Shown here: positions 1 through 24,534 of the stretch, one piece after another
How the letters are laid out: every line of letters starts with the position of its first letter
Position numbering within the stretch: the stretch's first letter is position 1
Virus record (IMG/VR): IMGVR_UViG_2548876935_000008
Reading direction: 5' to 3' (one strand)
Origin: a virus
Taxonomy: Duplodnaviria > Heunggongvirae > Uroviricota > Caudoviricetes
DNA length: 24,534 nt
Position numbers and translations under genes: made by a program
The notes under the pieces: model-generated
Told to the model about the DNA's origin: nothing
What the model saw: the letters and a program-made list of their open reading frames with translations, nothing else
Database searches by the model: none

Positions 1-159
1 GATACGGATTTTTCCTTTCGGCGGTAATCCGGAAAACTCAATATACACTTGCTCATCAACTTCAACAGCATCATCTGGCCATGAGTCAGCTTGCGTGTAA
101 TCCTCTTTCATCTCCAAGGGATAGAAAGAGTTTGTAGTCGCGGAATATATGTAATTCAT
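1..159 (-). CDS. Tail fibre assembly protein (P2 gpG-like chaperone), N-terminal part only; gene runs off the window start
   Basis: Minus-strand ATG at 159 (plus-strand 'cat' 157-159). Translation begins MNYIYSATTNSFYPLEMKEDYTQADSWPDDAVEVDEQVYIEFSGLPP..., resembling the conserved N-terminus of tail-fibre assembly proteins. Lies immediately downstream of the tail fibre gene, as in P2 (H then G). Confidence 0.55.
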   Translation of the reverse strand, partial: MNYIYSATTNSFYPLEMKEDYTQADSWPDDAVEVDEQVYIEFSGLPPKGKIRI

Positions 160-185
160 TTTTCACTCCATAAAGTTAAAAGAAA

Positions 186-1586
186 TTAACACCCTAATGC
201 GAAAAATGAAGCACCGATACCGGGTACGCCTGTTCTGGAAATAAATTTCACCGGGTCCTGGTTATAACCGGCACAAGCTATATAGCCAACATTTGCACTG
301 CCGGGAGTGTAATCCTGAGTCGCAAATACCCGCAGACATCTATTCGGAAATGCAATCGGAAAATAGGTTACTGTGTCCTGAGACGTCAGCGTAACATCAA
401 TTGGCCCCCATTGAATAATTAAACCGGATGGCAATTTTTGATATCCAGGAACTGAAGCAGAAAGCATAAAACTACCCATATCAGGTATCTGATTCGCCCC
501 TGTCCCTACATTTCTTTTAGCCGCTTCTCCCAAACCAAGGTATGTGAGAAGACCAGTTACATCCTTTCCACTCAAATTAGTCAGCGTATTGTCCAGCGGT
601 TGTTTACCTGCCAGTGCATTAAGCATTGTCGTGGCAAAGTTCGGGTCATTCCCCAGCGCCGCCGCCAGTTCGTTCAGTGTATCCAGTGCCGCAGGTGCAG
701 AACCCACCATTGCCGCAATCGCCGATTTCACAAATGCCGTGGTGGCAATTTGTGTATTGTTGACCGACTGTGCCGCAGTAGGTGCGGTTGGCGTTCCGGT
801 GAGTGCCGGACTCGACAGCGGCGCTTTCAGTGCCAGCGCATTGTTAATGGTGGTACTGAATTTCGGATCATTGTTAATGGCTGCGGCTATTTCTTTCAGC
901 GTGTCCAGCGTGGCTGGCGCACCATTAATAAGAGCCGTCAGAGCCGCCTGAACAAACTCGGTGGTCGCAATCTGCGTGGTGTTATTCCCTGCTGCTGGCG
1001 TTGGCGCTTTGGGTGTCCCGGTAAACGTCGGACTTTCTTTGGGTGCATACTGTGAATGCGGGTCCGGTGCGGCAAGATGTTTTGCCATCTGATCATCCGC
1101 GTACACCTTCAGCTCCAGTGCCTTGTCATCCACATACTTGCGGGTTGCCAGCACTACAGCAGGGTCGATTTTCAGGGTGATATTGTCCGTGCTGCTGGTA
1201 ATCAGCACCATGCGCACGGTCTGAGTGCGCCCGCTACCTTCAGCCAGTTGCGGCTTATAGCTTTCCGGGCAGTTGCCCACGGCAATCAATGCCCCGGACT
1301 CATCAAACAAGCCCACTTCACGTATCCACCAACCGCCCTCGTTTTCAGGGATCACCTGTTCGGCAATAATCTGACTGCTGTTCTGCGGGTCGATATAGAG
1401 CATATTCAGCGCAGCCCGGCGTTTCTCATTTACCAGTGCAGTCTGCTTTGAGTCTGGCGTTGGCAATACTCCGCCGCCATCGCCGACCGCCATATGGGTA
1501 ATTTTTAGCGGCACACCGAGCGCGGCGGCGCTGGCAAGTTTCGCCGCGCCAATATCCGTCAGCAGGGTATAAAATTTTGTGCTCAT
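186..1586 (-). CDS. Tail fibre protein (P2 gpH-like)
   Basis: 466 aa ORF. N-terminus [39 protein letters not shown] matches the conserved P2 H-type fibre N-terminal domain. Contains two copies of a roughly 60 aa repeat (NTQIATT.FV...LDTL.E.AAA..NDP.F), typical of fibre shafts. ATG overlaps the stop of the upstream gene. Confidence 0.85.
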
Positions 1587-2188
1587 GGATTCACTCTCAT
1601 TGTGTCAATAACATGGACCGCCCCGCCTTCATGCGCGGTGCCGCCAGAAATAATTGTTTCGTTGATATACGGATAGATCGTGATTTCTTCGCCAAGATAG
1701 CTGGCGGCCCCCACCCAATGCGGACCGCTGGTCTGCAGATTGATGGACATGCCGATCATGTGACGGCTACATGGTTTGGCATCGCTTATCAGCCGCTCAA
1801 GTTCCAGATAGGTATCTTCAGTGATGCCCTGGTCCTGCACGCCGATATCCAGGCGAAACGTGCCCGGTGTTTCTCCGGTCTGCCACCACTCAATAATGCG
1901 GATCAGGAATCCGAACGGTTCCACCACCCGCCGCACGGCACTGGTAGTTCCTTTATGCTGATGAATATAAAAAGCATCCTTCACTACCTGGCGTTTGACG
2001 CTTTCTGTCCAGCCCTCGTCCCAGCGATCCACAGAGAACGCCCAGGCGAGATAAGGCAGGAAGCTGACCGGACAGGTAGCCGGATTCCACAAGTCACGCA
2101 GCGGCACCTGCAGATCAGAAATCCCGCTACAGGTTTGCGCCAGTCGGCGCTCCAGTGAAGTTGAACCCGGTGGCAGCAGACTATTCAT
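1583..2188 (-). CDS. Baseplate assembly protein (P2 gpI-like)
   Basis: 201 aa ORF in the P2 position between J and H; 4-nt overlaps with neighbouring genes (late-operon coupling). Sequence has the character of P2 tail protein I. Confidence 0.8.
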
Positions 2189-3089
2189 CCGTTCCTCCGT
2201 TGGTTACGCTCCACTGCGTACATGATGCCGCCTGTGTTTTGTTCAGGACCACATCCGCCAGCGGAGAAGCCAGTTCCACACGTTGAACACCCTCAACATG
2301 CAGAGCAGCAAAGATGGCGCTACGGCGAATATCCCGACCAAGCCTCGTCTGGCTGGCAATGTACTTCTGCAGACTGGCTTTTGCCGCTGCCATTACCGGC
2401 TCTGCTTCCGGTCCCGGATAGAGAAAAATGGTGGCTTCCACGCGATACGGGATGATTTCTGCGCTGCGAACCGTAAGACGGTCAGCCACCGGGCGGACGT
2501 TCTCACTGTTCAGAGCTTTTTCCACCACGTCCAGCAGGTCTTTTTCTGCAGTTCCATCGCCTTCGCGGCTAAGGACAGTCAGCACCACCTCTGCAGGTGC
2601 CGGGCTGGTTGCACTGGCATCCGCTACCCGACCGTCGGCGCTTCGGGCATGAAATTCATAAGCTGCAGTTGGCCCCGCAACAGAAAGCCCTTCAAAGGCT
2701 GCAGGCACACGCTGGCGTAACGCTTCATCGCTTTCCATCACAGCTGCAACGGGCGGCACAGCATCATTATCAGCAGGCGTCACCGTCAGGCGTGTCACGT
2801 TGTAGTTGGCAGCGAGCTGGTCAAGATCGCCGCCCATCGCGTAAGCCACCATCACCGCCTGCGCGGCTTCGTTAATGCGCTGGCGCAGAAGCAACTCACG
2901 GTAAGCGTTCTCCTGCAACAATTTAGTGACGGGTTCAGATTCCAGTTCCAGCGTGCGGATCACGGCTTCCTGCTCATCTTTCGGATGAAGCGCAACAAAT
3001 TGGGCCTTGCGTTCGGCAAGCAGCGTCTCAAAGTCCGGCACATCCACAATCTGCGGTGCAGGCAACTGCGAAAGGTCAATCACTGCCAT
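2181..3089 (-). CDS. Baseplate protein (P2 gpJ-like)
   Basis: ORF 2181..3128; start chosen at the internal ATG at 3089 (MAVIDLSQLPAPQIVDVPDFE...), which matches the P2 gpJ N-terminus and gives 302 aa, overlapping the stop of the W gene. Confidence 0.8.
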   Translation of the reverse strand: MAVIDLSQLPAPQIVDVPDFETLLAERKAQFVALHPKDEQEAVIRTLELESEPVTKLLQENAYRELLLRQRINEAAQAVMVAYAMGGDLDQLAANYNVTRLTVTPADNDAVPPVAAVMESDEALRQRVPAAFEGLSVAGPTAAYEFHARSADGRVADASATSPAPAEVVLTVLSREGDGTAEKDLLDVVEKALNSENVRPVADRLTVRSAEIIPYRVEATIFLYPGPEAEPVMAAAKASLQKYIASQTRLGRDIRRSAIFAALHVEGVQRVELASPLADVVLNKTQAASCTQWSVTNGGTDE

Positions 3090-3435
3090 TCTCTGCTCCT
3101 GTTGATACGGAAAGGGACACAGGCACACCGTTATTCCGCCGCCCGGTCAGCTCCACCACCATAGAACCGTCAAAGTTGCTGTTGATGGTGATGGAATCCA
3201 GCGTCAGCCGTGGCTCCCAGCGACTCAGCGCCACATACACTGCCGACATGACCTGCAGGCGTAATGCCGGATTTTGTGGCTGATCTATTAAAACCGACAG
3301 GAGGGAACCATATTCCCGGCGGGCAATGCGGCTACCCTGCGGTGTCAGCAGAATGTCCCGCACCGACTGGCGCAGATGATCAATATCAGTAATGACTTTG
3401 CCGCTGGTATTGTTCATCCCGCTATAAAGCGTCAT
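3076..3435 (-). CDS. Baseplate wedge protein (P2 gpW-like, GPW/gp25 family)
   Basis: 119 aa ORF in the P2 position between V and J; size and sequence character fit the gpW/gp25 family. Confidence 0.8.
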   Translation of the reverse strand: MTLYSGMNNTSGKVITDIDHLRQSVRDILLTPQGSRIARREYGSLLSVLIDQPQNPALRLQVMSAVYVALSRWEPRLTLDSITINSNFDGSMVVELTGRRNNGVPVSLSVSTGAENGSD

Positions 3436-4010
3436 ACCGGGCCTCCGGTTGTATCGCCGCCTTTCAGGACGCCAGTATGCTGATGCGCATCAACCACAAT
3501 CCCGTTAGAGCTCATCGCTCCGCCGCCCTGGGTAACGCCACCATTGATCACCACTTCGCTGTTAATACGCGTGCGGTCAGCCTCCAGCACAAACTCACTG
3601 GTTTTCAGGGTGATATTGTCAGCGGCCTCAATGACCATTGATTTGATGCCCCTGACATACCAGCGCCCGGTGGCGGGTTCGTATTCAAACCAGCCGCCGT
3701 CCGGGTATTCCGTCACGTTGCCGTCCTCAGAGCCTGAAGGTGGCGGAAACTGGTTTGAGTAGACCGCAGGCAGGGCAAACGCGGTTTCCAGATTGCCGCC
3801 AAGGCTGAACAGCACAACCTGCTCACCCACAGACGGTTTCCACCAGGTGCGCGATTTGCCCGCGCGCAGTGTCAGCCAGTTAATCCAGTTGGTTTCGAGG
3901 TCGCCCGTTTTCACCCGACACAGCCAGTTTGCCCTGTCCACTTCGGTGACTACACCTGTGCGGATCAGGTTGGTGATAAGGCGCATGATTTCGGTTAATT
4001 GTGCGTTCAT
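3432..4010 (-). CDS. Baseplate spike / central hub protein (P2 gpV-like)
   Basis: 192 aa; N-terminus MNAQLTEIMRLITNLIRTGVVTEVD resembles P2 gpV (MN...IRTG...), followed by W..W.....G.SRTWW.PSVGEQV. Confidence 0.85.
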   Translation of the reverse strand: MNAQLTEIMRLITNLIRTGVVTEVDRANWLCRVKTGDLETNWINWLTLRAGKSRTWWKPSVGEQVVLFSLGGNLETAFALPAVYSNQFPPPSGSEDGNVTEYPDGGWFEYEPATGRWYVRGIKSMVIEAADNITLKTSEFVLEADRTRINSEVVINGGVTQGGGAMSSNGIVVDAHQHTGVLKGGDTTGGPV

Positions 4011-4056
4011 AGGGAAAGGTTGCCATCAGGGGAAGAAAGGCGGCAGTGCTGCAACT

Positions 4057-4074
4057 TGTATCAGTGCTGATACA
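4057..4074. promoter_or_regulatory. TGT-N12-ACA dyad (candidate Ogr/Delta-type late-activator site) in the S-V intergenic gap
   Basis: Seen directly: TGTatcagtgctgatACA, part of a perfect 9-bp inverted repeat TTGTATCAG-tg-CTGATACAA (4056..4075). Centre lies about 55 bp upstream of the V start codon at 4010. P2 late promoters are known to carry a TGT-N12-ACA element. Confidence 0.35.
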
Positions 4075-4078
4075 AAGA

Positions 4079-4525
4079 TCACCCCGCCAGCCATTGCAGA
4101 ATCATGTCGCGGGTCATTGCCTCAACATCATCATTTACACCCAGAAGGCGACGCTCTGCGTAACGGACCTCAGGTCCTTTGCGACTGACGCGATCGCGCA
4201 AGCCGTAATGGTGAACACGGGCAATGCGCTGCACCTTACCTTCAAACTGCACGCTGGCAGAGTCGGCGCTGGCGGCAGTTTTCAGGTATTTTGTGGTGCG
4301 AATTTTTGTAAACATCTGCCGTTTGATACGGCCTTTTTTACTGCGTGCTGTTACTCGCCTCGGTTCATAGCTGCTGCCATCAGGATTGCGTTGCATCCTG
4401 ATGTTCTGCTGCTGTGTCCGGCGCAGTTCCTGCGCCAGCTGGCGCATCATGCGGCTTCTGGCGGCTGGTTCCAGATTCGCCAGCAAGGCACTCAGCCAGT
4501 CGTCCACTTTCTGCAGTTCAGCCAC
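4079..4525 (-). CDS. Tail completion protein (P2 gpS-like)
   Basis: 148 aa ORF in the P2 position after R and before V; overlaps the R stop. Confidence 0.75.
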   Translation of the reverse strand: MAELQKVDDWLSALLANLEPAARSRMMRQLAQELRRTQQQNIRMQRNPDGSSYEPRRVTARSKKGRIKRQMFTKIRTTKYLKTAASADSASVQFEGKVQRIARVHHYGLRDRVSRKGPEVRYAERRLLGVNDDVEAMTRDMILQWLAG

Positions 4526-4970
4526 GTTTCACCGTCCACATTTCTTCAGGTTCATCAGGTTCCGCTATAGCTTCAACACTCGACACACTACCGTCAGTGC
4601 TGACCAGCACACGCTCCGTCAGTTGCAGGTTCAGGCTGATATCACAGACATCGTTGCGCAGAATATCCACCTCAAAGGTGAATAGTTTTTCCCGTAACGC
4701 CGGGTTATTGATGGCATCGGGCTGGTTATCCCTCAGCCACAGCAAAACCGGGGCCATCAGCAGATTCTGGTCGCCGCTGAAATCCTCAATCACCGCGTTC
4801 AGGGTGTAACGGTACTCCCACGACATGGAGCTGGCCCCCGTGGCAACCAGCGAACCGTTATCCACAAACAGATGCAGTTTGTCTGGGTTATTGCGGACAT
4901 AAGGCACCGCTTTATTGAGGGCGTGGCGCAGGGATTGTGGTTTGTTCACTGTTTCGCTCCTGACACGCAA
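4518..4970 (-). CDS. Tail completion protein (P2 gpR-like)
   Basis: 150 aa; ...KPQSLRHALNKAV...LHLFVDNGS... resembles the P2 gpR N-terminus (MLKPDSLRRAL...). The true start may be slightly downstream of the first ATG. Confidence 0.7.
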   Translation of the reverse strand: MRVRSETVNKPQSLRHALNKAVPYVRNNPDKLHLFVDNGSLVATGASSMSWEYRYTLNAVIEDFSGDQNLLMAPVLLWLRDNQPDAINNPALREKLFTFEVDILRNDVCDISLNLQLTERVLVSTDGSVSSVEAIAEPDEPEEMWTVKRG

Positions 4971-5202
4971 TAATCATGTCCACTTTGTCTGCACAGACCG
5001 CCCAGGCGGCCTCCGTTTCATCCAGCAACGCGTTCAGGTCACCGTTAGTGCGCGGCGCTGCCTGCCCCAGCCGACACGGCGTCACTCGCGGACAACCACT
5101 GACGGTAAGCTGCACCTCCGGTGAGTGTGGGGCGTTCCCGCAGCCGGATAATGTCAGCAGGCAAAGGAGTATCAGTCCAGCGGCGTAAATCCTCGTTCTC
5201 AC
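4912..5202 (-). CDS. Outer-membrane spanin lipoprotein (LysC / Rz1-like o-spanin)
   Basis: 96 aa; N-terminal signal peptide with lipobox (MRTRIYAAGLILLCLLTLSGC). Starts inside the 3' part of the i-spanin gene in another frame, the classic overlapped spanin arrangement. Confidence 0.65.
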   Translation of the reverse strand: MRTRIYAAGLILLCLLTLSGCGNAPHSPEVQLTVSGCPRVTPCRLGQAAPRTNGDLNALLDETEAAWAVCADKVDMIIACQERNSEQTTIPAPRPQ

Positions 5203-5473
5203 GTTTCAGTTCCTCAATCCGGTGTTGTCGTTGTCTCAGCAGTACACTGGTCTGTTCTGCTTCGGCATAGAGCCGCGCCTGCTCCCGGTTATTGGTTTCA
5301 GTCAGAATGGACAGGCTGATAAGCTGGCTGTTGCTCTTTGCCAGTGCCTGGCTTTTGCTCCGAAGCTCGTCTGCCTGCGTGCTGATGGTCTGGCTGGCAT
5401 CAGCCAGCCGCCACGTCTGCCAGCCCAGCGCCGCCAGTAATAACGCCAGCACAACCAGCAGCAACCGGTTCAT
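5045..5473 (-). CDS. Inner-membrane spanin (LysB / Rz-like i-spanin)
   Basis: 142 aa; N-terminal transmembrane segment (MNRLLLVVLALLLAALGW), then a charged, coiled-coil-like periplasmic region. Position after lysA as in P2. Confidence 0.7.
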   Translation of the reverse strand: MNRLLLVVLALLLAALGWQTWRLADASQTISTQADELRSKSQALAKSNSQLISLSILTETNNREQARLYAEAEQTSVLLRQRQHRIEELKRENEDLRRWTDTPLPADIIRLRERPTLTGGAAYRQWLSASDAVSAGAGSAAH

Positions 5474-5847
5474 GCTGCTACCTGTTGCGCAATCTGATTA
5501 CGGATCATCCAGAAGGCAATAACGGTCAGCAGATAAAAGACCAGGGTAATAGCCCACCCCGTCCAGGCGAAACTTACGACAATCAGCAATCGCATCACCC
5601 AGCTGATAAATACGTTTTCTTTTCGGGTAATGGTCTTTAGCAAAGATGCCCTCAACTCCTGCCAGAGCGGGCCGTTCTTAATTAACGCAGCCAGTGCTAC
5701 CGGAATTACCGCCCATGTCAGCAGACAGGCTACCCAGACACCGGACGCTGCCAGTACCGGAAAAATCCCCTGCGGATACACCATTGCTGCGATCAACAGC
5801 GCCATCCATAACATCAGAAACAGCCCGCTGATTACTTTCTTTTTCAT
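5470..5847 (-). CDS. LysA-like membrane protein (lysis timing modulator)
   Basis: ORF 5470..5919; start chosen at ATG 5847 (MKKKVISGLFLMLWMALLIAAMV...), preceded by GGAG and 1 nt after the endolysin stop. Several hydrophobic helices. P2 position between the endolysin and lysB. Confidence 0.6.
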   Translation of the reverse strand: MKKKVISGLFLMLWMALLIAAMVYPQGIFPVLAASGVWVACLLTWAVIPVALAALIKNGPLWQELRASLLKTITRKENVFISWVMRLLIVVSFAWTGWAITLVFYLLTVIAFWMIRNQIAQQVAA

Positions 5848-5848
5848 T

Positions 5849-6361
5849 TCAGTTTGCTCCCTGTAAGCACCAGGCCATCTCCCGCGCACGGCGGTTATCC
5901 AGCCCCTGATTAAAAACACCTTTCACATAAACCCAGCGCGGCAACTGTCGGCACGCATCCGCCCAGCGCCGCTGATTGAGTAATTTCACCAGTGTGGAAC
6001 TGCAGGCATTGCCCGTTCCCACGTTGAAGGCAAACGACACCGCAGCGTCATACACCTTCTGCGGCGGCTGTTGCTTCACACACCTTTCCAGCGCCCGCTC
6101 CACACGCAGCACGTTGGAGATCAGCCCTTCTGCTGCCTGTCGCTCCGTAATGGTTTTGCCGGGAATGACGCCCGACGTATTACCAATGCCGTCGGTCCAG
6201 ACACCCGCGCTGCACTGATACGGCTGCAGACGACAGCCTTCGTAATCAGCAATCAGTTTCAGCCCCTCCACGGAGGTGTGAAGCTGCTGAAAACCCGGCA
6301 GCGTGGCAGCAATAGCCAGCACGGCCCCGACAAGGCAGCGTTTAACGATTGATGGATTCAT
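5849..6361 (-). CDS. Endolysin, T4-lysozyme-like (GH24) with a probable N-terminal SAR (signal-anchor-release) domain
   Basis: 170 aa; weakly hydrophobic Gly/Ala-rich N-terminus (VKRCLVGAVLAIAATLPGF), then a lysozyme core with E...D/C...T spacing (EGLKLIADYEGCRLQPYQCSAGVWTDGIGNT) and ...FAFNVGTGN..., resembling P21 R-type SAR endolysins. Confidence 0.8.
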   Translation of the reverse strand: MNPSIVKRCLVGAVLAIAATLPGFQQLHTSVEGLKLIADYEGCRLQPYQCSAGVWTDGIGNTSGVIPGKTITERQAAEGLISNVLRVERALERCVKQQPPQKVYDAAVSFAFNVGTGNACSSTLVKLLNQRRWADACRQLPRWVYVKGVFNQGLDNRRAREMAWCLQGAN

Positions 6362-6557
6362 AGTCCTCCCGCGAGATCTGCCCGTCGCGCAGAAGCTGGT
6401 AGGCTTTGTGTTTGTAGTACCAGTTGATAGCCAGCATCAGTACACCAATCATCAGGCCGCCCAGCGTTGAGGCATCCTTGATGGACAAATCGCCCAGCCA
6501 GGCCAGCACGACGGCGATGCAATACGTGATAAAGGCGCTGATTCGCTCAAGCGTCAT
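6342..6557 (-). CDS. Holin, class II (two transmembrane helices; possibly a pinholin)
   Basis: 71 aa with two hydrophobic helices (ISAFITYCIAVVLAWL and LGGLMIGVLMLAINWY) and a charged C-terminus. Overlaps the endolysin start by 20 nt. Pinholin call is an inference from pairing with the SAR endolysin. Confidence 0.65.
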   Translation of the reverse strand: MTLERISAFITYCIAVVLAWLGDLSIKDASTLGGLMIGVLMLAINWYYKHKAYQLLRDGQISREDYESINR

Positions 6558-6560
6558 AAT

Positions 6561-6764
6561 TCAGTCCCATAGCTGGACGGTCTGCACGGTGGTGGTTGTC
6601 GGAATGTCCGGCAGCTCCACCTGCAGCCCGTGAGGTAAAAAGGGGCCGTATTCGGCAAGCCCCGGATTTGCCTTCAGTACCTGCTCCGTGACACCCTGCG
6701 TGCGCCCGTAATGACGCCAGCAAAGCGCGTCCACCGTGTCATACTGATGCGCACGCACTTTCAT
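6561..6764 (-). CDS. Tail protein X (P2 gpX-like)
   Basis: 67 aa; MKVRAHQYDTVDALCWRHYGRTQGVTEQVLKANPGLAEYGPFLPHGLQVELPDIPT closely resembles P2 gpX (same length and motifs YGRT.GV.E.VL.ANPGLAE.G..LPHG..VELPD). Confidence 0.8.
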   Translation of the reverse strand: MKVRAHQYDTVDALCWRHYGRTQGVTEQVLKANPGLAEYGPFLPHGLQVELPDIPTTTTVQTVQLWD

Positions 6765-7228
6765 CAGATAAGCTCCACTGTGCAGTGCGGCGCATCCTGT
6801 ACCCGGCTGATGGCCCAGCGGGCGTCACGCCACAAATCACCGCTTGCTTCCGCCAGATCCTCGCCCCGCTTCACACCGGATGCCGTGGCGTCATAGTCCT
6901 GATAACGCTCGTTGAGCATGGCGCGTGCCCAGCAGTAAACCGCGTTGAAATAGTGATGAATGCGCTCACTTTTGCCGTCCAGCTGTTCCGCCGGAACCTC
7001 TGCCAGCGAGGCATATCCCAGCATCTGCTGACGTCTGCGAAACTCATACAGCTCTGCGTTGACCTCCGAAATTGCCGACAGCGCAACCTGCTTTAAACGC
7101 GGCTGCGTCACCGTGCCGTCAGTGCGCATGACACAGCGAAACTCCGACAGGTCCACATCAGGCCAGAACGGCGTATTTCTGATGATTTCCGCCTGTTCCG
7201 GTGCCTGTTCTGGCGCAACAAACTTCAT
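6764..7228 (-). CDS. Head completion / stabilisation protein (P2 gpL-like)
   Basis: ORF 6764..7291; start chosen at ATG 7228 (MKFVAPEQ...), preceded by AGGAGA. Position between M and X as in P2. Confidence 0.7.
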   Translation of the reverse strand: MKFVAPEQAPEQAEIIRNTPFWPDVDLSEFRCVMRTDGTVTQPRLKQVALSAISEVNAELYEFRRRQQMLGYASLAEVPAEQLDGKSERIHHYFNAVYCWARAMLNERYQDYDATASGVKRGEDLAEASGDLWRDARWAISRVQDAPHCTVELI

Positions 7229-7323
7229 GCTGCTGTCTCCTGAAATAGAGGGCGGTGGACGGGGTTTTGATGTGGCAGTGCCTTTCGCCACCCCGTGCCG
7301 CCCGTGCGCGGGGGCACGTTCTG

Positions 7324-7974
7324 TCAGCGGCTGTCATTGCGCAGTCTGCGCTCCAGCTGCTGTTTGTCTTTTTTCACGCCACAGCGGGGATCGAGCTGTA
7401 ACGCATGGTTGAGATGATTAAGGGCGGAAGCCGGATTGCTTTCACTCAGGACAGCGCCAATCGCTTTATGCAGACGCGCCCGTGACTGGTCCGGCATATC
7501 CAGACCGTCTGTCAGCTCCAGCGTCTGCAGCAACAGATCGGCATCAAAGCCGGTGGCAGCAAGCATTGCGCTCTGCGCCGCGTCTGCCATTTCCTCTGCC
7601 AGCACGGTCTGCACGTTGCGGTTACCCAGCGGCATCACCCAGCCATGACGCAGGGCATGACGCCCGATCTCCAGCGCTCCGGCATAATCTCCGGCATCAA
7701 TGCGCCACAGCATCACGTACATCAGCACGTCATCCTGTTGAGCGCCTCCGGCAGCCAAGACACCCTCTGCCCAGGCGGCGTACTTCGGCAGCAGCTCCAC
7801 CTTGATTTCCGCTTTTTTGACCGTGGACTGAACGCCCTTGAGACGGCGGCGGTCTTCCGCCAGTTGCAGCAGCATCAGGTCATAGCCCGATGCGTGGCGA
7901 ACACTGCCGCCCTCGCGGGCGGCCTGTTCAGCCTGAACGCGCAGGCGATGCTGCCGTGCGGGACTCAGGCTCAT
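7324..7974 (-). CDS. Terminase small (endonuclease) subunit (P2 gpM-like)
   Basis: 216 aa ORF between capsid gene N and L, as in P2; sequence character consistent with gpM. Confidence 0.75.
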   Translation of the reverse strand: MSLSPARQHRLRVQAEQAAREGGSVRHASGYDLMLLQLAEDRRRLKGVQSTVKKAEIKVELLPKYAAWAEGVLAAGGAQQDDVLMYVMLWRIDAGDYAGALEIGRHALRHGWVMPLGNRNVQTVLAEEMADAAQSAMLAATGFDADLLLQTLELTDGLDMPDQSRARLHKAIGAVLSESNPASALNHLNHALQLDPRCGVKKDKQQLERRLRNDSR

Positions 7975-7977
7975 GGA

Positions 7978-9036
7978 TTACGCTCCGGTTTCGGCTGCGG
8001 CGGCGCTGAAATCACCAATCTGGATGTTTTCCACCAGTGCGGCGCAGCGGTAGTCCTCAACCACATAGGCTTCATTAACGGATTCAAAGTTTTCAATCCG
8101 GTCACGTTTCGGGTTGTCGATAACTGAACGGCGGCGGGTGTCTTCCTGCCAGTAGATGGACAGGTTATCCAGACGGGTGATCAGCAGTGCATTCGGCGGG
8201 AAGAACGGCGCACGCACGGCCTGCAGGCCACCCATGCGTTTCTGACTGATGATCATATCGGCAGCCAGTTTTTCACTGTTTTCCTGCTCTTTGTTGACCA
8301 GTGGGAAATACTTGTCAGACAACAGTTCACGACCGCAAATCACCACCAGATCGTCATCGTCCTGGTAGACCACGTCGATAAGCTCATTGACGGCATCCAT
8401 CACCACGGCGTCCAGGTTGGCATATTCGCCACCTTTCCCGACTTTCACCGCACCCGGTGTGGTTTCACCGCCCGTGGTGGTGCTGCCCATGACGTGATCC
8501 GGTGCATCCTCACGGATTTTCTGCAGCCAGCCTTTATTCACATCCTGCAGCAGCGGGTTTTCGCTACGGTTTGAGGTTTTCGCACGCTTCACGCCGTTAA
8601 AGCCGATCATGATGCGGTCCAGTGCCTGACGTTTCACGATCGCGTCACGAATACGCACCTGGAAATCCTGAAACTTCGCCCACAGGTCCAGCTTCGCGTA
8701 GGTCAGCACCGTGTCAAAGTTGGTCTGCTCGCATTTGTATTCCACATCGACCATCAGCGTCGGATCGACAGGCTCACGCTCTTTTGCGGTGGTATCAGTG
8801 GTTCCGGCAATGGTGCTGCCAACACCCAGCCCCAGCAGCTGACCAGACTGCTCGGTCACTGGCGTGACGTTAATCAGCGTCAGGAAAGCGGCGGATTGCT
8901 GGATCTGGTCTTCCAGCGTCTGCTGCACAGACGGCTCCACGGTGAACTTGCTGGACAGTTCTTCAACTGCCACACCGTTCAGACGCGCCAGCTGCTGCAG
9001 GTAAGCGTTAAAAGCAAAGCGGGTATTCTTCTTCAT
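7978..9036 (-). CDS. Major capsid protein (P2 gpN-like)
   Basis: 352 aa; N-terminus MKKNTRFAFNAYLQQLARLNGV and length match the P2 gpN family. Confidence 0.9.
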   Translation of the reverse strand: MKKNTRFAFNAYLQQLARLNGVAVEELSSKFTVEPSVQQTLEDQIQQSAAFLTLINVTPVTEQSGQLLGLGVGSTIAGTTDTTAKEREPVDPTLMVDVEYKCEQTNFDTVLTYAKLDLWAKFQDFQVRIRDAIVKRQALDRIMIGFNGVKRAKTSNRSENPLLQDVNKGWLQKIREDAPDHVMGSTTTGGETTPGAVKVGKGGEYANLDAVVMDAVNELIDVVYQDDDDLVVICGRELLSDKYFPLVNKEQENSEKLAADMIISQKRMGGLQAVRAPFFPPNALLITRLDNLSIYWQEDTRRRSVIDNPKRDRIENFESVNEAYVVEDYRCAALVENIQIGDFSAAAAETGA

Positions 9037-9052
9037 CAGGTTTTGTGCTCCA

Positions 9053-9886
9053 TCAGCAATTGGTCAGAGTGTCAGCGGGGGCGTTACCGCCTGTTGCACG
9101 CTGGCGGTAGTCCTGGCGGCTGTCTTCATGACTCAGCTTATTCACCAGTTCGTTAAAGGCGGTCTGCTGTGCCTGCAGGGCAGTCTCCAGCTCAGACAGA
9201 CGTTCTTCCTGCTCAGACAGGGATTTTTCGGTGCGTGCGCTCAGGTTCTGCTGCTCAGTGGCGACCAGCTCCACGGCCTTATGCACATCAGAGAACCGGG
9301 CGTCATCGGACTGCTCTTTTTTGGTGAACAGCGCCGTGACACGGGCAAACAGGGACGGTTTGTCATCCTGGATTTCTTCCAGTTCGATCACCGTTTCCTC
9401 TGCAGCGGTAAAGAGATTGGCAGGATTCTGCTTGCGGTTTGCCAGCGGGTTATGGGCTGCACTGGCGCTGAATGTCAGCATTTCAGTGCCCAGACTGGCA
9501 GGGTCATCAGTGGCAGCCAGGCCGACCAGGTAGGCTTTGCCCGTATCAGCGAACTTCGGGCTGACTTCCATAGAGGTGAATAATTTCTGGCCTTTTTTCA
9601 CCAGCTCCACCAGGGACTCCGTTGGCTCAACGTCGGCATACAGCGCCATCTTGCCTGCCAGCGGACCTTCCGTGATTTCTTCAGCAAACAGCGCCGTCAC
9701 CTTGCCGTAGCGGTTAAAGGTGCTGTCCGGCAGATAAGACTTGATGTGCTCAAGGTTAATCAGCGCGGTGTACACCGTCGGGTTGTAGCTGGCTGCCATC
9801 TGTTCCAGCCATTCACGCTGGATTTCGCGTCCGTCGGTGGTGGCACCTTCCACCCCGATGCGAAAACGCTTTACTTTCACTGTCAT
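9053..9886 (-). CDS. Capsid scaffolding protein (P2 gpO-like)
   Basis: 277 aa; MTVKVKRFRIGVEGATTDGREIQREWLEQMAASYNP... matches the gpO scaffold N-terminus. Divergent from P, as in P2. Confidence 0.85.
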   Translation of the reverse strand: MTVKVKRFRIGVEGATTDGREIQREWLEQMAASYNPTVYTALINLEHIKSYLPDSTFNRYGKVTALFAEEITEGPLAGKMALYADVEPTESLVELVKKGQKLFTSMEVSPKFADTGKAYLVGLAATDDPASLGTEMLTFSASAAHNPLANRKQNPANLFTAAEETVIELEEIQDDKPSLFARVTALFTKKEQSDDARFSDVHKAVELVATEQQNLSARTEKSLSEQEERLSELETALQAQQTAFNELVNKLSHEDSRQDYRQRATGGNAPADTLTNC

Positions 9887-9964
9887 GAGCCGTGCTCCGT
9901 TAGAAAAAACTTACTGGAGCCTTATGGTTGCGGTGATGGGGGCAGTGAAACAATGCGCGGTATT

Positions 9965-9982
9965 TGTACCGACAACCACACA
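9965..9982. promoter_or_regulatory. TGT-N12-ACA dyad (candidate late-activator site) in the divergent O/P promoter region
   Basis: Seen directly: TGTaccgacaaccacACA with flanking TTTGT/ACAAA symmetry. Centre about 55 bp upstream of the P start codon (10029) and about 87 bp from the O start (9886). Confidence 0.3.
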
Positions 9983-10028
9983 AACCGCAGGCGGGGAAAG
10001 CCTTCATTCAAGGCTGTAGGTTTGTGCC

Positions 10029-11795
10029 ATGAACACCACACTGACACCCGCAGATCTCGATCCCCGTCGGCAGGCCATGCTGCTGTACTTTCAGGGATAC
10101 CGCGTAGCCCGCATTGCTGAAATGCTGGGCGAGAAAGTTGCAACCGTTCACAGCTGGAAAAAACGCGACAAGTGGGGTGACTATGGGCCGCTGGATCAGA
10201 TGCAGCTCACCACCGCCGCACGCTACTGCCAGCTCATTATGAAGGAGCACAAAGAAGGGAAAGATGTCAAAGAGATTGACCTGCTGGCGCGCCAGTCGGA
10301 ACGCCACGCGCGGATCGGCAAGTTTAACAATGGCGGCAACGAAGCCGACTTAAACCCTAACGTCGCCAACCGCAACAAAGGCCCGCGCCGTCAGCCGGAA
10401 AAGAATGTCTTCACCGATGAACAGATTGAGAAGCTGGAAGAAATCTTCCATTCCTCCATGTTCAACTACCAGCGCCACTGGTGGGAAGCCGGAAAAACCA
10501 ACCGCATCCGCAATCTGCTGAAGTCACGCCAGATCGGCGCGACCTTTTACTTTGCCCGTGAAGCCCTGATTGACGCTCTGCTTACCGGACGTAACCAGAT
10601 TTTTCTTTCCGCCAGCAAGGCACAGGCCCACGTCTTCAAACAGTACATCATCGACTTTGCCAAAGAAGTGGAGGTGGAGCTGAAAGGCGATCCGATGGTG
10701 CTTCCCAACGGGGCCACACTGTATTTCCTCGGCACCAATGCCCGCACTGCCCAGAGTTACCACGGTAACCTGTATCTGGATGAATATTTCTGGATACCGA
10801 AATTCCAGGAGCTGCGCAAAGTGGCATCCGGTATGGCTATTCACAAAAAATGGCGACAAACCTATTTTTCCACGCCATCCAGCCTGACACACAGTGCTTA
10901 TCCGTTCTGGTCCGGTGCGCTGTTCAACCGTGGGCGCAACAAAGCCGATAAGGTGGACATCGACCTGTCCCACAACAATCTGGCCCCCGGCCTGCTGTGC
11001 GCAGACGGGCAATACCGCCAGATAGTCACCGTGGAAGATGCGGTGCGCGGCGGCTGTAACCTGTTCGACCTCGACCAGTTGCGCATGGAGTACAGCCCGG
11101 ACGAATACCAGAACCTGCTGATGTGTGAGTTCGTAGACGATCTCGCGTCCGTGTTCCCGCTCAGCGAGCTGCAGGCGTGCATGGTGGACAGCTGGGAAGT
11201 CTGGACCGACTTTCATGCACTGGCCCTGCGCCCGTTTGGCTGGCGCGAGGTGTGGATCGGTTATGACCCGGCAAAAGGTACGCAGAACGGCGACAGTGCC
11301 GGATGCGTTGTGGTGGCTCCGCCAGCCGTGCCGGGCGGTAAGTTCCGCATTCTTGAGCGTCACCAGTGGCGCGGGATGGACTTCCGCGCCCAGGCGGACG
11401 CCATCAAAAAACTGACCGAACAGTACAACGTGACCTATATCGGCATCGACTCGACCGGCGTCGGTCACGGGGTTTATGAGAACGTGAAAGCGTTCTTTCC
11501 TGCCGTCCGGGAGTTTGTCTACAACCCCAACGTTAAAAACGCGCTGGTACTCAAGGCCTACGACATTATCAGCCACCGCCGTCTGGAGTTTGACGCCGGG
11601 CACACCGACATTGCGCAATCATTTATGGCAATCCGTCGCGCCACCACCGCCAGCGGCAACCGCCCGACCTATGAAGCCAGCCGCAGCGAAGAAGCCAGCC
11701 ACGCCGATCTGGCCTGGGCAACGATGCACGCACTGTTTAACGAACCGCTGCAGGGCGAATCCGCCAATGCCAGCAATATTGTGGAGATTTTTTGA
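10029..11795 (+). CDS. Terminase large (ATPase) subunit (P2 gpP-like)
   Basis: 588 aa; length, position and sequence character match P2 gpP. Stop overlaps the Q start (ATGA). Confidence 0.9.
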   Translation: MNTTLTPADLDPRRQAMLLYFQGYRVARIAEMLGEKVATVHSWKKRDKWGDYGPLDQMQLTTAARYCQLIMKEHKEGKDVKEIDLLARQSERHARIGKFNNGGNEADLNPNVANRNKGPRRQPEKNVFTDEQIEKLEEIFHSSMFNYQRHWWEAGKTNRIRNLLKSRQIGATFYFAREALIDALLTGRNQIFLSASKAQAHVFKQYIIDFAKEVEVELKGDPMVLPNGATLYFLGTNARTAQSYHGNLYLDEYFWIPKFQELRKVASGMAIHKKWRQTYFSTPSSLTHSAYPFWSGALFNRGRNKADKVDIDLSHNNLAPGLLCADGQYRQIVTVEDAVRGGCNLFDLDQLRMEYSPDEYQNLLMCEFVDDLASVFPLSELQACMVDSWEVWTDFHALALRPFGWREVWIGYDPAKGTQNGDSAGCVVVAPPAVPGGKFRILERHQWRGMDFRAQADAIKKLTEQYNVTYIGIDSTGVGHGVYENVKAFFPAVREFVYNPNVKNALVLKAYDIISHRRLEFDAGHTDIAQSFMAIRRATTASGNRPTYEASRSEEASHADLAWATMHALFNEPLQGESANASNIVEIF

Positions 11796-12829
11796 TGGGA
11801 AAGAGTAAGAAGAACCGCGCTGCGGCGACGAATCAGATCCAGCTTAAAAGTCAAACTACAGCCGAAGCATTCAGCTTCGGCGATCCCGTTCCTGTTCTGG
11901 ACCGCCGAGAATTACTGGACTATGTGGAATGCGTACAGATGGACCGTTGGTATGAGCCGCCCGTCAGCTTTGACGGACTGGCGCGCACCTTCCGCGCTGC
12001 CGTGCATCACAGTTCCCCGATTGCAGTAAAGTGCAACATTCTGACCAGTACCTATATCCCTCACCCGCTGCTCAGCCAGCAGGCTTTTTCACGTTTTGTG
12101 CAGGACTACCTGGTATTTGGTAACGCCTACCTGGAGAAACGCACGAACCGCTTCGGTGAAGTTATCGCCCTTGAGCCTGCGCTGGCAAAATACACCCGAC
12201 GCGGGTTAGACCTAGATACCTACTGGTTTGTGCAATACGGTATGACAACCCAGCCGTATCAGTTCACGAAAGGCAGCATTTTTCATCTGATGGAACCGGA
12301 CATCAACCAGGAGATCTACGGCTTGCCCGGCTATCTTTCTGCCATTCCATCCGCCCTGCTCAACGAATCCGCCACGCTGTTCCGCCGTAAGTATTACATC
12401 AACGGCAGCCATGCAGGCTTCATCATGTACATGACCGACGCCGCGCAGAATCAGGAGGATGTGAACAACCTCCGCAACGCGATGAAAAGCGCCAAAGGTC
12501 CAGGCAACTTCCGCAACCTGTTTATGTACTCGCCTAACGGCAAAAAGGACGGGCTTCAGATCATTCCTCTGTCAGAAGTCGCGGCGAAGGATGAGTTTCT
12601 GAATATCAAAAATGTCAGTCGCGATGACATGATGGCAGCACACCGCGTACCGCCGCAAATGATGGGGATTATGCCGAATAATGTTGGGGGTTTTGGGGAT
12701 GTGGAGAAGGCGAGTCGAGTTTTTGTGCGAAATGAATTGAGGCCACTACAAAAGAGCCTATTAGAGCTGAACAACTGGTTAAAGGAGGATGTAATACATT
12801 TTGAGGATTATAACTTAGATATTCAATAA
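11792..12829 (+). CDS. Portal protein (P2 gpQ-like)
   Basis: 345 aa; length and position (after P, next to the cos side of the genome) match P2 gpQ. Confidence 0.9.
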   Translation: MMGKSKKNRAAATNQIQLKSQTTAEAFSFGDPVPVLDRRELLDYVECVQMDRWYEPPVSFDGLARTFRAAVHHSSPIAVKCNILTSTYIPHPLLSQQAFSRFVQDYLVFGNAYLEKRTNRFGEVIALEPALAKYTRRGLDLDTYWFVQYGMTTQPYQFTKGSIFHLMEPDINQEIYGLPGYLSAIPSALLNESATLFRRKYYINGSHAGFIMYMTDAAQNQEDVNNLRNAMKSAKGPGNFRNLFMYSPNGKKDGLQIIPLSEVAAKDEFLNIKNVSRDDMMAAHRVPPQMMGIMPNNVGGFGDVEKASRVFVRNELRPLQKSLLELNNWLKEDVIHFEDYNLDIQ

Positions 12830-12833
12830 TCTT

Positions 12834-12857
12834 AAAAACCTGCATATGCAGGTTTTT
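12834..12857. terminator. Bidirectional rho-independent terminator between convergent Q and the three-gene cassette
   Basis: AAAAA-CCTGCATATGCAGG-TTTTT: perfect palindromic stem flanked by an A-run and a T-run, so it reads as a hairpin plus U-tract on both strands. Confidence 0.6.
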
Positions 12858-12892
12858 ACATTATATAGTTATAAAACTAACAAAAATCATAT

Positions 12893-13558
12893 TCAAAGCT
12901 CTGAGTCTACAGGCTCATGATAAAGGTTTACAGGGTAGTGTATAACCTCATAATTAAGTTGACTAACAGTGTGAGTATGTTGACTGTAAAAAACCAATGG
13001 GTTTCTCTTACAAGGAGTTATCGAGATAGACTTACAAGCATGAATTCTTGGAGCCGATTTATCTAAATGAGCCTTCCACTTAGTCATCATTTCATTACAT
13101 TTTTTATTACGCGTATATATAATTAACCCACCACTTGCACTGTCTACAGTACCAGTGCTATATCGCTCAGTGAGTTGTGCATACCCTTTAAATAAATAAC
13201 TATATGAACCAGTGTGTTTTTTGGCCTCGCCATGCCAAGTAAATCTATTCAACTTTATTGTTATATCACAATGACCTCGTTGATTATTTTCATGATATGC
13301 TTCAATTCCCATATCTTTATTTTTTATATTTGCCAGTAAAATTAAAGTAAGCTGATCTTCTGTTAAATCAAAATTCAATTTATTTGAATTTTCCTCAATT
13401 GCCTGTACAGCAGAATCAAGCTCAATTCTTACAAACTGTTTGAAGTTCTCATACGACTGGAGAGCAAACCTAACGCGAGTAATAGAAGCATTGATACGCT
13501 GAAGAAAAATATCATTATCAATTTCAGCTAAACTCATTGGTGCAGACATTTTTAACAT
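12893..13558 (-). CDS. Hypothetical protein, cassette gene 3 (221 aa); possible PD-(D/E)xK-like nuclease motif
   Basis: AT-rich ORF; ATG overlaps the upstream stop (TGATG). Contains ...GHCDITIKLNRFTWHGEAKKH..., a D-x12-E-A-K arrangement reminiscent of restriction-endonuclease-fold active sites (inference only). Confidence 0.55.
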   Translation of the reverse strand: MLKMSAPMSLAEIDNDIFLQRINASITRVRFALQSYENFKQFVRIELDSAVQAIEENSNKLNFDLTEDQLTLILLANIKNKDMGIEAYHENNQRGHCDITIKLNRFTWHGEAKKHTGSYSYLFKGYAQLTERYSTGTVDSASGGLIIYTRNKKCNEMMTKWKAHLDKSAPRIHACKSISITPCKRNPLVFYSQHTHTVSQLNYEVIHYPVNLYHEPVDSEL

Positions 13559-13992
13559 CAGACAATATCCTTTAATTTAGATTCATCTAATGTAAAAAAA
13601 GGAAAGACGAAGGACTTATAGTCATACATAATCTCCCCTGTAAATGGGTTTACTAAAGATTGATTAATTTCAGCCTCTATAACATCTTCTAACTCAAGCT
13701 CAATAGGATCATGAAAATCATCAATAAACCAATAATTGAGTTTTAAAAACTCAACCTTTGGACTACAAAGAATTTGTATAGCTGGGTACACAACCTGCTC
13801 ATATGCTTCAGGTTGTATACATCCTTTATAACCATTAACGATACTAAATAAATCTTTATAACTCAGAGCTATATTAGGCGATTTCTTTGCTCTCACACCA
13901 ATTTCATCATACAAATAGCAAGCTAGCGCCCCTATATCAGGGCGCTCTGCACATATTTCTTTGATGATCTGGGGCATATCACCATCCTTCAT
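13558..13992 (-). CDS. Hypothetical acidic protein, cassette gene 2 (about 144 aa)
   Basis: ORF 13558..14004 as tracked uses a TTG; the in-frame ATG at 13992 is preceded by GGAG at good spacing. AT-rich; no recognisable motif. Confidence 0.55.
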   Translation of the reverse strand: MKDGDMPQIIKEICAERPDIGALACYLYDEIGVRAKKSPNIALSYKDLFSIVNGYKGCIQPEAYEQVVYPAIQILCSPKVEFLKLNYWFIDDFHDPIELELEDVIEAEINQSLVNPFTGEIMYDYKSFVFPFFTLDESKLKDIV

Positions 13993-14004
13993 TGCTGACT
14001 CCAA

Positions 14005-15111
14005 TTATAATATCAGCTTTGTGAGGGTTTCGAAATCATCTTTGGATATACATTTGCTTAATATAGCATAATTGACAGGAGAGCACCCACTACCACCTAA
14101 ATGTCTGCGTAATGTTCCTGGAATGATAAGCTCTACACTATCCGCCAATTGCAATTTTGGATTATTCCTATCTACTCTAATTCCAATACGATATAAACCA
14201 ATATTACCTACAGCTTTAATGCCCTCTTTATTAAACAGATCATCACGCAAGTCTTTCTTAGCCACATTTTTCTTTTCCTTATGAGTGGTTCCCTCATAAG
14301 TTAAAAATGACAAATCGAACACCTTATAACTTAAACTTGAATATGGCATTACATTTTGCTTGAAAATTGGCTCAATTAATGGATAAAAATCCTTTTCCGA
14401 TGAATTAAATTGATAACCTGCGCAATTATATAACTCACGAATAAAATTCGTTTTCGCAAAAACGATATTATCACCAACAACATTACCATTAGTATCAATT
14501 AATACATGGATTTTATTTGAAGCTGAATCTAATATACACACATCAAAACACTGACGTTTTTCTTTTCTCTTCGCAATGATTTCATCAAACTGTTTGTATG
14601 CTGCTAACTTTGACGGAGGGACTTTCTCTCTTACAACCAGCTCCCTGATAGATGAAAATACCAAAATAGACTGAGTATTTTGCTTAGAGTAATTAACAAG
14701 CTCAAGTTGATTTTTAATAGCATGCTGTAATTGAACATCATCAACAATCGTTTCGACTAATGATGTTGGTTGCTTCATCATATTCCATTGGAGAGCATAT
14801 CTATCATCAAGTAATTTAATTACTTGACTATCTACAGACAAACTAAATATTGCTTTTTCACCATAAACAACCTGCCCAAAGACTAAATCATTTACACTTG
14901 CAATGATTTTGTCAAATTTTTGCCTATCTTTCTTTTTAAAATCAATGAGGCTTTCTAGTATTTTGTCGTTTGTTGCTTCACGCCCTCTACCTGTAGGTAG
15001 CCCTAAAGAAGCAATAATTGGTCTGGCGATATGCCACGTAAAACGTTCAGTTAAGGCTAAGATCGACTTTAACTCAAAGTCAGAAAGCACCACTGGGACA
15101 CCACTTGTCAT
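14005..15111 (-). CDS. Hypothetical protein, cassette gene 1 (368 aa)
   Basis: Tracked ORF begins at a GTG (15120); the in-frame ATG at 15111 is preceded by AGGTG 6 nt upstream. AT-rich; no Walker A/P-loop seen; no recognised family. Confidence 0.6.
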   Translation of the reverse strand: MTSGVPVVLSDFELKSILALTERFTWHIARPIIASLGLPTGRGREATNDKILESLIDFKKKDRQKFDKIIASVNDLVFGQVVYGEKAIFSLSVDSQVIKLLDDRYALQWNMMKQPTSLVETIVDDVQLQHAIKNQLELVNYSKQNTQSILVFSSIRELVVREKVPPSKLAAYKQFDEIIAKRKEKRQCFDVCILDSASNKIHVLIDTNGNVVGDNIVFAKTNFIRELYNCAGYQFNSSEKDFYPLIEPIFKQNVMPYSSLSYKVFDLSFLTYEGTTHKEKKNVAKKDLRDDLFNKEGIKAVGNIGLYRIGIRVDRNNPKLQLADSVELIIPGTLRRHLGGSGCSPVNYAILSKCISKDDFETLTKLIL

Positions 15112-15271
15112 AACATGCACCTAGTCAACCCAAAAGCAATTGAAAATCGCTCTTGTCTTAATTTTTTCCATCAATATCTAACAAATTACCTTAATGTTGA
15201 AAAAGTTTGCAAGCCATTTGCGTCTAAAAAGTGACTTGACTCAATGTGTTACAAAGCTTAGCGAGCGCGCG

Positions 15272-15290
15272 CTCGTATCCCCGCCACGCC
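15272..15290 (-). other. Candidate cos site (cohesive-end region) of the P2/186-like phage
   Basis: Minus strand reads GGCGTGGCGGGGATACGAG. From memory, P2 and 186 cohesive ends begin GGCGAGGCGGGGAAAGCAC and GGCGTGGCGGGGAAAGCAT. Orientation relative to Q is as in P2. Adjacent perfect palindrome GCGAGCGCGCGCTCG at 15261..15275. Confidence 0.45.
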
Positions 15291-15339
15291 TGCCCGCTTT
15301 ATGTAGTAGTTTTCATGCAGGTGCATGATCTACGCAAAA

Positions 15340-15359
15340 GCCCGCCAGTTCTGGCGGGC
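15340..15359 (-). terminator. Rho-independent terminator downstream of the membrane-protein operon
   Basis: GCCCGCCAG-tt-CTGGCGGGC perfect stem; on the minus strand it is followed by TTTTGCG, just past the stop of the 280-aa ORF. Confidence 0.55.
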
Positions 15360-15407
15360 CTTAGCAAAAACGATCCTCAAACGATCATGCGATCTCATGC
15401 AGCATAG

Positions 15408-16250
15408 TCATGCACGATCATTTGACTCAGCATCTGCTGCACGCTTGCTGCGCGAAGATGCACTTTTACTACCAATCTTTCGACAGTTCTTTCTATCCCT
15501 GGCTTCATTTTCTTTAAATTTGTTATATGTCTCAGTATCAAAAAACGAAATTGTTTCAACCTCATCTTTTGGTATGAGCACACGGAAATCTTCGATATTA
15601 AGCCGAGACATTCCACTTATCACACCACTATCAAGATAATGTTGGTGATAGTTAGTCGTGATACTAATCGTTAGATCATCTTTATCCCGATATCCGCTTA
15701 ACATCGGGAGAAGTTCAAGGTGTTCTGAAAGCCCGTTTTCTAACGCCGGACAAGTAACAAGACCAACATAGATTTTGCGAGACGACAGAGTTGCTATGAT
15801 CGGAAACTGTCTTGCAGACGCTTCCATGAGTAATGATTCGAAAGCGTTATTACCCACAGCTTTAGCTAAGGCATCCCAGCGACGATCTCCACGTGATGTG
15901 CGTAACTTATTTCCAAAACCTGAAATCGCAGCGAGAACAATTGAAATCATAACCCATGCTATCTGTTTGATTTCATTTATTCTTTGAAGTTTGTCTTTCG
16001 ATGAAGACAACATGCCATTAAAACTGTCAGGTGTTAGATTCAAGGCATTAGCCAGCCAACGAAACCCTCCGCTGACGTTCAAAATAAAGGTGAAAAAACC
16101 GCCAAGGAGAAAAAAAACGATACCCCAGGCAGCCACAAAAAAATAAGCGTCCCAGCCGTTGGAACGCTTATATCGGTATCTTGTTGAAAGTGATAGGTTT
16201 ACATAAATAAAACCACTAACCAAAATCACTGCTAAAAGTAATGTTGCCAT
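15408..16250 (-). CDS. Hypothetical membrane protein (280 aa; about three N-terminal transmembrane helices plus a cytoplasmic domain)
   Basis: Hydrophobic segments MATLLLAVILVSGFIYV, FFVAAWGIVFFLLGGFFTFIL and IAWVMISIVLAAISGF; soluble C-terminal half of unknown fold. ATG overlaps the stop of the upstream 71-aa gene (TAATG). AT-rich. Confidence 0.6.
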   Translation of the reverse strand: MATLLLAVILVSGFIYVNLSLSTRYRYKRSNGWDAYFFVAAWGIVFFLLGGFFTFILNVSGGFRWLANALNLTPDSFNGMLSSSKDKLQRINEIKQIAWVMISIVLAAISGFGNKLRTSRGDRRWDALAKAVGNNAFESLLMEASARQFPIIATLSSRKIYVGLVTCPALENGLSEHLELLPMLSGYRDKDDLTISITTNYHQHYLDSGVISGMSRLNIEDFRVLIPKDEVETISFFDTETYNKFKENEARDRKNCRKIGSKSASSRSKRAADAESNDRA

Positions 16251-16465
16251 TATCTGGTTCTATTAGTTTTCTCTTTTACAGTGCTCGTTTTGATGCCTTC
16301 AAGCTTATCCATCTGTGCCTTGATGGCATCCATTGCTCTTTTGTTAGACAAGTCTACGGACACAAAACCATCTTTACTAAGATTGAGTTTGTCCTGGTTC
16401 TCTTTAAGAACCCTTGCCAGACGTTCAACTGGGTTACCCAGGCTAAATGCGGCGATGCTTGACAT
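16250..16465 (-). CDS. Hypothetical small protein (71 aa), translationally coupled to the membrane protein
   Basis: ATG at 16465 preceded by a strong Shine-Dalgarno (AAGGGGGAG); hydrophilic, Lys-rich; no recognised motif. Confidence 0.5.
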   Translation of the reverse strand: MSSIAAFSLGNPVERLARVLKENQDKLNLSKDGFVSVDLSNKRAMDAIKAQMDKLEGIKTSTVKEKTNRTR

Positions 16466-16735
16466 AACTCCCCCTTTTCACATGGCGCGGAAGTCTACAC
16501 TCCGACGCCTACAACCTCAACAGATTATCTTTAAAATTTAGACAACAATATCATCTGTTGATTTCGTTACTTAAACTTAAGTTCAATGCGCTCGATCATG
16601 CAAGTGGTTTCTTAAGAACTGTTAATTTCCTGGCATATATAGTGGTTAAGGTAACAAATTGACACTAACGCCTCGCATAGCTCGTTGTTCAACCTTGCTG
16701 ACGCCAGAAGCAAGTTCAGACGCCAGCAACGTTTC

Positions 16736-16969
16736 TTAATGCAGCCAGCTGTCGTCTTCCCACACCTTCTGCATAATTTTCATCACTTGCTTCCTTTCTT
16801 CGTCCAGTTGCAGTCCAGTCAGTTCCACACCGTTAGAGCTACCTTTGCGGATGCGAATTACCGTTTTTGGATATAGGGGGCGCAGATTGCGGTAAAGCTC
16901 GGATTCAAGGGCGTCCAGGGTAGACTGGCTAATCTTCTGCTCTTTATCGATCATTATTTCAATGCGCAT
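16736..16969 (-). CDS. dinI: DinI-family protein (DNA-damage-inducible protein I-like)
   Basis: ORF 16736..17041; start chosen at ATG 16969 (preceded by GAGGTGA). MRIEIMIDKEQKISQSTLDALESELYRNLRPLYPKTVIRIRKGSSNGVELTGLQLDEERKQVMKIMQKVWEDDSW resembles E. coli DinI (MRIEVTI...AL..EL.RR...FPD....V.......L.V.G...E.K..I..ILQE.WE..D.W). Confidence 0.7.
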   Translation of the reverse strand: MRIEIMIDKEQKISQSTLDALESELYRNLRPLYPKTVIRIRKGSSNGVELTGLQLDEERKQVMKIMQKVWEDDSWLH

Positions 16970-16979
16970 AAAAGTCACC

Positions 16980-17168
16980 TCAGCTGATGACATCCATTGA
17001 GCGGTTGTATTCGTGGGTTCTGATTTTTGCCATGAGTTCATCTGTCAGTTCAGAAACCCACTGCAAAGCCAGCCCCTTCTCTTCATCACTACACTCACTA
17101 GCCGCTACAAGCTTAAGAAAAAAATCAATGCGCTGGAGCTTCAAAGACTCCAAAAAATAGTCCTGCAT
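16980..17168 (-). CDS. Small SOS-regulated protein, putative Tum-like antirepressor (62 aa)
   Basis: ORF 16980..17270; start chosen at ATG 17168 (MQDYFLESLKLQ...), preceded by AGGAGGAAAG. Sits directly downstream of a LexA box and upstream of a DinI-like gene, the arrangement of the 186 tum operon. Function inferred from context only. Confidence 0.45.
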   Translation of the reverse strand: MQDYFLESLKLQRIDFFLKLVAASECSDEEKGLALQWVSELTDELMAKIRTHEYNRSMDVIS

Positions 17169-17211
17169 CTTTCCTCCTATGACACCACAAGCAATACTGT
17201 ATGTACAACCA

Positions 17212-17227
17212 CTGTTTATATTTACAG
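17212..17227. promoter_or_regulatory. LexA box (SOS operator), CTGT-N8-ACAG, in the promoter of the tum/dinI-like operon
   Basis: Seen directly: CTGTTTATATTTACAG, a perfect match to the CTGT-N8-ACAG consensus, 44-59 bp upstream of the ATG at 17168 and overlapping AT-rich -10-like hexamers. A partial second site (CTGTATGTACAACCAC) abuts it at 17197..17212. Confidence 0.6.
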
Positions 17228-17321
17228 TATATAATAATCTTACTGATGTAAAACGTTTTTTTACGTTCATCAGCCTGATATGCCTGGTATTATTAAGAGC
17301 ACGAATTGTTAACCCGCGTAA

Positions 17322-19736
17322 TTAATACAGGTTTCGCCACTTATCATCTTCCTGCAAACGCTGGTTCCGATAGAAGATACGCAGGCCTGCTCCTGACGGA
17401 ATACTGCCGCCGCGAAGGAGTAAATCGACCTCTTTCTCGCTGCCATCAAATCCTCTGGACTTCAGTTCATAGACGAGCTGCTGTCGCTGATGGTCTGTAA
17501 TTCGCTGTTTGTAGTCTTTACGCCGTTTCGGTTTCACCAGGCGTAACCTTGCAGCCAGTTCCCGGCGCTCTTTTTTGCTCATACTGTGCAGGTAATCGTG
17601 CAACTCCTTGTCATCCATGCGGGTAATGTCCGTCCTGGTATCCCCATCAGCTGATTTGTCTTTCCCTTGTTGGTTCAAATTTTCAGCAAGGGGACAGTTA
17701 TTGCCACGAGTCCAAGGGGCGCAAGCGCCCTGGTCGGCTGCCGCCTCCTGAACGTCAACGGCCTTACGAACTATTTTCCACTTCACTGCATGAGTGCAGA
17801 TCTTGCCCTCTGCAATGGGTGACCAGATGCCATAAATACGAATACCGTGATCACCATAGGCGGTCGGCTCTTCGTTGATTTCATAAGCGGTTCTGATCAA
17901 GTGATATTTGCGGGGAACCAGTACGCCGCCCTGCTTCATGATGTAGGTGGCAAAACAACCAGCATCAGCAGCAGCCAGGATGGCATCAAGGCGCGGGTTA
18001 TCCAGTACCGGCGCACCTGCTTTTTTGTCACCCTGTTGCCTTGCCGCCTGACCAGCCAGCAATCGCAGTTCACGGTAAGCCTGACGCCCCGGAATGCCAA
18101 AGAAGCGGAATTGCTGAACACGATGCAGAGACGCCCAGGCATTAACGTATTCAGCGTTATCACGCAGGGATTTACCCGTTTCCTTACTGATCTCGCCAGC
18201 CAGACCACGCCCGTCAATATTCTTACTGATATATTTCGCAATGTAGCTTGTCGGCGTTCCTTTGCGCGGGTTTATCAGCTCAGACTTAAAGCGTGGCCCC
18301 GTGTTATTGCCCAGCTCCTCGCGGTCTTCACGGATGGCAAACTTACGCAACAATGCAGTAATGGCGCGGCGGTCTTTTTTGCGCATGAAACACAACAGGT
18401 GCCAGTGAACTGTGCCGTCATGATGCGGCTCAGCCACCCGCACGCCATACCAGCGCAACCCGGCTTTGTGCATAGCCTTACGAAATGCAGCAAACATGCC
18501 GACCAGATAATCGCTGCTTTGTCTTACTGTCGCGTTGGTCCAGGTCGGGTTTGGCCTACCGTTATTTAGCGTGGAATGGAAACGTGACGGACAAGTGATG
18601 GTGTAGAAAACGGCGCAGTCACCACGCATTTCCGCGATAAGCTCCAGGCCTTTAACACAGGCCATCATCTCGTTGCGGCGATGCGCCGGGTTGCTGCTGC
18701 TGGCGTTTACCACATCCTCCATGTTCAGCGTGTCGCCGTCTTCGTTCACCAGTTCATGAGAACGGAAAAACTCCAGCGACTTACGGCGCTGCTCACGTTT
18801 ATGCATCACGGCTTCATAGCTGACATAGGGAGATGCTTTTTTGCTGACCAGGCAGACAGCACGCAACTGCTCTTCCCGCCATTCGCAACGCATCTTCCAT
18901 AATTTCCGATACCACCAGTCGGCGCACAGCATACGCGCCAGCGACCCCGGAATGAGTTCATAGGGCACGGGTTTACGGCGGTTTCTTTTCCGGCGGAGTT
19001 GCTCAAACGCAGGCGGTATGACATCCAGTCGCAGGGTTTCTGCTGCCACCTTTTCCCATGTCTTGCGGATTTCTTCTGGCTTAACGTCATCGGTGGCATA
19101 CAAATCACCACAAGCGGCATCAAGGCACATGCTCATATGCGCAGCGACAAGGATAGACAGGCGCTTCACCTGATCCTGACTCATTTCAGGCAGGATAAGC
19201 AGGCCATCCAGCCCTTCATGGCTTGCCATAAAGCGAAAAGAAGTGGATAGCTGACAGTCGCGGACATGCTCCAGTCGTTCCAGACATGGCTTAATCGTCT
19301 CACGCAAATAGCGGGAATAAGCCTTTGGCCTGCCCAGGCTGCTGAAATATTCAATACGTTGCATCAGCGGCTTGCTGATATGGGAAGGCTGGGCATTGAC
19401 GTCAGCCAGAATGACCATGTCTGGATTAAAACGCTGCTGCTCATGCGCCAGCTTTGCCCTGCTAATGAGCTTATCCTGCTCCATTTCGCGCTGGACAGGA
19501 TCACGGGATTCATTAAAGAAATAACGCTCCCAGACCTGATCACTCAGTGCCTCGCGGCGCAGTTGTTCCTGCTCGTTATCGGCAGCGTACAGAGTGATCA
19601 GGTTTGAAAGTGCAGAAACCGGCGCAACTTCCGCCGGGTCCTGATAAGGGTTAATAGCCTTTTTCGGGCTGTTCCATGAGAATGCTGCGGCGACCTCGTT
19701 AAAGCCGCTGCAGTTGTTCATATCATCATGGCTCAT
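17322..19736 (-). CDS. Replication initiation protein (P2 gpA-like rolling-circle endonuclease)
   Basis: 804 aa; position between the early-region genes and the cos-proximal cargo as in P2/186. Contains an HUH-type stretch ([10 protein letters not shown]). Stop of the upstream dam gene overlaps the start. Confidence 0.8.
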
Positions 19737-20590
19737 GCACGCACTCCGTATACGGCTGAACTATCCACGCCACGCGAAGGATCAAATCCCACCCAGCAGC
19801 GCGGCCCGGAAACAGCGATGATTTCAGTTGCAGATTTACTCTCACCAGCTGCTACGCCGATGCTGCGTTTTGCCTTGATGTAGTGGTGAGTAAAATTGCG
19901 ATACAGCGAACGGATCAGGGATGTGTCACTGTTAGAAACAATGACCGGATGTCCTTCTGATGACCGATGTTCAAGCACAGATGCCAGGCGATACTGGTCA
20001 TCTTCAGTGAAGCCATCAGTGTGATAGCCGGAAAACGTACCGTCATAAGGCGGATCGCAATACACAACATCCCCCGCGTGCAACATCGCCAGCGTTTCAT
20101 CGAAGCTGGCGCAGATAAACGTTGCCCGCTGGGCTTTCTCTGCAAATGCGCGAATTTCTTTTTCAGGGAAATACGGATTTTTATAATTACCGTAGGGAAT
20201 GTTGAAATGCCCGCTCTTGTTATAGCGACATAACCCACGGTAACCATGTCGATTGAGATACAGGAAATATACCGCTTTCATGAAATTAGTAATTTCAGTT
20301 GAGTAGTTAAACTCCTGCCTTATGTTGTAATAAGCCACCTCCCTGTTTGCTTCCTCAAATAAAACTCTGGCGCGAGATATAAATAATTCACAATCAGCGG
20401 CAACCTTTTTATAGAGGTTGATTAAATCAGGATTAATATCCGCAACCAGATAGCTGGGGTAATCCGTTTCCATCATCACTGCACAGGAACCCGCGAAAGG
20501 TTCAACCAGTCGCAGGCCAGCAGGAAGGTGTTTTTTCAGTTCTGGCATAATGGCGGTTTTATTTCCCGCCCATTTCAGGATGGTGCTCAT
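19733..20590 (-). CDS. dam: DNA adenine methyltransferase (Dam-like, N6-adenine MTase)
   Basis: 285 aa; motif I ([11 protein letters not shown]) and catalytic motif IV DPPY (VYCDPPYDG) are both visible in the translation. Confidence 0.85.
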
Positions 20591-20814
20591 ACAGCACCTC
20601 CGTTGTAATGTTTACCTTTCAGCTCTGCGATTTCCTGACAGGTAATGCAAAGCTGCACTCCCGGAATGGCGCGGCGGCGTGCTGGCGGAATTGGCGCTTC
20701 ACACTCTATGCAAAGCACGCGAGACACGCCCGGTGTTTTGGCACGGGCAGCACGGATGTGGCGCTGGCGTTCTTCTTCAACGCGCTGCTGTACGAGATCC
20801 ATTGCATCAGCCAT
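20587..20814 (-). CDS. TraR/DksA-family C4 zinc-finger protein
   Basis: 75 aa; CIECEAPIPPARRRAIPGVQLCITCQ gives CxxC-x17-CxxC, the TraR/DksA zinc-finger signature common in P2/186-like early regions. Confidence 0.7.
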   Translation of the reverse strand: MADAMDLVQQRVEEERQRHIRAARAKTPGVSRVLCIECEAPIPPARRRAIPGVQLCITCQEIAELKGKHYNGGAV

Positions 20815-21053
20815 CAGTGGATCTCCTGCGCTTCGTTCTGGATTGCTTCAGCAGTCACACGCAGCAGTTCTGCCGCTTCGACGTGGTTTAGTTGGCGGGA
20901 TGTGATATAACACGCCAGGCTATCAAGGCGAGCTGCCATTGCTTCAGCCCTTGCCCGGCGTTCTTCCAGACGAGCCTCTGTCAGTAAAATATTAAGCCCT
21001 GCATCATCCGGTCCGGTTTTAGTCGTGAGGGTTTCAATATTACGCATAATCAA
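20814..21053 (-). CDS. Hypothetical phage early protein (79 aa)
   Basis: ORF with start/stop coupling to neighbours in the early operon; no recognised motif. Confidence 0.45.
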   Translation of the reverse strand: MIMRNIETLTTKTGPDDAGLNILLTEARLEERRARAEAMAARLDSLACYITSRQLNHVEAAELLRVTAEAIQNEAQEIH

Positions 21054-21114
21054 TTCTCCTGAATTTAGATAAAGGGATGCCCGGCGGGTTTACGCCATTA
21101 ATTTCATTAGTTGG

Positions 21115-21456
21115 TTAATTCGGCATGGTTAGCCGTCTGGGAAATAAGCTCACCACTGCACGAAAATGATTCATTGCTTTAATCAACTCCCGCTTTTCGT
21201 CAGTGGTCAGCTCATTAATGCTGATGCTATGACGTTCAGCTGGAATTTTTGCCATAAAGAATATGGCAGCCAGTGCCCTTTTATTTTGTTCATTATTGAT
21301 ATCCCATGGATCACGCATATCTTTAATAAACCGCTCAAGCTCTGACTCAATATTTAGGCCAAAAACTTTCGCCCTTAACTCCGCAATGTGATTAAGTCCA
21401 TTCAGGCGTTCACCGGGGCTTAATGGAACAGTCGCCGCAGTGCCTTCAATAGCCAT
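21115..21456 (-). CDS. Hypothetical phage early protein (113 aa)
   Basis: ORF in the early operon; overlaps the upstream gene by about 37 nt, so the start is uncertain. Confidence 0.45.
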   Translation of the reverse strand: MAIEGTAATVPLSPGERLNGLNHIAELRAKVFGLNIESELERFIKDMRDPWDINNEQNKRALAAIFFMAKIPAERHSISINELTTDEKRELIKAMNHFRAVVSLFPRRLTMPN

Positions 21457-21620
21457 TTGTTCCCCCGTTTTTTCGTAGATAGTTCTGCCAGCAATTCATC
21501 TTGTGAACGGCACGGATGCCAGCGTTTACCATCATCCCCCATGATCCAGCCGTGACCGTAATGCATTGCCGGGCTTTGTTTAACCAGCAGCGATGCAAAT
21601 GATGGTTCTTTCGTCAGCAT
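21420..21620 (-). CDS. Small early protein, possibly Fil-like (66 aa)
   Basis: ORF 21420..21650; start chosen at ATG 21620 (MLTKEPSFASLLVKQSPAMHYGHGW...), preceded by GAGGTG. Lies immediately after cII, where 186 encodes fil. Identity is positional inference. Confidence 0.4.
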   Translation of the reverse strand: MLTKEPSFASLLVKQSPAMHYGHGWIMGDDGKRWHPCRSQDELLAELSTKKRGNKWLLKALRRLFH

Positions 21621-21627
21621 AAGCACC

Positions 21628-22143
21628 TCACAGCAAACCAAATGAAGCACCGAGGCCAGTCACGGTATCAACTGCACTCGCCATCGCAGGATTAGCCTGT
21701 AAACGGGCCTGCAATGAAACAGCCGCCAGCGCCATCAGTCGTGTTACAGAGTTAATGCTGCTGATAGCATCACGACGACCGGCACAGGTTTTTACATCGC
21801 CAGACACCGCACCTGCAGCAACACGCCCGATCTCTGCGGTTGCACTCATGACGTAATGTGGCAGTTTCTCTTTTGCCACCTCATTAATCGGTACACATGG
21901 CAGACAATGAATCTGTGCCAGAAAACCATCTACCAGCGTTGAATCTTCAGTCAGATCGGTAAGCAGCCAGATTTCTGGTGCGGTTAATAAATGAGGCTGA
22001 GCTGGGTTCAGCTTGTTCCGCAGAATCTGCACATTCATGCCTGCACGTTCTGCCAGTTGCACCAGATTGTGGCGCAGTGCAAATGCACGACAGGCTTCAT
22101 CAAAATGTGGATGTTTGGAAACTTGGTAATCAAACATGGTCAA
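21628..22143 (-). CDS. cII: CII-like transcriptional activator (phage 186 CII family)
   Basis: 171 aa; [20 protein letters not shown]...[51 protein letters not shown]... strongly resembles 186 CII as I recall it. The true start may be the second Met (22137). Confidence 0.75.
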
Positions 22144-22169
22144 TGCCTCTGATGTATTTCAGAATCGAA

Positions 22170-22391
22170 CTAATTAAGGTTTAGATTGCATTCTGAAAGC
22201 GCATCAACGGTCATTGCTGCTATGTTGATCATCACTTTTTCGCGTTTTTTATCTTTGCGCAGACGGTGACGGATAAGGCGTCCATCAGCCAACATGTCAT
22301 TGATGGTATCGATGGATAGCCCTGTCAGCTCGCTATAGCGTTCAATAGTCACATGAGGCGTGGTAAGAGTGATTGAAATGTTAGGTCTCAT
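22170..22391 (-). CDS. Apl/Cox-like excisionase and switch repressor
   Basis: 73 aa basic protein with a helix-turn-helix-like segment ([21 protein letters not shown]); first gene of the lytic operon, divergent from cI, as 186 apl or P2 cox. Confidence 0.55.
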
Positions 22392-22510
22392 GATGCAACA
22401 TTCCTCGTTTAATGATGATTAATCAGGACGAATACGGATCGTTTGTATTTTGTGAACACCATAAACATACGATCGCACAGTGAAATCGTCAAGATAAAAG
22501 TTCACTTGGA
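22392..22510. promoter_or_regulatory. Immunity switch region between apl and cI (promoters and operators)
   Basis: 119-bp AT-rich gap between divergent apl and cI. Repeated GTGAAC / GTTCAC half-sites (about 22452, 22479, 22500) are candidate repressor operators. No promoter was mapped. Confidence 0.4.
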
Positions 22511-22516
22511 GTGACC

Positions 22517-23086
22517 ATGAATTTGGAGAAAGGCGGACGAGGCGCCATAGAGCGCATGGTAGAAGCTTATGGATTCAAGACTCGACAGGCGTTGTGCGAT
22601 CATTTAGGAATCTCTAAAAGTACACTCGCCACACGCTACATGCGTGACTCATTCCCAGCAGAATGGGTAATCCAGTGCGCCCTTGAAACAGGCACCTCGC
22701 TTAATTGGCTCACAACCGGGCATGGTTCAAAGCAAACTTCAGGTAATACAAATACTATGGAAGTTGCTAAATATGTATTATCTGATGGGGCCTTGTGTGA
22801 AGACGGTTTTTATATTTTCGATAGAGAATTTCTACCGTCGGCATTCAAGAATCTTTTTGTAATCACAGATAATAATTCTGAATTTATTTGTGATAAGGAA
22901 TTTGATGATATACGTGATGGTAAATGGGTAATAAGTATTGATGGCGAAATAACGATCCGTGACATTACTCGTTTACCCGGTGGAAGAATCTTCGTCGAGG
23001 GTGGAAACAGAGCCTTCGAATGTAAGATAGAAGACATTGAAATAATTGGTAAAATTATAAGTTTAACAGTCAAGTATGTTAAATAA
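22517..23086 (+). CDS. cI: CI-like immunity repressor (186 CI family)
   Basis: Tracked ORF starts at a GTG (22511); the ATG at 22517 (MNLEKGG...) is preceded by GGAG. About 189 aa, close to 186 CI in length; contains ...YGF......L..H..IS.S.L..RY.R.......V.QCALETG..L.WL.TG.G, resembling the 186 CI N-terminal DNA-binding domain. Confidence 0.7.
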   Translation: MNLEKGGRGAIERMVEAYGFKTRQALCDHLGISKSTLATRYMRDSFPAEWVIQCALETGTSLNWLTTGHGSKQTSGNTNTMEVAKYVLSDGALCEDGFYIFDREFLPSAFKNLFVITDNNSEFICDKEFDDIRDGKWVISIDGEITIRDITRLPGGRIFVEGGNRAFECKIEDIEIIGKIISLTVKYVK

Positions 23087-23101
23087 TACCGGGAGGAAAT
23101 T

Positions 23102-23293
23102 ATGCTTGGTAAGGTATTTTTTGTGGTTTTGTCATGTTCTTTGTTATTAAACCCACTAGCTACCTATGCTAGAAATTATCCCTGCTCAGGGAAAAAGGGA
23201 GGTGTTTCTCACTGTACCTCTGATGGCAAATTCGTTTGCAATGATGGAACTATTAGTAAATCCAAAAAAATCTGTACTAAAAACTCACGATAA
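23102..23293 (+). CDS. Small secreted cysteine-rich protein (63 aa), possible lysogenic-conversion/moron gene
   Basis: Predicted signal peptide ([23 protein letters not shown]), then a short mature peptide with four Cys ([31 protein letters not shown]). AT-rich; sits between cI and int. Confidence 0.45.
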
Positions 23294-23481
23294 CTTTTGC
23301 TTTTATATCTGCGCCTAAAATAAAAATGAGCCACAGGTTAACCGCAAAAGTTACATGATCACATAGCAAAAAGAATAGCCTACTTCATTATGGCTTCAGT
23401 GAGATGTATGGTCGCAGGATTTCATACATTGACACTGGTTATACATACAGTAAAAATGCTCTCTATTGGAGGGCATTTTTT

Positions 23482-24534
23482 ATGGCTGTACGAAAACTCA
23501 CCACAGGAAAATGGCTTTGCGAATGTTACCCCGCCGGACGTAGTGGGCGTCGTGTGCGTAAACAATTCGCCACCAAAGGCGAAGCACTGGCTTTTGAGCG
23601 TCACACGATGGAAGAAACCGAAGCAAAGCCCTGGCTAGGTGAATCAGTGGATCGTCGAACACTGAAAGACGTGGTTGAGCTATGGTTCAAACTACATGGT
23701 AAATCACTGACTGCTGGGCAGCATGTCTATGACAAATTGCTGCTGATGGTTGACGCTCTGGGCAATCCCCTTGCAACTGATCTAACCTCTAAAATGTTTG
23801 CCCACTATCGAGATAAACGCCTGACAGGTGAGATCTACTTCAGCGAGAAATGGAAGAAAGGAGCAAGCCCGGTCACCATTAACCTGGAGCAAAGCTATCT
23901 AAGTAGTGTTTTTAGCGAACTATCCCGCCTGGGCGAATGGTCGTATCCGAACCCACTGGAGAACATGCGAAAATTCACCATCGCAGAAAAAGAGATGGCA
24001 TGGCTTACCCATGAGCAGATTGTTGAATTACTGGCTGATTGCAAACGTCAGGACCCAATTCTGGCACTGGTAGTTAAGATATGCTTAAGCACAGGCGCAC
24101 GCTGGCGAGAAGCCGTAAATCTTACTCGTTCACAGGTGACCAAATACCGAATTACCTTTGTAAGAACGAAGGGGAAGAAAAACAGAAGCATCCCTATCAG
24201 TAAAGAGCTTTACGAAGAGATCATGGCGCTTGATGGGTTCAATTTCTTCACAGACTGCTATTTTCAATTTTTATCCGTGATGGAAAAAACGTCTATCGTG
24301 CTCCCTCGCGGTCAACTCACACACGTTCTGCGCCATACGTTTGCGGCGCACTTCATGATGTCGGGTGGAAACATTCTGGCCTTACAAAAAATTCTCGGAC
24401 ACCACGATATAAAAATGACTATGCGTTACGCACATCTGGCACCGGATCATCTGGAAACGGCGCTCCGTTTCAATCCTCTGGCAACGCTGCCAAGTGGCGA
24501 CAAAGTGGCGGCAGCGGTTGGCATTACCCCGTAA
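23482..24534 (+). CDS. int: Tyrosine integrase (P2/186 integrase family)
   Basis: Tracked ORF starts at 23404; start chosen at ATG 23482 (MAVRKLTTGKWLCECYPAGRSGRRVRKQFATKGEALAFERH...), preceded by GGAGGG. C-terminal catalytic region has R...HxLRHT...H..Y (LTHVLRHTFAAHF...MRYAHL). Stop codon is the last three bases of the window. Confidence 0.85.
   Translation: MAVRKLTTGKWLCECYPAGRSGRRVRKQFATKGEALAFERHTMEETEAKPWLGESVDRRTLKDVVELWFKLHGKSLTAGQHVYDKLLLMVDALGNPLATDLTSKMFAHYRDKRLTGEIYFSEKWKKGASPVTINLEQSYLSSVFSELSRLGEWSYPNPLENMRKFTIAEKEMAWLTHEQIVELLADCKRQDPILALVVKICLSTGARWREAVNLTRSQVTKYRITFVRTKGKKNRSIPISKELYEEIMALDGFNFFTDCYFQFLSVMEKTSIVLPRGQLTHVLRHTFAAHFMMSGGNILALQKILGHHDIKMTMRYAHLAPDHLETALRFNPLATLPSGDKVAAAVGITP

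Follow-up and report, generated by a model that had tools for sequence, protein, structure and literature searches.

We describe a three-gene cassette, carried by a P2-like prophage of E. coli, that combines a putative sensor and a predicted nuclease in a known hotspot and is made up of protein families without a description in any database. The analysis of its context and conservation suggests that the cassette is likely to be a phage-defence system. That it is horizontally acquired, swappable cargo in the cos-proximal hotspot of the prophage is strongly supported. Our overall reading, which we regard as reasonably probable, is that of a three-component defence in which protein A would act as the DNA sensor, protein B as an adaptor or inhibitor, and protein C as the nuclease effector.

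Structure and composition of the cassette

The window (the whole stretch of viral DNA analysed here, 24,534 nucleotides long) contains the P2-like genes P, encoding the large terminase subunit (10029-11795), and Q, encoding the portal protein (11792-12829), on the plus strand, and the genes for the replication endonuclease (17322-19736) and the DNA adenine methylase Dam (19733-20590) on the minus strand. Three head-to-tail open reading frames lie on the minus strand between Q and cos, namely A (14005-15111), B (13558-13992) and C (12893-13558), and encode proteins of 368, 144 and 221 amino acids. The length of A is counted from its ATG; an alternative GTG start is located at 15120. The original prediction had listed three reading frames of 368, about 144 and 221 residues, and these lengths agree with the RefSeq/PGAP annotation, where an identical allele has the same three coding sequences, all labelled 'hypothetical protein'. 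The coupled junctions that it had described are also seen in the sequence: A and B, which share the same reading frame, are separated by a 12-nt spacer, TTGGAGTCAGCA (13993-14004, minus strand), where GGAG is the ribosome-binding site for B, and the stop codon of B overlaps the start codon of C in TGATG.

An A5-stem-T5 palindromic hairpin occupies positions 12834-12857, between the stop codon of Q (12829) and that of C (12893). Its folding energy is -15.7 kcal/mol (z = -4.8), and none of 200 shuffled sequences folds as well (0/200). We conclude that this hairpin is a bidirectional intrinsic terminator common to the cassette and the convergent P-Q operon, as had been proposed; a simple terminator scan did not flag it. 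At the other end of the cassette, the 160-bp leader between cos and A (15112-15271, minus strand) is presumed to hold the cassette promoter, and a sigma-70 consensus scan found no promoter site in this interval. The leader is bounded by the cos core (15272-15290), a variant of the P2 19-mer which serves here as a boundary marker. The canonical P2 cos 19-mer has no match within 3 mismatches, and cos is assigned here because 38 nt at approximately 15263-15300 match the cos annotated in phage Cartapus without a difference. About 2.44 kb separate the Q stop from cos, compared to 167 bp in P2. The original placement of the cassette between cos and Q is therefore correct, as are the other details of that observation; only the spacing of about 100 bp that it had given for P2 was slightly low.

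The G+C content over positions 13001-15000 is 0.33-0.34, compared to 0.51-0.63 in the structural genes (about 0.55 in the flanks), and GC3 is 0.25-0.28 in the cassette versus 0.62-0.71 in P and Q, which bears out the AT-rich composition and distinct codon usage noted earlier. Two E. coli alleles of the cassette were found, 84.5% identical in DNA. The dN/dS ratios between them are 0.128 for A, 0.139 for B and 0.065 for C, and because of these low values we conclude that A, B and C are real, selected genes. The full cassette is present in 21 of 5426 complete E. coli genomes, both alleles taken together, whereas more than 1100 of these genomes carry the flanking P2 portal and cos sequence without a match to the cassette. 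Moreover, P2 backbones that are 94-99% identical to the window carry cassette alleles that are only 58% identical (loci L043, L047 and L050). Such diverged cassettes on near-identical backbones indicate rapid hotspot swapping of the kind that has been described for defence loci.

Distribution of the gene triad and extent of its families

In every locus that is long enough to judge, the genes follow each other as A-B-C and their junctions are tight or overlapping. This order was found in nine close loci, with a frameshifted A in one of them (L009), and in 8 of 8 distant family members sampled, where identity in A has fallen to approximately 20-25%. Conservation of the gene neighbourhood had been suggested as a check on the prediction, and the order was kept in all of the IMG/VR viral contigs (27/27). 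The three genes stay together throughout the family, and the triad contains no NTPase and no membrane component.

The genomic contexts in which the triad occurs are diverse. In P2-like phages it occupies the hotspot between gpA and gpQ, and this region from Q to gpA is the principal hotspot for defence genes in P2 according to Rousset et al. 2022 and Moura de Sousa et al. 2026, in agreement with the earlier description of the cos-proximal region. The triad is also found in a P4-like satellite of Providencia, between the primase gene and psu/delta, in a Citrobacter island where it adjoins an HTH-WYL-WCX regulator, and in the nin region of a lambdoid prophage, where a small piece of the P2 portal gene is still attached to it. 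Large plasmids of Leclercia, Enterobacter and Pantoea carry it as well, and it is the only cargo of a 6.1-kb mobilisable Klebsiella plasmid; in a second copy of this plasmid backbone (contig L017), the slot of the triad between mobC and the replicase gene is occupied by GmrSD. In chromosomal islands, the triad adjoins variously a Type ISP/MmeI-like restriction-modification (R-M) gene, a CBASS CD-NTase with a SLATT effector, an EcoRI-type methylase with GmrSD_N/HNH, or a reverse transcriptase together with a type I R-M system. What is expected of a defence system on genomic grounds is found here, i.e., a conserved operon that recurs in hotspots or islands and in mobile elements. The presence of the triad on P4 satellites, plasmids and islands also gives strong contextual support to the view that the cassette is horizontally acquired cargo of the P2 hotspot.

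Searches with HMMER against Pfam and comparison with PADLOC models had likewise been named as checks, and they left the three proteins without an assignment: as single sequences, A, B and C had no significant match in Pfam or NCBIfam, and none matched the HMMs of PADLOC-DB v2.0.0. In PHROGs, the three proteins fall only in families of unknown function (12777, 11490 and 9664). Sequence and profile searches of A and C against PDB chains gave no match, and a word-indexed homologue search returned only relatives from Enterobacterales, all of them hypothetical. A scan of genome contigs for A (query A2) found 4 loci only. An exhaustive HMMER search with the A profile detected at least 427 representative clusters at 50% identity (E <= 1e-3), 231 of them at E <= 1e-10, and the members are mostly full-length proteins of 340-380 amino acids. 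The cassette family is much larger than could have been known when the original prediction was made. Ten distant homologues of A had no significant match in Pfam, NCBIfam or PADLOC, the sole PADLOC match being sub-significant (PDC-M02A, E 0.004), and the best PADLOC match among 19 homologues of C was PDC-S54, found for one member with E 0.002.

Predicted roles of the proteins and alternative explanations

We propose that A, bound to DNA or encircling it, recognises some feature of invading or replicating phage DNA, possibly DNA ends, recombination or replication intermediates, or modified DNA. B would hold C inactive, or bridge C to A, until A engages its ligand. This engagement would release or position C, which would then cut DNA and thereby either restrict the phage directly or kill the infected cell (abortive infection). 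No methyltransferase was found within the cassette in any locus examined; it would therefore have to be A and B, and not modification of the host DNA, that tell self from non-self.

The effector role of C is suggested by its predicted structure, which has a restriction-endonuclease-like alpha/beta core fold with BamHI, OkrAI, BstYI and BglII as the top structural matches, at an identity of 7-8%. No variation is seen at residues E67, D98 and E111-A-K113 among 38 close homologues or among 19 sequences down to 21% identity, and these residues fit the PD-(D/E)xK pattern, which consists of a catalytic acid, a (D/E)-x-K on the next strand and a helix glutamate. By predicted fold and putative catalytic residues, C belongs to the PD-(D/E)xK superfamily, and we consider it very likely that C has nuclease activity and acts as the effector of the cassette. 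Neither the single sequence nor the profiles of C matched Pfam (including its BamHI entry), NCBIfam or the PDB sequences. The original prediction had stated that none of the three proteins shows a recognisable signature. This statement is wrong for C, which has a BamHI-like nuclease fold and an invariant PD-(D/E)xK motif; the structure comparison that it had itself proposed also shows a recognisable RdgC fold in A. The invariant residues E67, D98, E111 and K113 are immediate targets for mutagenesis.

A sensor and a nuclease could also be combined in type IV-like, modification-dependent restriction, where A would read modified bases and recruit C with no abortive infection. This explanation is a sub-version of defence, and we consider it quite unlikely. 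The triad includes no NTPase or translocase such as McrB, and no SRA, YTH, DUF3578 or similar reader of modified bases was detected in A or B. The exchange of the triad with GmrSD in the same plasmid slot points to an equivalent role, not to an equivalent mechanism.

Under the preferred reading of a three-component defence, B is the proposed adaptor or inhibitor of C. It is a small acidic protein, with a pI of 4.4 in the prophage and a range of pI 4.4-5.1 and 128-147 amino acids in all divergent copies, and its conserved motifs are AIQxLxxP...LxLxYxFIDD...TGEL..DYK..VFP. The stop codon of B overlaps or abuts the start codon of C in all loci. No relative of B was found in Pfam or PDB. Either specific role of B, taken separately, is doubtful. 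A relationship of B to armadillo-repeat proteins was also considered and rejected: a 13-sequence profile matched designed proteins with E values to 2e-6, and the match was gone when a more diverse 15-sequence profile was used. We attribute it to an artefact because whole-sequence scores were summed over tandem repeats in the targets.

The small acidic B, translationally coupled upstream of C in all loci, is a feature of type II toxin-antitoxin (TA) systems, which raises the alternative that the triad is an addiction module stabilising the mobile element, with C as the toxin, B as the antitoxin, A as a regulator or DNA-binding accessory, and defence as a secondary effect. Guilt by association fits such modules too. 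We nevertheless find this explanation improbable. The 6.1-kb plasmid already holds a TA pair of the RelE/MqsA type, the slot of the triad is interchangeable with GmrSD, which is a restriction enzyme and not a stability function, and a large conserved third component such as A (about 370 amino acids) is atypical of TA pairs. In addition, the contexts in which the triad occurs are defence islands and hotspots. Many TA systems are defence systems too, so that this alternative overlaps with the main explanation.

In the proposed defence system, A (pI 8.9) would be the DNA-binding sensor or scaffold. Comparison of its predicted structure with Foldseek found the three-dimensional fold of RdgC, with low TM-scores of 0.3-0.48, and its nearest structural relatives in a viral library are phage proteins annotated as RdgC, recombination-associated protein or exonuclease. 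Sequence comparisons indicate no such relationship: Pfam was negative for the RdgC family PF04381 in 39 family members, and hhalign gave probabilities of 0.09% and 0.75% for A profiles against E. coli RdgC and 0.17% for the A5 profile against lambda RexA. The link of A to RdgC is one of predicted fold only, without sequence support. The chances that A acts through DNA binding appear about even.

The annotations of these structural relatives would also fit an accessory for phage recombination or replication, i.e., an RdgC-like modulator of RecA and recombination that serves, with a structure-specific nuclease, the DNA metabolism of the prophage itself; RecA is modulated by RdgC in E. coli (cited in PMC11077077). 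This alternative is very unlikely. The cassette is accessory and not core, as seen from the 21 genomes that carry it against more than 1100 with the flanking P2 sequence, and it is swapped between otherwise identical P2 backbones. Its AT-rich foreign composition argues against a core function, and a 6-kb plasmid, a P4 satellite and islands with CBASS or R-M systems need no phage recombination module. Finally, the structural matches of C and the presence of the Dam gene in the same prophage could be taken to suggest an orphan type II endonuclease, with a BamHI-like C shielded by Dam and with A and B as unrelated genes, but this is extremely unlikely given that the Dam gene is part of the conserved P2-like backbone and lies on the other side of cos at a distance of about 5 kb, that the 6.1-kb plasmid and the P4-like satellite carrying the triad have no methylase at all, that A, B and C stay together across the family, and that C has such low identity to those enzymes and no BamHI match in Pfam. 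Both the recombination module and the orphan type II enzyme are contradicted by the distribution of the cassette.

Relation to known and predicted systems

The original prediction had called the cassette a candidate for an undescribed defence system. Its candidacy is supported by the genomic context and by DefensePredictor; the word 'undescribed' has to be qualified, as the cassette has already been flagged in two published supplementary tables, where it is unnamed, and it is unvalidated in the literature searched. Table S5B of Rousset et al. 2022 gives 36 occurrences of the 84% allele, which it numbers as system #91 of the P2 hotspot, together with all three protein sequences and no Pfam annotation. 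System #91 is missing from the table of cloned systems in the same paper, i.e., it was catalogued and not tested there. In Table S10 of the DefensePredictor work (Science 2026), protein A (WP_021580613.1, strain STEC384) is entered as a 'Predicted novel defense gene'; its mean log-odds score is 8.40, compared to the strict cut-off of 4, and the cassette is not among the units cloned in that work. The accession numbers of the cassette proteins appeared in no paper's main text in our literature search, and a full-text search for RdgC-like or RexA-like defence components returned only work on RexA. No published phenotype or validation was found for the cassette or a homologue in the literature that could be searched. 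That a homologue has already been validated under another name is unlikely, and we keep an appreciable chance for it because three relevant sources lay outside the literature check.

A known system similar in outline is Rst_3HP ('hp + hp + hp') of E. coli E1114, a validated three-gene anti-P1 system of the P2 hotspot (Rousset et al. 2022), which shares with the cassette the hotspot, the gene count, the lack of Pfam domains and the adjoining cos variant. The possibility that the two are the same system was rejected: the Rst_3HP proteins have 333, 359 and 227 amino acids, compared to 368, 144 and 221 in the cassette, the best BLASTP match has an E value of 0.9, there is no PADLOC match at E <= 1, and Rousset et al. 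2022 list #91 apart from Rst_3HP. Among the newly named P4 systems Crouga, Bandua, Aernus, Toga, Reve and Hailong, none fits the composition of the cassette.

Predicted defence systems already number in the thousands. If validated, the cassette would be a defence system for which current domain and defence databases have none of the three protein families, although its range takes in P2 phages, P4 satellites, lambdoid prophages, plasmids and chromosomal defence islands and extends far beyond E. coli. Annotation with DefenseFinder and PADLOC currently leaves such P2 hotspots unexplained. We tentatively put forward the possibility that the triad represents a new, widespread immune class in which a DNA clamp of the RdgC fold licenses a BamHI-like nuclease through an acidic safety-catch protein. 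Validation would also mean that the RdgC/RexA fold serves phage exclusion in a second, independent way, with a soluble nuclease in place of a membrane channel. If this is true, the fold would be a general DNA-sensing module of prokaryotic immunity. The sensing step of lambda RexAB has long gone unexplained, and the cassette would be a counterpart to it that is soluble and amenable to biochemistry. It could become possible to test what a RexA-like sensor recognises, a question that has stood for decades.

The predicted nuclease C can be likened to the PD-(D/E)xK nucleases of defence systems or toxins, such as McrC, HamA, CdiA-CT EC869, Can2 and NucC and to the BamHI-like enzymes, at only 7-16% identity. 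The differences lie in the partners and in the accessory domains. Hachiman has a helicase partner and McrBC a GTPase partner, whereas C has neither, and C lacks the cyclic-nucleotide sensor domain that Can2 and NucC carry. Unlike BamHI-like type II restriction-modification systems, C is encoded without a cognate methyltransferase. The type IV restriction enzyme GmrSD resembles the triad in that it needs no methyltransferase; however, it is a single polypeptide with DUF262/DUF1524 (HNH-type) domains, and it has no relation in sequence or fold to A, B or C.

In its predicted fold, A resembles RdgC of E. coli (PF04381), which binds DNA as a toroidal nucleoid-associated protein. A exceeds it in length by about 65 residues and, unlike RdgC, is always encoded together with B and C. 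The RdgC fold is a toroidal scaffold for non-specific DNA binding that is used also by RexA, the sensor of lambda exclusion, and the DNA binding of RexA is reported not to be strictly required for exclusion (PMC11077077). In lambda RexAB, the sensor acts with a membrane partner, RexB. The cassette has no RexB-like partner: no transmembrane segments were detected in A, B or C, where no 19-residue window has a mean hydropathy above 1.6 and the highest values are 1.10, 1.05 and 0.60, respectively. Unlike lambda RexAB, the cassette would combine an RdgC-fold protein with a soluble effector, the predicted PD-(D/E)xK nuclease, and with a third, acidic component.

Exchange and mobility of the cassette

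The P2 hotspot swaps whole alleles of one system, besides swapping different systems, as is evident from three IMG/VR loci (L043, L047 and L050) in which the P2 backbone (replication, portal and terminase genes) is 94–99% identical to that of the window while the identity of the cassette is only 58% for gene A, 52% for gene B and 62% for gene C.

The cassette also occurs outside an intact P2 context. Next to the triad in five other IMG/VR loci (L031, L032, L037, L046 and L051) and in Klebsiella sp. I138 (L009), the P2 portal gene persists only as a remnant of ~20–25% of its length, and the terminase is absent. The neighbors of the triad in L031 are lambdoid, namely YdaT, a ParB-HTH protein, a DnaC-like loader, DUF1367 and the antiterminator Q. 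On the basis of the portal-gene remnant combined with these lambdoid surroundings, the cassette seems to have been transferred from a P2-like phage to a lambdoid nin region, together with the 3' end of the portal gene Q. The Klebsiella sp. I138 locus additionally contains the sole apparently decayed copy of gene A among all loci examined (8001–9103), which is split into two reading frames by a frameshift at about residue 133.

A plasmid setting is found in the K. pneumoniae contig NOVY01000095.1 (L017), where a small mobilisable plasmid backbone with genes for RelE/MqsA toxin-antitoxin, MobC and Replicase/PriCT_1 occurs twice in tandem (2309–6000 and 8431–11019). The slot that holds the triad in one copy is filled by the type IV restriction enzyme GmrSD in the other. 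This arrangement reflects either a co-integrate or the joining, during assembly, of two plasmid variants that share a host cell.

Conserved residues of protein A

Across the wide family of the RdgC-fold protein A (gene A, window 14005–15111), the most conserved stretch comprises residues 262–294, with the approximate motif EL.F.T..GS.K.EK.R....DLR.E.FHK.G. This stretch includes the near-invariant R289; D190 and D206, located outside it, are also near-invariant. Judging from sequence conservation, these charged residues could form a site for catalysis or ligand binding instead of serving DNA binding alone.

Genes beyond cos and the cos variant

Across cos from the triad lies a minus-strand ORF of 280 aa (15408–16250) assigned to phrog_3630, a family of unknown function. 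Its position is the one where old and tin sit in P2. The N-terminal part of the protein contains two to three hydrophobic segments, with hydropathy values reaching 2.29, and the protein has zero matches in Pfam and PADLOC; it may be a second, single-gene defense or exclusion candidate of the same hotspot, a putative membrane protein. Two small ORFs of 101 and 96 aa (16736–17270) separate it from the replication gene. The latter is adjoined by a backbone gene for a Dam-type DNA adenine methylase (19733–20590, minus strand), which is probably unrelated to the cassette because it also occurs in related P2-like phages with other cassette alleles.

The cos core of the window, GGCGTGGCGGGGATACGAG (minus strand, within 15263–15300), has about five mismatches to the canonical P2/P4 19-mer. 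The identical variant adjoins Rst_3HP, the validated three-gene anti-P1 system of E. coli E1114 (clones in Table S2A of Rousset et al. 2022), whose proteins differ from those of the triad. This recurrence suggests that phages with the window-type cos constitute a separate cos/terminase specificity group within the P2-like phages.

Follow-up and report, generated by a model that had tools for sequence, protein, structure and literature searches.

What the Rex system of phage lambda senses has been an open question for decades. Restriction-fold effectors occur in Avs proteins, and the usual order in Avs and NLR-like proteins places the effector first, the C-terminal position being usual for sensor domains. 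In P2, the interval between cos and the portal gene measures only about 120 bp, and the classical old/tin position lies between gpA and cos. RexA has been described as a non-specific DNA-binding sensor with an RdgC/IML3/CENP fold (PMC11077077). The gpA-to-gpQ interval of P2 is a defence hotspot in which several systems have been validated; the same hotspot harbors Rst_3HP (hp+hp+hp), which consists of three 'hypothetical proteins' and lies beside the same type of cos as the locus described here (Rousset et al., 2022, PMC9122126). PD-(D/E)xK is the commonest domain among newly validated systems, accounting for 13 of 31 in DefensePredictor (PMC13092281). The window considered here (the whole 24,534-nucleotide stretch of DNA that was analysed) carries three adjacent genes, A, B and C, in this hotspot, and C encodes the likely killing component of a candidate three-gene anti-phage cassette. 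Since PD-(D/E)xK domains are so frequent in newly validated systems, such a cassette is no conceptual surprise; the combination of parts, an RdgC/RexA-fold protein with a putative acidic adaptor and a predicted nuclease, is new.

The backbone gene assignments identify the window as a P2-like prophage (Table 1). GC content drops from about 55% in the backbone to 33% between Q and gpA, cassette included, and the low-GC stretch from cos to the end of Q holds the three co-oriented minus-strand genes. A P2-type cos core bounds the cassette upstream and thus places it between cos and the portal gene, within the gpA-to-gpQ defence hotspot of P2. The DNA around this core (15265-15400) is 97% identical to that of P2-like phages, and the identical cos string recurs in the P2-hotspot sequence that was cloned from E. 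coli E1114 (Rousset et al., Table S2A, PMC9122126). Convergent Q and C are separated by a hairpin with folding energies of -14.8 kcal/mol (z -5.6) on one strand and -15.4 kcal/mol (z -4.8) on the other, which looks like a bidirectional terminator; it is not among the calls of a consensus terminator scan. A promoter scan detected no site upstream of gene A, and its overall yield did not exceed that from shuffled sequence; Rfam gave no match over the entire window.

Table 1. Positions of the cassette genes, predicted active-site residues and flanking prophage features in the window.
Feature	Position	Strand	Basis or remark
Capsid gpN	7978-9036	-	backbone
Scaffold gpO	9053-9886	-	backbone
Terminase gpP	10029-11795	+	backbone
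Portal gpQ (gene Q)	11792-12829	+	backbone
Hairpin AAAAACCTGCATATGCAGGTTTTT, A-run/T-run flanks	12826-12866	both	between convergent Q and gene C
Gene C, 221-aa predicted PD-(D/E)xK nuclease	12893-13558	-	ORF
H207 of C, conserved	12938-12940	-	alignment
H196 of C, conserved	12971-12973	-	alignment
Motif GHCDITIKLNRFTWHGEAKKH, residues 95-115 of C	13214-13276	-	sequence
K113 of C	13220-13222	-	motif residue
E111 of C	13226-13228	-	motif residue
D98 of C	13265-13267	-	motif residue
H96 of C, conserved	13271-13273	-	alignment
H89 of C, conserved	13292-13294	-	alignment
E67 of C, accompanying invariant Glu	13358-13360	-	alignment
Gene B, 144-aa acidic protein	13558-13992	-	proposed nuclease adaptor or inhibitor
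Gene A, 368-aa basic protein	14005-15111	-	RdgC/RexA/IML3-like predicted fold; proposed DNA-binding sensor
P2-type cos core GGCGTGGCGGGGATACGAG	15272-15290	-	sequence; upstream cassette boundary
Replication protein gpA	17322-19736	-	backbone

Several features of the prophage lie beside the cassette. The cos core separates two cargo modules, A-B-C occupying the short cos-to-portal interval and not the old/tin position. The second, independent module, past cos (15408-16465, minus strand), encodes two proteins. One, of 280 aa, weakly resembles membrane-protein families in its N-terminal part (PHROG 3630, a family without assigned function); the other is a 71-aa basic protein of PHROG 9843, likewise a family without known function. 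The module is missing both from strain PA45B and from each of the 27 related viral loci with A-B-C, which indicates that two accessory modules are stacked in one hotspot here. Nearer to gpA, two mechanically called ORFs overlap (16736-17041 and 16980-17270, minus strand); the 101-aa DinI call is over-extended upstream into its neighbour, the DinI domain covering residues 38-100, and RefSeq has a 77-aa protein in the near-identical PA45B prophage. Directly downstream of gpA, a 285-aa ORF (19733-20590, minus strand) corresponds to a DNA adenine methylase in the PA45B annotation. This gene belongs to the prophage backbone, not to the cassette, and would become relevant if C proves methylation-sensitive.

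The three cassette genes are closely packed. The mechanical ORF of B extends to 14004 from a TTG, but the start is placed at an ATG at 13992, which is preceded by a GGAG ribosome-binding site, lies 12 nt after the stop of A and yields 435 nt, the RefSeq length. The TGA stop of B overlaps the ATG of C (TGATG). The same order, convergent with the portal gene Q, recurs in all 27 IMG/VR loci that contain a relative of A (L023-L049), and A-B-C is also found in metagenomic relatives at only 30-37% identity (L003, L006, L018-20). In one of these (L006) the cassette adjoins a restriction-modification system, and its A is homologous to that of the window (hhalign probability 96%). The element that houses A-B-C in Pantoea (L014) is ICE-like and also encodes integrases, a TraI relaxase and ArdC. 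Linkage is thus strict, C usually being the last gene of a conserved operon, and the best explanation is that A-B-C forms a translationally coupled three-gene operon carried as cargo by P2-like prophages and other mobile elements.

Alleles of the cassette differ widely: identities to the window for C, A and B include 91/84/84, 62/58/52 and 60/47/39%. In each of the 27 viral loci C shows the highest conservation of the three proteins, and B is the least conserved or tied with A. In some prophages the backbone is 94-99% identical to the window, yet the cassette genes reach only 52-62%, which points to cassette replacement by recombination. Among 5426 complete E. coli genomes, 21 contain at least 80% of the cassette query, and it is always annotated as three hypothetical proteins.

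The coding strand of C is the minus strand, the plus-strand translation of the same interval being riddled with stops. The first-pass annotation, which named no strand, had proposed a PD-(D/E)xK motif in this 221-aa protein, with E-A-K 12 residues past an Asp. The motif is indeed present at residues 95-115, and 12 residues intervene between D98 and E111-A112-K113. Taken alone, however, the pattern says little and is not above chance: of 5000 shuffles of C that preserve its composition, 55% contain D-x(8-20)-[DE]-x-K and 6% the stricter D-h-x-h...[DE]xK. The signal for a nuclease site comes from conservation, not from the motif. In an alignment of 187 homologues (about 25-90% identity, including very divergent members at 25-41%), G95, D98, E111, K113 and Y133 are identical in every sequence; E67 is identical in 185, the remaining two being N-terminally truncated fragments. 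W108, G125, Q128 and R132 are conserved in at least 99%. Four histidines (H89, H96, H196 and H207), conserved in 87-98% of the same homologues, lie outside the canonical PD-(D/E)xK motif and may constitute an additional site for a metal or ligand.

Structure prediction, which the first-pass annotation had suggested as a check, supports this assignment. The AlphaFold2 model of C, built on a 38-sequence alignment, is confident overall (pLDDT 90.3, pTM 0.86) and contains helix 67-76, strands 85-88, 99-103 and 106-115, helix 119-131 and strand 142-149, which is the canonical alpha-beta-beta-beta-alpha-beta order of the PD-(D/E)xK core. A helical hairpin (residues 10-56) precedes the core. Helix 67-76, the first of the core, begins with E67 and contributes it as an additional acidic residue, and E111-x-K113 falls within the third strand. 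D98 had been assigned to the end of a hydrophobic strand; in the model it stands immediately before the second strand (99-103, ITIKL), that is, at its start, where the PD aspartate is canonically found. Within the core, model confidence is lowest in the loop that bears D98 (mean pLDDT 73 for residues 91-100). Foldseek comparison of the model with the PDB returned weak matches, the top ones being McrC (the best, E 4e-3) and Bax1, both nucleases of the restriction fold. Together with the invariant E67, D98, E111 and K113, the order of core elements supports the proposed nuclease site, and C is very probably, on the strength of the predicted fold, a restriction-enzyme-fold nuclease. Because there is no profile link to a curated nuclease family, the superfamily assignment rests on the predicted structure and the motif.

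At the sequence level the family stands apart. A word-indexed search recovered 38 clusters related to C, all from Enterobacterales and 37-100% identical, and an exhaustive profile search raised this to 578 representative clusters at 50% identity (E<=1e-3; 458 at E<=1e-10), so that the family comprises at least 578 clusters at that level. Neither C itself (Pfam, NCBIfam, PADLOC) nor any of 124 diverse family members (Pfam) gave a match. The same three collections returned nothing for any cassette protein, and in PADLOC-DB v2.0.0 (2023) no system model reached E<=1 with A, B or C; PHROGs placed the cassette proteins only in families of unknown function, and phmmer and profile searches of PDB sequences with A, B and C found no related chain. 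Since no sequence profile of any curated member family matches it, C is a new family within the PD-(D/E)xK superfamily and not a member of an existing one. In source annotations its relatives are called 'hypothetical protein' or, for the fusions described below, 'HEAT repeat protein'.

The C domain also occurs with other partners. In a metagenomic phage contig (L002, 2765-4764), a 458-aa protein is encoded upstream of a C homologue, its stop overlapping the C start. This protein combines TIR_2, hydrophobic stretches resembling transmembrane helices and a B-like C-terminal segment of 135 residues, which has in common with B the motifs FIDD, HP-x-TGE and D[FY]...FP[FY]F. The arrangement of this fusion, together with the overlap, suggests from sequence comparison that B may be a portable coupling domain for the C nuclease. 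The TIR partner was also considered as a relative of A and rejected, since it bears no resemblance to A. In three further loci (L015-L017), B and C are present without A. In another arrangement, the C domain is fused to the extreme C-terminus of STAND NTPases of 712-1226 aa that contain a NACHT or NB-ARC domain and HEAT repeats (for example P0094 in L021, 6001-9597, and P0124, P0137, P0148, P0154, P0160, P0210 and P0206); one such fusion belongs to the cyanobacterium Fischerella. A B-like domain was sought in these fusions and none was found; nor was any other effector domain, which leaves C as their sole enzyme-like module besides the NTPase. One enzyme domain with varied sensor or NTPase partners is, by analogy, the pattern of conflict-system effectors. 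This domain shuffling, in both the NACHT-HEAT-C fusions and the pairing with a TIR protein, supports the earlier suggestion that C is the likely effector of the cassette.

The partners of C in the window are one basic and one acidic protein. The predicted structure of A has the RdgC/IML3/CENP-L fold, the same relatives as reported for RexA, RexA itself falling outside the top 60 structure matches; A has no sequence similarity to any PDB chain. Relatives of A occur in the genomes that also contain relatives of C, and in several records the locus tags of the two are two gene positions apart (e.g., EH227_04730/04740 and MXL79_10825/10835). Gene A is listed as a 'Predicted novel defense gene' with a mean log-odds of 8.40 (DefensePredictor Table S10, Science 2026, PMC13092281). 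In Klebsiella sp. I138 (L010, 6437-7548 and 8716-8987) the A homologue is split over two reading frames and the portal gene is reduced to a fragment, which gives the locus the look of a prophage remnant whose cassette copy is decaying. A 'Recombination-associated protein RdgC' appears in a product-name and score table (DefensePredictor Table S3, PMC13092281); if those scores reflect predicted defence, RdgC-fold proteins may serve immunity beyond this cassette. B is small and acidic (pI 4.3, net charge -13), as are its homologues.

Every source examined labels A, B and C as 'hypothetical'. In Table S5A of Rousset et al. (2022, PMC9122126) the three proteins (WP_021580613, WP_021580614 and WP_021580615) are listed only as 'hypothetical' P2-locus entries, and the cassette proteins are absent from the system sequences in the portions of Tables S2A/B consulted. 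In the parts of the DefensePredictor (PMC13092281) and Rousset 2022 supplements covered by accession and peptide-string searches, the cassette appears only in loci or prediction lists, with no sign of cloning or validation. The literature searched contains no experiment of any kind on the C family; the PADLOC release used dates from 2023, and the system may have been named since.

On balance, C appears to be the metal-dependent endonuclease effector of A-B-C, with anti-phage defence or abortive infection as the most likely function. What follows on cleavage, its target, the parts played by A and B and protection against phage is inferred. The predicted active site would comprise E67 in the first core helix, D98 where strand 2 begins, and E111-x-K113 within strand 3. 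By analogy with its fold relatives, the basic A protein may bind DNA, either as such or as a DNA or DNA-protein structure produced by the phage. B, small, very acidic and fast-evolving, may be a dedicated partner of C that tethers it to the sensor or holds it inactive. Upon infection C would be released or assembled and would cut nucleic acid, stopping the phage and possibly the cell; judging from the neighbours of C, the target would probably be DNA. A wider proposal is more tentative. A-B-C may represent a new and widespread type of phage exclusion, in which an RdgC/RexA-fold protein reads phage DNA or a replication or recombination intermediate and, via B as a dedicated acidic adaptor or inhibitor, licenses nucleases of a PD-(D/E)xK family not recognised before. 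The B-C pair would then be a portable effector module reused with TIR-membrane proteins, and C by itself with NACHT-HEAT sensors, from Enterobacterales to cyanobacteria.

The most serious rival is that B and C form a toxin-antitoxin or effector-immunity pair, in which C is a toxin held by B, A is an accessory regulator and the selected function is addiction to, or stabilisation of, the mobile element. This overlaps with the effector model and is compatible with defence. The fusion of B to a TIR-membrane protein fits an antitoxin, but fits an adaptor equally well; the sensor-B-C order, with A kept in most loci, including very distant ones, and the fusion of C to NACHT-HEAT proteins that lack any B-like domain both argue against it, and as an alternative to the effector model it appears unlikely. 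Lambda Red consists of an exonuclease, a DNA-binding protein and the small acidic Gam, and the cassette could by comparison be a recombination or DNA-processing module, with C as a recombination exonuclease and A as a RecA-modulating, RdgC-like DNA binder. This is improbable, even though A does resemble the recombination mediator RdgC. More improbable still is a C that retains the nuclease fold as a non-catalytic nucleic-acid-binding or sensor module while another protein kills. Inactive PD-(D/E)xK domains are known, and in NACHT-HEAT-C proteins the C domain sits at the C-terminus, the place usually held by sensor domains; yet these proteins lack any other effector, and E67, D98, E111 and K113 are invariant across the 187 sequences (E67 bar the two fragments), which is unexpected for inactivated domains. 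Least probable of all is the reading of C as an orphan type II restriction enzyme, BamHI-like in structure, whose methyltransferase is encoded elsewhere, for instance the adenine methylase that adjoins gpA. In its favour are the closest structures to C (OkrAI, BamHI, BstYI and BglII) and the presence of that methylase gene in the prophage. Against it, the methylase is conserved prophage backbone, no examined locus has a methyltransferase in or linked to the cassette, and C lacks sequence similarity to BamHI, is fused to STAND NTPases and is paired with B and TIR proteins.

If the effector model is confirmed, the immune effectors would gain a nuclease family that lacks annotation and numbers at least 578 clusters (50% identity), and the RdgC/RexA DNA-binding fold would be linked to a nuclease output. 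The cassette would then offer a tractable soluble system for what Rex-like sensors recognise, and B would stand as a new case of a module dedicated to effector coupling and common to otherwise unrelated sensors. Profile models of A, B and C could allow defence-annotation tools to spot the cassette in P2-like prophages, ICE-like elements and metagenomes. The cassette is a good candidate for experiment.

Compared with nuclease effectors of described systems, C differs in its partners. Hachiman HamA, McrC, NucC, Can2/Card1 and Cap4 act with a helicase, the McrB GTPase or cyclic-oligonucleotide sensors, which are not the partners of C; C also has no ligand-binding domain, and none of the PADLOC models for those nucleases matches it. 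Two described systems were considered as possible identities of the cassette and rejected. One is the YejK/NA37 system validated in DefensePredictor, but this consists of a single protein, distinct from those of the cassette, and that protein has a full match to Pfam NA37. Rst_3HP has in common with A-B-C the three-gene format and the hotspot, but the proteins are unrelated: when Hp1, Hp2 and Hp3 (E. coli E1114) were compared with A, B, C and the respective profiles by BLASTP and hmmsearch, no hit fell below E 0.05.

The type II PD-(D/E)xK enzymes BamHI, OkrAI, BstYI and BglII are structurally closest to C, but there is no detectable sequence relationship; alignment of the C profile to BamHI with hhalign gave a probability of 0.35% over an unrelated stretch only. 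Unlike these enzymes, C has the extra N-terminal helical hairpin (10-56) and a conserved C-terminal His-rich sheet. It also lacks a linked methyltransferase, its neighbours always being B and A, a TIR protein or nothing, unless it is itself fused to a STAND NTPase. Such fusions recall the Avs/bNACHT STAND proteins, in that homologues of C are likewise joined to NACHT or NB-ARC NTPases with HEAT repeats. In NACHT-HEAT-C, however, the nuclease domain is C-terminal, after the repeats, the reverse of the effector-first order of Avs, and the cassette of the window has no NTPase.

A parallel in overall design is lambda RexAB. RexAB has the polytopic membrane partner RexB in its operon, whereas both B and C are soluble; the 280-aa membrane protein beyond cos lies outside the A-B-C operon and is missing from 27 of 27 viral loci as well as from PA45B. 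Like the cassette, RexAB is prophage-encoded and combines a DNA-binding sensor with a separate killing component, roles that A and C would fill here, and the predicted fold of A resembles that reported for RexA.

What the first reader, a model, noticed from the sequence alone, without database searches (positions are those of the whole stretch)
15261..15290. Candidate cos site lying between the two cargo modules
The minus strand reads GGCGTGGCGGGGATACGAG, whose first 13 nt match the 186/P2 cohesive-end sequence as I recall it. It points toward Q exactly as the left end of P2 does, and it is adjacent to a perfect 15-bp palindrome (GCGAGCGCGCGCTCG). If correct, the three-gene cassette is the very left end of the packaged genome and the membrane module the very right end, so both accessory loci hug the packaging site.
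Basis: partly seen in the sequence, partly recalled or inferred. Interest (0 to 1): 0.5.

Follow-up and report, generated by a model that had tools for sequence, protein, structure and literature searches.

The report
Prophage cos site, already known type

Summary
The minus strand at 15290..15272 reads GGCGTGGCGGGGATACGAG. This 19-mer is identical to the cos annotated at bases 1-19 of Salmonella phage SEN8. It is also identical to the cos mapped by read-start analysis/PhageTerm in the inducible E. coli HS prophage (Zünd 2021, Table S4). I confirmed the 19-mer at exactly those HS coordinates. The HS cos island is 141/151 identical to the window's, and its large terminase is 585/588 identical.

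The 19-mer sits in a sharply bounded 151-bp conserved island, 15265-15415. The island aligns without gaps to the circularised cos junctions of P2, P4 and 186. In 115 related viral contigs, conservation collapses at both edges of the island. The portal gene Q always lies on one side and the replication gene A on the other, and variable cargo sits on both sides.

That cargo hugs cos is also published (Rousset 2022; Dodd and Egan 1996; Nakayama 1999).

One correction: the perfect palindrome is 14 bp (15262-15275), not 15. It overlaps the cohesive end by 4 nt, and only its GC core is conserved; 3 of 116 relatives carry the full length.

Novelty: already known. Interest is low.

The parts
15272..15290 (-). 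19-nt cohesive-end sequence (cosN equivalent), GGCGTGGCGGGGATACGAG. Predicted staggered nicks fall 5' of G15290 on the minus strand and between 15272 and 15271 on the plus strand, giving 19-nt 5' overhangs.
   Evidence: Sequence read. It is identical to SEN8 bases 1..19, annotated 'putative cos site', and to the E. coli HS phage cos mapped by start-site analysis/PhageTerm. It matches 186 at 15/19 and P2/P4 at 14/19. The nick positions are inferred from the 186 and P2 annotations.
15265..15415 (-). Whole conserved cos island: 125 bp on the right-end side of the cut plus 26 bp that include the cohesive end.
   Evidence: In the per-column consensus of 115 unique IMG/VR loci, conservation drops from about 0.9 to background at -126 and +27. 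The BLAST block is 15264-15416. The window island is 151/151 identical to database islands and has no private mutations. GC content is 55%, against 34% and 41% in the flanks.
15265..15271 (-). Conserved CGCGCGC box immediately after the cohesive end. P2 and 186 have TGCGCGC, and P4 has CGCGCGC.
   Evidence: In 114 species-level loci the box is TGCGCGC in 90 and CGCGCGC in 10.
15262..15275 (.). 14-bp perfect palindrome CGAGCGCGCGCTCG. It is a chance extension of the conserved GC core into variable DNA.
   Evidence: The full length is found in only 3 of 116 relatives.
15291..15319 (-). Nick-proximal part of the P2-family 55-bp core: TGCATGAAAAC...CATAAAGCGGGCA, ending at the cut.
   Evidence: The gap-free alignment gives 41/55 (P2), 42/55 (P4) and 43/55 (186) over -29..+26. 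The 55-bp core concept comes from Ziermann and Calendar 1990, as cited in PMC5694545.
15313..15413 (-). Cluster of five GCATGA/TGCAT repeats. Four are direct on the minus strand (15413-15408, 15400-15395, 15390-15385, 15318-15313) and one is inverted (15323-15328). They are candidate binding sites for the small terminase subunit (cosB-like).
   Evidence: Five of the window's 21 GCATGA copies lie within 101 bp, where about 0.09 is expected. TGCAT copies occupy the same aligned positions in P2, P4, 186, Fels-2 and SEN8. Binding by gpM is inferred and was not tested.
15337..15362 (-). Conserved GC-rich hairpin followed by UUUU inside the island. It may be the terminator of the right-end operon and/or a protein-binding or bending element.
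   Evidence: Folding gives -27.9 kcal/mol with z = -5.6. The hairpin is present in most Fels-2-type islands. 186 shares the inner CGCCAG..CTGGCG, P4 has a different-sequence inverted repeat at the same aligned position, and P2 has none. The simple terminator scan did not call it.
11792..12829 (+). Portal gene Q, convergent with the reading direction of the cohesive end.
   Evidence: Pfam Phage_portal hit. It is 327/345 identical to E. coli HS Q. Q lies downstream on the opposite strand in 86/86 related loci.
10029..11795 (+). Large terminase subunit gene P, the enzyme expected to cut this cos.
   Evidence: Pfam Terminase_6N, Terminase_6C and Terminase_5 hits. It is 585/588 identical to the E. 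coli HS prophage gpP.
7324..7974 (-). Small terminase subunit gene M.
   Evidence: Pfam Phage_term_smal hit, E = 2e-40.
12893..15120 (-). Left-end cargo slot: three ORFs of unknown function (221, 148 and 371 aa) between Q and cos.
   Evidence: GC content is 34%. There are no Pfam, NCBIfam or PADLOC hits, and the PHROG families are of unknown function. The distance from cos to Q ranges 154-3532 bp in relatives.
15408..16465 (-). Right-end cargo slot: a 280-aa protein with 2-3 N-terminal hydrophobic segments plus a 71-aa protein, between the DinI-like gene and cos.
   Evidence: The distance from the DinI-like gene to cos ranges 205-3211 bp in relatives. This module is absent in E. coli SA53-3, which has the same left cassette.

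Best explanation
This is the cos site of an apparently intact P2-family prophage (Peduoviridae, Fels-2/SEN8/E. coli HS type) in an E. coli-like host.

**Proposed mechanism**
- After excision and replication, the terminase recognises the 151-bp island. The terminase is the small subunit gpM (7324-7974) plus the large subunit gpP (10029-11795).
- Recognition most likely uses the TGCAT/GCATGA repeats and the AAAAC...AAGCGGGCA box on the right-end side.
- The terminase then makes two nicks 19 nt apart. One is 5' of G15290 on the minus strand. The other is between 15272 and 15271 on the plus strand.
- This yields linear virion DNA with 19-nt 5' overhangs, GGCGTGGCGGGGATACGAG at the left end. The ends re-anneal after injection.
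- The packaged genome therefore starts with the three-gene cassette, followed by Q. It ends with the membrane-protein module followed by 125 bp of cos island.

**Shown versus inferred**
- Shown here: sequence identity and homology, position, orientation, an intact packaging gene set, and the sharp limits of conservation.
- Shown by others: cutting at this exact 19-mer in E. coli HS.
- Inferred: cutting in this particular prophage, which subsite binds gpM, and the role of the hairpin.
For: **Identity to annotated or mapped cos sites**
- The 19-mer is identical to the SEN8 cos.
- It is identical to the cos mapped by start-site analysis/PhageTerm in E. coli HS at 926016-926034. I verified the coordinates.
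- The HS island is 141/151 identical to the window's, and HS gpP is 585/588 identical.

**Homology to the reference cos regions**
- The region aligns colinearly and without gaps to the circularised P2, P4 and 186 cos junctions.
- Shared elements are the TGCAT repeats, AAAAC, AAGCGGGC(A/G) at the cut, the 19-nt end and GCGCGC.
- Over the 55-bp core the match is 41-43/55.
- The records of SEN8, EtG, fiAA91-ss (annotated cosR) and P37 begin or end exactly at the predicted cut positions.

**Conservation and context**
- In 115 unique viral loci the island is conserved only from -125 to +26.
- Q lies downstream in 86/86 loci and gpA upstream in 85/85.
- The junction 22-mer is found in more than 120 species-level Enterobacterales genome contigs.
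- The window island has no private mutations.
- The genes P, Q, M, O, N and L are intact.
- The 13-mer occurs only once in the window.
Against: - No virion DNA or read data exist for this window, so cutting here is inferred.
- The SEN8 annotation is itself by similarity.
- Only one experimental mapping of this exact 19-mer was found, in a supplementary table.
- The last 6 nt (TACGAG) differ from P2 and 186 (AAGCAC and AAGCAT). The exact 3' limit of the overhang therefore rests on SEN8, HS and colinearity rather than on the classical phages.
- I could not read Ziermann and Calendar 1990 directly.
Confidence: 0.95

Rival explanations
1. The site is a true cos homologue that is not used. The prophage would be cryptic or defective outside the window, so the site is never cut in this strain.
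For: Only 24.5 kb of the prophage is visible. The integrase ORF runs off the window end. Tail, lysis and regulatory genes outside the window were not examined. Truncated relatives exist, for example E. coli S3, which has partial portal and tail genes next to the same cos and cassette.
Against: Every packaging and head gene in the window is full length. The island is 151/151 identical to islands in other contigs and has no private changes. gpP is 99.5% identical to that of the inducible HS phage.
Confidence: 0.05
2. The conserved island is kept for another function, and the real cut site lies elsewhere. Candidate functions are a transcription terminator or regulatory element for the right-end operon, or a recombination site used for cargo exchange.
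For: A strong hairpin with a U-run sits in the island. The island separates two cargo slots that assort independently.
Against: The hairpin covers only 26 of the 151 bp, and P2 lacks it. The most conserved columns are the 19-mer and its immediate flanks. Phage records start and end at this site. Read-start mapping in HS places cos here. There is no second cos-like sequence in the window and no Rfam family match.
Confidence: 0.02
3. The 14-bp palindrome is itself a functional recognition element, for example a symmetric terminase or host-factor site at the bottom-strand nick.
For: It straddles the predicted plus-strand nick between 15272 and 15271. Its GC core is conserved across the family.
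Against: The outer 3 bp lie in non-conserved DNA. Only 3 of 116 relatives have 14 bp, and the modal length is 8-10 bp. P2 and 186 have only GCGCGC there.
Confidence: 0.04

Closest known systems
cos of E. coli HS 'phage 1' (Zünd et al. 2021, Microbiome 9:77, Suppl. Table S4) and of Salmonella phage SEN8 (KT630647.2), with Fels-2
   Same: The 19-mer GGCGTGGCGGGGATACGAG is identical. The same 151-bp island is present (141/151 identical to HS). It occupies the same position between the DinI/gpA side and Q. The large terminase is near-identical (585/588).
   Different: About 10 substitutions fall at polymorphic island positions. The cargo genes on both sides of the island are different.
cos of coliphage 186 (NC_001317, bases 1-19 plus the right end)
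   Same: The first 13 nt of the cohesive end are identical and the whole end matches 15/19. The box just before the cut is cataaagYgggca. Also shared are the TGCAT repeats, the AAAAC box, the CGCCAG..CTGGCG inverted repeat, the GCGCGC after the end, and the orientation toward the portal gene W.
   Different: The last 6 nt differ (TACGAG versus AAGCAT). 186 has no cargo between cos and the portal gene; the gap is about 177 bp.
cos of P2 and of its satellite P4 (Ziermann and Calendar 1990; 55-bp shared core)
   Same: The core aligns without gaps at 41/55 (P2) and 42/55 (P4). The overhang is a 19-nt 5' end. The site lies next to variable accessory genes: old/tin in P2 and the defence hotspot in P4.
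   Different: The window has T rather than A at position 5, and the last 6 nt differ. P2 lacks the internal hairpin. P2 cargo lies only on the right-end side, whereas here cargo lies on both sides.
Cos-adjacent hotspot of P2-like phages between gpA and gpQ (Rousset et al. 2022; Odegrip 2006; Dodd and Egan 1996; Nakayama 1999)
   Same: The locus and the logic are the same. The window's three-gene cassette (WP_021580613/4/5) is listed in Rousset Table S5 as 'hypothetical' genes.
   Different: I saw no functional test of this particular cassette, and I did not test it here.
Lambda cos (cosQ-cosN-cosB)
   Same: It works in the same way. The terminase makes staggered nicks at a nicking site, and an adjacent array of repeats serves for small-subunit binding.
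   Different: Sequence homology to lambda was not examined here. From textbook knowledge, lambda has a 12-nt overhang rather than 19, and its binding repeats lie on the opposite side relative to the head genes. From memory of the literature, P2 packages from monomeric circles.

Membership tests
P2-family cos site | A 19-nt cohesive-end sequence of the GGCG(A/T)GGCGGGGA... type | tested here: met
   The match is 19/19 to SEN8 and E. coli HS, 15/19 to 186, and 14/19 to P2 and P4.
P2-family cos site | A conserved ~55-bp core around the cut, shared by P2 and P4 (Ziermann and Calendar 1990, as cited in PMC5694545) | tested here: met
   The gap-free match over -29..+26 is 41/55 (P2), 42/55 (P4) and 43/55 (186).
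P2-family cos site | Extended right-end-side sequence with TGCAT repeats at conserved positions | tested here: met
   The repeats align in all six phages. Five GCATGA copies fall within 101 bp.
P2-family cos site | Location between the end of the portal gene (convergent) and the right end of the early/replication region, with the 19-mer reading toward the portal gene | tested here: met
   Q is downstream in 86/86 related loci and gpA is upstream in 85/85.
P2-family cos site | Cognate gpM/gpP terminase encoded by the same element | tested here: met
   Pfam Phage_term_smal hit for gpM, and Terminase_5, Terminase_6N and Terminase_6C hits for gpP.
P2-family cos site | Virion DNA ends carry complementary 19-nt 5' overhangs produced at this site | not testable with these tools
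   There are no reads or virion DNA for this window. The cut is published for the identical 19-mer in E. coli HS by start-site analysis/PhageTerm.
Cos-adjacent cargo/defence hotspot of P2-like phages (Rousset 2022) | Highly variable gene content between gpA and gpQ next to cos | tested here: met
   The distance from cos to Q is 154-3532 bp and from the DinI-like gene to cos is 205-3211 bp. The same left cassette occurs with different right modules. Both flanks are low in GC.
Cos-adjacent cargo/defence hotspot of P2-like phages (Rousset 2022) | Cargo confers anti-phage defence | not tested
   There are no PADLOC, Pfam or NCBIfam hits, and the PHROG families are of unknown function.

The most novel reading that the evidence does not exclude
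The TACGAG ending of the cohesive end may be a distinct packaging or annealing specificity class that P4-like satellites do not share, which would limit piracy or mixed-end joining.

- In my sample, 0 of 126 TACGAG-type loci lie next to a Psu homologue.
- The GAGCAT variant lies next to Psu in 21 of 25 loci, and TAGCAT occurs in both element types.
- The sampling is uneven and the Psu probe was short, so this is only a lead.

A related reading concerns the sharply bounded island with two independently assorting cargo slots. It fits the published speculation that cos ends themselves seed cargo exchange.
Probability: 0.1. Interest if true: 0.45.

Novelty: already known. Interest (0 to 1): 0.1.

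Why it matters
Placing cos fixes the physical ends of the packaged genome. It shows that both uncharacterised cargo modules sit in the known cos-flanking hotspot of P2-like phages, which is where anti-phage systems are commonly found. That helps annotation and helps prioritise the cargo genes for study. It does not add a new kind of element or mechanism.

Tried and rejected
- **Chance match:** rejected. The 13-mer is unique in the window, and the whole 151-bp block is homologous to known cos regions.
- **Structured RNA family:** Rfam gave only sub-threshold noise across 14900-15700.
- **Terminator scan:** the simple scan did not call the island hairpin. Folding shows it is strong, but its role stays open.
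- **The 15-bp palindrome as a conserved feature:** rejected.
- **Decayed cos:** rejected, because the island has no private mutations.
- **Primary literature:** Ziermann and Calendar 1990 is not held in the library. Two review-type papers gave no detail on P2 cos subsites or packaging direction. Which end is packaged first is therefore left unstated.
- **Cargo function:** Pfam, NCBIfam and PADLOC gave nothing.
- **P4-like satellites with the TACGAG end:** none found. Three odd loci looked at by eye were an IS-disrupted helper, a divergent island, and a probably chimeric MAG contig.

Full report
**1. What is in the sequence**

The window is a P2-like prophage drawn in reverse of the P2 map.
- The large terminase gene P (10029-11795) and the portal gene Q (11792-12829) are on the + strand.
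- The scaffold, capsid, small terminase and head-completion genes O, N, M and L are on the - strand upstream.
- A gpA replication gene (17322-19736), a Dam methylase, a CI-type repressor and an integrase follow.

On the minus strand, 15290..15272 reads GGCGTGGCGGGGATACGAG, followed by CGCGCGC. The 13-mer GGCGTGGCGGGGA is unique in the window.

The stated 15-nt string exists at 15261-15275, but the perfect palindrome is the 14-bp CGAGCGCGCGCTCG at 15262-15275. It overlaps the last four bases of the 19-mer.

**2. Comparison with reference phages**

P2 (NC_001895) and 186 (NC_001317) are deposited from their cohesive ends, and bases 1-19 are annotated as cos.
- P2 starts GGCGAGGCGGGGAAAGCAC TGCGCGC.
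- 186 starts GGCGTGGCGGGGAAAGCAT TGCGCGC.

I joined the right and left ends of P2, 186 and P4 to rebuild their circular junctions. The window's minus strand aligns to them without gaps over about 150 bp. Shared elements are:
- three distal TGCAT repeats;
- a proximal ATGCA-NN-TGCAT(G/T)AAAAC box;
- AAG(C/T)GGGC(A/G) ending exactly at the cut;
- the 19-nt end, matching 186 at 15/19 and P2/P4 at 14/19;
- GCGCGC just after the end.

Over the 55-bp core (-29..+26) the window matches P2, P4 and 186 at 41, 42 and 43 of 55 positions. The 55-bp core of P2-family cos regions is attributed to Ziermann and Calendar 1990 in PMC5694545. I could not read the original paper.

**3. Closer relatives and published mapping**

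BLAST of the region against phage records finds only window 15264-15416, at 92-96% identity, in Klebsiella, Escherichia and Salmonella P2-like phages including Fels-2. Neither flank matches.

Several phage records begin or end at the predicted cut positions.
- Salmonella phage SEN8 begins with the identical 19-mer, annotated 'putative cos site'. Its record ends with ...AGAAAGCGGGCA, the base before the predicted cut. The genome announcement states this cos sequence.
- Records of EtG, fiAA91-ss (with an annotated cosR) and Yersinia phage P37 also begin or end at those positions.

The decisive evidence is in Zünd et al. 2021 (Microbiome 9:77), Supplementary Table S4. It lists the cos of the inducible E. 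coli HS prophage as 5'-GGCGTGGCGGGGATACGAG-3' at 926016-926034, determined by read start-site analysis and PhageTerm.
- I found the 19-mer at exactly those coordinates of NC_009800.
- The HS island is 141/151 identical to the window's.
- The HS large terminase is 585/588 identical.

**4. Limits of the element and its surroundings**

An exact-match scan of IMG/VR returned at least 120 contigs with the 19-mer. Among 115 unique sequences, the column consensus is about 0.8-1.0 from -125 to +26 and falls to background at both edges. In window coordinates this island is 15415..15265.

The window island is identical to islands already in the collection. All of its minority bases are common alleles.

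In these loci the gene order around cos is fixed.
- Q is always downstream on the opposite strand (86/86).
- gpA is always upstream on the same strand (85/85).
- The distance from cos to Q ranges from 154 to 3532 bp.
- The distance from the DinI-like gene to cos ranges from 205 to 3211 bp.

Cargo of variable size is therefore inserted on both sides of the island. In E. coli SA53-3 the same three-gene cassette and cos are followed directly by the DinI-like gene. In E. coli S3 they are followed by a different right-hand module. The two slots thus assort independently.

A 22-mer across the cut occurs in more than 120 species-level Enterobacterales genomes. There the last six bases of the cohesive end vary:

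| Last 6 nt | Loci |
|---|---|
| TAGCAT | 57 |
| GAGCAT | 23 |
| AAGCAT (the 186 type) | 18 |
| TACGAG (this window) | 15 |

Conservation again stops after GCGCGC.

**5. Internal anatomy**

- **Repeats.** Five of the window's 21 GCATGA copies lie within 15313-15413, four direct and one inverted. About 0.09 would be expected there by chance. Their positions are conserved across P2, P4, 186, Fels-2 and SEN8. This makes them the best candidates for small-terminase binding, which is an inference.
- **Hairpin.** The hairpin at 15337-15362 (minus strand) folds at -27.9 kcal/mol with z = -5.6 and is followed by UUUU. 186 shares the inner CGCCAG..CTGGCG. P4 has a different inverted repeat at the same aligned position, and P2 has none. 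It may terminate the right-end operon, bind a protein, or both. This is unresolved.
- **Palindrome.** Only the 8-bp GCGCGCGC core is conserved. The full 14 bp occur in 3 of 116 relatives, so the extension in this window is fortuitous.

**6. Interpretation**

This is the cos site of a Fels-2/SEN8/HS-type P2-family prophage.
- Terminase (gpM plus gpP) is expected to nick 5' of G15290 on the minus strand and between 15272 and 15271 on the plus strand. This gives 19-nt 5' overhangs.
- The packaged genome then begins with the three-gene cassette. It ends with the module at 15408-16465 plus 125 bp of island.
- The stop codon of the 280-aa protein (15408-15410) lies within the outermost TGCATGA repeat.
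- I do not state which end enters the capsid first, because I found no source for it.

**7. Comparison with what is known, and novelty**

- The exact cohesive end is published.
- The cos architecture is that of P2, P4 and 186.
- The clustering of accessory or defence genes next to cos between gpA and gpQ is published: Rousset 2022, and the cosL-Q slot since Dodd and Egan 1996 and Nakayama 1999, as cited in PMC5694545.
- The window's cassette proteins (WP_021580613/4/5) appear in Rousset's Table S5 as hypotheticals.

The finding is therefore correct and already known. Its value is for annotation.

**8. Residual leads**

The cargo proteins have no Pfam, NCBIfam or PADLOC match and belong to PHROGs of unknown function.

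Among the sampled loci, cos variants differ in the element type they sit beside:

| Last 6 nt | Next to a P4 Psu homologue | Next to Q or A |
|---|---|---|
| GAGCAT | 21 of 25 | 0 |
| TAGCAT | 7 | 29 |
| TACGAG | 0 of 126 | 118 |

This hints at a partition of cos variants between helper phages and satellites. The sampling is uneven, however, and the Psu probe was only 86 aa.

Noticed in passing
window 12893-15120 (- strand): A three-gene cassette (221, 148 and 371 aa) at 34% GC sits in the cos-Q slot. It has no Pfam, NCBIfam or PADLOC hit, and its PHROGs (9664, 11490, 12777) are of unknown function. The proteins equal WP_021580615/4/3, which Rousset 2022 Table S5 lists as hypotheticals. It is a candidate uncharacterised defence or accessory system.
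   Followed up: partly
window 15408-16465 (- strand): The right-end module comprises a 280-aa protein with 2-3 N-terminal hydrophobic segments (phrog_3630, unknown function) and a 71-aa protein (phrog_9843). The stop codon of the 280-aa ORF lies inside the outermost TGCATGA repeat of the cos island. A homologue sits at the same place in IMG/VR locus L032.
   Followed up: partly
window 15337-15362: A conserved hairpin sits inside the cos island. The Fels-2 type and 186 share the inner CGCCAG-N4-CTGGCG. P4 has a different-sequence inverted repeat at the same aligned position, and P2 has none. The loop flips between GAAC and GTTC among relatives.
   Followed up: partly
loci L130-L249 (genome-contig scan) and L010-L129: Cohesive-end variants partition by element type. 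GAGCAT lies next to a P4 Psu homologue in 21/25 loci and never next to Q or A. TAGCAT lies next to both (7 Psu, 29 Q/A). TACGAG lies next to Q or A in 118/126 and never next to Psu. The sampling is uneven and the Psu probe covered only 86 aa.
   Followed up: partly
L083 (IMGVR_UViG_3300011853_000021) 6704-6722 (+) and 3447-3465 (-): One viral contig carries two copies of the 19-mer in opposite orientation, about 3.2 kb apart. This could be a misassembly, two adjacent elements, or an inversion between cos sites.
   Followed up: no
L201 (CAWJKF010000013.1, labelled uncultured Chloroflexia MAG): A divergent cos island with the same 19-mer but AGCGCGT after it lies on a contig whose other half is high-GC. 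This is probably a chimeric or contaminated MAG contig. There is no Q, A or Psu homologue nearby.
   Followed up: partly
L032 (IMGVR_UViG_3300013991_000001) about 1840-2960: IS3-family-like transposase ORFs are inserted immediately after cos in the left cargo slot of a related phage.
   Followed up: no
window 16736-17041 and 16980-17270 (- strand): The mechanical ORF for the DinI-like protein (101 aa) overlaps the next ORF. RefSeq relatives annotate a 77-aa DinI-like protein (234 nt), so the real start is probably about 16969.
   Followed up: no
E. coli genome search: Parts of this cos-flanking region are found in 1281 of 5426 complete E. coli genomes, but no genome in the collection covers 80% or more of 12830-17300. 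This exact pairing of left and right cargo is therefore rare or absent there. A similar seven-gene arrangement is listed for NZ_AIAQ01000001 in Rousset Table S5.
   Followed up: partly

Follow-up and report, generated by a model that had tools for sequence, protein, structure and literature searches.

A mobile two-gene membrane cassette at the cos-adjacent accessory site of a P2-like prophage, a candidate defence or exclusion module

The interval between replication gene A and the cos region of a P2-like prophage holds a coupled pair of genes encoding a small soluble protein and a membrane protein. Comparison of its genomic contexts shows this pair to behave as a self-contained, mobile two-gene moron cassette, which moves horizontally between unrelated temperate phages. 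We propose, as the most likely function, that the pair constitutes a defence or exclusion module at the inner membrane, used against other phages, a reading that we regard as evenly poised between right and wrong. Three features went beyond a first-pass annotation of this DNA: (i) the pairing of the small and the large protein is ancient and consistent across a very large family, (ii) the cytoplasmic domain of the large protein is predicted to have an Sm/Hfq-like fold and (iii) a terminator-like hairpin, which is a new observation, is embedded in the gene of the membrane protein.

Results

The gene pair lies between dinI and cos

The window (the whole stretch of 24,534 nucleotides that was analysed, numbered from its first nucleotide) is a P2-like prophage, the orientation of which is opposite to that of the P2 map. 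The features needed to place the pair are the following:

Minus strand: capsid and scaffold genes
10029-11795, plus strand: terminase gene
11792-12829, plus strand: portal gene
12893-15120, minus strand: three-gene AT-rich block, 34% GC
15264-15416, strand not assigned: conserved cos-region backbone block, common to 87 P2-like phage records (distant blastn)
15272-15290, minus strand: cos-like 19-mer GGCGTGGCGGGGATACGAG, inside the conserved block
15330-15359, minus strand: Rho-independent terminator, GCCCGCCAG-AA-CTGGCGGGC followed by TTTTGCGT (read from the sequence; inverted repeat I12)
15408-16250, minus strand: gene of the 280-aa membrane protein
16250-16465, minus strand: gene of the 71-aa small partner (open reading frame; phrog_9843)
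16736-17041: dinI, with a small open reading frame and gene A on one side and the two-gene pair on the other
Between dinI and gene A: the small open reading frame
17322-19736: replication gene A

The order is therefore gene A, the small open reading frame, dinI, the 71-aa gene, the 280-aa gene and the cos region, and the three-gene AT-rich block is found on the other side of cos from the pair, ahead of the portal gene. The cos site was located by conservation and by the termini of phage records, not by exact 19-mers: several phages with linear records, PHB48, Midge and SI22, have their ends at about 15262-15282 of the window. The 19-mer GGCGTGGCGGGGATACGAG resembles the P2/186 cohesive end, although the exact P2 and 186 cos 19-mers gave no match within 3 mismatches. 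As the conserved block and the phage termini place cos at this point, the pair sits between dinI and cos. The coordinates and the cos block thus agree with the first-pass annotation, which had put the pair between gene A and cos at the position equivalent to old/tin. In P2, the gpA-gpQ locus is a cos-adjacent defence hotspot, and the slot is filled by tin and old, whose role there is phage exclusion (Rousset et al. 2022, PMC9122126). The pair has the attributes of an accessory cassette of the P2 hotspot, being a variable gene set in the gpA-gpQ interval, beside cos, whose presence is independent of the backbone.

The two open reading frames share one base as TAATG; the lengths, the overlap and the coordinates given for them by the first-pass annotation were all recovered, and the same two genes are present in RefSeq as hypothetical proteins of E. 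coli Ec1115 (WP_000094764 and WP_000212611). The copy carried by Klebsiella phage ST15-OXA48phi14.1 has about 80% nucleotide identity to the window pair. The dN/dS values calculated against this copy, 0.05 for the large gene and 0.22 for the small one, indicate that both genes are real and constrained.

The cassette has precise boundaries and its own leader

Alignment with phage 500465-1, which is devoid of the pair, revealed precise junctions. The left junction is at about position 16665, where the backbone, ...GCGAGGCGTTAG, gives way to TGTCAATTTG..., and the right junction, from which the backbone resumes with GTGCATGACTATGC..., falls just before the end of the 280-aa coding sequence, in its last codons, at about 15416. 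The cassette delimited by these two junctions is thus about 1.25 kb long; it is AT-rich and consists of a leader of about 200 nt and the two genes. Upstream of the small gene, we delineated the following elements:

16466-16664, minus strand: cassette leader, about 200 nt (alignment of ST15-OXA48phi14.1, Ec1115 and 500465-1)
16468-16474, minus strand: Shine-Dalgarno sequence GGGGGAG of the small gene (read from the sequence)
16517-16561, strand not assigned: inverted repeat I13, TCAACAGATTATCTT / AATATCATCTGTTGA, in the leader, with 15-nt arms and a 15-nt spacer

The sequence AAAAGGGGGAGTTATG precedes the small gene, the G-rich Shine-Dalgarno being four bases from the ATG. The GC content of the pair is 40.9%, compared to 53-55% in gene A and in the terminase and portal genes, so that the AT-richness and the strong Shine-Dalgarno site ascribed to these genes beforehand are both borne out. 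A TATATA element in the leader is common to the E. coli and Klebsiella copies, and the CAACAG...CTGTTG core of the inverted repeat is preserved in the Klebsiella copy; this repeat could be an operator or an RNA stem. Scanning for sigma-70 promoters yielded none on the minus strand in the cassette leader, the fold of the leader RNA is unremarkable (z = -0.5) and nothing in Rfam matches the leader.

The pair had also been described as followed by a clean terminator. A terminator is indeed present downstream, about 50 nt past the stop codon of the 280-aa gene (at 15330-15359, a hairpin that the automatic terminator scan did not report), but it belongs to the backbone and is conserved in the absence of the pair: it is kept in about 700 E. 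coli genomes and in 49-87 phage records, and in pair-less phages it is positioned directly 3' of dinI, as seen in the alignment with phage 500465-1. On this distribution, the terminator is a conserved element of the cos-flanking backbone and not a component of the cassette.

The pair is found at different sites in temperate phages

The pair was identified in 52 of 5,426 complete E. coli genomes, compared to about 700 for the flanking cos block. In E. coli TUM13066, the backbone and the three-gene block are those of the window, and the pair is missing. The gene next to the pair also varies, as it is a DUF4062 gene in Ec1115 and a SEFIR gene in the Klebsiella phage ST15-OXA48phi14.1. Table S5 of Rousset et al. 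catalogues the exact arrangement of the window and lists copies of the pair beside SieB, DUF4062, PIN_12 and DUF262/DUF1524 (PMC9122126). Judging from these arrangements, the pair and its neighbouring genes are independent modules.

Copies of the pair, with homology in both genes, were found (i) in the nin region of a lambdoid prophage, beside hok, (ii) in Enterobacter prophages, where tail genes of the lambda type, K and I/J, flank it, (iii) between int and attP in Cronobacter phage phiES15 and (iv) in the P2-like Salmonella phages SEN4 and SEN5, the right end of which holds a copy with 48% identity, as well as near integrases in several chromosomes. The nin, tail-gene and int-attP sites are classic positions for accessory (moron) genes expressed by the lysogen. 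The earlier proposal of an accessory module at the old/tin-equivalent site is supported by the discreteness of the pair, its independent presence or absence, its defence-type neighbours, its moron positions elsewhere and its DefensePredictor label (see below).

A large family in which the small and large genes are paired

A profile search with the 280-aa protein against 1.84 billion representative proteins retrieved 2,907 clusters (50% identity) at E <= 1e-3; among the best 150 of these 2,907 clusters, most are 225-320 aa long and are matched over nearly their full length. The family of the large protein spans Gammaproteobacteria, Alphaproteobacteria and Acidobacteria. When species genomes were scanned, loci were recovered from Enterobacterales, Aeromonas, Vibrio, Shewanella, Pseudomonas, Asticcacaulis, Novosphingobium and Acidobacteria. 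The nearest neighbours of the family loci include integrases, GPA and portal genes. Defence genes account for a modest fraction of these nearest neighbours, in which they are in slight excess, with single matches to bSEFIR, a CBASS cyclase, AbiLi, SspH, AriA, DpdF and MADS, and many distant members are located amid ordinary chromosomal genes.

In about 75 of 80 loci, a small open reading frame ends within a few bases of the start of the large gene, and homologous small genes are found upstream of distant relatives of the large gene. The profile of the 71-aa protein recognises 30 of the approximately 75 coupled small open reading frames. The remaining ones have the same size and a helix / 'VVGRGTxxID' hairpin / helix pattern, in which 'VVGRGTxxID' aligns in register with 'SKDGFVSVDL' of the 71-aa protein (hhalign, P = 0.003). 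The divergence of the small protein is correlated with that of the large one (r = 0.73).

Neither of the two window proteins was matched in Pfam, NCBIfam or PADLOC, and both match only PHROGs families of unknown function, in line with the initial statement that neither could be assigned to a named family. With PADLOC-DB v2.0.0, which comprises Rex, Kiwa, the Abi families and the Vassallo PD systems among others, no match was obtained at E <= 0.1 for either protein. Ten distant relatives of the large protein had no match in Pfam or PADLOC (the latter at E <= 0.01), and Pfam, NCBIfam and PADLOC scans of 10 distant relatives of the small protein returned nothing meaningful.

The 280-aa protein is predicted to carry a membrane-anchored Sm-like domain

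Hydrophobic segments are present in the 280-aa protein at about residues 2-20, 35-58 and 96-113, and the AlphaFold (AF2) model has helices at residues 2-19, 33-60 and 87-119. Stretches rich in Arg and Lys are found past TM1 (RYRYKRS) and TM3 (KLRTSRGDRR), which fits an N-out/C-in topology with a cytoplasmic part of about 165 aa. Hydrophobicity and AF2 therefore both uphold the first description of this protein, that of about three N-terminal transmembrane helices and a cytoplasmic domain of roughly 170 aa. The N-terminal half comprises TM1, a conserved basic cytoplasmic loop (RYRYKRSNGWDAY), TM2, a variable periplasmic loop of about 37 aa and a variable TM3; after TM3 come two linker helices, a predicted Sm/LSm/Hfq-like beta-barrel, a helix and a variable basic tail.

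In the AlphaFold model, built with 28 homologues (mean pLDDT 77), a helix leads into a bent beta-barrel that spans about residues 136-236, a region that carries the motifs SRKxYVG and PxLSGYRDKD. The predicted barrel has the hallmarks of the Sm fold, namely an N-terminal helix and a strongly bent five-stranded antiparallel sheet. A structure search against BFVD returned weak Sm-like matches only. At the sequence level, the 280-aa protein has no Pfam match that would place it among the Sm/LSm/Hfq profiles, and a profile search against PDB sequences retrieved nothing. Membership in the MscS or Hfq families was considered and rejected, as hhalign comparisons with the E. coli MscS and Hfq sequences revealed no similarity (P = 0.43 for Hfq). 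The combination of an MS_channel profile and a conserved pore-lining TM3, which characterises MscS channels, was not found in the 280-aa protein.

Residues invariant throughout the family are clustered in two regions: G13, R29, G32, Y36 and G43 in the TM1/loop/TM2 hairpin, and K159-x-Y-x-G163, P182-x-x-S-G-Y-R188, Y201 and F237-D238 in the barrel. These two regions are conserved, whereas the most rapid evolution is seen in periplasmic loop 2, in TM3 and in the C-terminal tail.

The 71-aa protein is basic and hydrophilic

The small protein had been called hydrophilic, and its GRAVY of -0.59 agrees; it is also basic, with a pI of 9.9. Its AF2 model (pLDDT 75) is a helix / beta-hairpin / helix, and the conserved core of the protein is LNLSKDGFVSVDLSN, followed by a helix. 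No significant structural neighbour of this predicted fold was found. In NCBI records, homologues of the 71-aa protein are misnamed 'multidrug ABC transporter ATPase'.

A conserved terminator-like hairpin is embedded in the gene of the membrane protein

The terminator scan reported an element inside the coding sequence of the 280-aa protein:

16133-16171, minus strand: terminator-like element with a 12-bp stem, ATAAGCGTTCCA / TGGGACGCTTAT, a 5-nt loop and the run TTTTTTT

This hairpin is located in the first 120 nt of the gene, at about codons 26-40, which encode the conserved loop YKRSNGWDAYFFV. No synonymous position of its stem differs among homologues whose proteins are only 45-57% identical. 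When compared to synonymous-codon randomisations, the hairpin is far more stable in the Enterobacterales/Aeromonas branch, with z values of -2 to -4.6; the same comparison shows that the Vibrio and Pseudomonas branches lack it. In the copies from Aeromonas and Erwinia, both partners of stem pairs have changed in a compensatory manner (U.G to G-C; U-A to C-G), and these changes even alter the encoded residues. Among 14 distinct sequences, 88% of the cells are paired and three stem pairs change on both sides, compared to 0.4 in shuffles (1/500). The conservation at synonymous sites and the compensatory changes suggest dosage control of the membrane protein. We infer that the hairpin acts as a transcription attenuator, which would keep the membrane protein scarce relative to its partner.

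Comparison with published defence sets

In DefensePredictor (DeWeirdt et al. 2026, PMC13092281), WP_000212611.1 carries the label 'Predicted novel defense gene', its mean log-odds being 5.10 and the cut-off 4 (quoted in PMC13586616). In the sources examined, the pair does not figure among the tested systems of Rousset 2022 or of DeWeirdt 2026, nor in the Vassallo 2022 supplements; likewise, the sequences of the pair were not found in the available part of Table S5B of Rousset et al., who curated 169 systems. No similarity of either protein to known defence proteins was detected with PADLOC. Literature searches by accession, PHROG id and keywords retrieved no characterisation of the pair. DS-13, a two-gene transmembrane system of DeWeirdt et al., was considered as a relative and rejected, as it is unrelated in sequence.

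Discussion

A coupled small partner and a membrane protein with apparent dosage control fit an abortive-infection or exclusion device. The location in a defence hotspot, the moron-like mobility, the DefensePredictor label and the slight excess of defence genes nearby also speak for a role in conflict between phages. Against it speak the lack of homology to known defence proteins, the missing promoter in the leader, the predicted fold of the small protein, for which no significant structural match was found, the absence of the pair from the sets of tested systems examined and the many distant family members amid ordinary chromosomal genes. A mechanism can be proposed for such a device. The Sm-like domains would oligomerise under the membrane into a ring, like those of Sm, Hfq and the MscS beta-domain, and this ring would gather 18-21 transmembrane helices. 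The TM1/basic loop/TM2 hairpin, together with the pocket formed by the invariant K-x-Y-x-G ... P-x-x-S-G-Y-R ... Y ... F-D residues, would be the sensing and gating core, and the small partner, co-produced through translational coupling, would bind the complex as a regulator or a sensor. An infection cue, for instance nucleic acid that enters the cell or a phage protein that reaches the membrane, would switch the complex, which would then depolarise the membrane (abortive infection) or block the entry of the genome. The intragenic hairpin would keep the membrane protein scarce compared to its partner, as would fit a product that is harmful in excess.

This proposal can be extended to a class of membrane immune devices in which a ring of TM-tethered Sm/Hfq-like domains senses nucleic acid or a phage protein at genome entry and, with a partner of about 70 aa, gates a pore or blocks injection, the dosage being set by an embedded Rho-independent terminator. 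We put forward this generalisation tentatively and consider it rather doubtful. As read-through of the terminator could depend on the coupling of transcription and translation, the attenuator might itself be sensitive to host shut-off induced by a phage.

Several of the same observations are accommodated by a toxin-antitoxin or addiction module, in which a membrane toxin and a small antitoxin would mainly serve to stabilise the prophage, with or without an effect on other phages. The order of the genes is type II-like, the small gene preceding the large one, to which it is translationally coupled with an overlap of 1 nt, and the arrangement typical of type II systems, a small upstream gene that overlaps or abuts the second, is found here as TAATG and recurs as coupling in about 75 of the 80 loci. 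The lambdoid copy adjoins hok, and the intragenic hairpin would raise the small:large ratio, an effect compatible with toxicity but not proof of it. We nevertheless consider this alternative unlikely, as Pfam, NCBIfam and PADLOC revealed no similarity to toxin-antitoxin families and the small protein, with its basic pI, bears no recognisable DNA-binding antitoxin domain. It also overlaps heavily with the defence reading, because many toxin-antitoxin systems act as defences.

The pair might instead mediate superinfection exclusion by blocking genome entry without killing the cell, either through a periplasmic loop that jams the injection machinery or through an Sm-like ring that captures the DNA end. 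The contrast between the fast-evolving periplasmic loop 2, TM3 and tail and the conserved TM1-TM2 hairpin and barrel would suit such a role, although variable loops are expected from weak constraint alone. The predicted fold is commonly nucleic-acid-binding and the protein is predicted to be anchored in the inner membrane; the prophage hotspot is that holding tin and old in P2 (PMC9122126). However, neither protein is similar to SieA, SieB, Imm, Sp or Cor, no nuclease or other effector domain was found, and we judge pure exclusion of this kind to be improbable.

There is a slim chance that the function is one of lysogenic conversion unrelated to phages, the 280-aa protein being for example a channel, MscS-like or otherwise small, or an RNA-binding protein of the Hfq type, anchored in the membrane, that alters host physiology. 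The layout (three transmembrane helices, N-out/C-in, a predicted Sm-like beta domain, about 280 aa) resembles that of E. coli MscS, and the many distant family members amid ordinary chromosomal genes are also consistent with this idea.

A routine phage function as a lysis or packaging accessory, which the location beside cos in the window and the small size of the membrane protein could suggest, is highly improbable: otherwise identical P2-like prophages do without the pair, its positions in the nin region, the tail operon and the int-attP interval, far from cos and the lysis genes, exclude a role in packaging or lysis, it is never beside lysis genes in the phage contexts examined, and no holin, spanin or terminase family match was found. 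Homology to a lysis or packaging function, named by the first-pass annotation as one thing that would overturn its proposal, was looked for and none was found; the genomic context argues in the same direction.

Two-gene membrane modules are a known kind of element in prophage hotspots; literature searches retrieved no description of these protein families, of the Sm-like domain anchored in the membrane, of the consistent small partner or of the terminator-like hairpin inside the gene. Should the defence or exclusion reading hold, a widespread family (about 2,900 clusters, with no Pfam model) would have been missed by current defence finders, and the pair would provide the first functional context known to us for a membrane-anchored Sm/Hfq-like domain. 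The hairpin is a compact case in which a regulatory RNA structure and a conserved protein motif share the same nucleotides, and it offers a way into the question of how a membrane protein that may be harmful is restrained. As the cassette is only about 1.25 kb and prophages naturally with and without it exist in E. coli, the pair is directly testable.

Comparison with known systems

The predicted architecture of the 280-aa protein, an N-terminal transmembrane bundle and a small cytoplasmic beta-barrel, is reminiscent of CBASS Cap15 and Pycsar PycTM, membrane effectors of signalling defences whose cytoplasmic barrel binds a ligand, and the location of the pair is comparable to that of the P2/P4 hotspot systems 'Hydrolase + 3TM' and '2TM + 1TM + TIR' of Rousset et al. 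Unlike these systems, the cassette has no signal-producing enzyme (cyclase, TIR or hydrolase) and no PADLOC match. With MscS, the protein shares three N-terminal transmembrane helices in an N-out/C-in arrangement, a subsequent Sm-like beta domain and a similar length. Compared to the Sm/LSm/Hfq superfamily, including the WYL-type sensor domains, there is no sequence match, the motifs of the 280-aa protein (SRKxYVG and PxLSGYRDKD) differ and its domain is fused to three transmembrane helices; we know of no characterised Sm/Hfq protein with such a fusion.

Like tin and old of P2, the pair occupies the slot from gene A to cos. Old is a nuclease of the ATPase/TOPRIM type, and Tin is soluble and targets the ssDNA-binding protein of T-even phages; the proteins of the pair are unrelated to them and, in contrast to the 280-aa protein, neither Old nor Tin is a membrane protein.

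The two-component prophage defences RexAB of lambda, gp30/gp31 of mycobacteriophage Butters and gp30/gp31 of Sbash also offer a comparison. As in these systems, which are expressed from the prophage, two genes at a prophage accessory site encode a soluble partner and a multi-pass inner-membrane protein, and depolarisation or exclusion is the outcome that we propose for the pair. Unlike in these systems, the two proteins share no sequence or profile similarity with those of RexAB, Butters and Sbash and have no PADLOC match, and the soluble partner is only 71 aa long; as the membrane protein itself carries a large, predicted Sm-like cytoplasmic domain, it may be both sensor and effector.

Sequence elements and annotation of the cassette and adjoining genes

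Two elements were recorded in the cassette formed by the 71-aa gene and the 280-aa membrane protein gene, between dinI and cos:

16517-16561, cassette leader: 15-nt inverted repeat, TCAACAGATTATCTT / AATATCATCTGTTGA
16133-16171, minus strand: terminator-like hairpin followed by a U7 run, located inside the 280-aa ORF

The leader repeat precedes the small gene by 50-95 nt, and the CAACAG/CTGTTG core of the repeat is retained in the Klebsiella phage copy of the cassette; it could serve as an operator. Within the intragenic hairpin, synonymous sites are conserved and compensatory changes are present.

The 71-aa protein (16250-16465) is called a 'multidrug ABC transporter ATPase' in many NCBI and UniRef records. 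As it is only 71 residues long and contains no ATPase motif, this label is evidently a propagated misannotation. For the 280-aa protein, the second matching PHROG, phrog_23864 (a 143-position profile), covers only the predicted Sm-like part (residues ~124-247), and the tblastn match in Pseudomonas phages vB_Pae_U5 and U6 is likewise confined to residues ~127-252; these limited matches suggest that soluble, free-standing forms of the Sm-like domain may exist in other phages.

Next to the cassette (16736-17270), the longest dinI ORF (101 aa) overlaps the longest ORF upstream of it (96 aa), and RefSeq annotates shorter forms of 77 and 62 aa, respectively. Because the DinI domain match is restricted to residues 38-100 of the 101-aa ORF, the true starts of both genes are probably internal to these longest ORFs.

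Two variable slots on either side of cos

Across cos from the pair, the cos-portal slot is occupied by a DUF4062 gene in E. coli Ec1115 and by a SEFIR gene with a small ORF in Klebsiella phage ST15-OXA48phi14.1, both of which carry the pair. The P2 hotspot is thus composed of two slots, each independently variable, with cos between them. In the window, this cos-portal slot carries:

12893-15120, minus strand: three co-directional genes encoding 221, 148 and 371 aa

This block has a GC content of 34%. None of its three products matched Pfam or PADLOC, and their PHROGs matches were all to families whose function is unknown; WP_021580613, the largest of the three, is classified by the machine-learning tool DefensePredictor as a 'predicted novel defense gene' (log-odds 8.4). 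As the block is found without the pair in the prophage of E. coli TUM13066, which has the same backbone, it is a candidate system separate from the pair. It may correspond to a system of three hypothetical proteins, reported by Rousset et al. 2022 (PMC9122126), that gives protection against P1.

Follow-up and report, generated by a model that had tools for sequence, protein, structure and literature searches.

In coliphage 186 the antirepressor Tum sequesters the immunity repressor CI once promoter p95 is derepressed from LexA. The 186 record places the p95 -10 element, TACTGT, inside the LexA site of this SOS-dependent promoter. According to Lemire et al. (2011), a stop codon divides tum of the phages Fels-2 and PSP3 into two genes, the upstream one being the antirepressor, and antirepressor activity is reported for the upstream gene of PSP3. 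The PSP3 record annotates tumA ('UV induction of prophage') and tumB, and downstream of Fels-2 STM2728 lies a DinI gene with a noted similarity to PSP3 TumB. A literature search for TumA/TumB returned unrelated matches only. Genetic data come from the prophage DuoHS of E. coli HS. In the Phollow study (Nat Microbiol 2025) a markerless Δtum mutant was made in which the start and stop codons of tum are fused. Both Δtum and lexA(Ind-) abolished mitomycin C-induced lysis and virion production of DuoHS. Gifsy prophages of Salmonella carry antirepressor operons as well, and terminator-like palindromes precede their LexA boxes (Lemire et al. 2011). Colicin operators have been described as binding two LexA dimers, resulting in tight repression.

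Here we analyzed a viral DNA stretch of 24,534 nucleotides (IMG/VR record IMGVR_UViG_2548876935_000008), hereafter called the window. Its tum module is the already described split tum operon of Fels-2-like phages. The gene order gpA, LexA operator, small antirepressor ORF and DinI gene is that of Fels-2 (Salmonella LT2; STM2728 / STM2726.1) and PSP3 (tumA / tumB). An initial annotation of the sequence had pointed to a likeness to the 186 tum operon. This likeness holds, but it was under-read, as the arrangement is the known split tum of Fels-2 and PSP3 and not only an analogy.

The window is a Fels-2/186-like prophage

The window is a Fels-2/186-like (P2-family) prophage. Its 186-like immunity region contains an Apl-like ORF and a CP76-type CII besides CI; on the minus strand a Dam methylase gene and gene A follow. 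The window CI matches PF07022 (E 2.8e-33) and PF16452 (E 2.7e-27) and is 33% identical to 186 CI. The tum module lies directly 3' of gene A, where coliphage 186 has its SOS operon (p95, LexA site, tum, orf97). Along the minus strand gene A is followed by a hairpin, the promoter, the LexA box, a ribosome-binding site, a 62-aa ORF and, after 10 nt, the DinI gene (Table 1). Five cargo ORFs further downstream had no match in PADLOC, Pfam and NCBIfam searches. The downstream 280-aa ORF was considered as a counterpart of 186 Orf97 and turned out to be unrelated on comparison, as did STM2726 of Fels-2; no orf97 homologue was found in the window.

The set of 41 homologous loci used for comparison contains the window itself, Fels-2, three distant metagenomic members and loci of 36 species taken from the genome collection. 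An alignment of closer relatives was used for the collection; a more diverse alignment had no stretch that was conserved enough. In nearly all of these loci the C-terminus of gpA is encoded 5' of the Tum homologue. Among 5426 complete E. coli genomes, 1125 (about 21%) carry the 565-nt module, almost always in one copy, and it is annotated there as 'DinI-like family protein' and 'hypothetical protein'. Thus, there is an annotation gap: the module is common in E. coli, yet the Tum ORF is still a "hypothetical protein".

Table 1. Features of the tum module and associated prophage genes in the window.
Feature	Position	Strand	Basis
GC-rich stem-loop without U-tract, just 3' of tumB	16695..16729	minus	RNA fold
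tumB, 77 aa, DinI family	16736..16969	minus	PF06183
tum (tumA), 62 aa	16980..17168	minus	homology to N-terminal half of 186 Tum, dN/dS
Shine-Dalgarno sequence AGGAGG of tum, 4 nt before ATG	17173..17178	minus	read from sequence
Putative LexA box 2, CAGTGGTTGTACATACAGTA	17195..17214; core GTGG-N8-ACAG 17212..17197	minus	aligned with pesticin/colicin operators, conservation
Putative LexA (SOS) box 1, TACTGTAAATATAAACAGTG	17210..17229; core CTGT-N8-ACAG 17227..17212	minus	pattern, consensus, conservation across loci
Putative sigma-70 promoter, TTTACA-N17-TACTGT	17224..17252; -35 17252..17247, -10 17229..17224	minus	conservation, 186 annotation
Hairpin CTGATGAACGT-AAAAAA-ACGTTTTACATCAG, between gene A and tum promoter, overlaps -35	17243..17273	minus	RNA fold
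Replication gene A, 804 aa	17322..19736	minus	PF05840 Phage_GPA, E 1.3e-126
cI, 186-type immunity repressor, presumed Tum target	22511..23086	plus	PF07022 + PF16452

The small ORF is a predicted antirepressor

The small ORF reads from the ATG at 17168 through 62 codons to a TGA stop (16982..16980). Its coding potential was assessed with 33 distinct 62-codon sequences from different species. The median pairwise dN/dS was 0.07 (maximum 0.39), compared to 1.3 and 2.3 in the two shifted frames, and the variation was mostly found at third codon positions. The ORF is a real gene under purifying selection, and not the non-coding, unconserved stretch that the initial annotation had named as the finding that would speak against its reading. 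Gene callers often start the ORF farther upstream, giving proteins of 84-101 aa. We consider this extension non-coding, because the stretch holds the promoter and operator and its indels are not multiples of three.

All 484 database relatives of the 62-aa protein are short stand-alone proteins from Enterobacterales that lack a functional name. An exhaustive profile search yielded 86 representative clusters, nearly all of 50-100 aa. A protein of 1205 aa that matched the Tum profile 10 times was rejected; it is an NTPase with HEAT-like repeats and the matches are spurious. Pfam and NCBIfam hold no family for the 62-aa Tum, which is phrog_698 ("unknown function") in PHROGs and a "hypothetical protein" in RefSeq. 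Among solved structures no sequence match was found for the Tum family. AlphaFold2 predicts a two-helix hairpin with helices at residues 2-23 and 28-61 (pLDDT 88).

With Fels-2 STM2728 the protein shares 98.4% identity. In contrast, the antirepressor parts of 186 and the window are too diverged for BLASTP, which gave no alignment of the 62-aa protein with 186 Tum. Using hhalign, an alignment restricted to close relatives (identity of at least 81% for all members) reached a probability of only 20% against 186 Tum. This was superseded by a diverse family profile, built from members of 29-73% identity out of the exhaustive representative search. The diverse profile aligned residues 1-45 with residues 1-45 of the profile of the N-terminal half of 186 Tum (probability 98%, E 2.7e-13). 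Based on this profile, the 62-aa ORF and the N-terminal half of 186 Tum are homologues. The ORF corresponds to the Fels-2 half of "split tum" and is predicted to encode the antirepressor.

The DinI-family gene is optional

The second gene, tumB, begins at the ATG at 16969, 10 nt after the tum stop codon, and ends at 16736. Its Shine-Dalgarno sequence GAGGTGA (16981..16975) lies within the gap and overlaps the tum stop codon. The 77-aa product matches the Pfam DinI family (PF06183) with an E-value of 6.6e-23 and 81.3 bits (cut-off 24.2), and the E. coli DinI structure 1GHH with an E-value of 2.7e-6. The DinI-family gene with its own ribosome-binding site behind a 10-nt gap, as initially annotated, is therefore present. 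The score against the NCBIfam DinI equivalog (42.7 bits) is below the cut-off of 111, so tumB is a paralogue and not the host DinI. TumB is 41% identical to residues 71-145 of 186 Tum, the C-terminal half. Since the 62-aa ORF resembles the N-terminal half, the two ORFs are the two halves of 186 Tum, which bears out the proposed mirror of the 186 operon.

A DinI match was found 3' of the Tum homologue in 23 of the 41 loci (partial or truncated in three). In the other 18, including distant homologues, no DinI match was detected within the flank of ~1.5 kb. In some distant members other cargo, or else ogr and the portal gene, comes directly after the Tum homologue. Constant across the loci are gene A upstream and the LexA-controlled small ORF, and the distant homologues keep the order gpA, LexA box and tum even where DinI is missing. 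A constant small ORF and LexA box, together with an optional DinI gene, agree with an effector role of the small protein and an accessory role of DinI.

The roles might be reversed, with the DinI-like protein being the real effector via RecA and the 62-aa ORF an accessory or a leader peptide. Indeed, 186 Tum fuses both parts, the 186 record annotates shorter DinI-only products as induction modulators, and the DinI gene is well conserved where it is present. However, 18 loci have no DinI match within the flank, whereas the small ORF and the LexA box are constant, and the antirepressor activity that Lemire et al. (2011) report for PSP3 belongs to the upstream gene. The DuoHS deletion separates the two genes. 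Primer NHR24, read as its reverse complement (GTGGTGTCATAGGAGGAAAGATG, then TGA), matches window positions 17166..17188 at the start of the 62-aa ORF. Positions 16960..16982, which cover the stop of this ORF and the start of the DinI gene, are matched by the 3' part of primer NHR28 (TGAGGTGACTTTTATGCGCATTG). The DuoHS Δtum mutation removes only the 62-aa ORF and, as primer NHR28 shows, leaves the DinI start intact, yet induction is abolished. A DinI-like effector is thus highly unlikely, and the upstream ORF is preferred as the antirepressor gene. TumB is predicted to have an accessory role, modulating the SOS response and RecA filaments, to which it would bind judging from its family membership.

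A LexA box overlaps the putative tum promoter

A pattern scan located CTGTTTATATTTACAG at 17212..17227 as the sole CTGT-N8-ACAG in the whole window. This is the textbook SOS box of the initial annotation, and its distance of 44-59 bp to the ATG at 17168 of the small ORF was confirmed. A single pattern count alone is weak evidence for a LexA box; 0.34 copies are expected by chance per window, and 29 of 100 shuffles contained at least one copy. Judged by these numbers, the motif could be a palindrome that arose by chance in AT-rich intergenic DNA, in which case the operon would not be regulated by LexA. Boxes were also scored by counting mismatches to the 20-mer LexA consensus TACTGTATATATATACAGTA. 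The 20-mer at 17210..17229 has 3 mismatches (17/20 positions agree), and none of 100 shuffles contained a match as good. A CTG-N10-CAG box is located 5' of the Tum homologue in 39 of the 41 loci, including homologues with just 30-45% protein identity. It occupies the same place, overlapping the -10, in many genera, whereas spacer and leader vary. One of the two loci lacking box 1 is a truncated contig; in the other the first box is degenerate and the second is good. The three distant homologues have one box each, located at -33 to -39. The 20-mer match and the conservation in 39/41 homologous loci show that the site is non-random. Moreover, the 186 record lists the homologous site as the LexA site of a promoter that depends on SOS, and lexA(Ind-) blocks induction in the HS relative. 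A chance palindrome is barely credible in view of these data. The box at 17210..17229 is best described as a putative LexA (SOS) operator of the Enterobacterales type.

The promoter was proposed from conservation and from the 186 p95 annotation. In most of the 41 loci TTTACA is found 17 nt 5' of TACTGT. A generic promoter scan of 16400-17500 called no promoter; the proposed one was missed because its -10 matches only 3 of 6 positions. An alignment of 22 upstream regions showed that the -35, TATACTGT, AAACAGTGGATATA-ATACAGT and the ribosome-binding site, conserved as ATAGGAGGGAA-ATG, are kept, while spacer and leader vary. The site had been called excellent, and AGGAGG indeed precedes the ATG at 17168. 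With the -10 of the putative promoter inside the box, as in the annotated layout of 186 p95, the placement of box 1 fits promoter occlusion by bound LexA.

Two hairpins flank the module. The upstream one had a folding energy of -18.4 kcal/mol (z = -2.4; RNA fold of 17236-17325) and is probably an insulating terminator against read-through from the early operon. The stem-loop 3' of tumB folded with -30.3 kcal/mol (z = -1.8; RNA fold of 16660-16745). Likeness to related phages stops at about 16738 or about 16665, and by this comparison the stem-loop marks the right border of the conserved module. It may act as a partial terminator, in the position of 186 t95a.

A second LexA box forms a colicin-type double operator

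Box 1 and a second box, GTGGTTGTACATACAG, overlap by one base. Taken alone, the second box makes a poor LexA site, as it departs from the 20-mer consensus at 6 positions. A plasmid search with the 53-nt operator region gave matches on small bacteriocin plasmids, and the operator aligns column for column with sequences just 5' of pesticin (pPCP1) and a pore-forming colicin. A strict dual box, with TG and CAG at the exact offset, was found in 22 of the 41 loci. The Fels-2-like clade keeps the ACAG of box 2 almost unchanged, and the leader 3' of it is variable. The exact offset and the near-invariant ACAG argue that the second box is maintained by selection. Judged by these alignments, it is part of a colicin-type overlapping double SOS operator and not a leftover. 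The initial annotation had noted a partial second box directly abutting the first. The second box is real, but it completes a full colicin-type operator in which the boxes share one base.

Unlike the Fels-2-type tum promoters, those of 186, PSP3 and more distant homologues have a single LexA box. Both boxes would be occupied by LexA, and repression would be tighter than in 186. If both boxes act, Fels-2-type prophages would have a tighter, later induction threshold at higher damage. A colicin-like double LexA operator on Fels-2-type tum promoters appears to be undescribed in the literature examined.

Tum type follows the DNA-binding domain of CI

Phages with a Tum 84-100% identical to that of the window have CIs which, bar a few close pairs, are only 33-62% identical mutually. 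Hence, a nearly invariant Tum (84-100%) is paired with at least seven CI types. Ten CIs of phages with a Fels-2-type Tum were compared to seven CIs of phages with a 186-type Tum by median pairwise identity. For the N-terminal HTH domain, identity was 70% within the Fels-2-type and 73% within the 186-type group and 41% between them. For the C-terminal domain, the values were 34%, 62% and 31%, respectively. The C-terminal domains of the Fels-2-type group diverge from each other as much as from 186 CI. All CI positions that are invariant within the groups and different between them are located in the N-terminal domain. The discriminating segment reads FPA(E/D)W vs (I/V/L)SYD(F/L), for example RDSFPAEW vs RGAISYDF in the 186 group.

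In this small, phylogenetically structured sample, Tum type appears to go with the part of CI that binds DNA rather than with the oligomerisation domain. Such a pattern is compatible with an antirepressor that docks on the N-terminal domain and thereby keeps CI off the DNA, and it suggests such docking for Tum. Alternatively, the N-terminal domain of CI might be conserved because the operators are conserved. If Tum docks on the N-terminal domain, one Tum could cross-induce co-resident Fels-2-like prophages with differing CIs. That Tum type is linked to the N-terminal domain of CI appears to be undescribed in the literature examined; this lead is modest and testable. Double operator and Tum-CI link bear on the setting of the induction threshold and on cross-talk between P2-like prophages. 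The joint reading, in which the double operator sets a tighter or later threshold and Tum docks on the DNA-binding domain of CI, is tentative, and we give it slightly less than an even chance.

A model for SOS induction of the prophage

We are confident that the module, a split tum operon, controls the SOS induction of a Fels-2-like prophage, and that Tum would sequester CI without cleavage. In the lysogen, host LexA would be bound to the double operator, with box 1 covering the -10 and box 2 the promoter start region, and keep the two genes silent. The upstream hairpin would insulate the tum promoter from the early operon. Upon DNA damage, active RecA would cause LexA to cleave itself and the tum promoter would fire. 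Tum and TumB would then be made, probably by coupled translation. By analogy to the described systems, the 62-aa helical-hairpin Tum would bind the 186-type CI and block its binding to the operators, so that the lytic promoter is released; CI would be sequestered and not cleaved. The DinI-like TumB would be dispensable for the switch and probably modulates the activity of RecA filaments. This analysis itself showed the anatomy of the sequence, the homologies, the purifying selection acting on the ORF and the conservation of the operator. The need for tum and a cleavable LexA, and the action of the antirepressor on CI, are taken from published near-identical or homologous modules. The inferred steps of the model are that LexA occupies both boxes, that translation is coupled and that the hairpins act as terminators. 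Action of Tum on the window's own CI is likewise inferred, this CI being only 39-56% identical to CIs of phages with the same Tum.

A lambda-style prophage would be induced by RecA-stimulated self-cleavage of CI, and the LexA-controlled genes would then be an SOS-responsive accessory (moron) cassette. The C-terminal region of CI does give a sub-threshold match to Peptidase_S24 (E 0.0081, 16.3 bits). This score is, however, below the 23.3-bit cut-off, and the same region is identified as PF16452, the C-terminal domain of 186-type CIs, with an E-value of 2.7e-27. Furthermore, the whole immunity region is 186-like, as judged from the CI (33% identical to 186 CI) and the CP76-type CII, and Δtum alone blocks induction in the HS relative. 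Self-cleavage of CI is extremely unlikely on these grounds. The initial annotation had expected SOS induction through an antirepressor rather than repressor cleavage; the 186-type CI with its Peptidase_S24 score below cut-off, and the block of induction by Δtum and lexA(Ind-) in HS, are in line with this. For the window prophage, the antirepressor model predicts induction by DNA damage via LexA and an antirepressor, reversibly and without cleavage of CI.

Comparison with described systems

The Gifsy-1/2/3 prophages of Salmonella resemble the window in having LexA-repressed operons with a DinI homologue and a small antirepressor (gfoA/gftA). Both have a terminator-like palindrome in front. The Gifsy repressors are not cleaved, and neither would be the CI of the window. 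In the Gifsy operons, however, the order is reversed (dinI first), and antirepressors and repressors are of unrelated lambdoid types.

The colicin and pesticin operators, for example the pst promoter of pPCP1 and those of colicin plasmids, share with the window two boxes that have one base in common and the junction ACAGTGG. The operator of ~35 nt aligns with that of the window at 82-86% identity. The -10 lies upstream of box 1 in colicins and inside box 1 in the window, and the genes under the colicin/pesticin operators are unrelated to those of the window. The resemblance may reflect common descent or convergence on the requirements of LexA.

The 186 p95-tum-orf97 operon shares with the window its position after gene A, a -10 TACTGT inside the LexA box and a 186-type CI. 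In 186 the N-terminal antirepressor part and the C-terminal DinI part are fused in a Tum of 146 aa with internal starts, whereas the window has a stop codon and a 10-nt gap between them. 186 has one LexA box and the window two overlapping ones. PSP3 TumA forms a third, very divergent subfamily and has a single LexA box.

The tum gene of DuoHS (ECHS_RS04495) is the experimentally tested orthologue, to which the deletion primers connect the window by exact matches at ORF start and stop. DuoHS resides in a different host strain and is a different prophage copy, and its likeness to the window is known here from the tum primers. Fels-2 differs from the window 3' of tumB, where it has a 243-aa ORF and the window has ORFs of 71 aa and 280 aa, and in its CI, to which the window CI is only 39-41% identical. 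The DinI protein of Fels-2 is 100% identical to that of the window over 77 aa, and Fels-2 has the same double operator.

Assignment of the Tum start codon and specificity of the Tum profile

Forms of Tum, the 62-aa predicted antirepressor, that are extended upstream to 84-101 aa are frequent among gene-caller annotations, and the ORF listing of the window likewise holds a 96-aa form. The extension spans the putative promoter and both LexA boxes of the double SOS operator. Homologous sequences are separated here by insertions and deletions whose lengths are not divisible by three, and the 84-101 aa forms were therefore ruled out as an annotation artefact. An exhaustive search with the Tum profile also returned P0283, a 1205-aa NTPase with ~10 HEAT-like repeats (AIDALVKLIADSNV...), at E 2.7e-9. 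This score is the sum of repeat matches; P0283 was rejected as a false positive and should be left out of any Tum family model.

Features of the window considered in this section
Feature	Position	Strand	Remarks
Five cargo ORFs (71, 280, 371, 148 and 221 aa)	12893..16465	minus	between tumB and portal gene Q
Upstream extension of Tum	17169..17270	minus
96-aa form of Tum ORF	start 17270	minus
D12-class DNA adenine methylase gene	19733..20590	minus	PF02086, E 4e-76
CI ORF	22511..23086	plus	mechanical call; start GTG 22511; reads VTMNLEKGG...

The CI repressor and genes flanking the tum module

The CI of the window was compared with those of loci L049-L065, from phages carrying Fels-2-type or 186-type Tum. 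Among phages sharing the same Tum, the C-terminal domains of CI diverge from one another as much as they do from 186 CI; the N-terminal HTH domains remain specific to the Tum type. As for the start of CI, ATG 22517, two codons after the mechanically called GTG, is more likely.

The region of the five ORFs appears to correspond to the slot in which P2-like phages carry variable cargo, and these ORFs are therefore candidate anti-phage genes. Searches of Pfam, NCBIfam and PADLOC gave no match for any of the five, and each belongs to a PHROG of unknown function. A relative from E. coli retains the pair of 71-aa and 280-aa ORFs, but an AAA ATPase and an HNH endonuclease come next, in place of the ORFs that follow the pair in the window. 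The methylase gene lies directly upstream of the replication gene A, with a 4-nt overlap. In Fels-2, a D12-class methylase gene is placed against gene A in the same way.

Follow-up and report, generated by a model that had tools for sequence, protein, structure and literature searches.

Gene organization between cI and int

The window, by which we mean the whole stretch of 24,534 nt that was analyzed (IMG/VR record IMGVR_UViG_2548876935_000008), stems from a 186-like prophage of the P2 group. It harbors genes for a 186-type CI, an Apl/Cox-like protein, CII (CP76), Fil, a Dam methylase and gpA, together with P2 morphogenesis genes. All features described below reside on the plus strand. The repressor gene cI (22517..23086, stop codon at 23084-23086) was identified by the domains Phage_CI_repr (PF07022, E 2.8e-33) and Phage_CI_C (PF16452, E 2.7e-27), and is listed in RefSeq as a gene of 570 nt encoding 'phage repressor protein CI'. 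The gene int (23482..24534) codes for a tyrosine integrase of 350 aa (PF24624, PF00589), the 'phage integrase' WP_000290937.1 of RefSeq, and is followed by the host gene rcdA at the end of the prophage.

The interval between these genes accommodates an open reading frame (ORF) of 63 codons plus stop (23102..23293), which was taken from the list of ORFs. Its ATG start codon is separated from the cI stop codon by 15 nt and is preceded at a distance of 5 nt by the sequence GGAGG (23092..23096), which reads as a Shine-Dalgarno (SD) sequence. A scan of the region between cI and the ORF did not disclose any terminator-like site, and cI presumably precedes the ORF within one transcription unit. Behind the ORF follow a spacer (23294..23428) and a short int-proximal module (23429..23481). 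The GC content is 0.355 at positions 23100-23299, which belong to a low-GC block (~0.35) extending roughly from 22700 to 23400 and comprising the C-terminal half of cI, the ORF and the downstream spacer, while the flanks range from 0.47 to 0.53. The sequence-only reading of this DNA had described an AT-rich 63-aa ORF situated between cI and int, and all three of these properties were recovered.

Selection and prevalence

To compare pN/pS values, two E. coli alleles with a pS of ~0.25 were used. The first (L018) differed from the ORF by 11 synonymous and two non-synonymous changes (pN/pS 0.054), the second (L020) by 10 synonymous and three non-synonymous changes (pN/pS 0.09). Since the exchanges N17S, A20T and R24K all affect the leader of the protein or its end, the mature peptide is identical in these alleles. 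The ORF is evidently under purifying selection. Together with the matches to a family HMM and to phrog_6000 described below, the low pN/pS values demonstrate that it is more than a chance reading frame, namely a real and selectively maintained gene downstream of cI.

The region containing the ORF was found, at a coverage of at least 80%, in 590 out of 5,426 complete E. coli genomes (~11%), and the same type of cI in 648 of them. E. coli B (ATCC 11303) harbors the ORF region, and BL21(DE3) was matched by the cI query. The intact 63-aa form dominated by far, with a cluster of 355 members representing at least 1000 contigs. Disrupted alleles were also detected. A run of seven A within the ORF (23264..23270) is the site of a -1 frameshift, which removes Cys58 and leads to a product of 71 aa in the allele of NCTC9966 (L019). 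A frameshift cluster member of the same length (P0066) was recorded on 14 contigs, and several truncated alleles were seen as singletons. Some of the disrupted alleles may be homopolymer sequencing errors.

Predicted export and properties of the mature peptide

The N-terminus of the deduced protein has the features of a signal peptide (residues 1-23, 23102..23170). Lys4 is followed by a hydrophobic core (residues 5-16) with a mean Kyte-Doolittle value of up to 2.7 over nine residues, and the leader ends with the cleavage motif T-Y-A in front of Arg24. In an alignment of 23 family members the Ala at position -1 was invariant while the rest of the leader varied freely, and the allelic changes mentioned above follow the same pattern. 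Taken together, the leader features and the invariant Ala fit cleavage by signal peptidase I after Ala23. The signal peptide postulated by the sequence-only reading is hence a sound prediction, in which sequence features and conservation within the family agree, and Sec export of the protein appears probable.

The mature domain (23171..23290), which is supported by family alignments, by its probable relationship to Dis2 (see below) and by an AF2 model, comprises 40 aa with a mass of 4.3 kDa, a pI of 9.7 and a net charge of +6.8. It agrees with the Cys-rich peptide of about 40 residues that had been proposed. The four Cys residues C28, C38, C46 and C58 are invariant in the family and are likely to form disulfides in the periplasm. 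The leader contains a fifth Cys residue (C12), for which no conservation was seen. The AF2 model of the mature domain (pLDDT 80) revealed a core formed by a beta-hairpin.

The protein belongs to the YdcA family

The protein matched the NCBIfam model NF007463 over its full length (residues 5-63 against positions 1-58 of 58) with 114.6 bits at a curated cut-off of 93, and phrog_6000 with an E value of 3e-34. An identical protein exists in RefSeq (WP_001513672.1, 'YdcA family protein'), and the Pfam family PF27300 ("YdcA") has been assigned to homologues including an identical database entry (P0001). Our own Pfam search of the ORF yielded only a spurious sub-threshold match to GULLO2, because PF27300 is newer than the copy of Pfam that was searched.

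Like the members of this family, the protein consists of a signal peptide and a single domain of ~35 aa with four invariant Cys residues and the pattern PCSG.KGG...C...F.C.DG..S.SK..C. Invariant columns of the mature part are P27, C28, S29, K32, G33, G34, C38, F44, C46, D48, G49, S52, S54, K55 and C58. In a range of hosts that reaches from Enterobacterales to Moraxella and Herbaspirillum, 15 or 16 mature columns did not vary. When 1.84 billion proteins were searched exhaustively with an HMM of the mature domain, only 331 representatives at 50% identity emerged. The YdcA family is small yet widely scattered.

The equivalog model of ydcA itself (NF007462) reached only 68.5 bits, its cut-off being 118, and the phage gene is therefore a paralogue of ydcA rather than an orthologue. 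Protein and family have already been catalogued by RefSeq, NCBIfam, Pfam and PHROGs, and the gene is neither novel nor phage-specific. We regard it as an ordinary cargo gene of prophages, encoding a member of a functionally uncharacterized family. Our literature searches retrieved nothing on the function of the YdcA family (PF27300, PRK10040, b1419), and no experiment defining a ligand or mechanism for any stand-alone YdcA protein was found there. Regarding the host gene, induction of ydcA at pH 5 under YdcI has been reported, and a ydcA deletion sensitized E. coli W to 300 mM 3-hydroxypropionate, a phenotype fully suppressed by deletion of yieP (PMC7642389).

Some names found in databases were rejected. 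The UniRef name 'Conjugal transfer protein' is an unsupported label, to which only the link to Dis2 and the neighborhood of one copy, adjacent to a traD-like gene of a small Mob plasmid, bear any relation. Genes named 'ydcA' in Bacillus, in the gonococcal island of Neisseria and on plasmid pS88 are unrelated.

The gene is fixed to cI within a variable cargo slot

Comparison of related prophages disclosed a slot for variable cargo between cI and int in the 186-like lineage. The identical Int protein (WP_000290937.1) occurs elsewhere with a different CI of 314 aa and a protein of 324 aa without assigned function in the interval. Another prophage at the same site, which encodes a closely related Int, carries a gene without assigned function plus genes for an N-acetyltransferase and an ASCH-domain protein. 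In isolated 186-like phages the interval contains a gene for an SMC-like ATPase of 558 aa or for an uncharacterized protein of 349 aa. The nearest isolated phages possess a CI that is at most 56% identical, along with other cargo, and none of 50,697 phage records was matched in a megablast search with the cI-ORF-int region.

Unlike the cargo that is swapped, the ydcA-like gene stays directly downstream of cI across genera. An E. coli allele with 67% identity (P0013) is arranged in the order cI, ydcA-like gene, KAP NTPase gene, int, and in Hafnia the ydcA-like gene is followed by a gene for 347 aa and int. The Haemophilus phages HP2 and S2 contain an intact but unannotated family member of 60 aa (L001 2944-3126). 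In HP2 its ATG overlaps the cI stop codon (TAATG), an arrangement by which the gene is translationally coupled to cI; orf1(S) and int are located downstream. Searches for homologues and their genomic context hence converged on the YdcA family (NF007463, PF27300) and on the adjacency to cI in E. coli, Hafnia and HP2.

It had also been claimed that P2-like prophages typically carry conversion genes at this position. For the 186-like lineage the slot exists, and a hotspot between cI and int has been described for K139-like P2-related phages (PMC9122126; Rousset et al. 2022). For P2 proper the claim does not apply, as cargo is found mainly at gpA-gpQ and in the tail region rather than at C-int. 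The principal cargo hotspot of P2 is gpA-gpQ, the one between int and the primase gene being a minor site (PMC9122126, PMC13586616). None of the defense models of PADLOC-DB 2.0 matched the protein at E ≤ 0.001.

A conserved module precedes int

The last ~55 nt in front of int were retained whatever the cargo, as seen in an alignment across cargo types, and in megablast searches prophages with other cargo matched only the int-proximal piece. This module (23429..23481) contains the promoter-like sequence TTGACA-17-AAAAAT, whose -10 element reads TAAAAT in Hafnia, and a terminator-like hairpin (23452-23480). The hairpin is followed by a U6 tract up to the ATG of int, and the SD sequence of int lies in its 3' arm. 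Compensatory changes were found in the stem (GCTCTC/GAGGGC, GTCCTC/GAGGAC and GCCCTC/GAGGGC), and four versions of the hairpin gave fold z-scores between -3.9 and -6.2 against shuffled sequences. Individual folds were used since differences in loop length misalign the arms of the hairpin, for which reason column-wise counting of pairs was dropped.

Transcripts that come from cI and traverse the ydcA-like gene would for the most part stop at this hairpin, or would be untranslatable for int. The sequence-only reading had placed the ORF in a common cI-int transcript. Its position immediately downstream of cI conforms to this proposal as far as the upstream part is concerned, but the terminator-like hairpin argues against one plain transcript including int. 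In view of this conserved element, resembling an intrinsic terminator, the lysogenic unit is better described as cI-ydcA-like.

The spacer between the ORF and the module (23294..23428) is able to form a long imperfect hairpin, and a fold z-score of -4.78 was determined for the region 23285-23500. The spacer is homologous only among alleles carrying the ORF and travels with the ydcA-like gene. An Rfam search of the spacer revealed no family and only a chance sub-threshold match to a miRNA.

The YdcA domain is probably related to Dis2 of Legionella

A search of PDB sequences with phmmer identified chain AN of the structures 7MUC and 7MUD, the protein Dis2, with an E value of 3.2e-5 (2e-4 with the family profile). 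It was the only PDB relative detected by sequence. An alignment of the YdcA domain with Dis2 by hhalign gave a probability of 92% (E 5.6e-7), and in Foldseek 7muc_AN ranked first among 350,542 PDB chains with a probability of 0.95. One Dis2-like protein carries PF27300. Both lobes of Dis2 can be aligned with the YdcA domain through the pattern C-S-K-GG-x-x-C...G-x-x-VCN(D)G-x-x-S, while the conserved lysines of YdcA are absent from Dis2. The YdcA domain is thus likely homologous to each lobe of Dis2.

[quoted passage not shown] It resides in the outer-membrane cap, where it adjoins the outer membrane and contacts the lipoproteins DotC, DotD and DotK, and it consists of two similar lobes with five disulfides. 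The system assembles without Dis2, whose loss causes only subtle effects on translocation, and Dis2 has been called Legionella-specific and devoid of structural relatives (PMC8486379, PMC12716638). The prophage does not harbor any T4SS genes, and its protein does not have the architecture of Dis2.

YdcA domains fused to nucleases and in other contexts

Two proteins combine a YdcA domain, located behind a signal peptide, with an SNase domain (E 5e-24 and 1e-17), and one of these fusions is encoded at a cargo position of another P2-like phage. Further fusions, likewise behind a signal peptide, involve a PLD-type nuclease domain (PLDc_2, E 5e-19), a partial Endonuclease_NS domain (E 1.6e-7) and the C-terminal region of VasL (E 4e-18). 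The nuclease fusions amount to a handful among the 331 family representatives. Tandem repeats of two or three YdcA domains were also found.

As to stand-alone genes, one copy is located in a T6SS cluster downstream of tssJ-tssE, and others belong to three-gene operons on mobilizable plasmids of 4-5 kb or reside at ordinary chromosomal loci. In siphophages of Moraxella and Acinetobacter the family gene is part of the tail-gene region instead of the lysogeny module. Expression in the lysogen is therefore not universal in the family.

Possible role of the protein

The ORF almost certainly encodes a real YdcA-family protein that is produced together with CI and, according to our prediction, exported. 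The ydcA-like gene would be translated from its own strong ribosome binding site, 15 nt downstream of the cI stop codon, so that its product should be made in the lysogen along with the repressor. After Sec export and cleavage behind Ala23, oxidation of the four invariant Cys residues would give rise to a periplasmic miniprotein of 40 residues with two disulfides and a charge of about +7. The most likely role of such a protein is that of a small periplasmic module for binding or anchoring, to which we assign a probability of about 0.5. This reading is suggested by the location of Dis2 together with the nuclease fusions and the copy in the T6SS cluster.

Ligand and phenotype are a matter of speculation, and so are the roles in exclusion, envelope modification or host interaction that the sequence-only reading had put forward. 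The target of the module may be a conserved, probably anionic component that the outer membrane exposes to the periplasm or, alternatively, a nucleic acid crossing the periplasm. That the mature peptide is nearly invariant across distant hosts favors a universal ligand and disfavors a phage-specific target involved in an arms race. In the lysogen, a YdcA-type function that the host encodes as well would be constitutively supplied in an additional dose, and the benefit may be a protection at the level of the envelope, either against incoming DNA or phages or against acid and organic-acid stress. Any specific phenotype named at this stage is doubtful.

One of these phenotypes would turn the protein into a dedicated superinfection exclusion factor, which, like Glo of phage K139 or Sim of P1, keeps the DNA of related phages from entering once they have adsorbed. 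Position and operon logic are those of K139 glo (PMC4870250), the cI-int interval serves as a slot for cargo and defense genes (PMC9122126), and a fusion of YdcA with SNase is found among the cargo of another P2-like phage. On the other hand, the protein lacks similarity to Glo (E 0.17) and has no PADLOC match. For an exclusion factor one would moreover expect rapid diversification, instead of which the mature peptide is almost invariant among E. coli, Moraxella and Herbaspirillum and the family includes a core chromosomal gene. We regard a dedicated exclusion factor as rather unlikely.

The gene could also act as a conversion gene for host fitness, the raised and deregulated dose of YdcA counteracting acid or organic-acid stress and favoring lysogens in the gut. 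The acid induction of the core ydcA gene and the sensitivity of the deletion mutant to 3-hydroxypropionate (PMC7642389) are in line with this idea, as are the 57% identity to YdcA, the strong purifying selection and the occurrence in ~11% of the complete E. coli genomes. Yet the phenotype originates from a single study, comes without a mechanism and is abolished by the yieP deletion (PMC7642389), and a role in acid stress leaves the ties of the family to secretion machines, nucleases and small plasmids unexplained. In our opinion such a function is improbable, too.

That the gene is a neutral hitch-hiker or a decaying remnant, functionless in the lysogen and merely accompanying the cI immunity module, is very unlikely. 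The frameshifted and truncated alleles (L019 and P0066 at the A7 run, and the singletons) and the lack of the gene in related prophages with the same integrase could be interpreted in this way, but pN/pS values of 0.05-0.09, an invariant mature peptide and the dominance of the intact form speak against decay, and the adjacency to cI is kept across genera up to the coupling in HP2.

Just as little can be said for a lipoprotein anchored by a lipid at Cys12. The sequence V-L-S-C within 'VVLSC' bears a loose resemblance to a lipobox, and a source gives the name 'Lipoprotein' to one member of the family (P0047). VLSC (residues 9-12) does not match the lipobox pattern [LVI][ASTVI][GAS]C, since Leu at position -2 is atypical. 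Furthermore, Cys12 follows a hydrophobic stretch of only seven residues, a very short h-region, and is missing in most members including the core YdcA, whereas the site of the Ala-X-Ala type in front of the mature domain is invariant. A periplasmic protease inhibitor akin to the small disulfide-rich Pin-II type is very improbable, as the potato type II proteinase inhibitors in the PDB that hint at it were matched without significance (E 0.23-1.8; E 0.45 with the profile).

Returning to the periplasmic binding or anchoring module, we may sketch its most far-reaching form, though we think that it is quite unlikely to be true. Here, the unit shared by YdcA and Dis2 would be a universal binder of polyanions (DNA or lipid phosphate) close to the outer membrane, and the stand-alone phage copy would exclude incoming phage or plasmid DNA. 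Mobile elements would have deployed the unit repeatedly, in fusions with periplasmic nucleases, within secretion machines (T4SS, T6SS) and, in prophages, as a gene standing alone, which is an equally uncertain proposition. If this reading proved correct, very small exclusion factors without enzymatic activity would emerge as a new class, and the core gene ydcA would at the same time receive a function.

As an object the finding is not new, since protein and family had already been catalogued. In our literature searches we did not encounter descriptions of the coupling to cI from 186-like prophages to Haemophilus HP2, of Dis2 as a member of the YdcA family, or of the recurrent YdcA-nuclease fusions. 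These three points make the family a reasonable small experimental target rather than a surprising discovery. The family links a core gene of E. coli with many mobile elements, and a conserved copy that is probably co-expressed with cI and occurs in ~11% of the complete genomes of E. coli, including the B/BL21 lineage, offers a handle on the function of YdcA. The likely homology makes a supposedly Legionella-specific Dot/Icm component a member of a widespread domain family, in which Dis2 alone provides an experimental structure as a template for YdcA proteins. Finally, the nuclease fusions and the adjacency to cI, which is fixed in Enterobacterales as well as in Haemophilus, point to a testable role of a 4-kDa protein at the envelope or in connection with DNA.

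Comparison with known systems

With the YdcA family (PF27300; NF007462, NF007463 and NF007464; phrog_6000) the phage protein shares the sequence PCSGxKGG(V/I)SHC...GKFVCNDG(T/S)IS.SKK.C and its four invariant Cys residues. The core protein YdcA of E. coli K-12 (b1419) comprises 57 aa and is 57% identical to the phage protein, with a higher value in the mature part. Its gene is located between cybB and hokB/trg, whereas the phage copy is cargo between cI and int.

What the locus has in common with the cargo and defense hotspots of P2-like phages is the exchange of alternative cargo between cI and int, i.e. genes for a KAP NTPase, an SMC-like ATPase, an N-acetyltransferase with an ASCH-domain protein, and proteins without assigned function. 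It differs from them by the ydcA-like gene, which is fixed to cI and does not correspond to a known defense model.

Dis2 and the phage protein have a disulfide-rich lobe that is likely homologous, and both are exported, periplasmic and pinned by disulfides, which for the phage protein is a prediction. Dis2 possesses two lobes, five disulfides and additional Cys residues and is a stoichiometric part of the T4BSS, while the phage protein consists of one basic domain that has four Cys residues.

The exclusion protein Glo of K139, a P2/HP1-related phage of Vibrio cholerae, is encoded in the lysogenic PL operon, which has the order PL-cI-orf2-glo-int (PMC4870250, PMC4956436), and is annotated in GenBank as 'periplasmic protein; involved in phage exclusion'. 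With 137 aa and no detectable similarity to the phage protein (BLASTP E 0.17, 7/30 identities), it is a positional analogue and not a relative of the family. Both genes belong to a lysogenic operon and occupy a position between cI and int, and both products are periplasmic, the one studied here by prediction. Judged by this resemblance, Glo is the closest analogue of the YdcA-like protein in operon position and likely in logic.

A possible mosaic module and frameshift alleles of the ydcA-like gene

The ydcA-like gene (23102-23293, + strand) lies within a block of low GC content (approximately 35%, 22700-23400), which begins within the C-terminal domain of cI and extends across the gene and its spacer. 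This extent suggests that the C-terminal half of cI and the ydcA-like gene form a single mosaic module that was jointly acquired or exchanged. In NCTC9966 and at least 14 other contigs, a -1 frameshift within an A7 run of the ORF (23264-23270) resulted in 71-aa products lacking Cys58, the last of the four invariant cysteines. Such alleles may represent genuine inactivation or slippage; alternatively, they may be artefacts of sequencing through the homopolymer.

Cargo genes in the cI-int slot and at gpQ-gpA

Among related 186-like prophages the cargo residing between cI and int differed. In these prophages, the slot was occupied by genes for a 324-aa unknown protein (L003/L004, 1503-2505), an N-acetyltransferase together with an ASCH-domain protein (L005, 1-2482), a KAP NTPase (L012, 4198-5529), a 558-aa SMC-like ATPase (L029, 3091-4767), and further unknown proteins of 347 aa (L016, 4247-5290) and 349 aa (L030, 3467-4516). 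The slot may be a useful site for defence-gene hunting. Haemophilus phages HP2 (L001, 2944-3126; NC_003315.1, complement) and S2 contain an intact, unannotated ORF of 60 aa that belongs to the YdcA family. Its start codon shares bases with the stop codon of cI (TAATG), and orf1(S) and int follow downstream.

In P2 phages the gpQ-gpA interval is the classic hotspot for defence genes. In this prophage it harbours, on the - strand (12893-16250), a row of four ORFs encoding 221, 148, 371 and 280 aa. None of them gave a match in Pfam or PADLOC, and the set is a candidate for an uncharacterised accessory or defence system.

A putative switch upstream of int

A module at 23429-23484 was conserved together with int across differing upstream cargo. 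It comprises a promoter-like site, TTGACA-17-AAAAAT, followed by a hairpin resembling an intrinsic terminator, whose U6 tract runs up to the int ATG (23482) and whose 3′ arm holds the int Shine-Dalgarno sequence. Between the versions from E. coli and Hafnia, compensatory changes preserve this hairpin. RNA initiated at the promoter-like element would not include the 5′ arm, so that the Shine-Dalgarno sequence would stay accessible, while read-through from cI would either terminate at the hairpin or yield untranslatable int. The module could serve as a switch for int expression.

Domain fusions and probable relationship to Dis2

The YdcA domain was found fused to nucleases (SNase, PLD-type and, partially, Endonuclease_NS) and to the C-terminal region of VasL. 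One YdcA-SNase fusion is cargo of another P2-like phage, and in a plasmid T6SS cluster a family copy directly follows tssJ-tssE (fusions and contexts: P0140, P0200, P0209, P0215, P0104; L011, 4926-5327; L027, 4001-4669). In two-domain members of approximately 100-150 aa (P0056-P0062, P0109, P0145, P0199), the YdcA domain precedes another short module rich in Cys, C.C....(Y/L)CTGPRGG.YC...G.K.Y, whose similarity to the PBCV basic adaptor domain is only weak and falls below threshold (E 0.006).

Dis2 (Lpg0823), a two-lobed subunit of the Legionella Dot/Icm secretion system, has been described as Legionella-specific and without structural relatives. As the YdcA motif is present in both of its lobes (PDB 7MUC/7MUD, chain AN) and PF27300 is assigned to a Dis2-like protein (P0228, P0229), Dis2 looks like a duplication of the YdcA domain.
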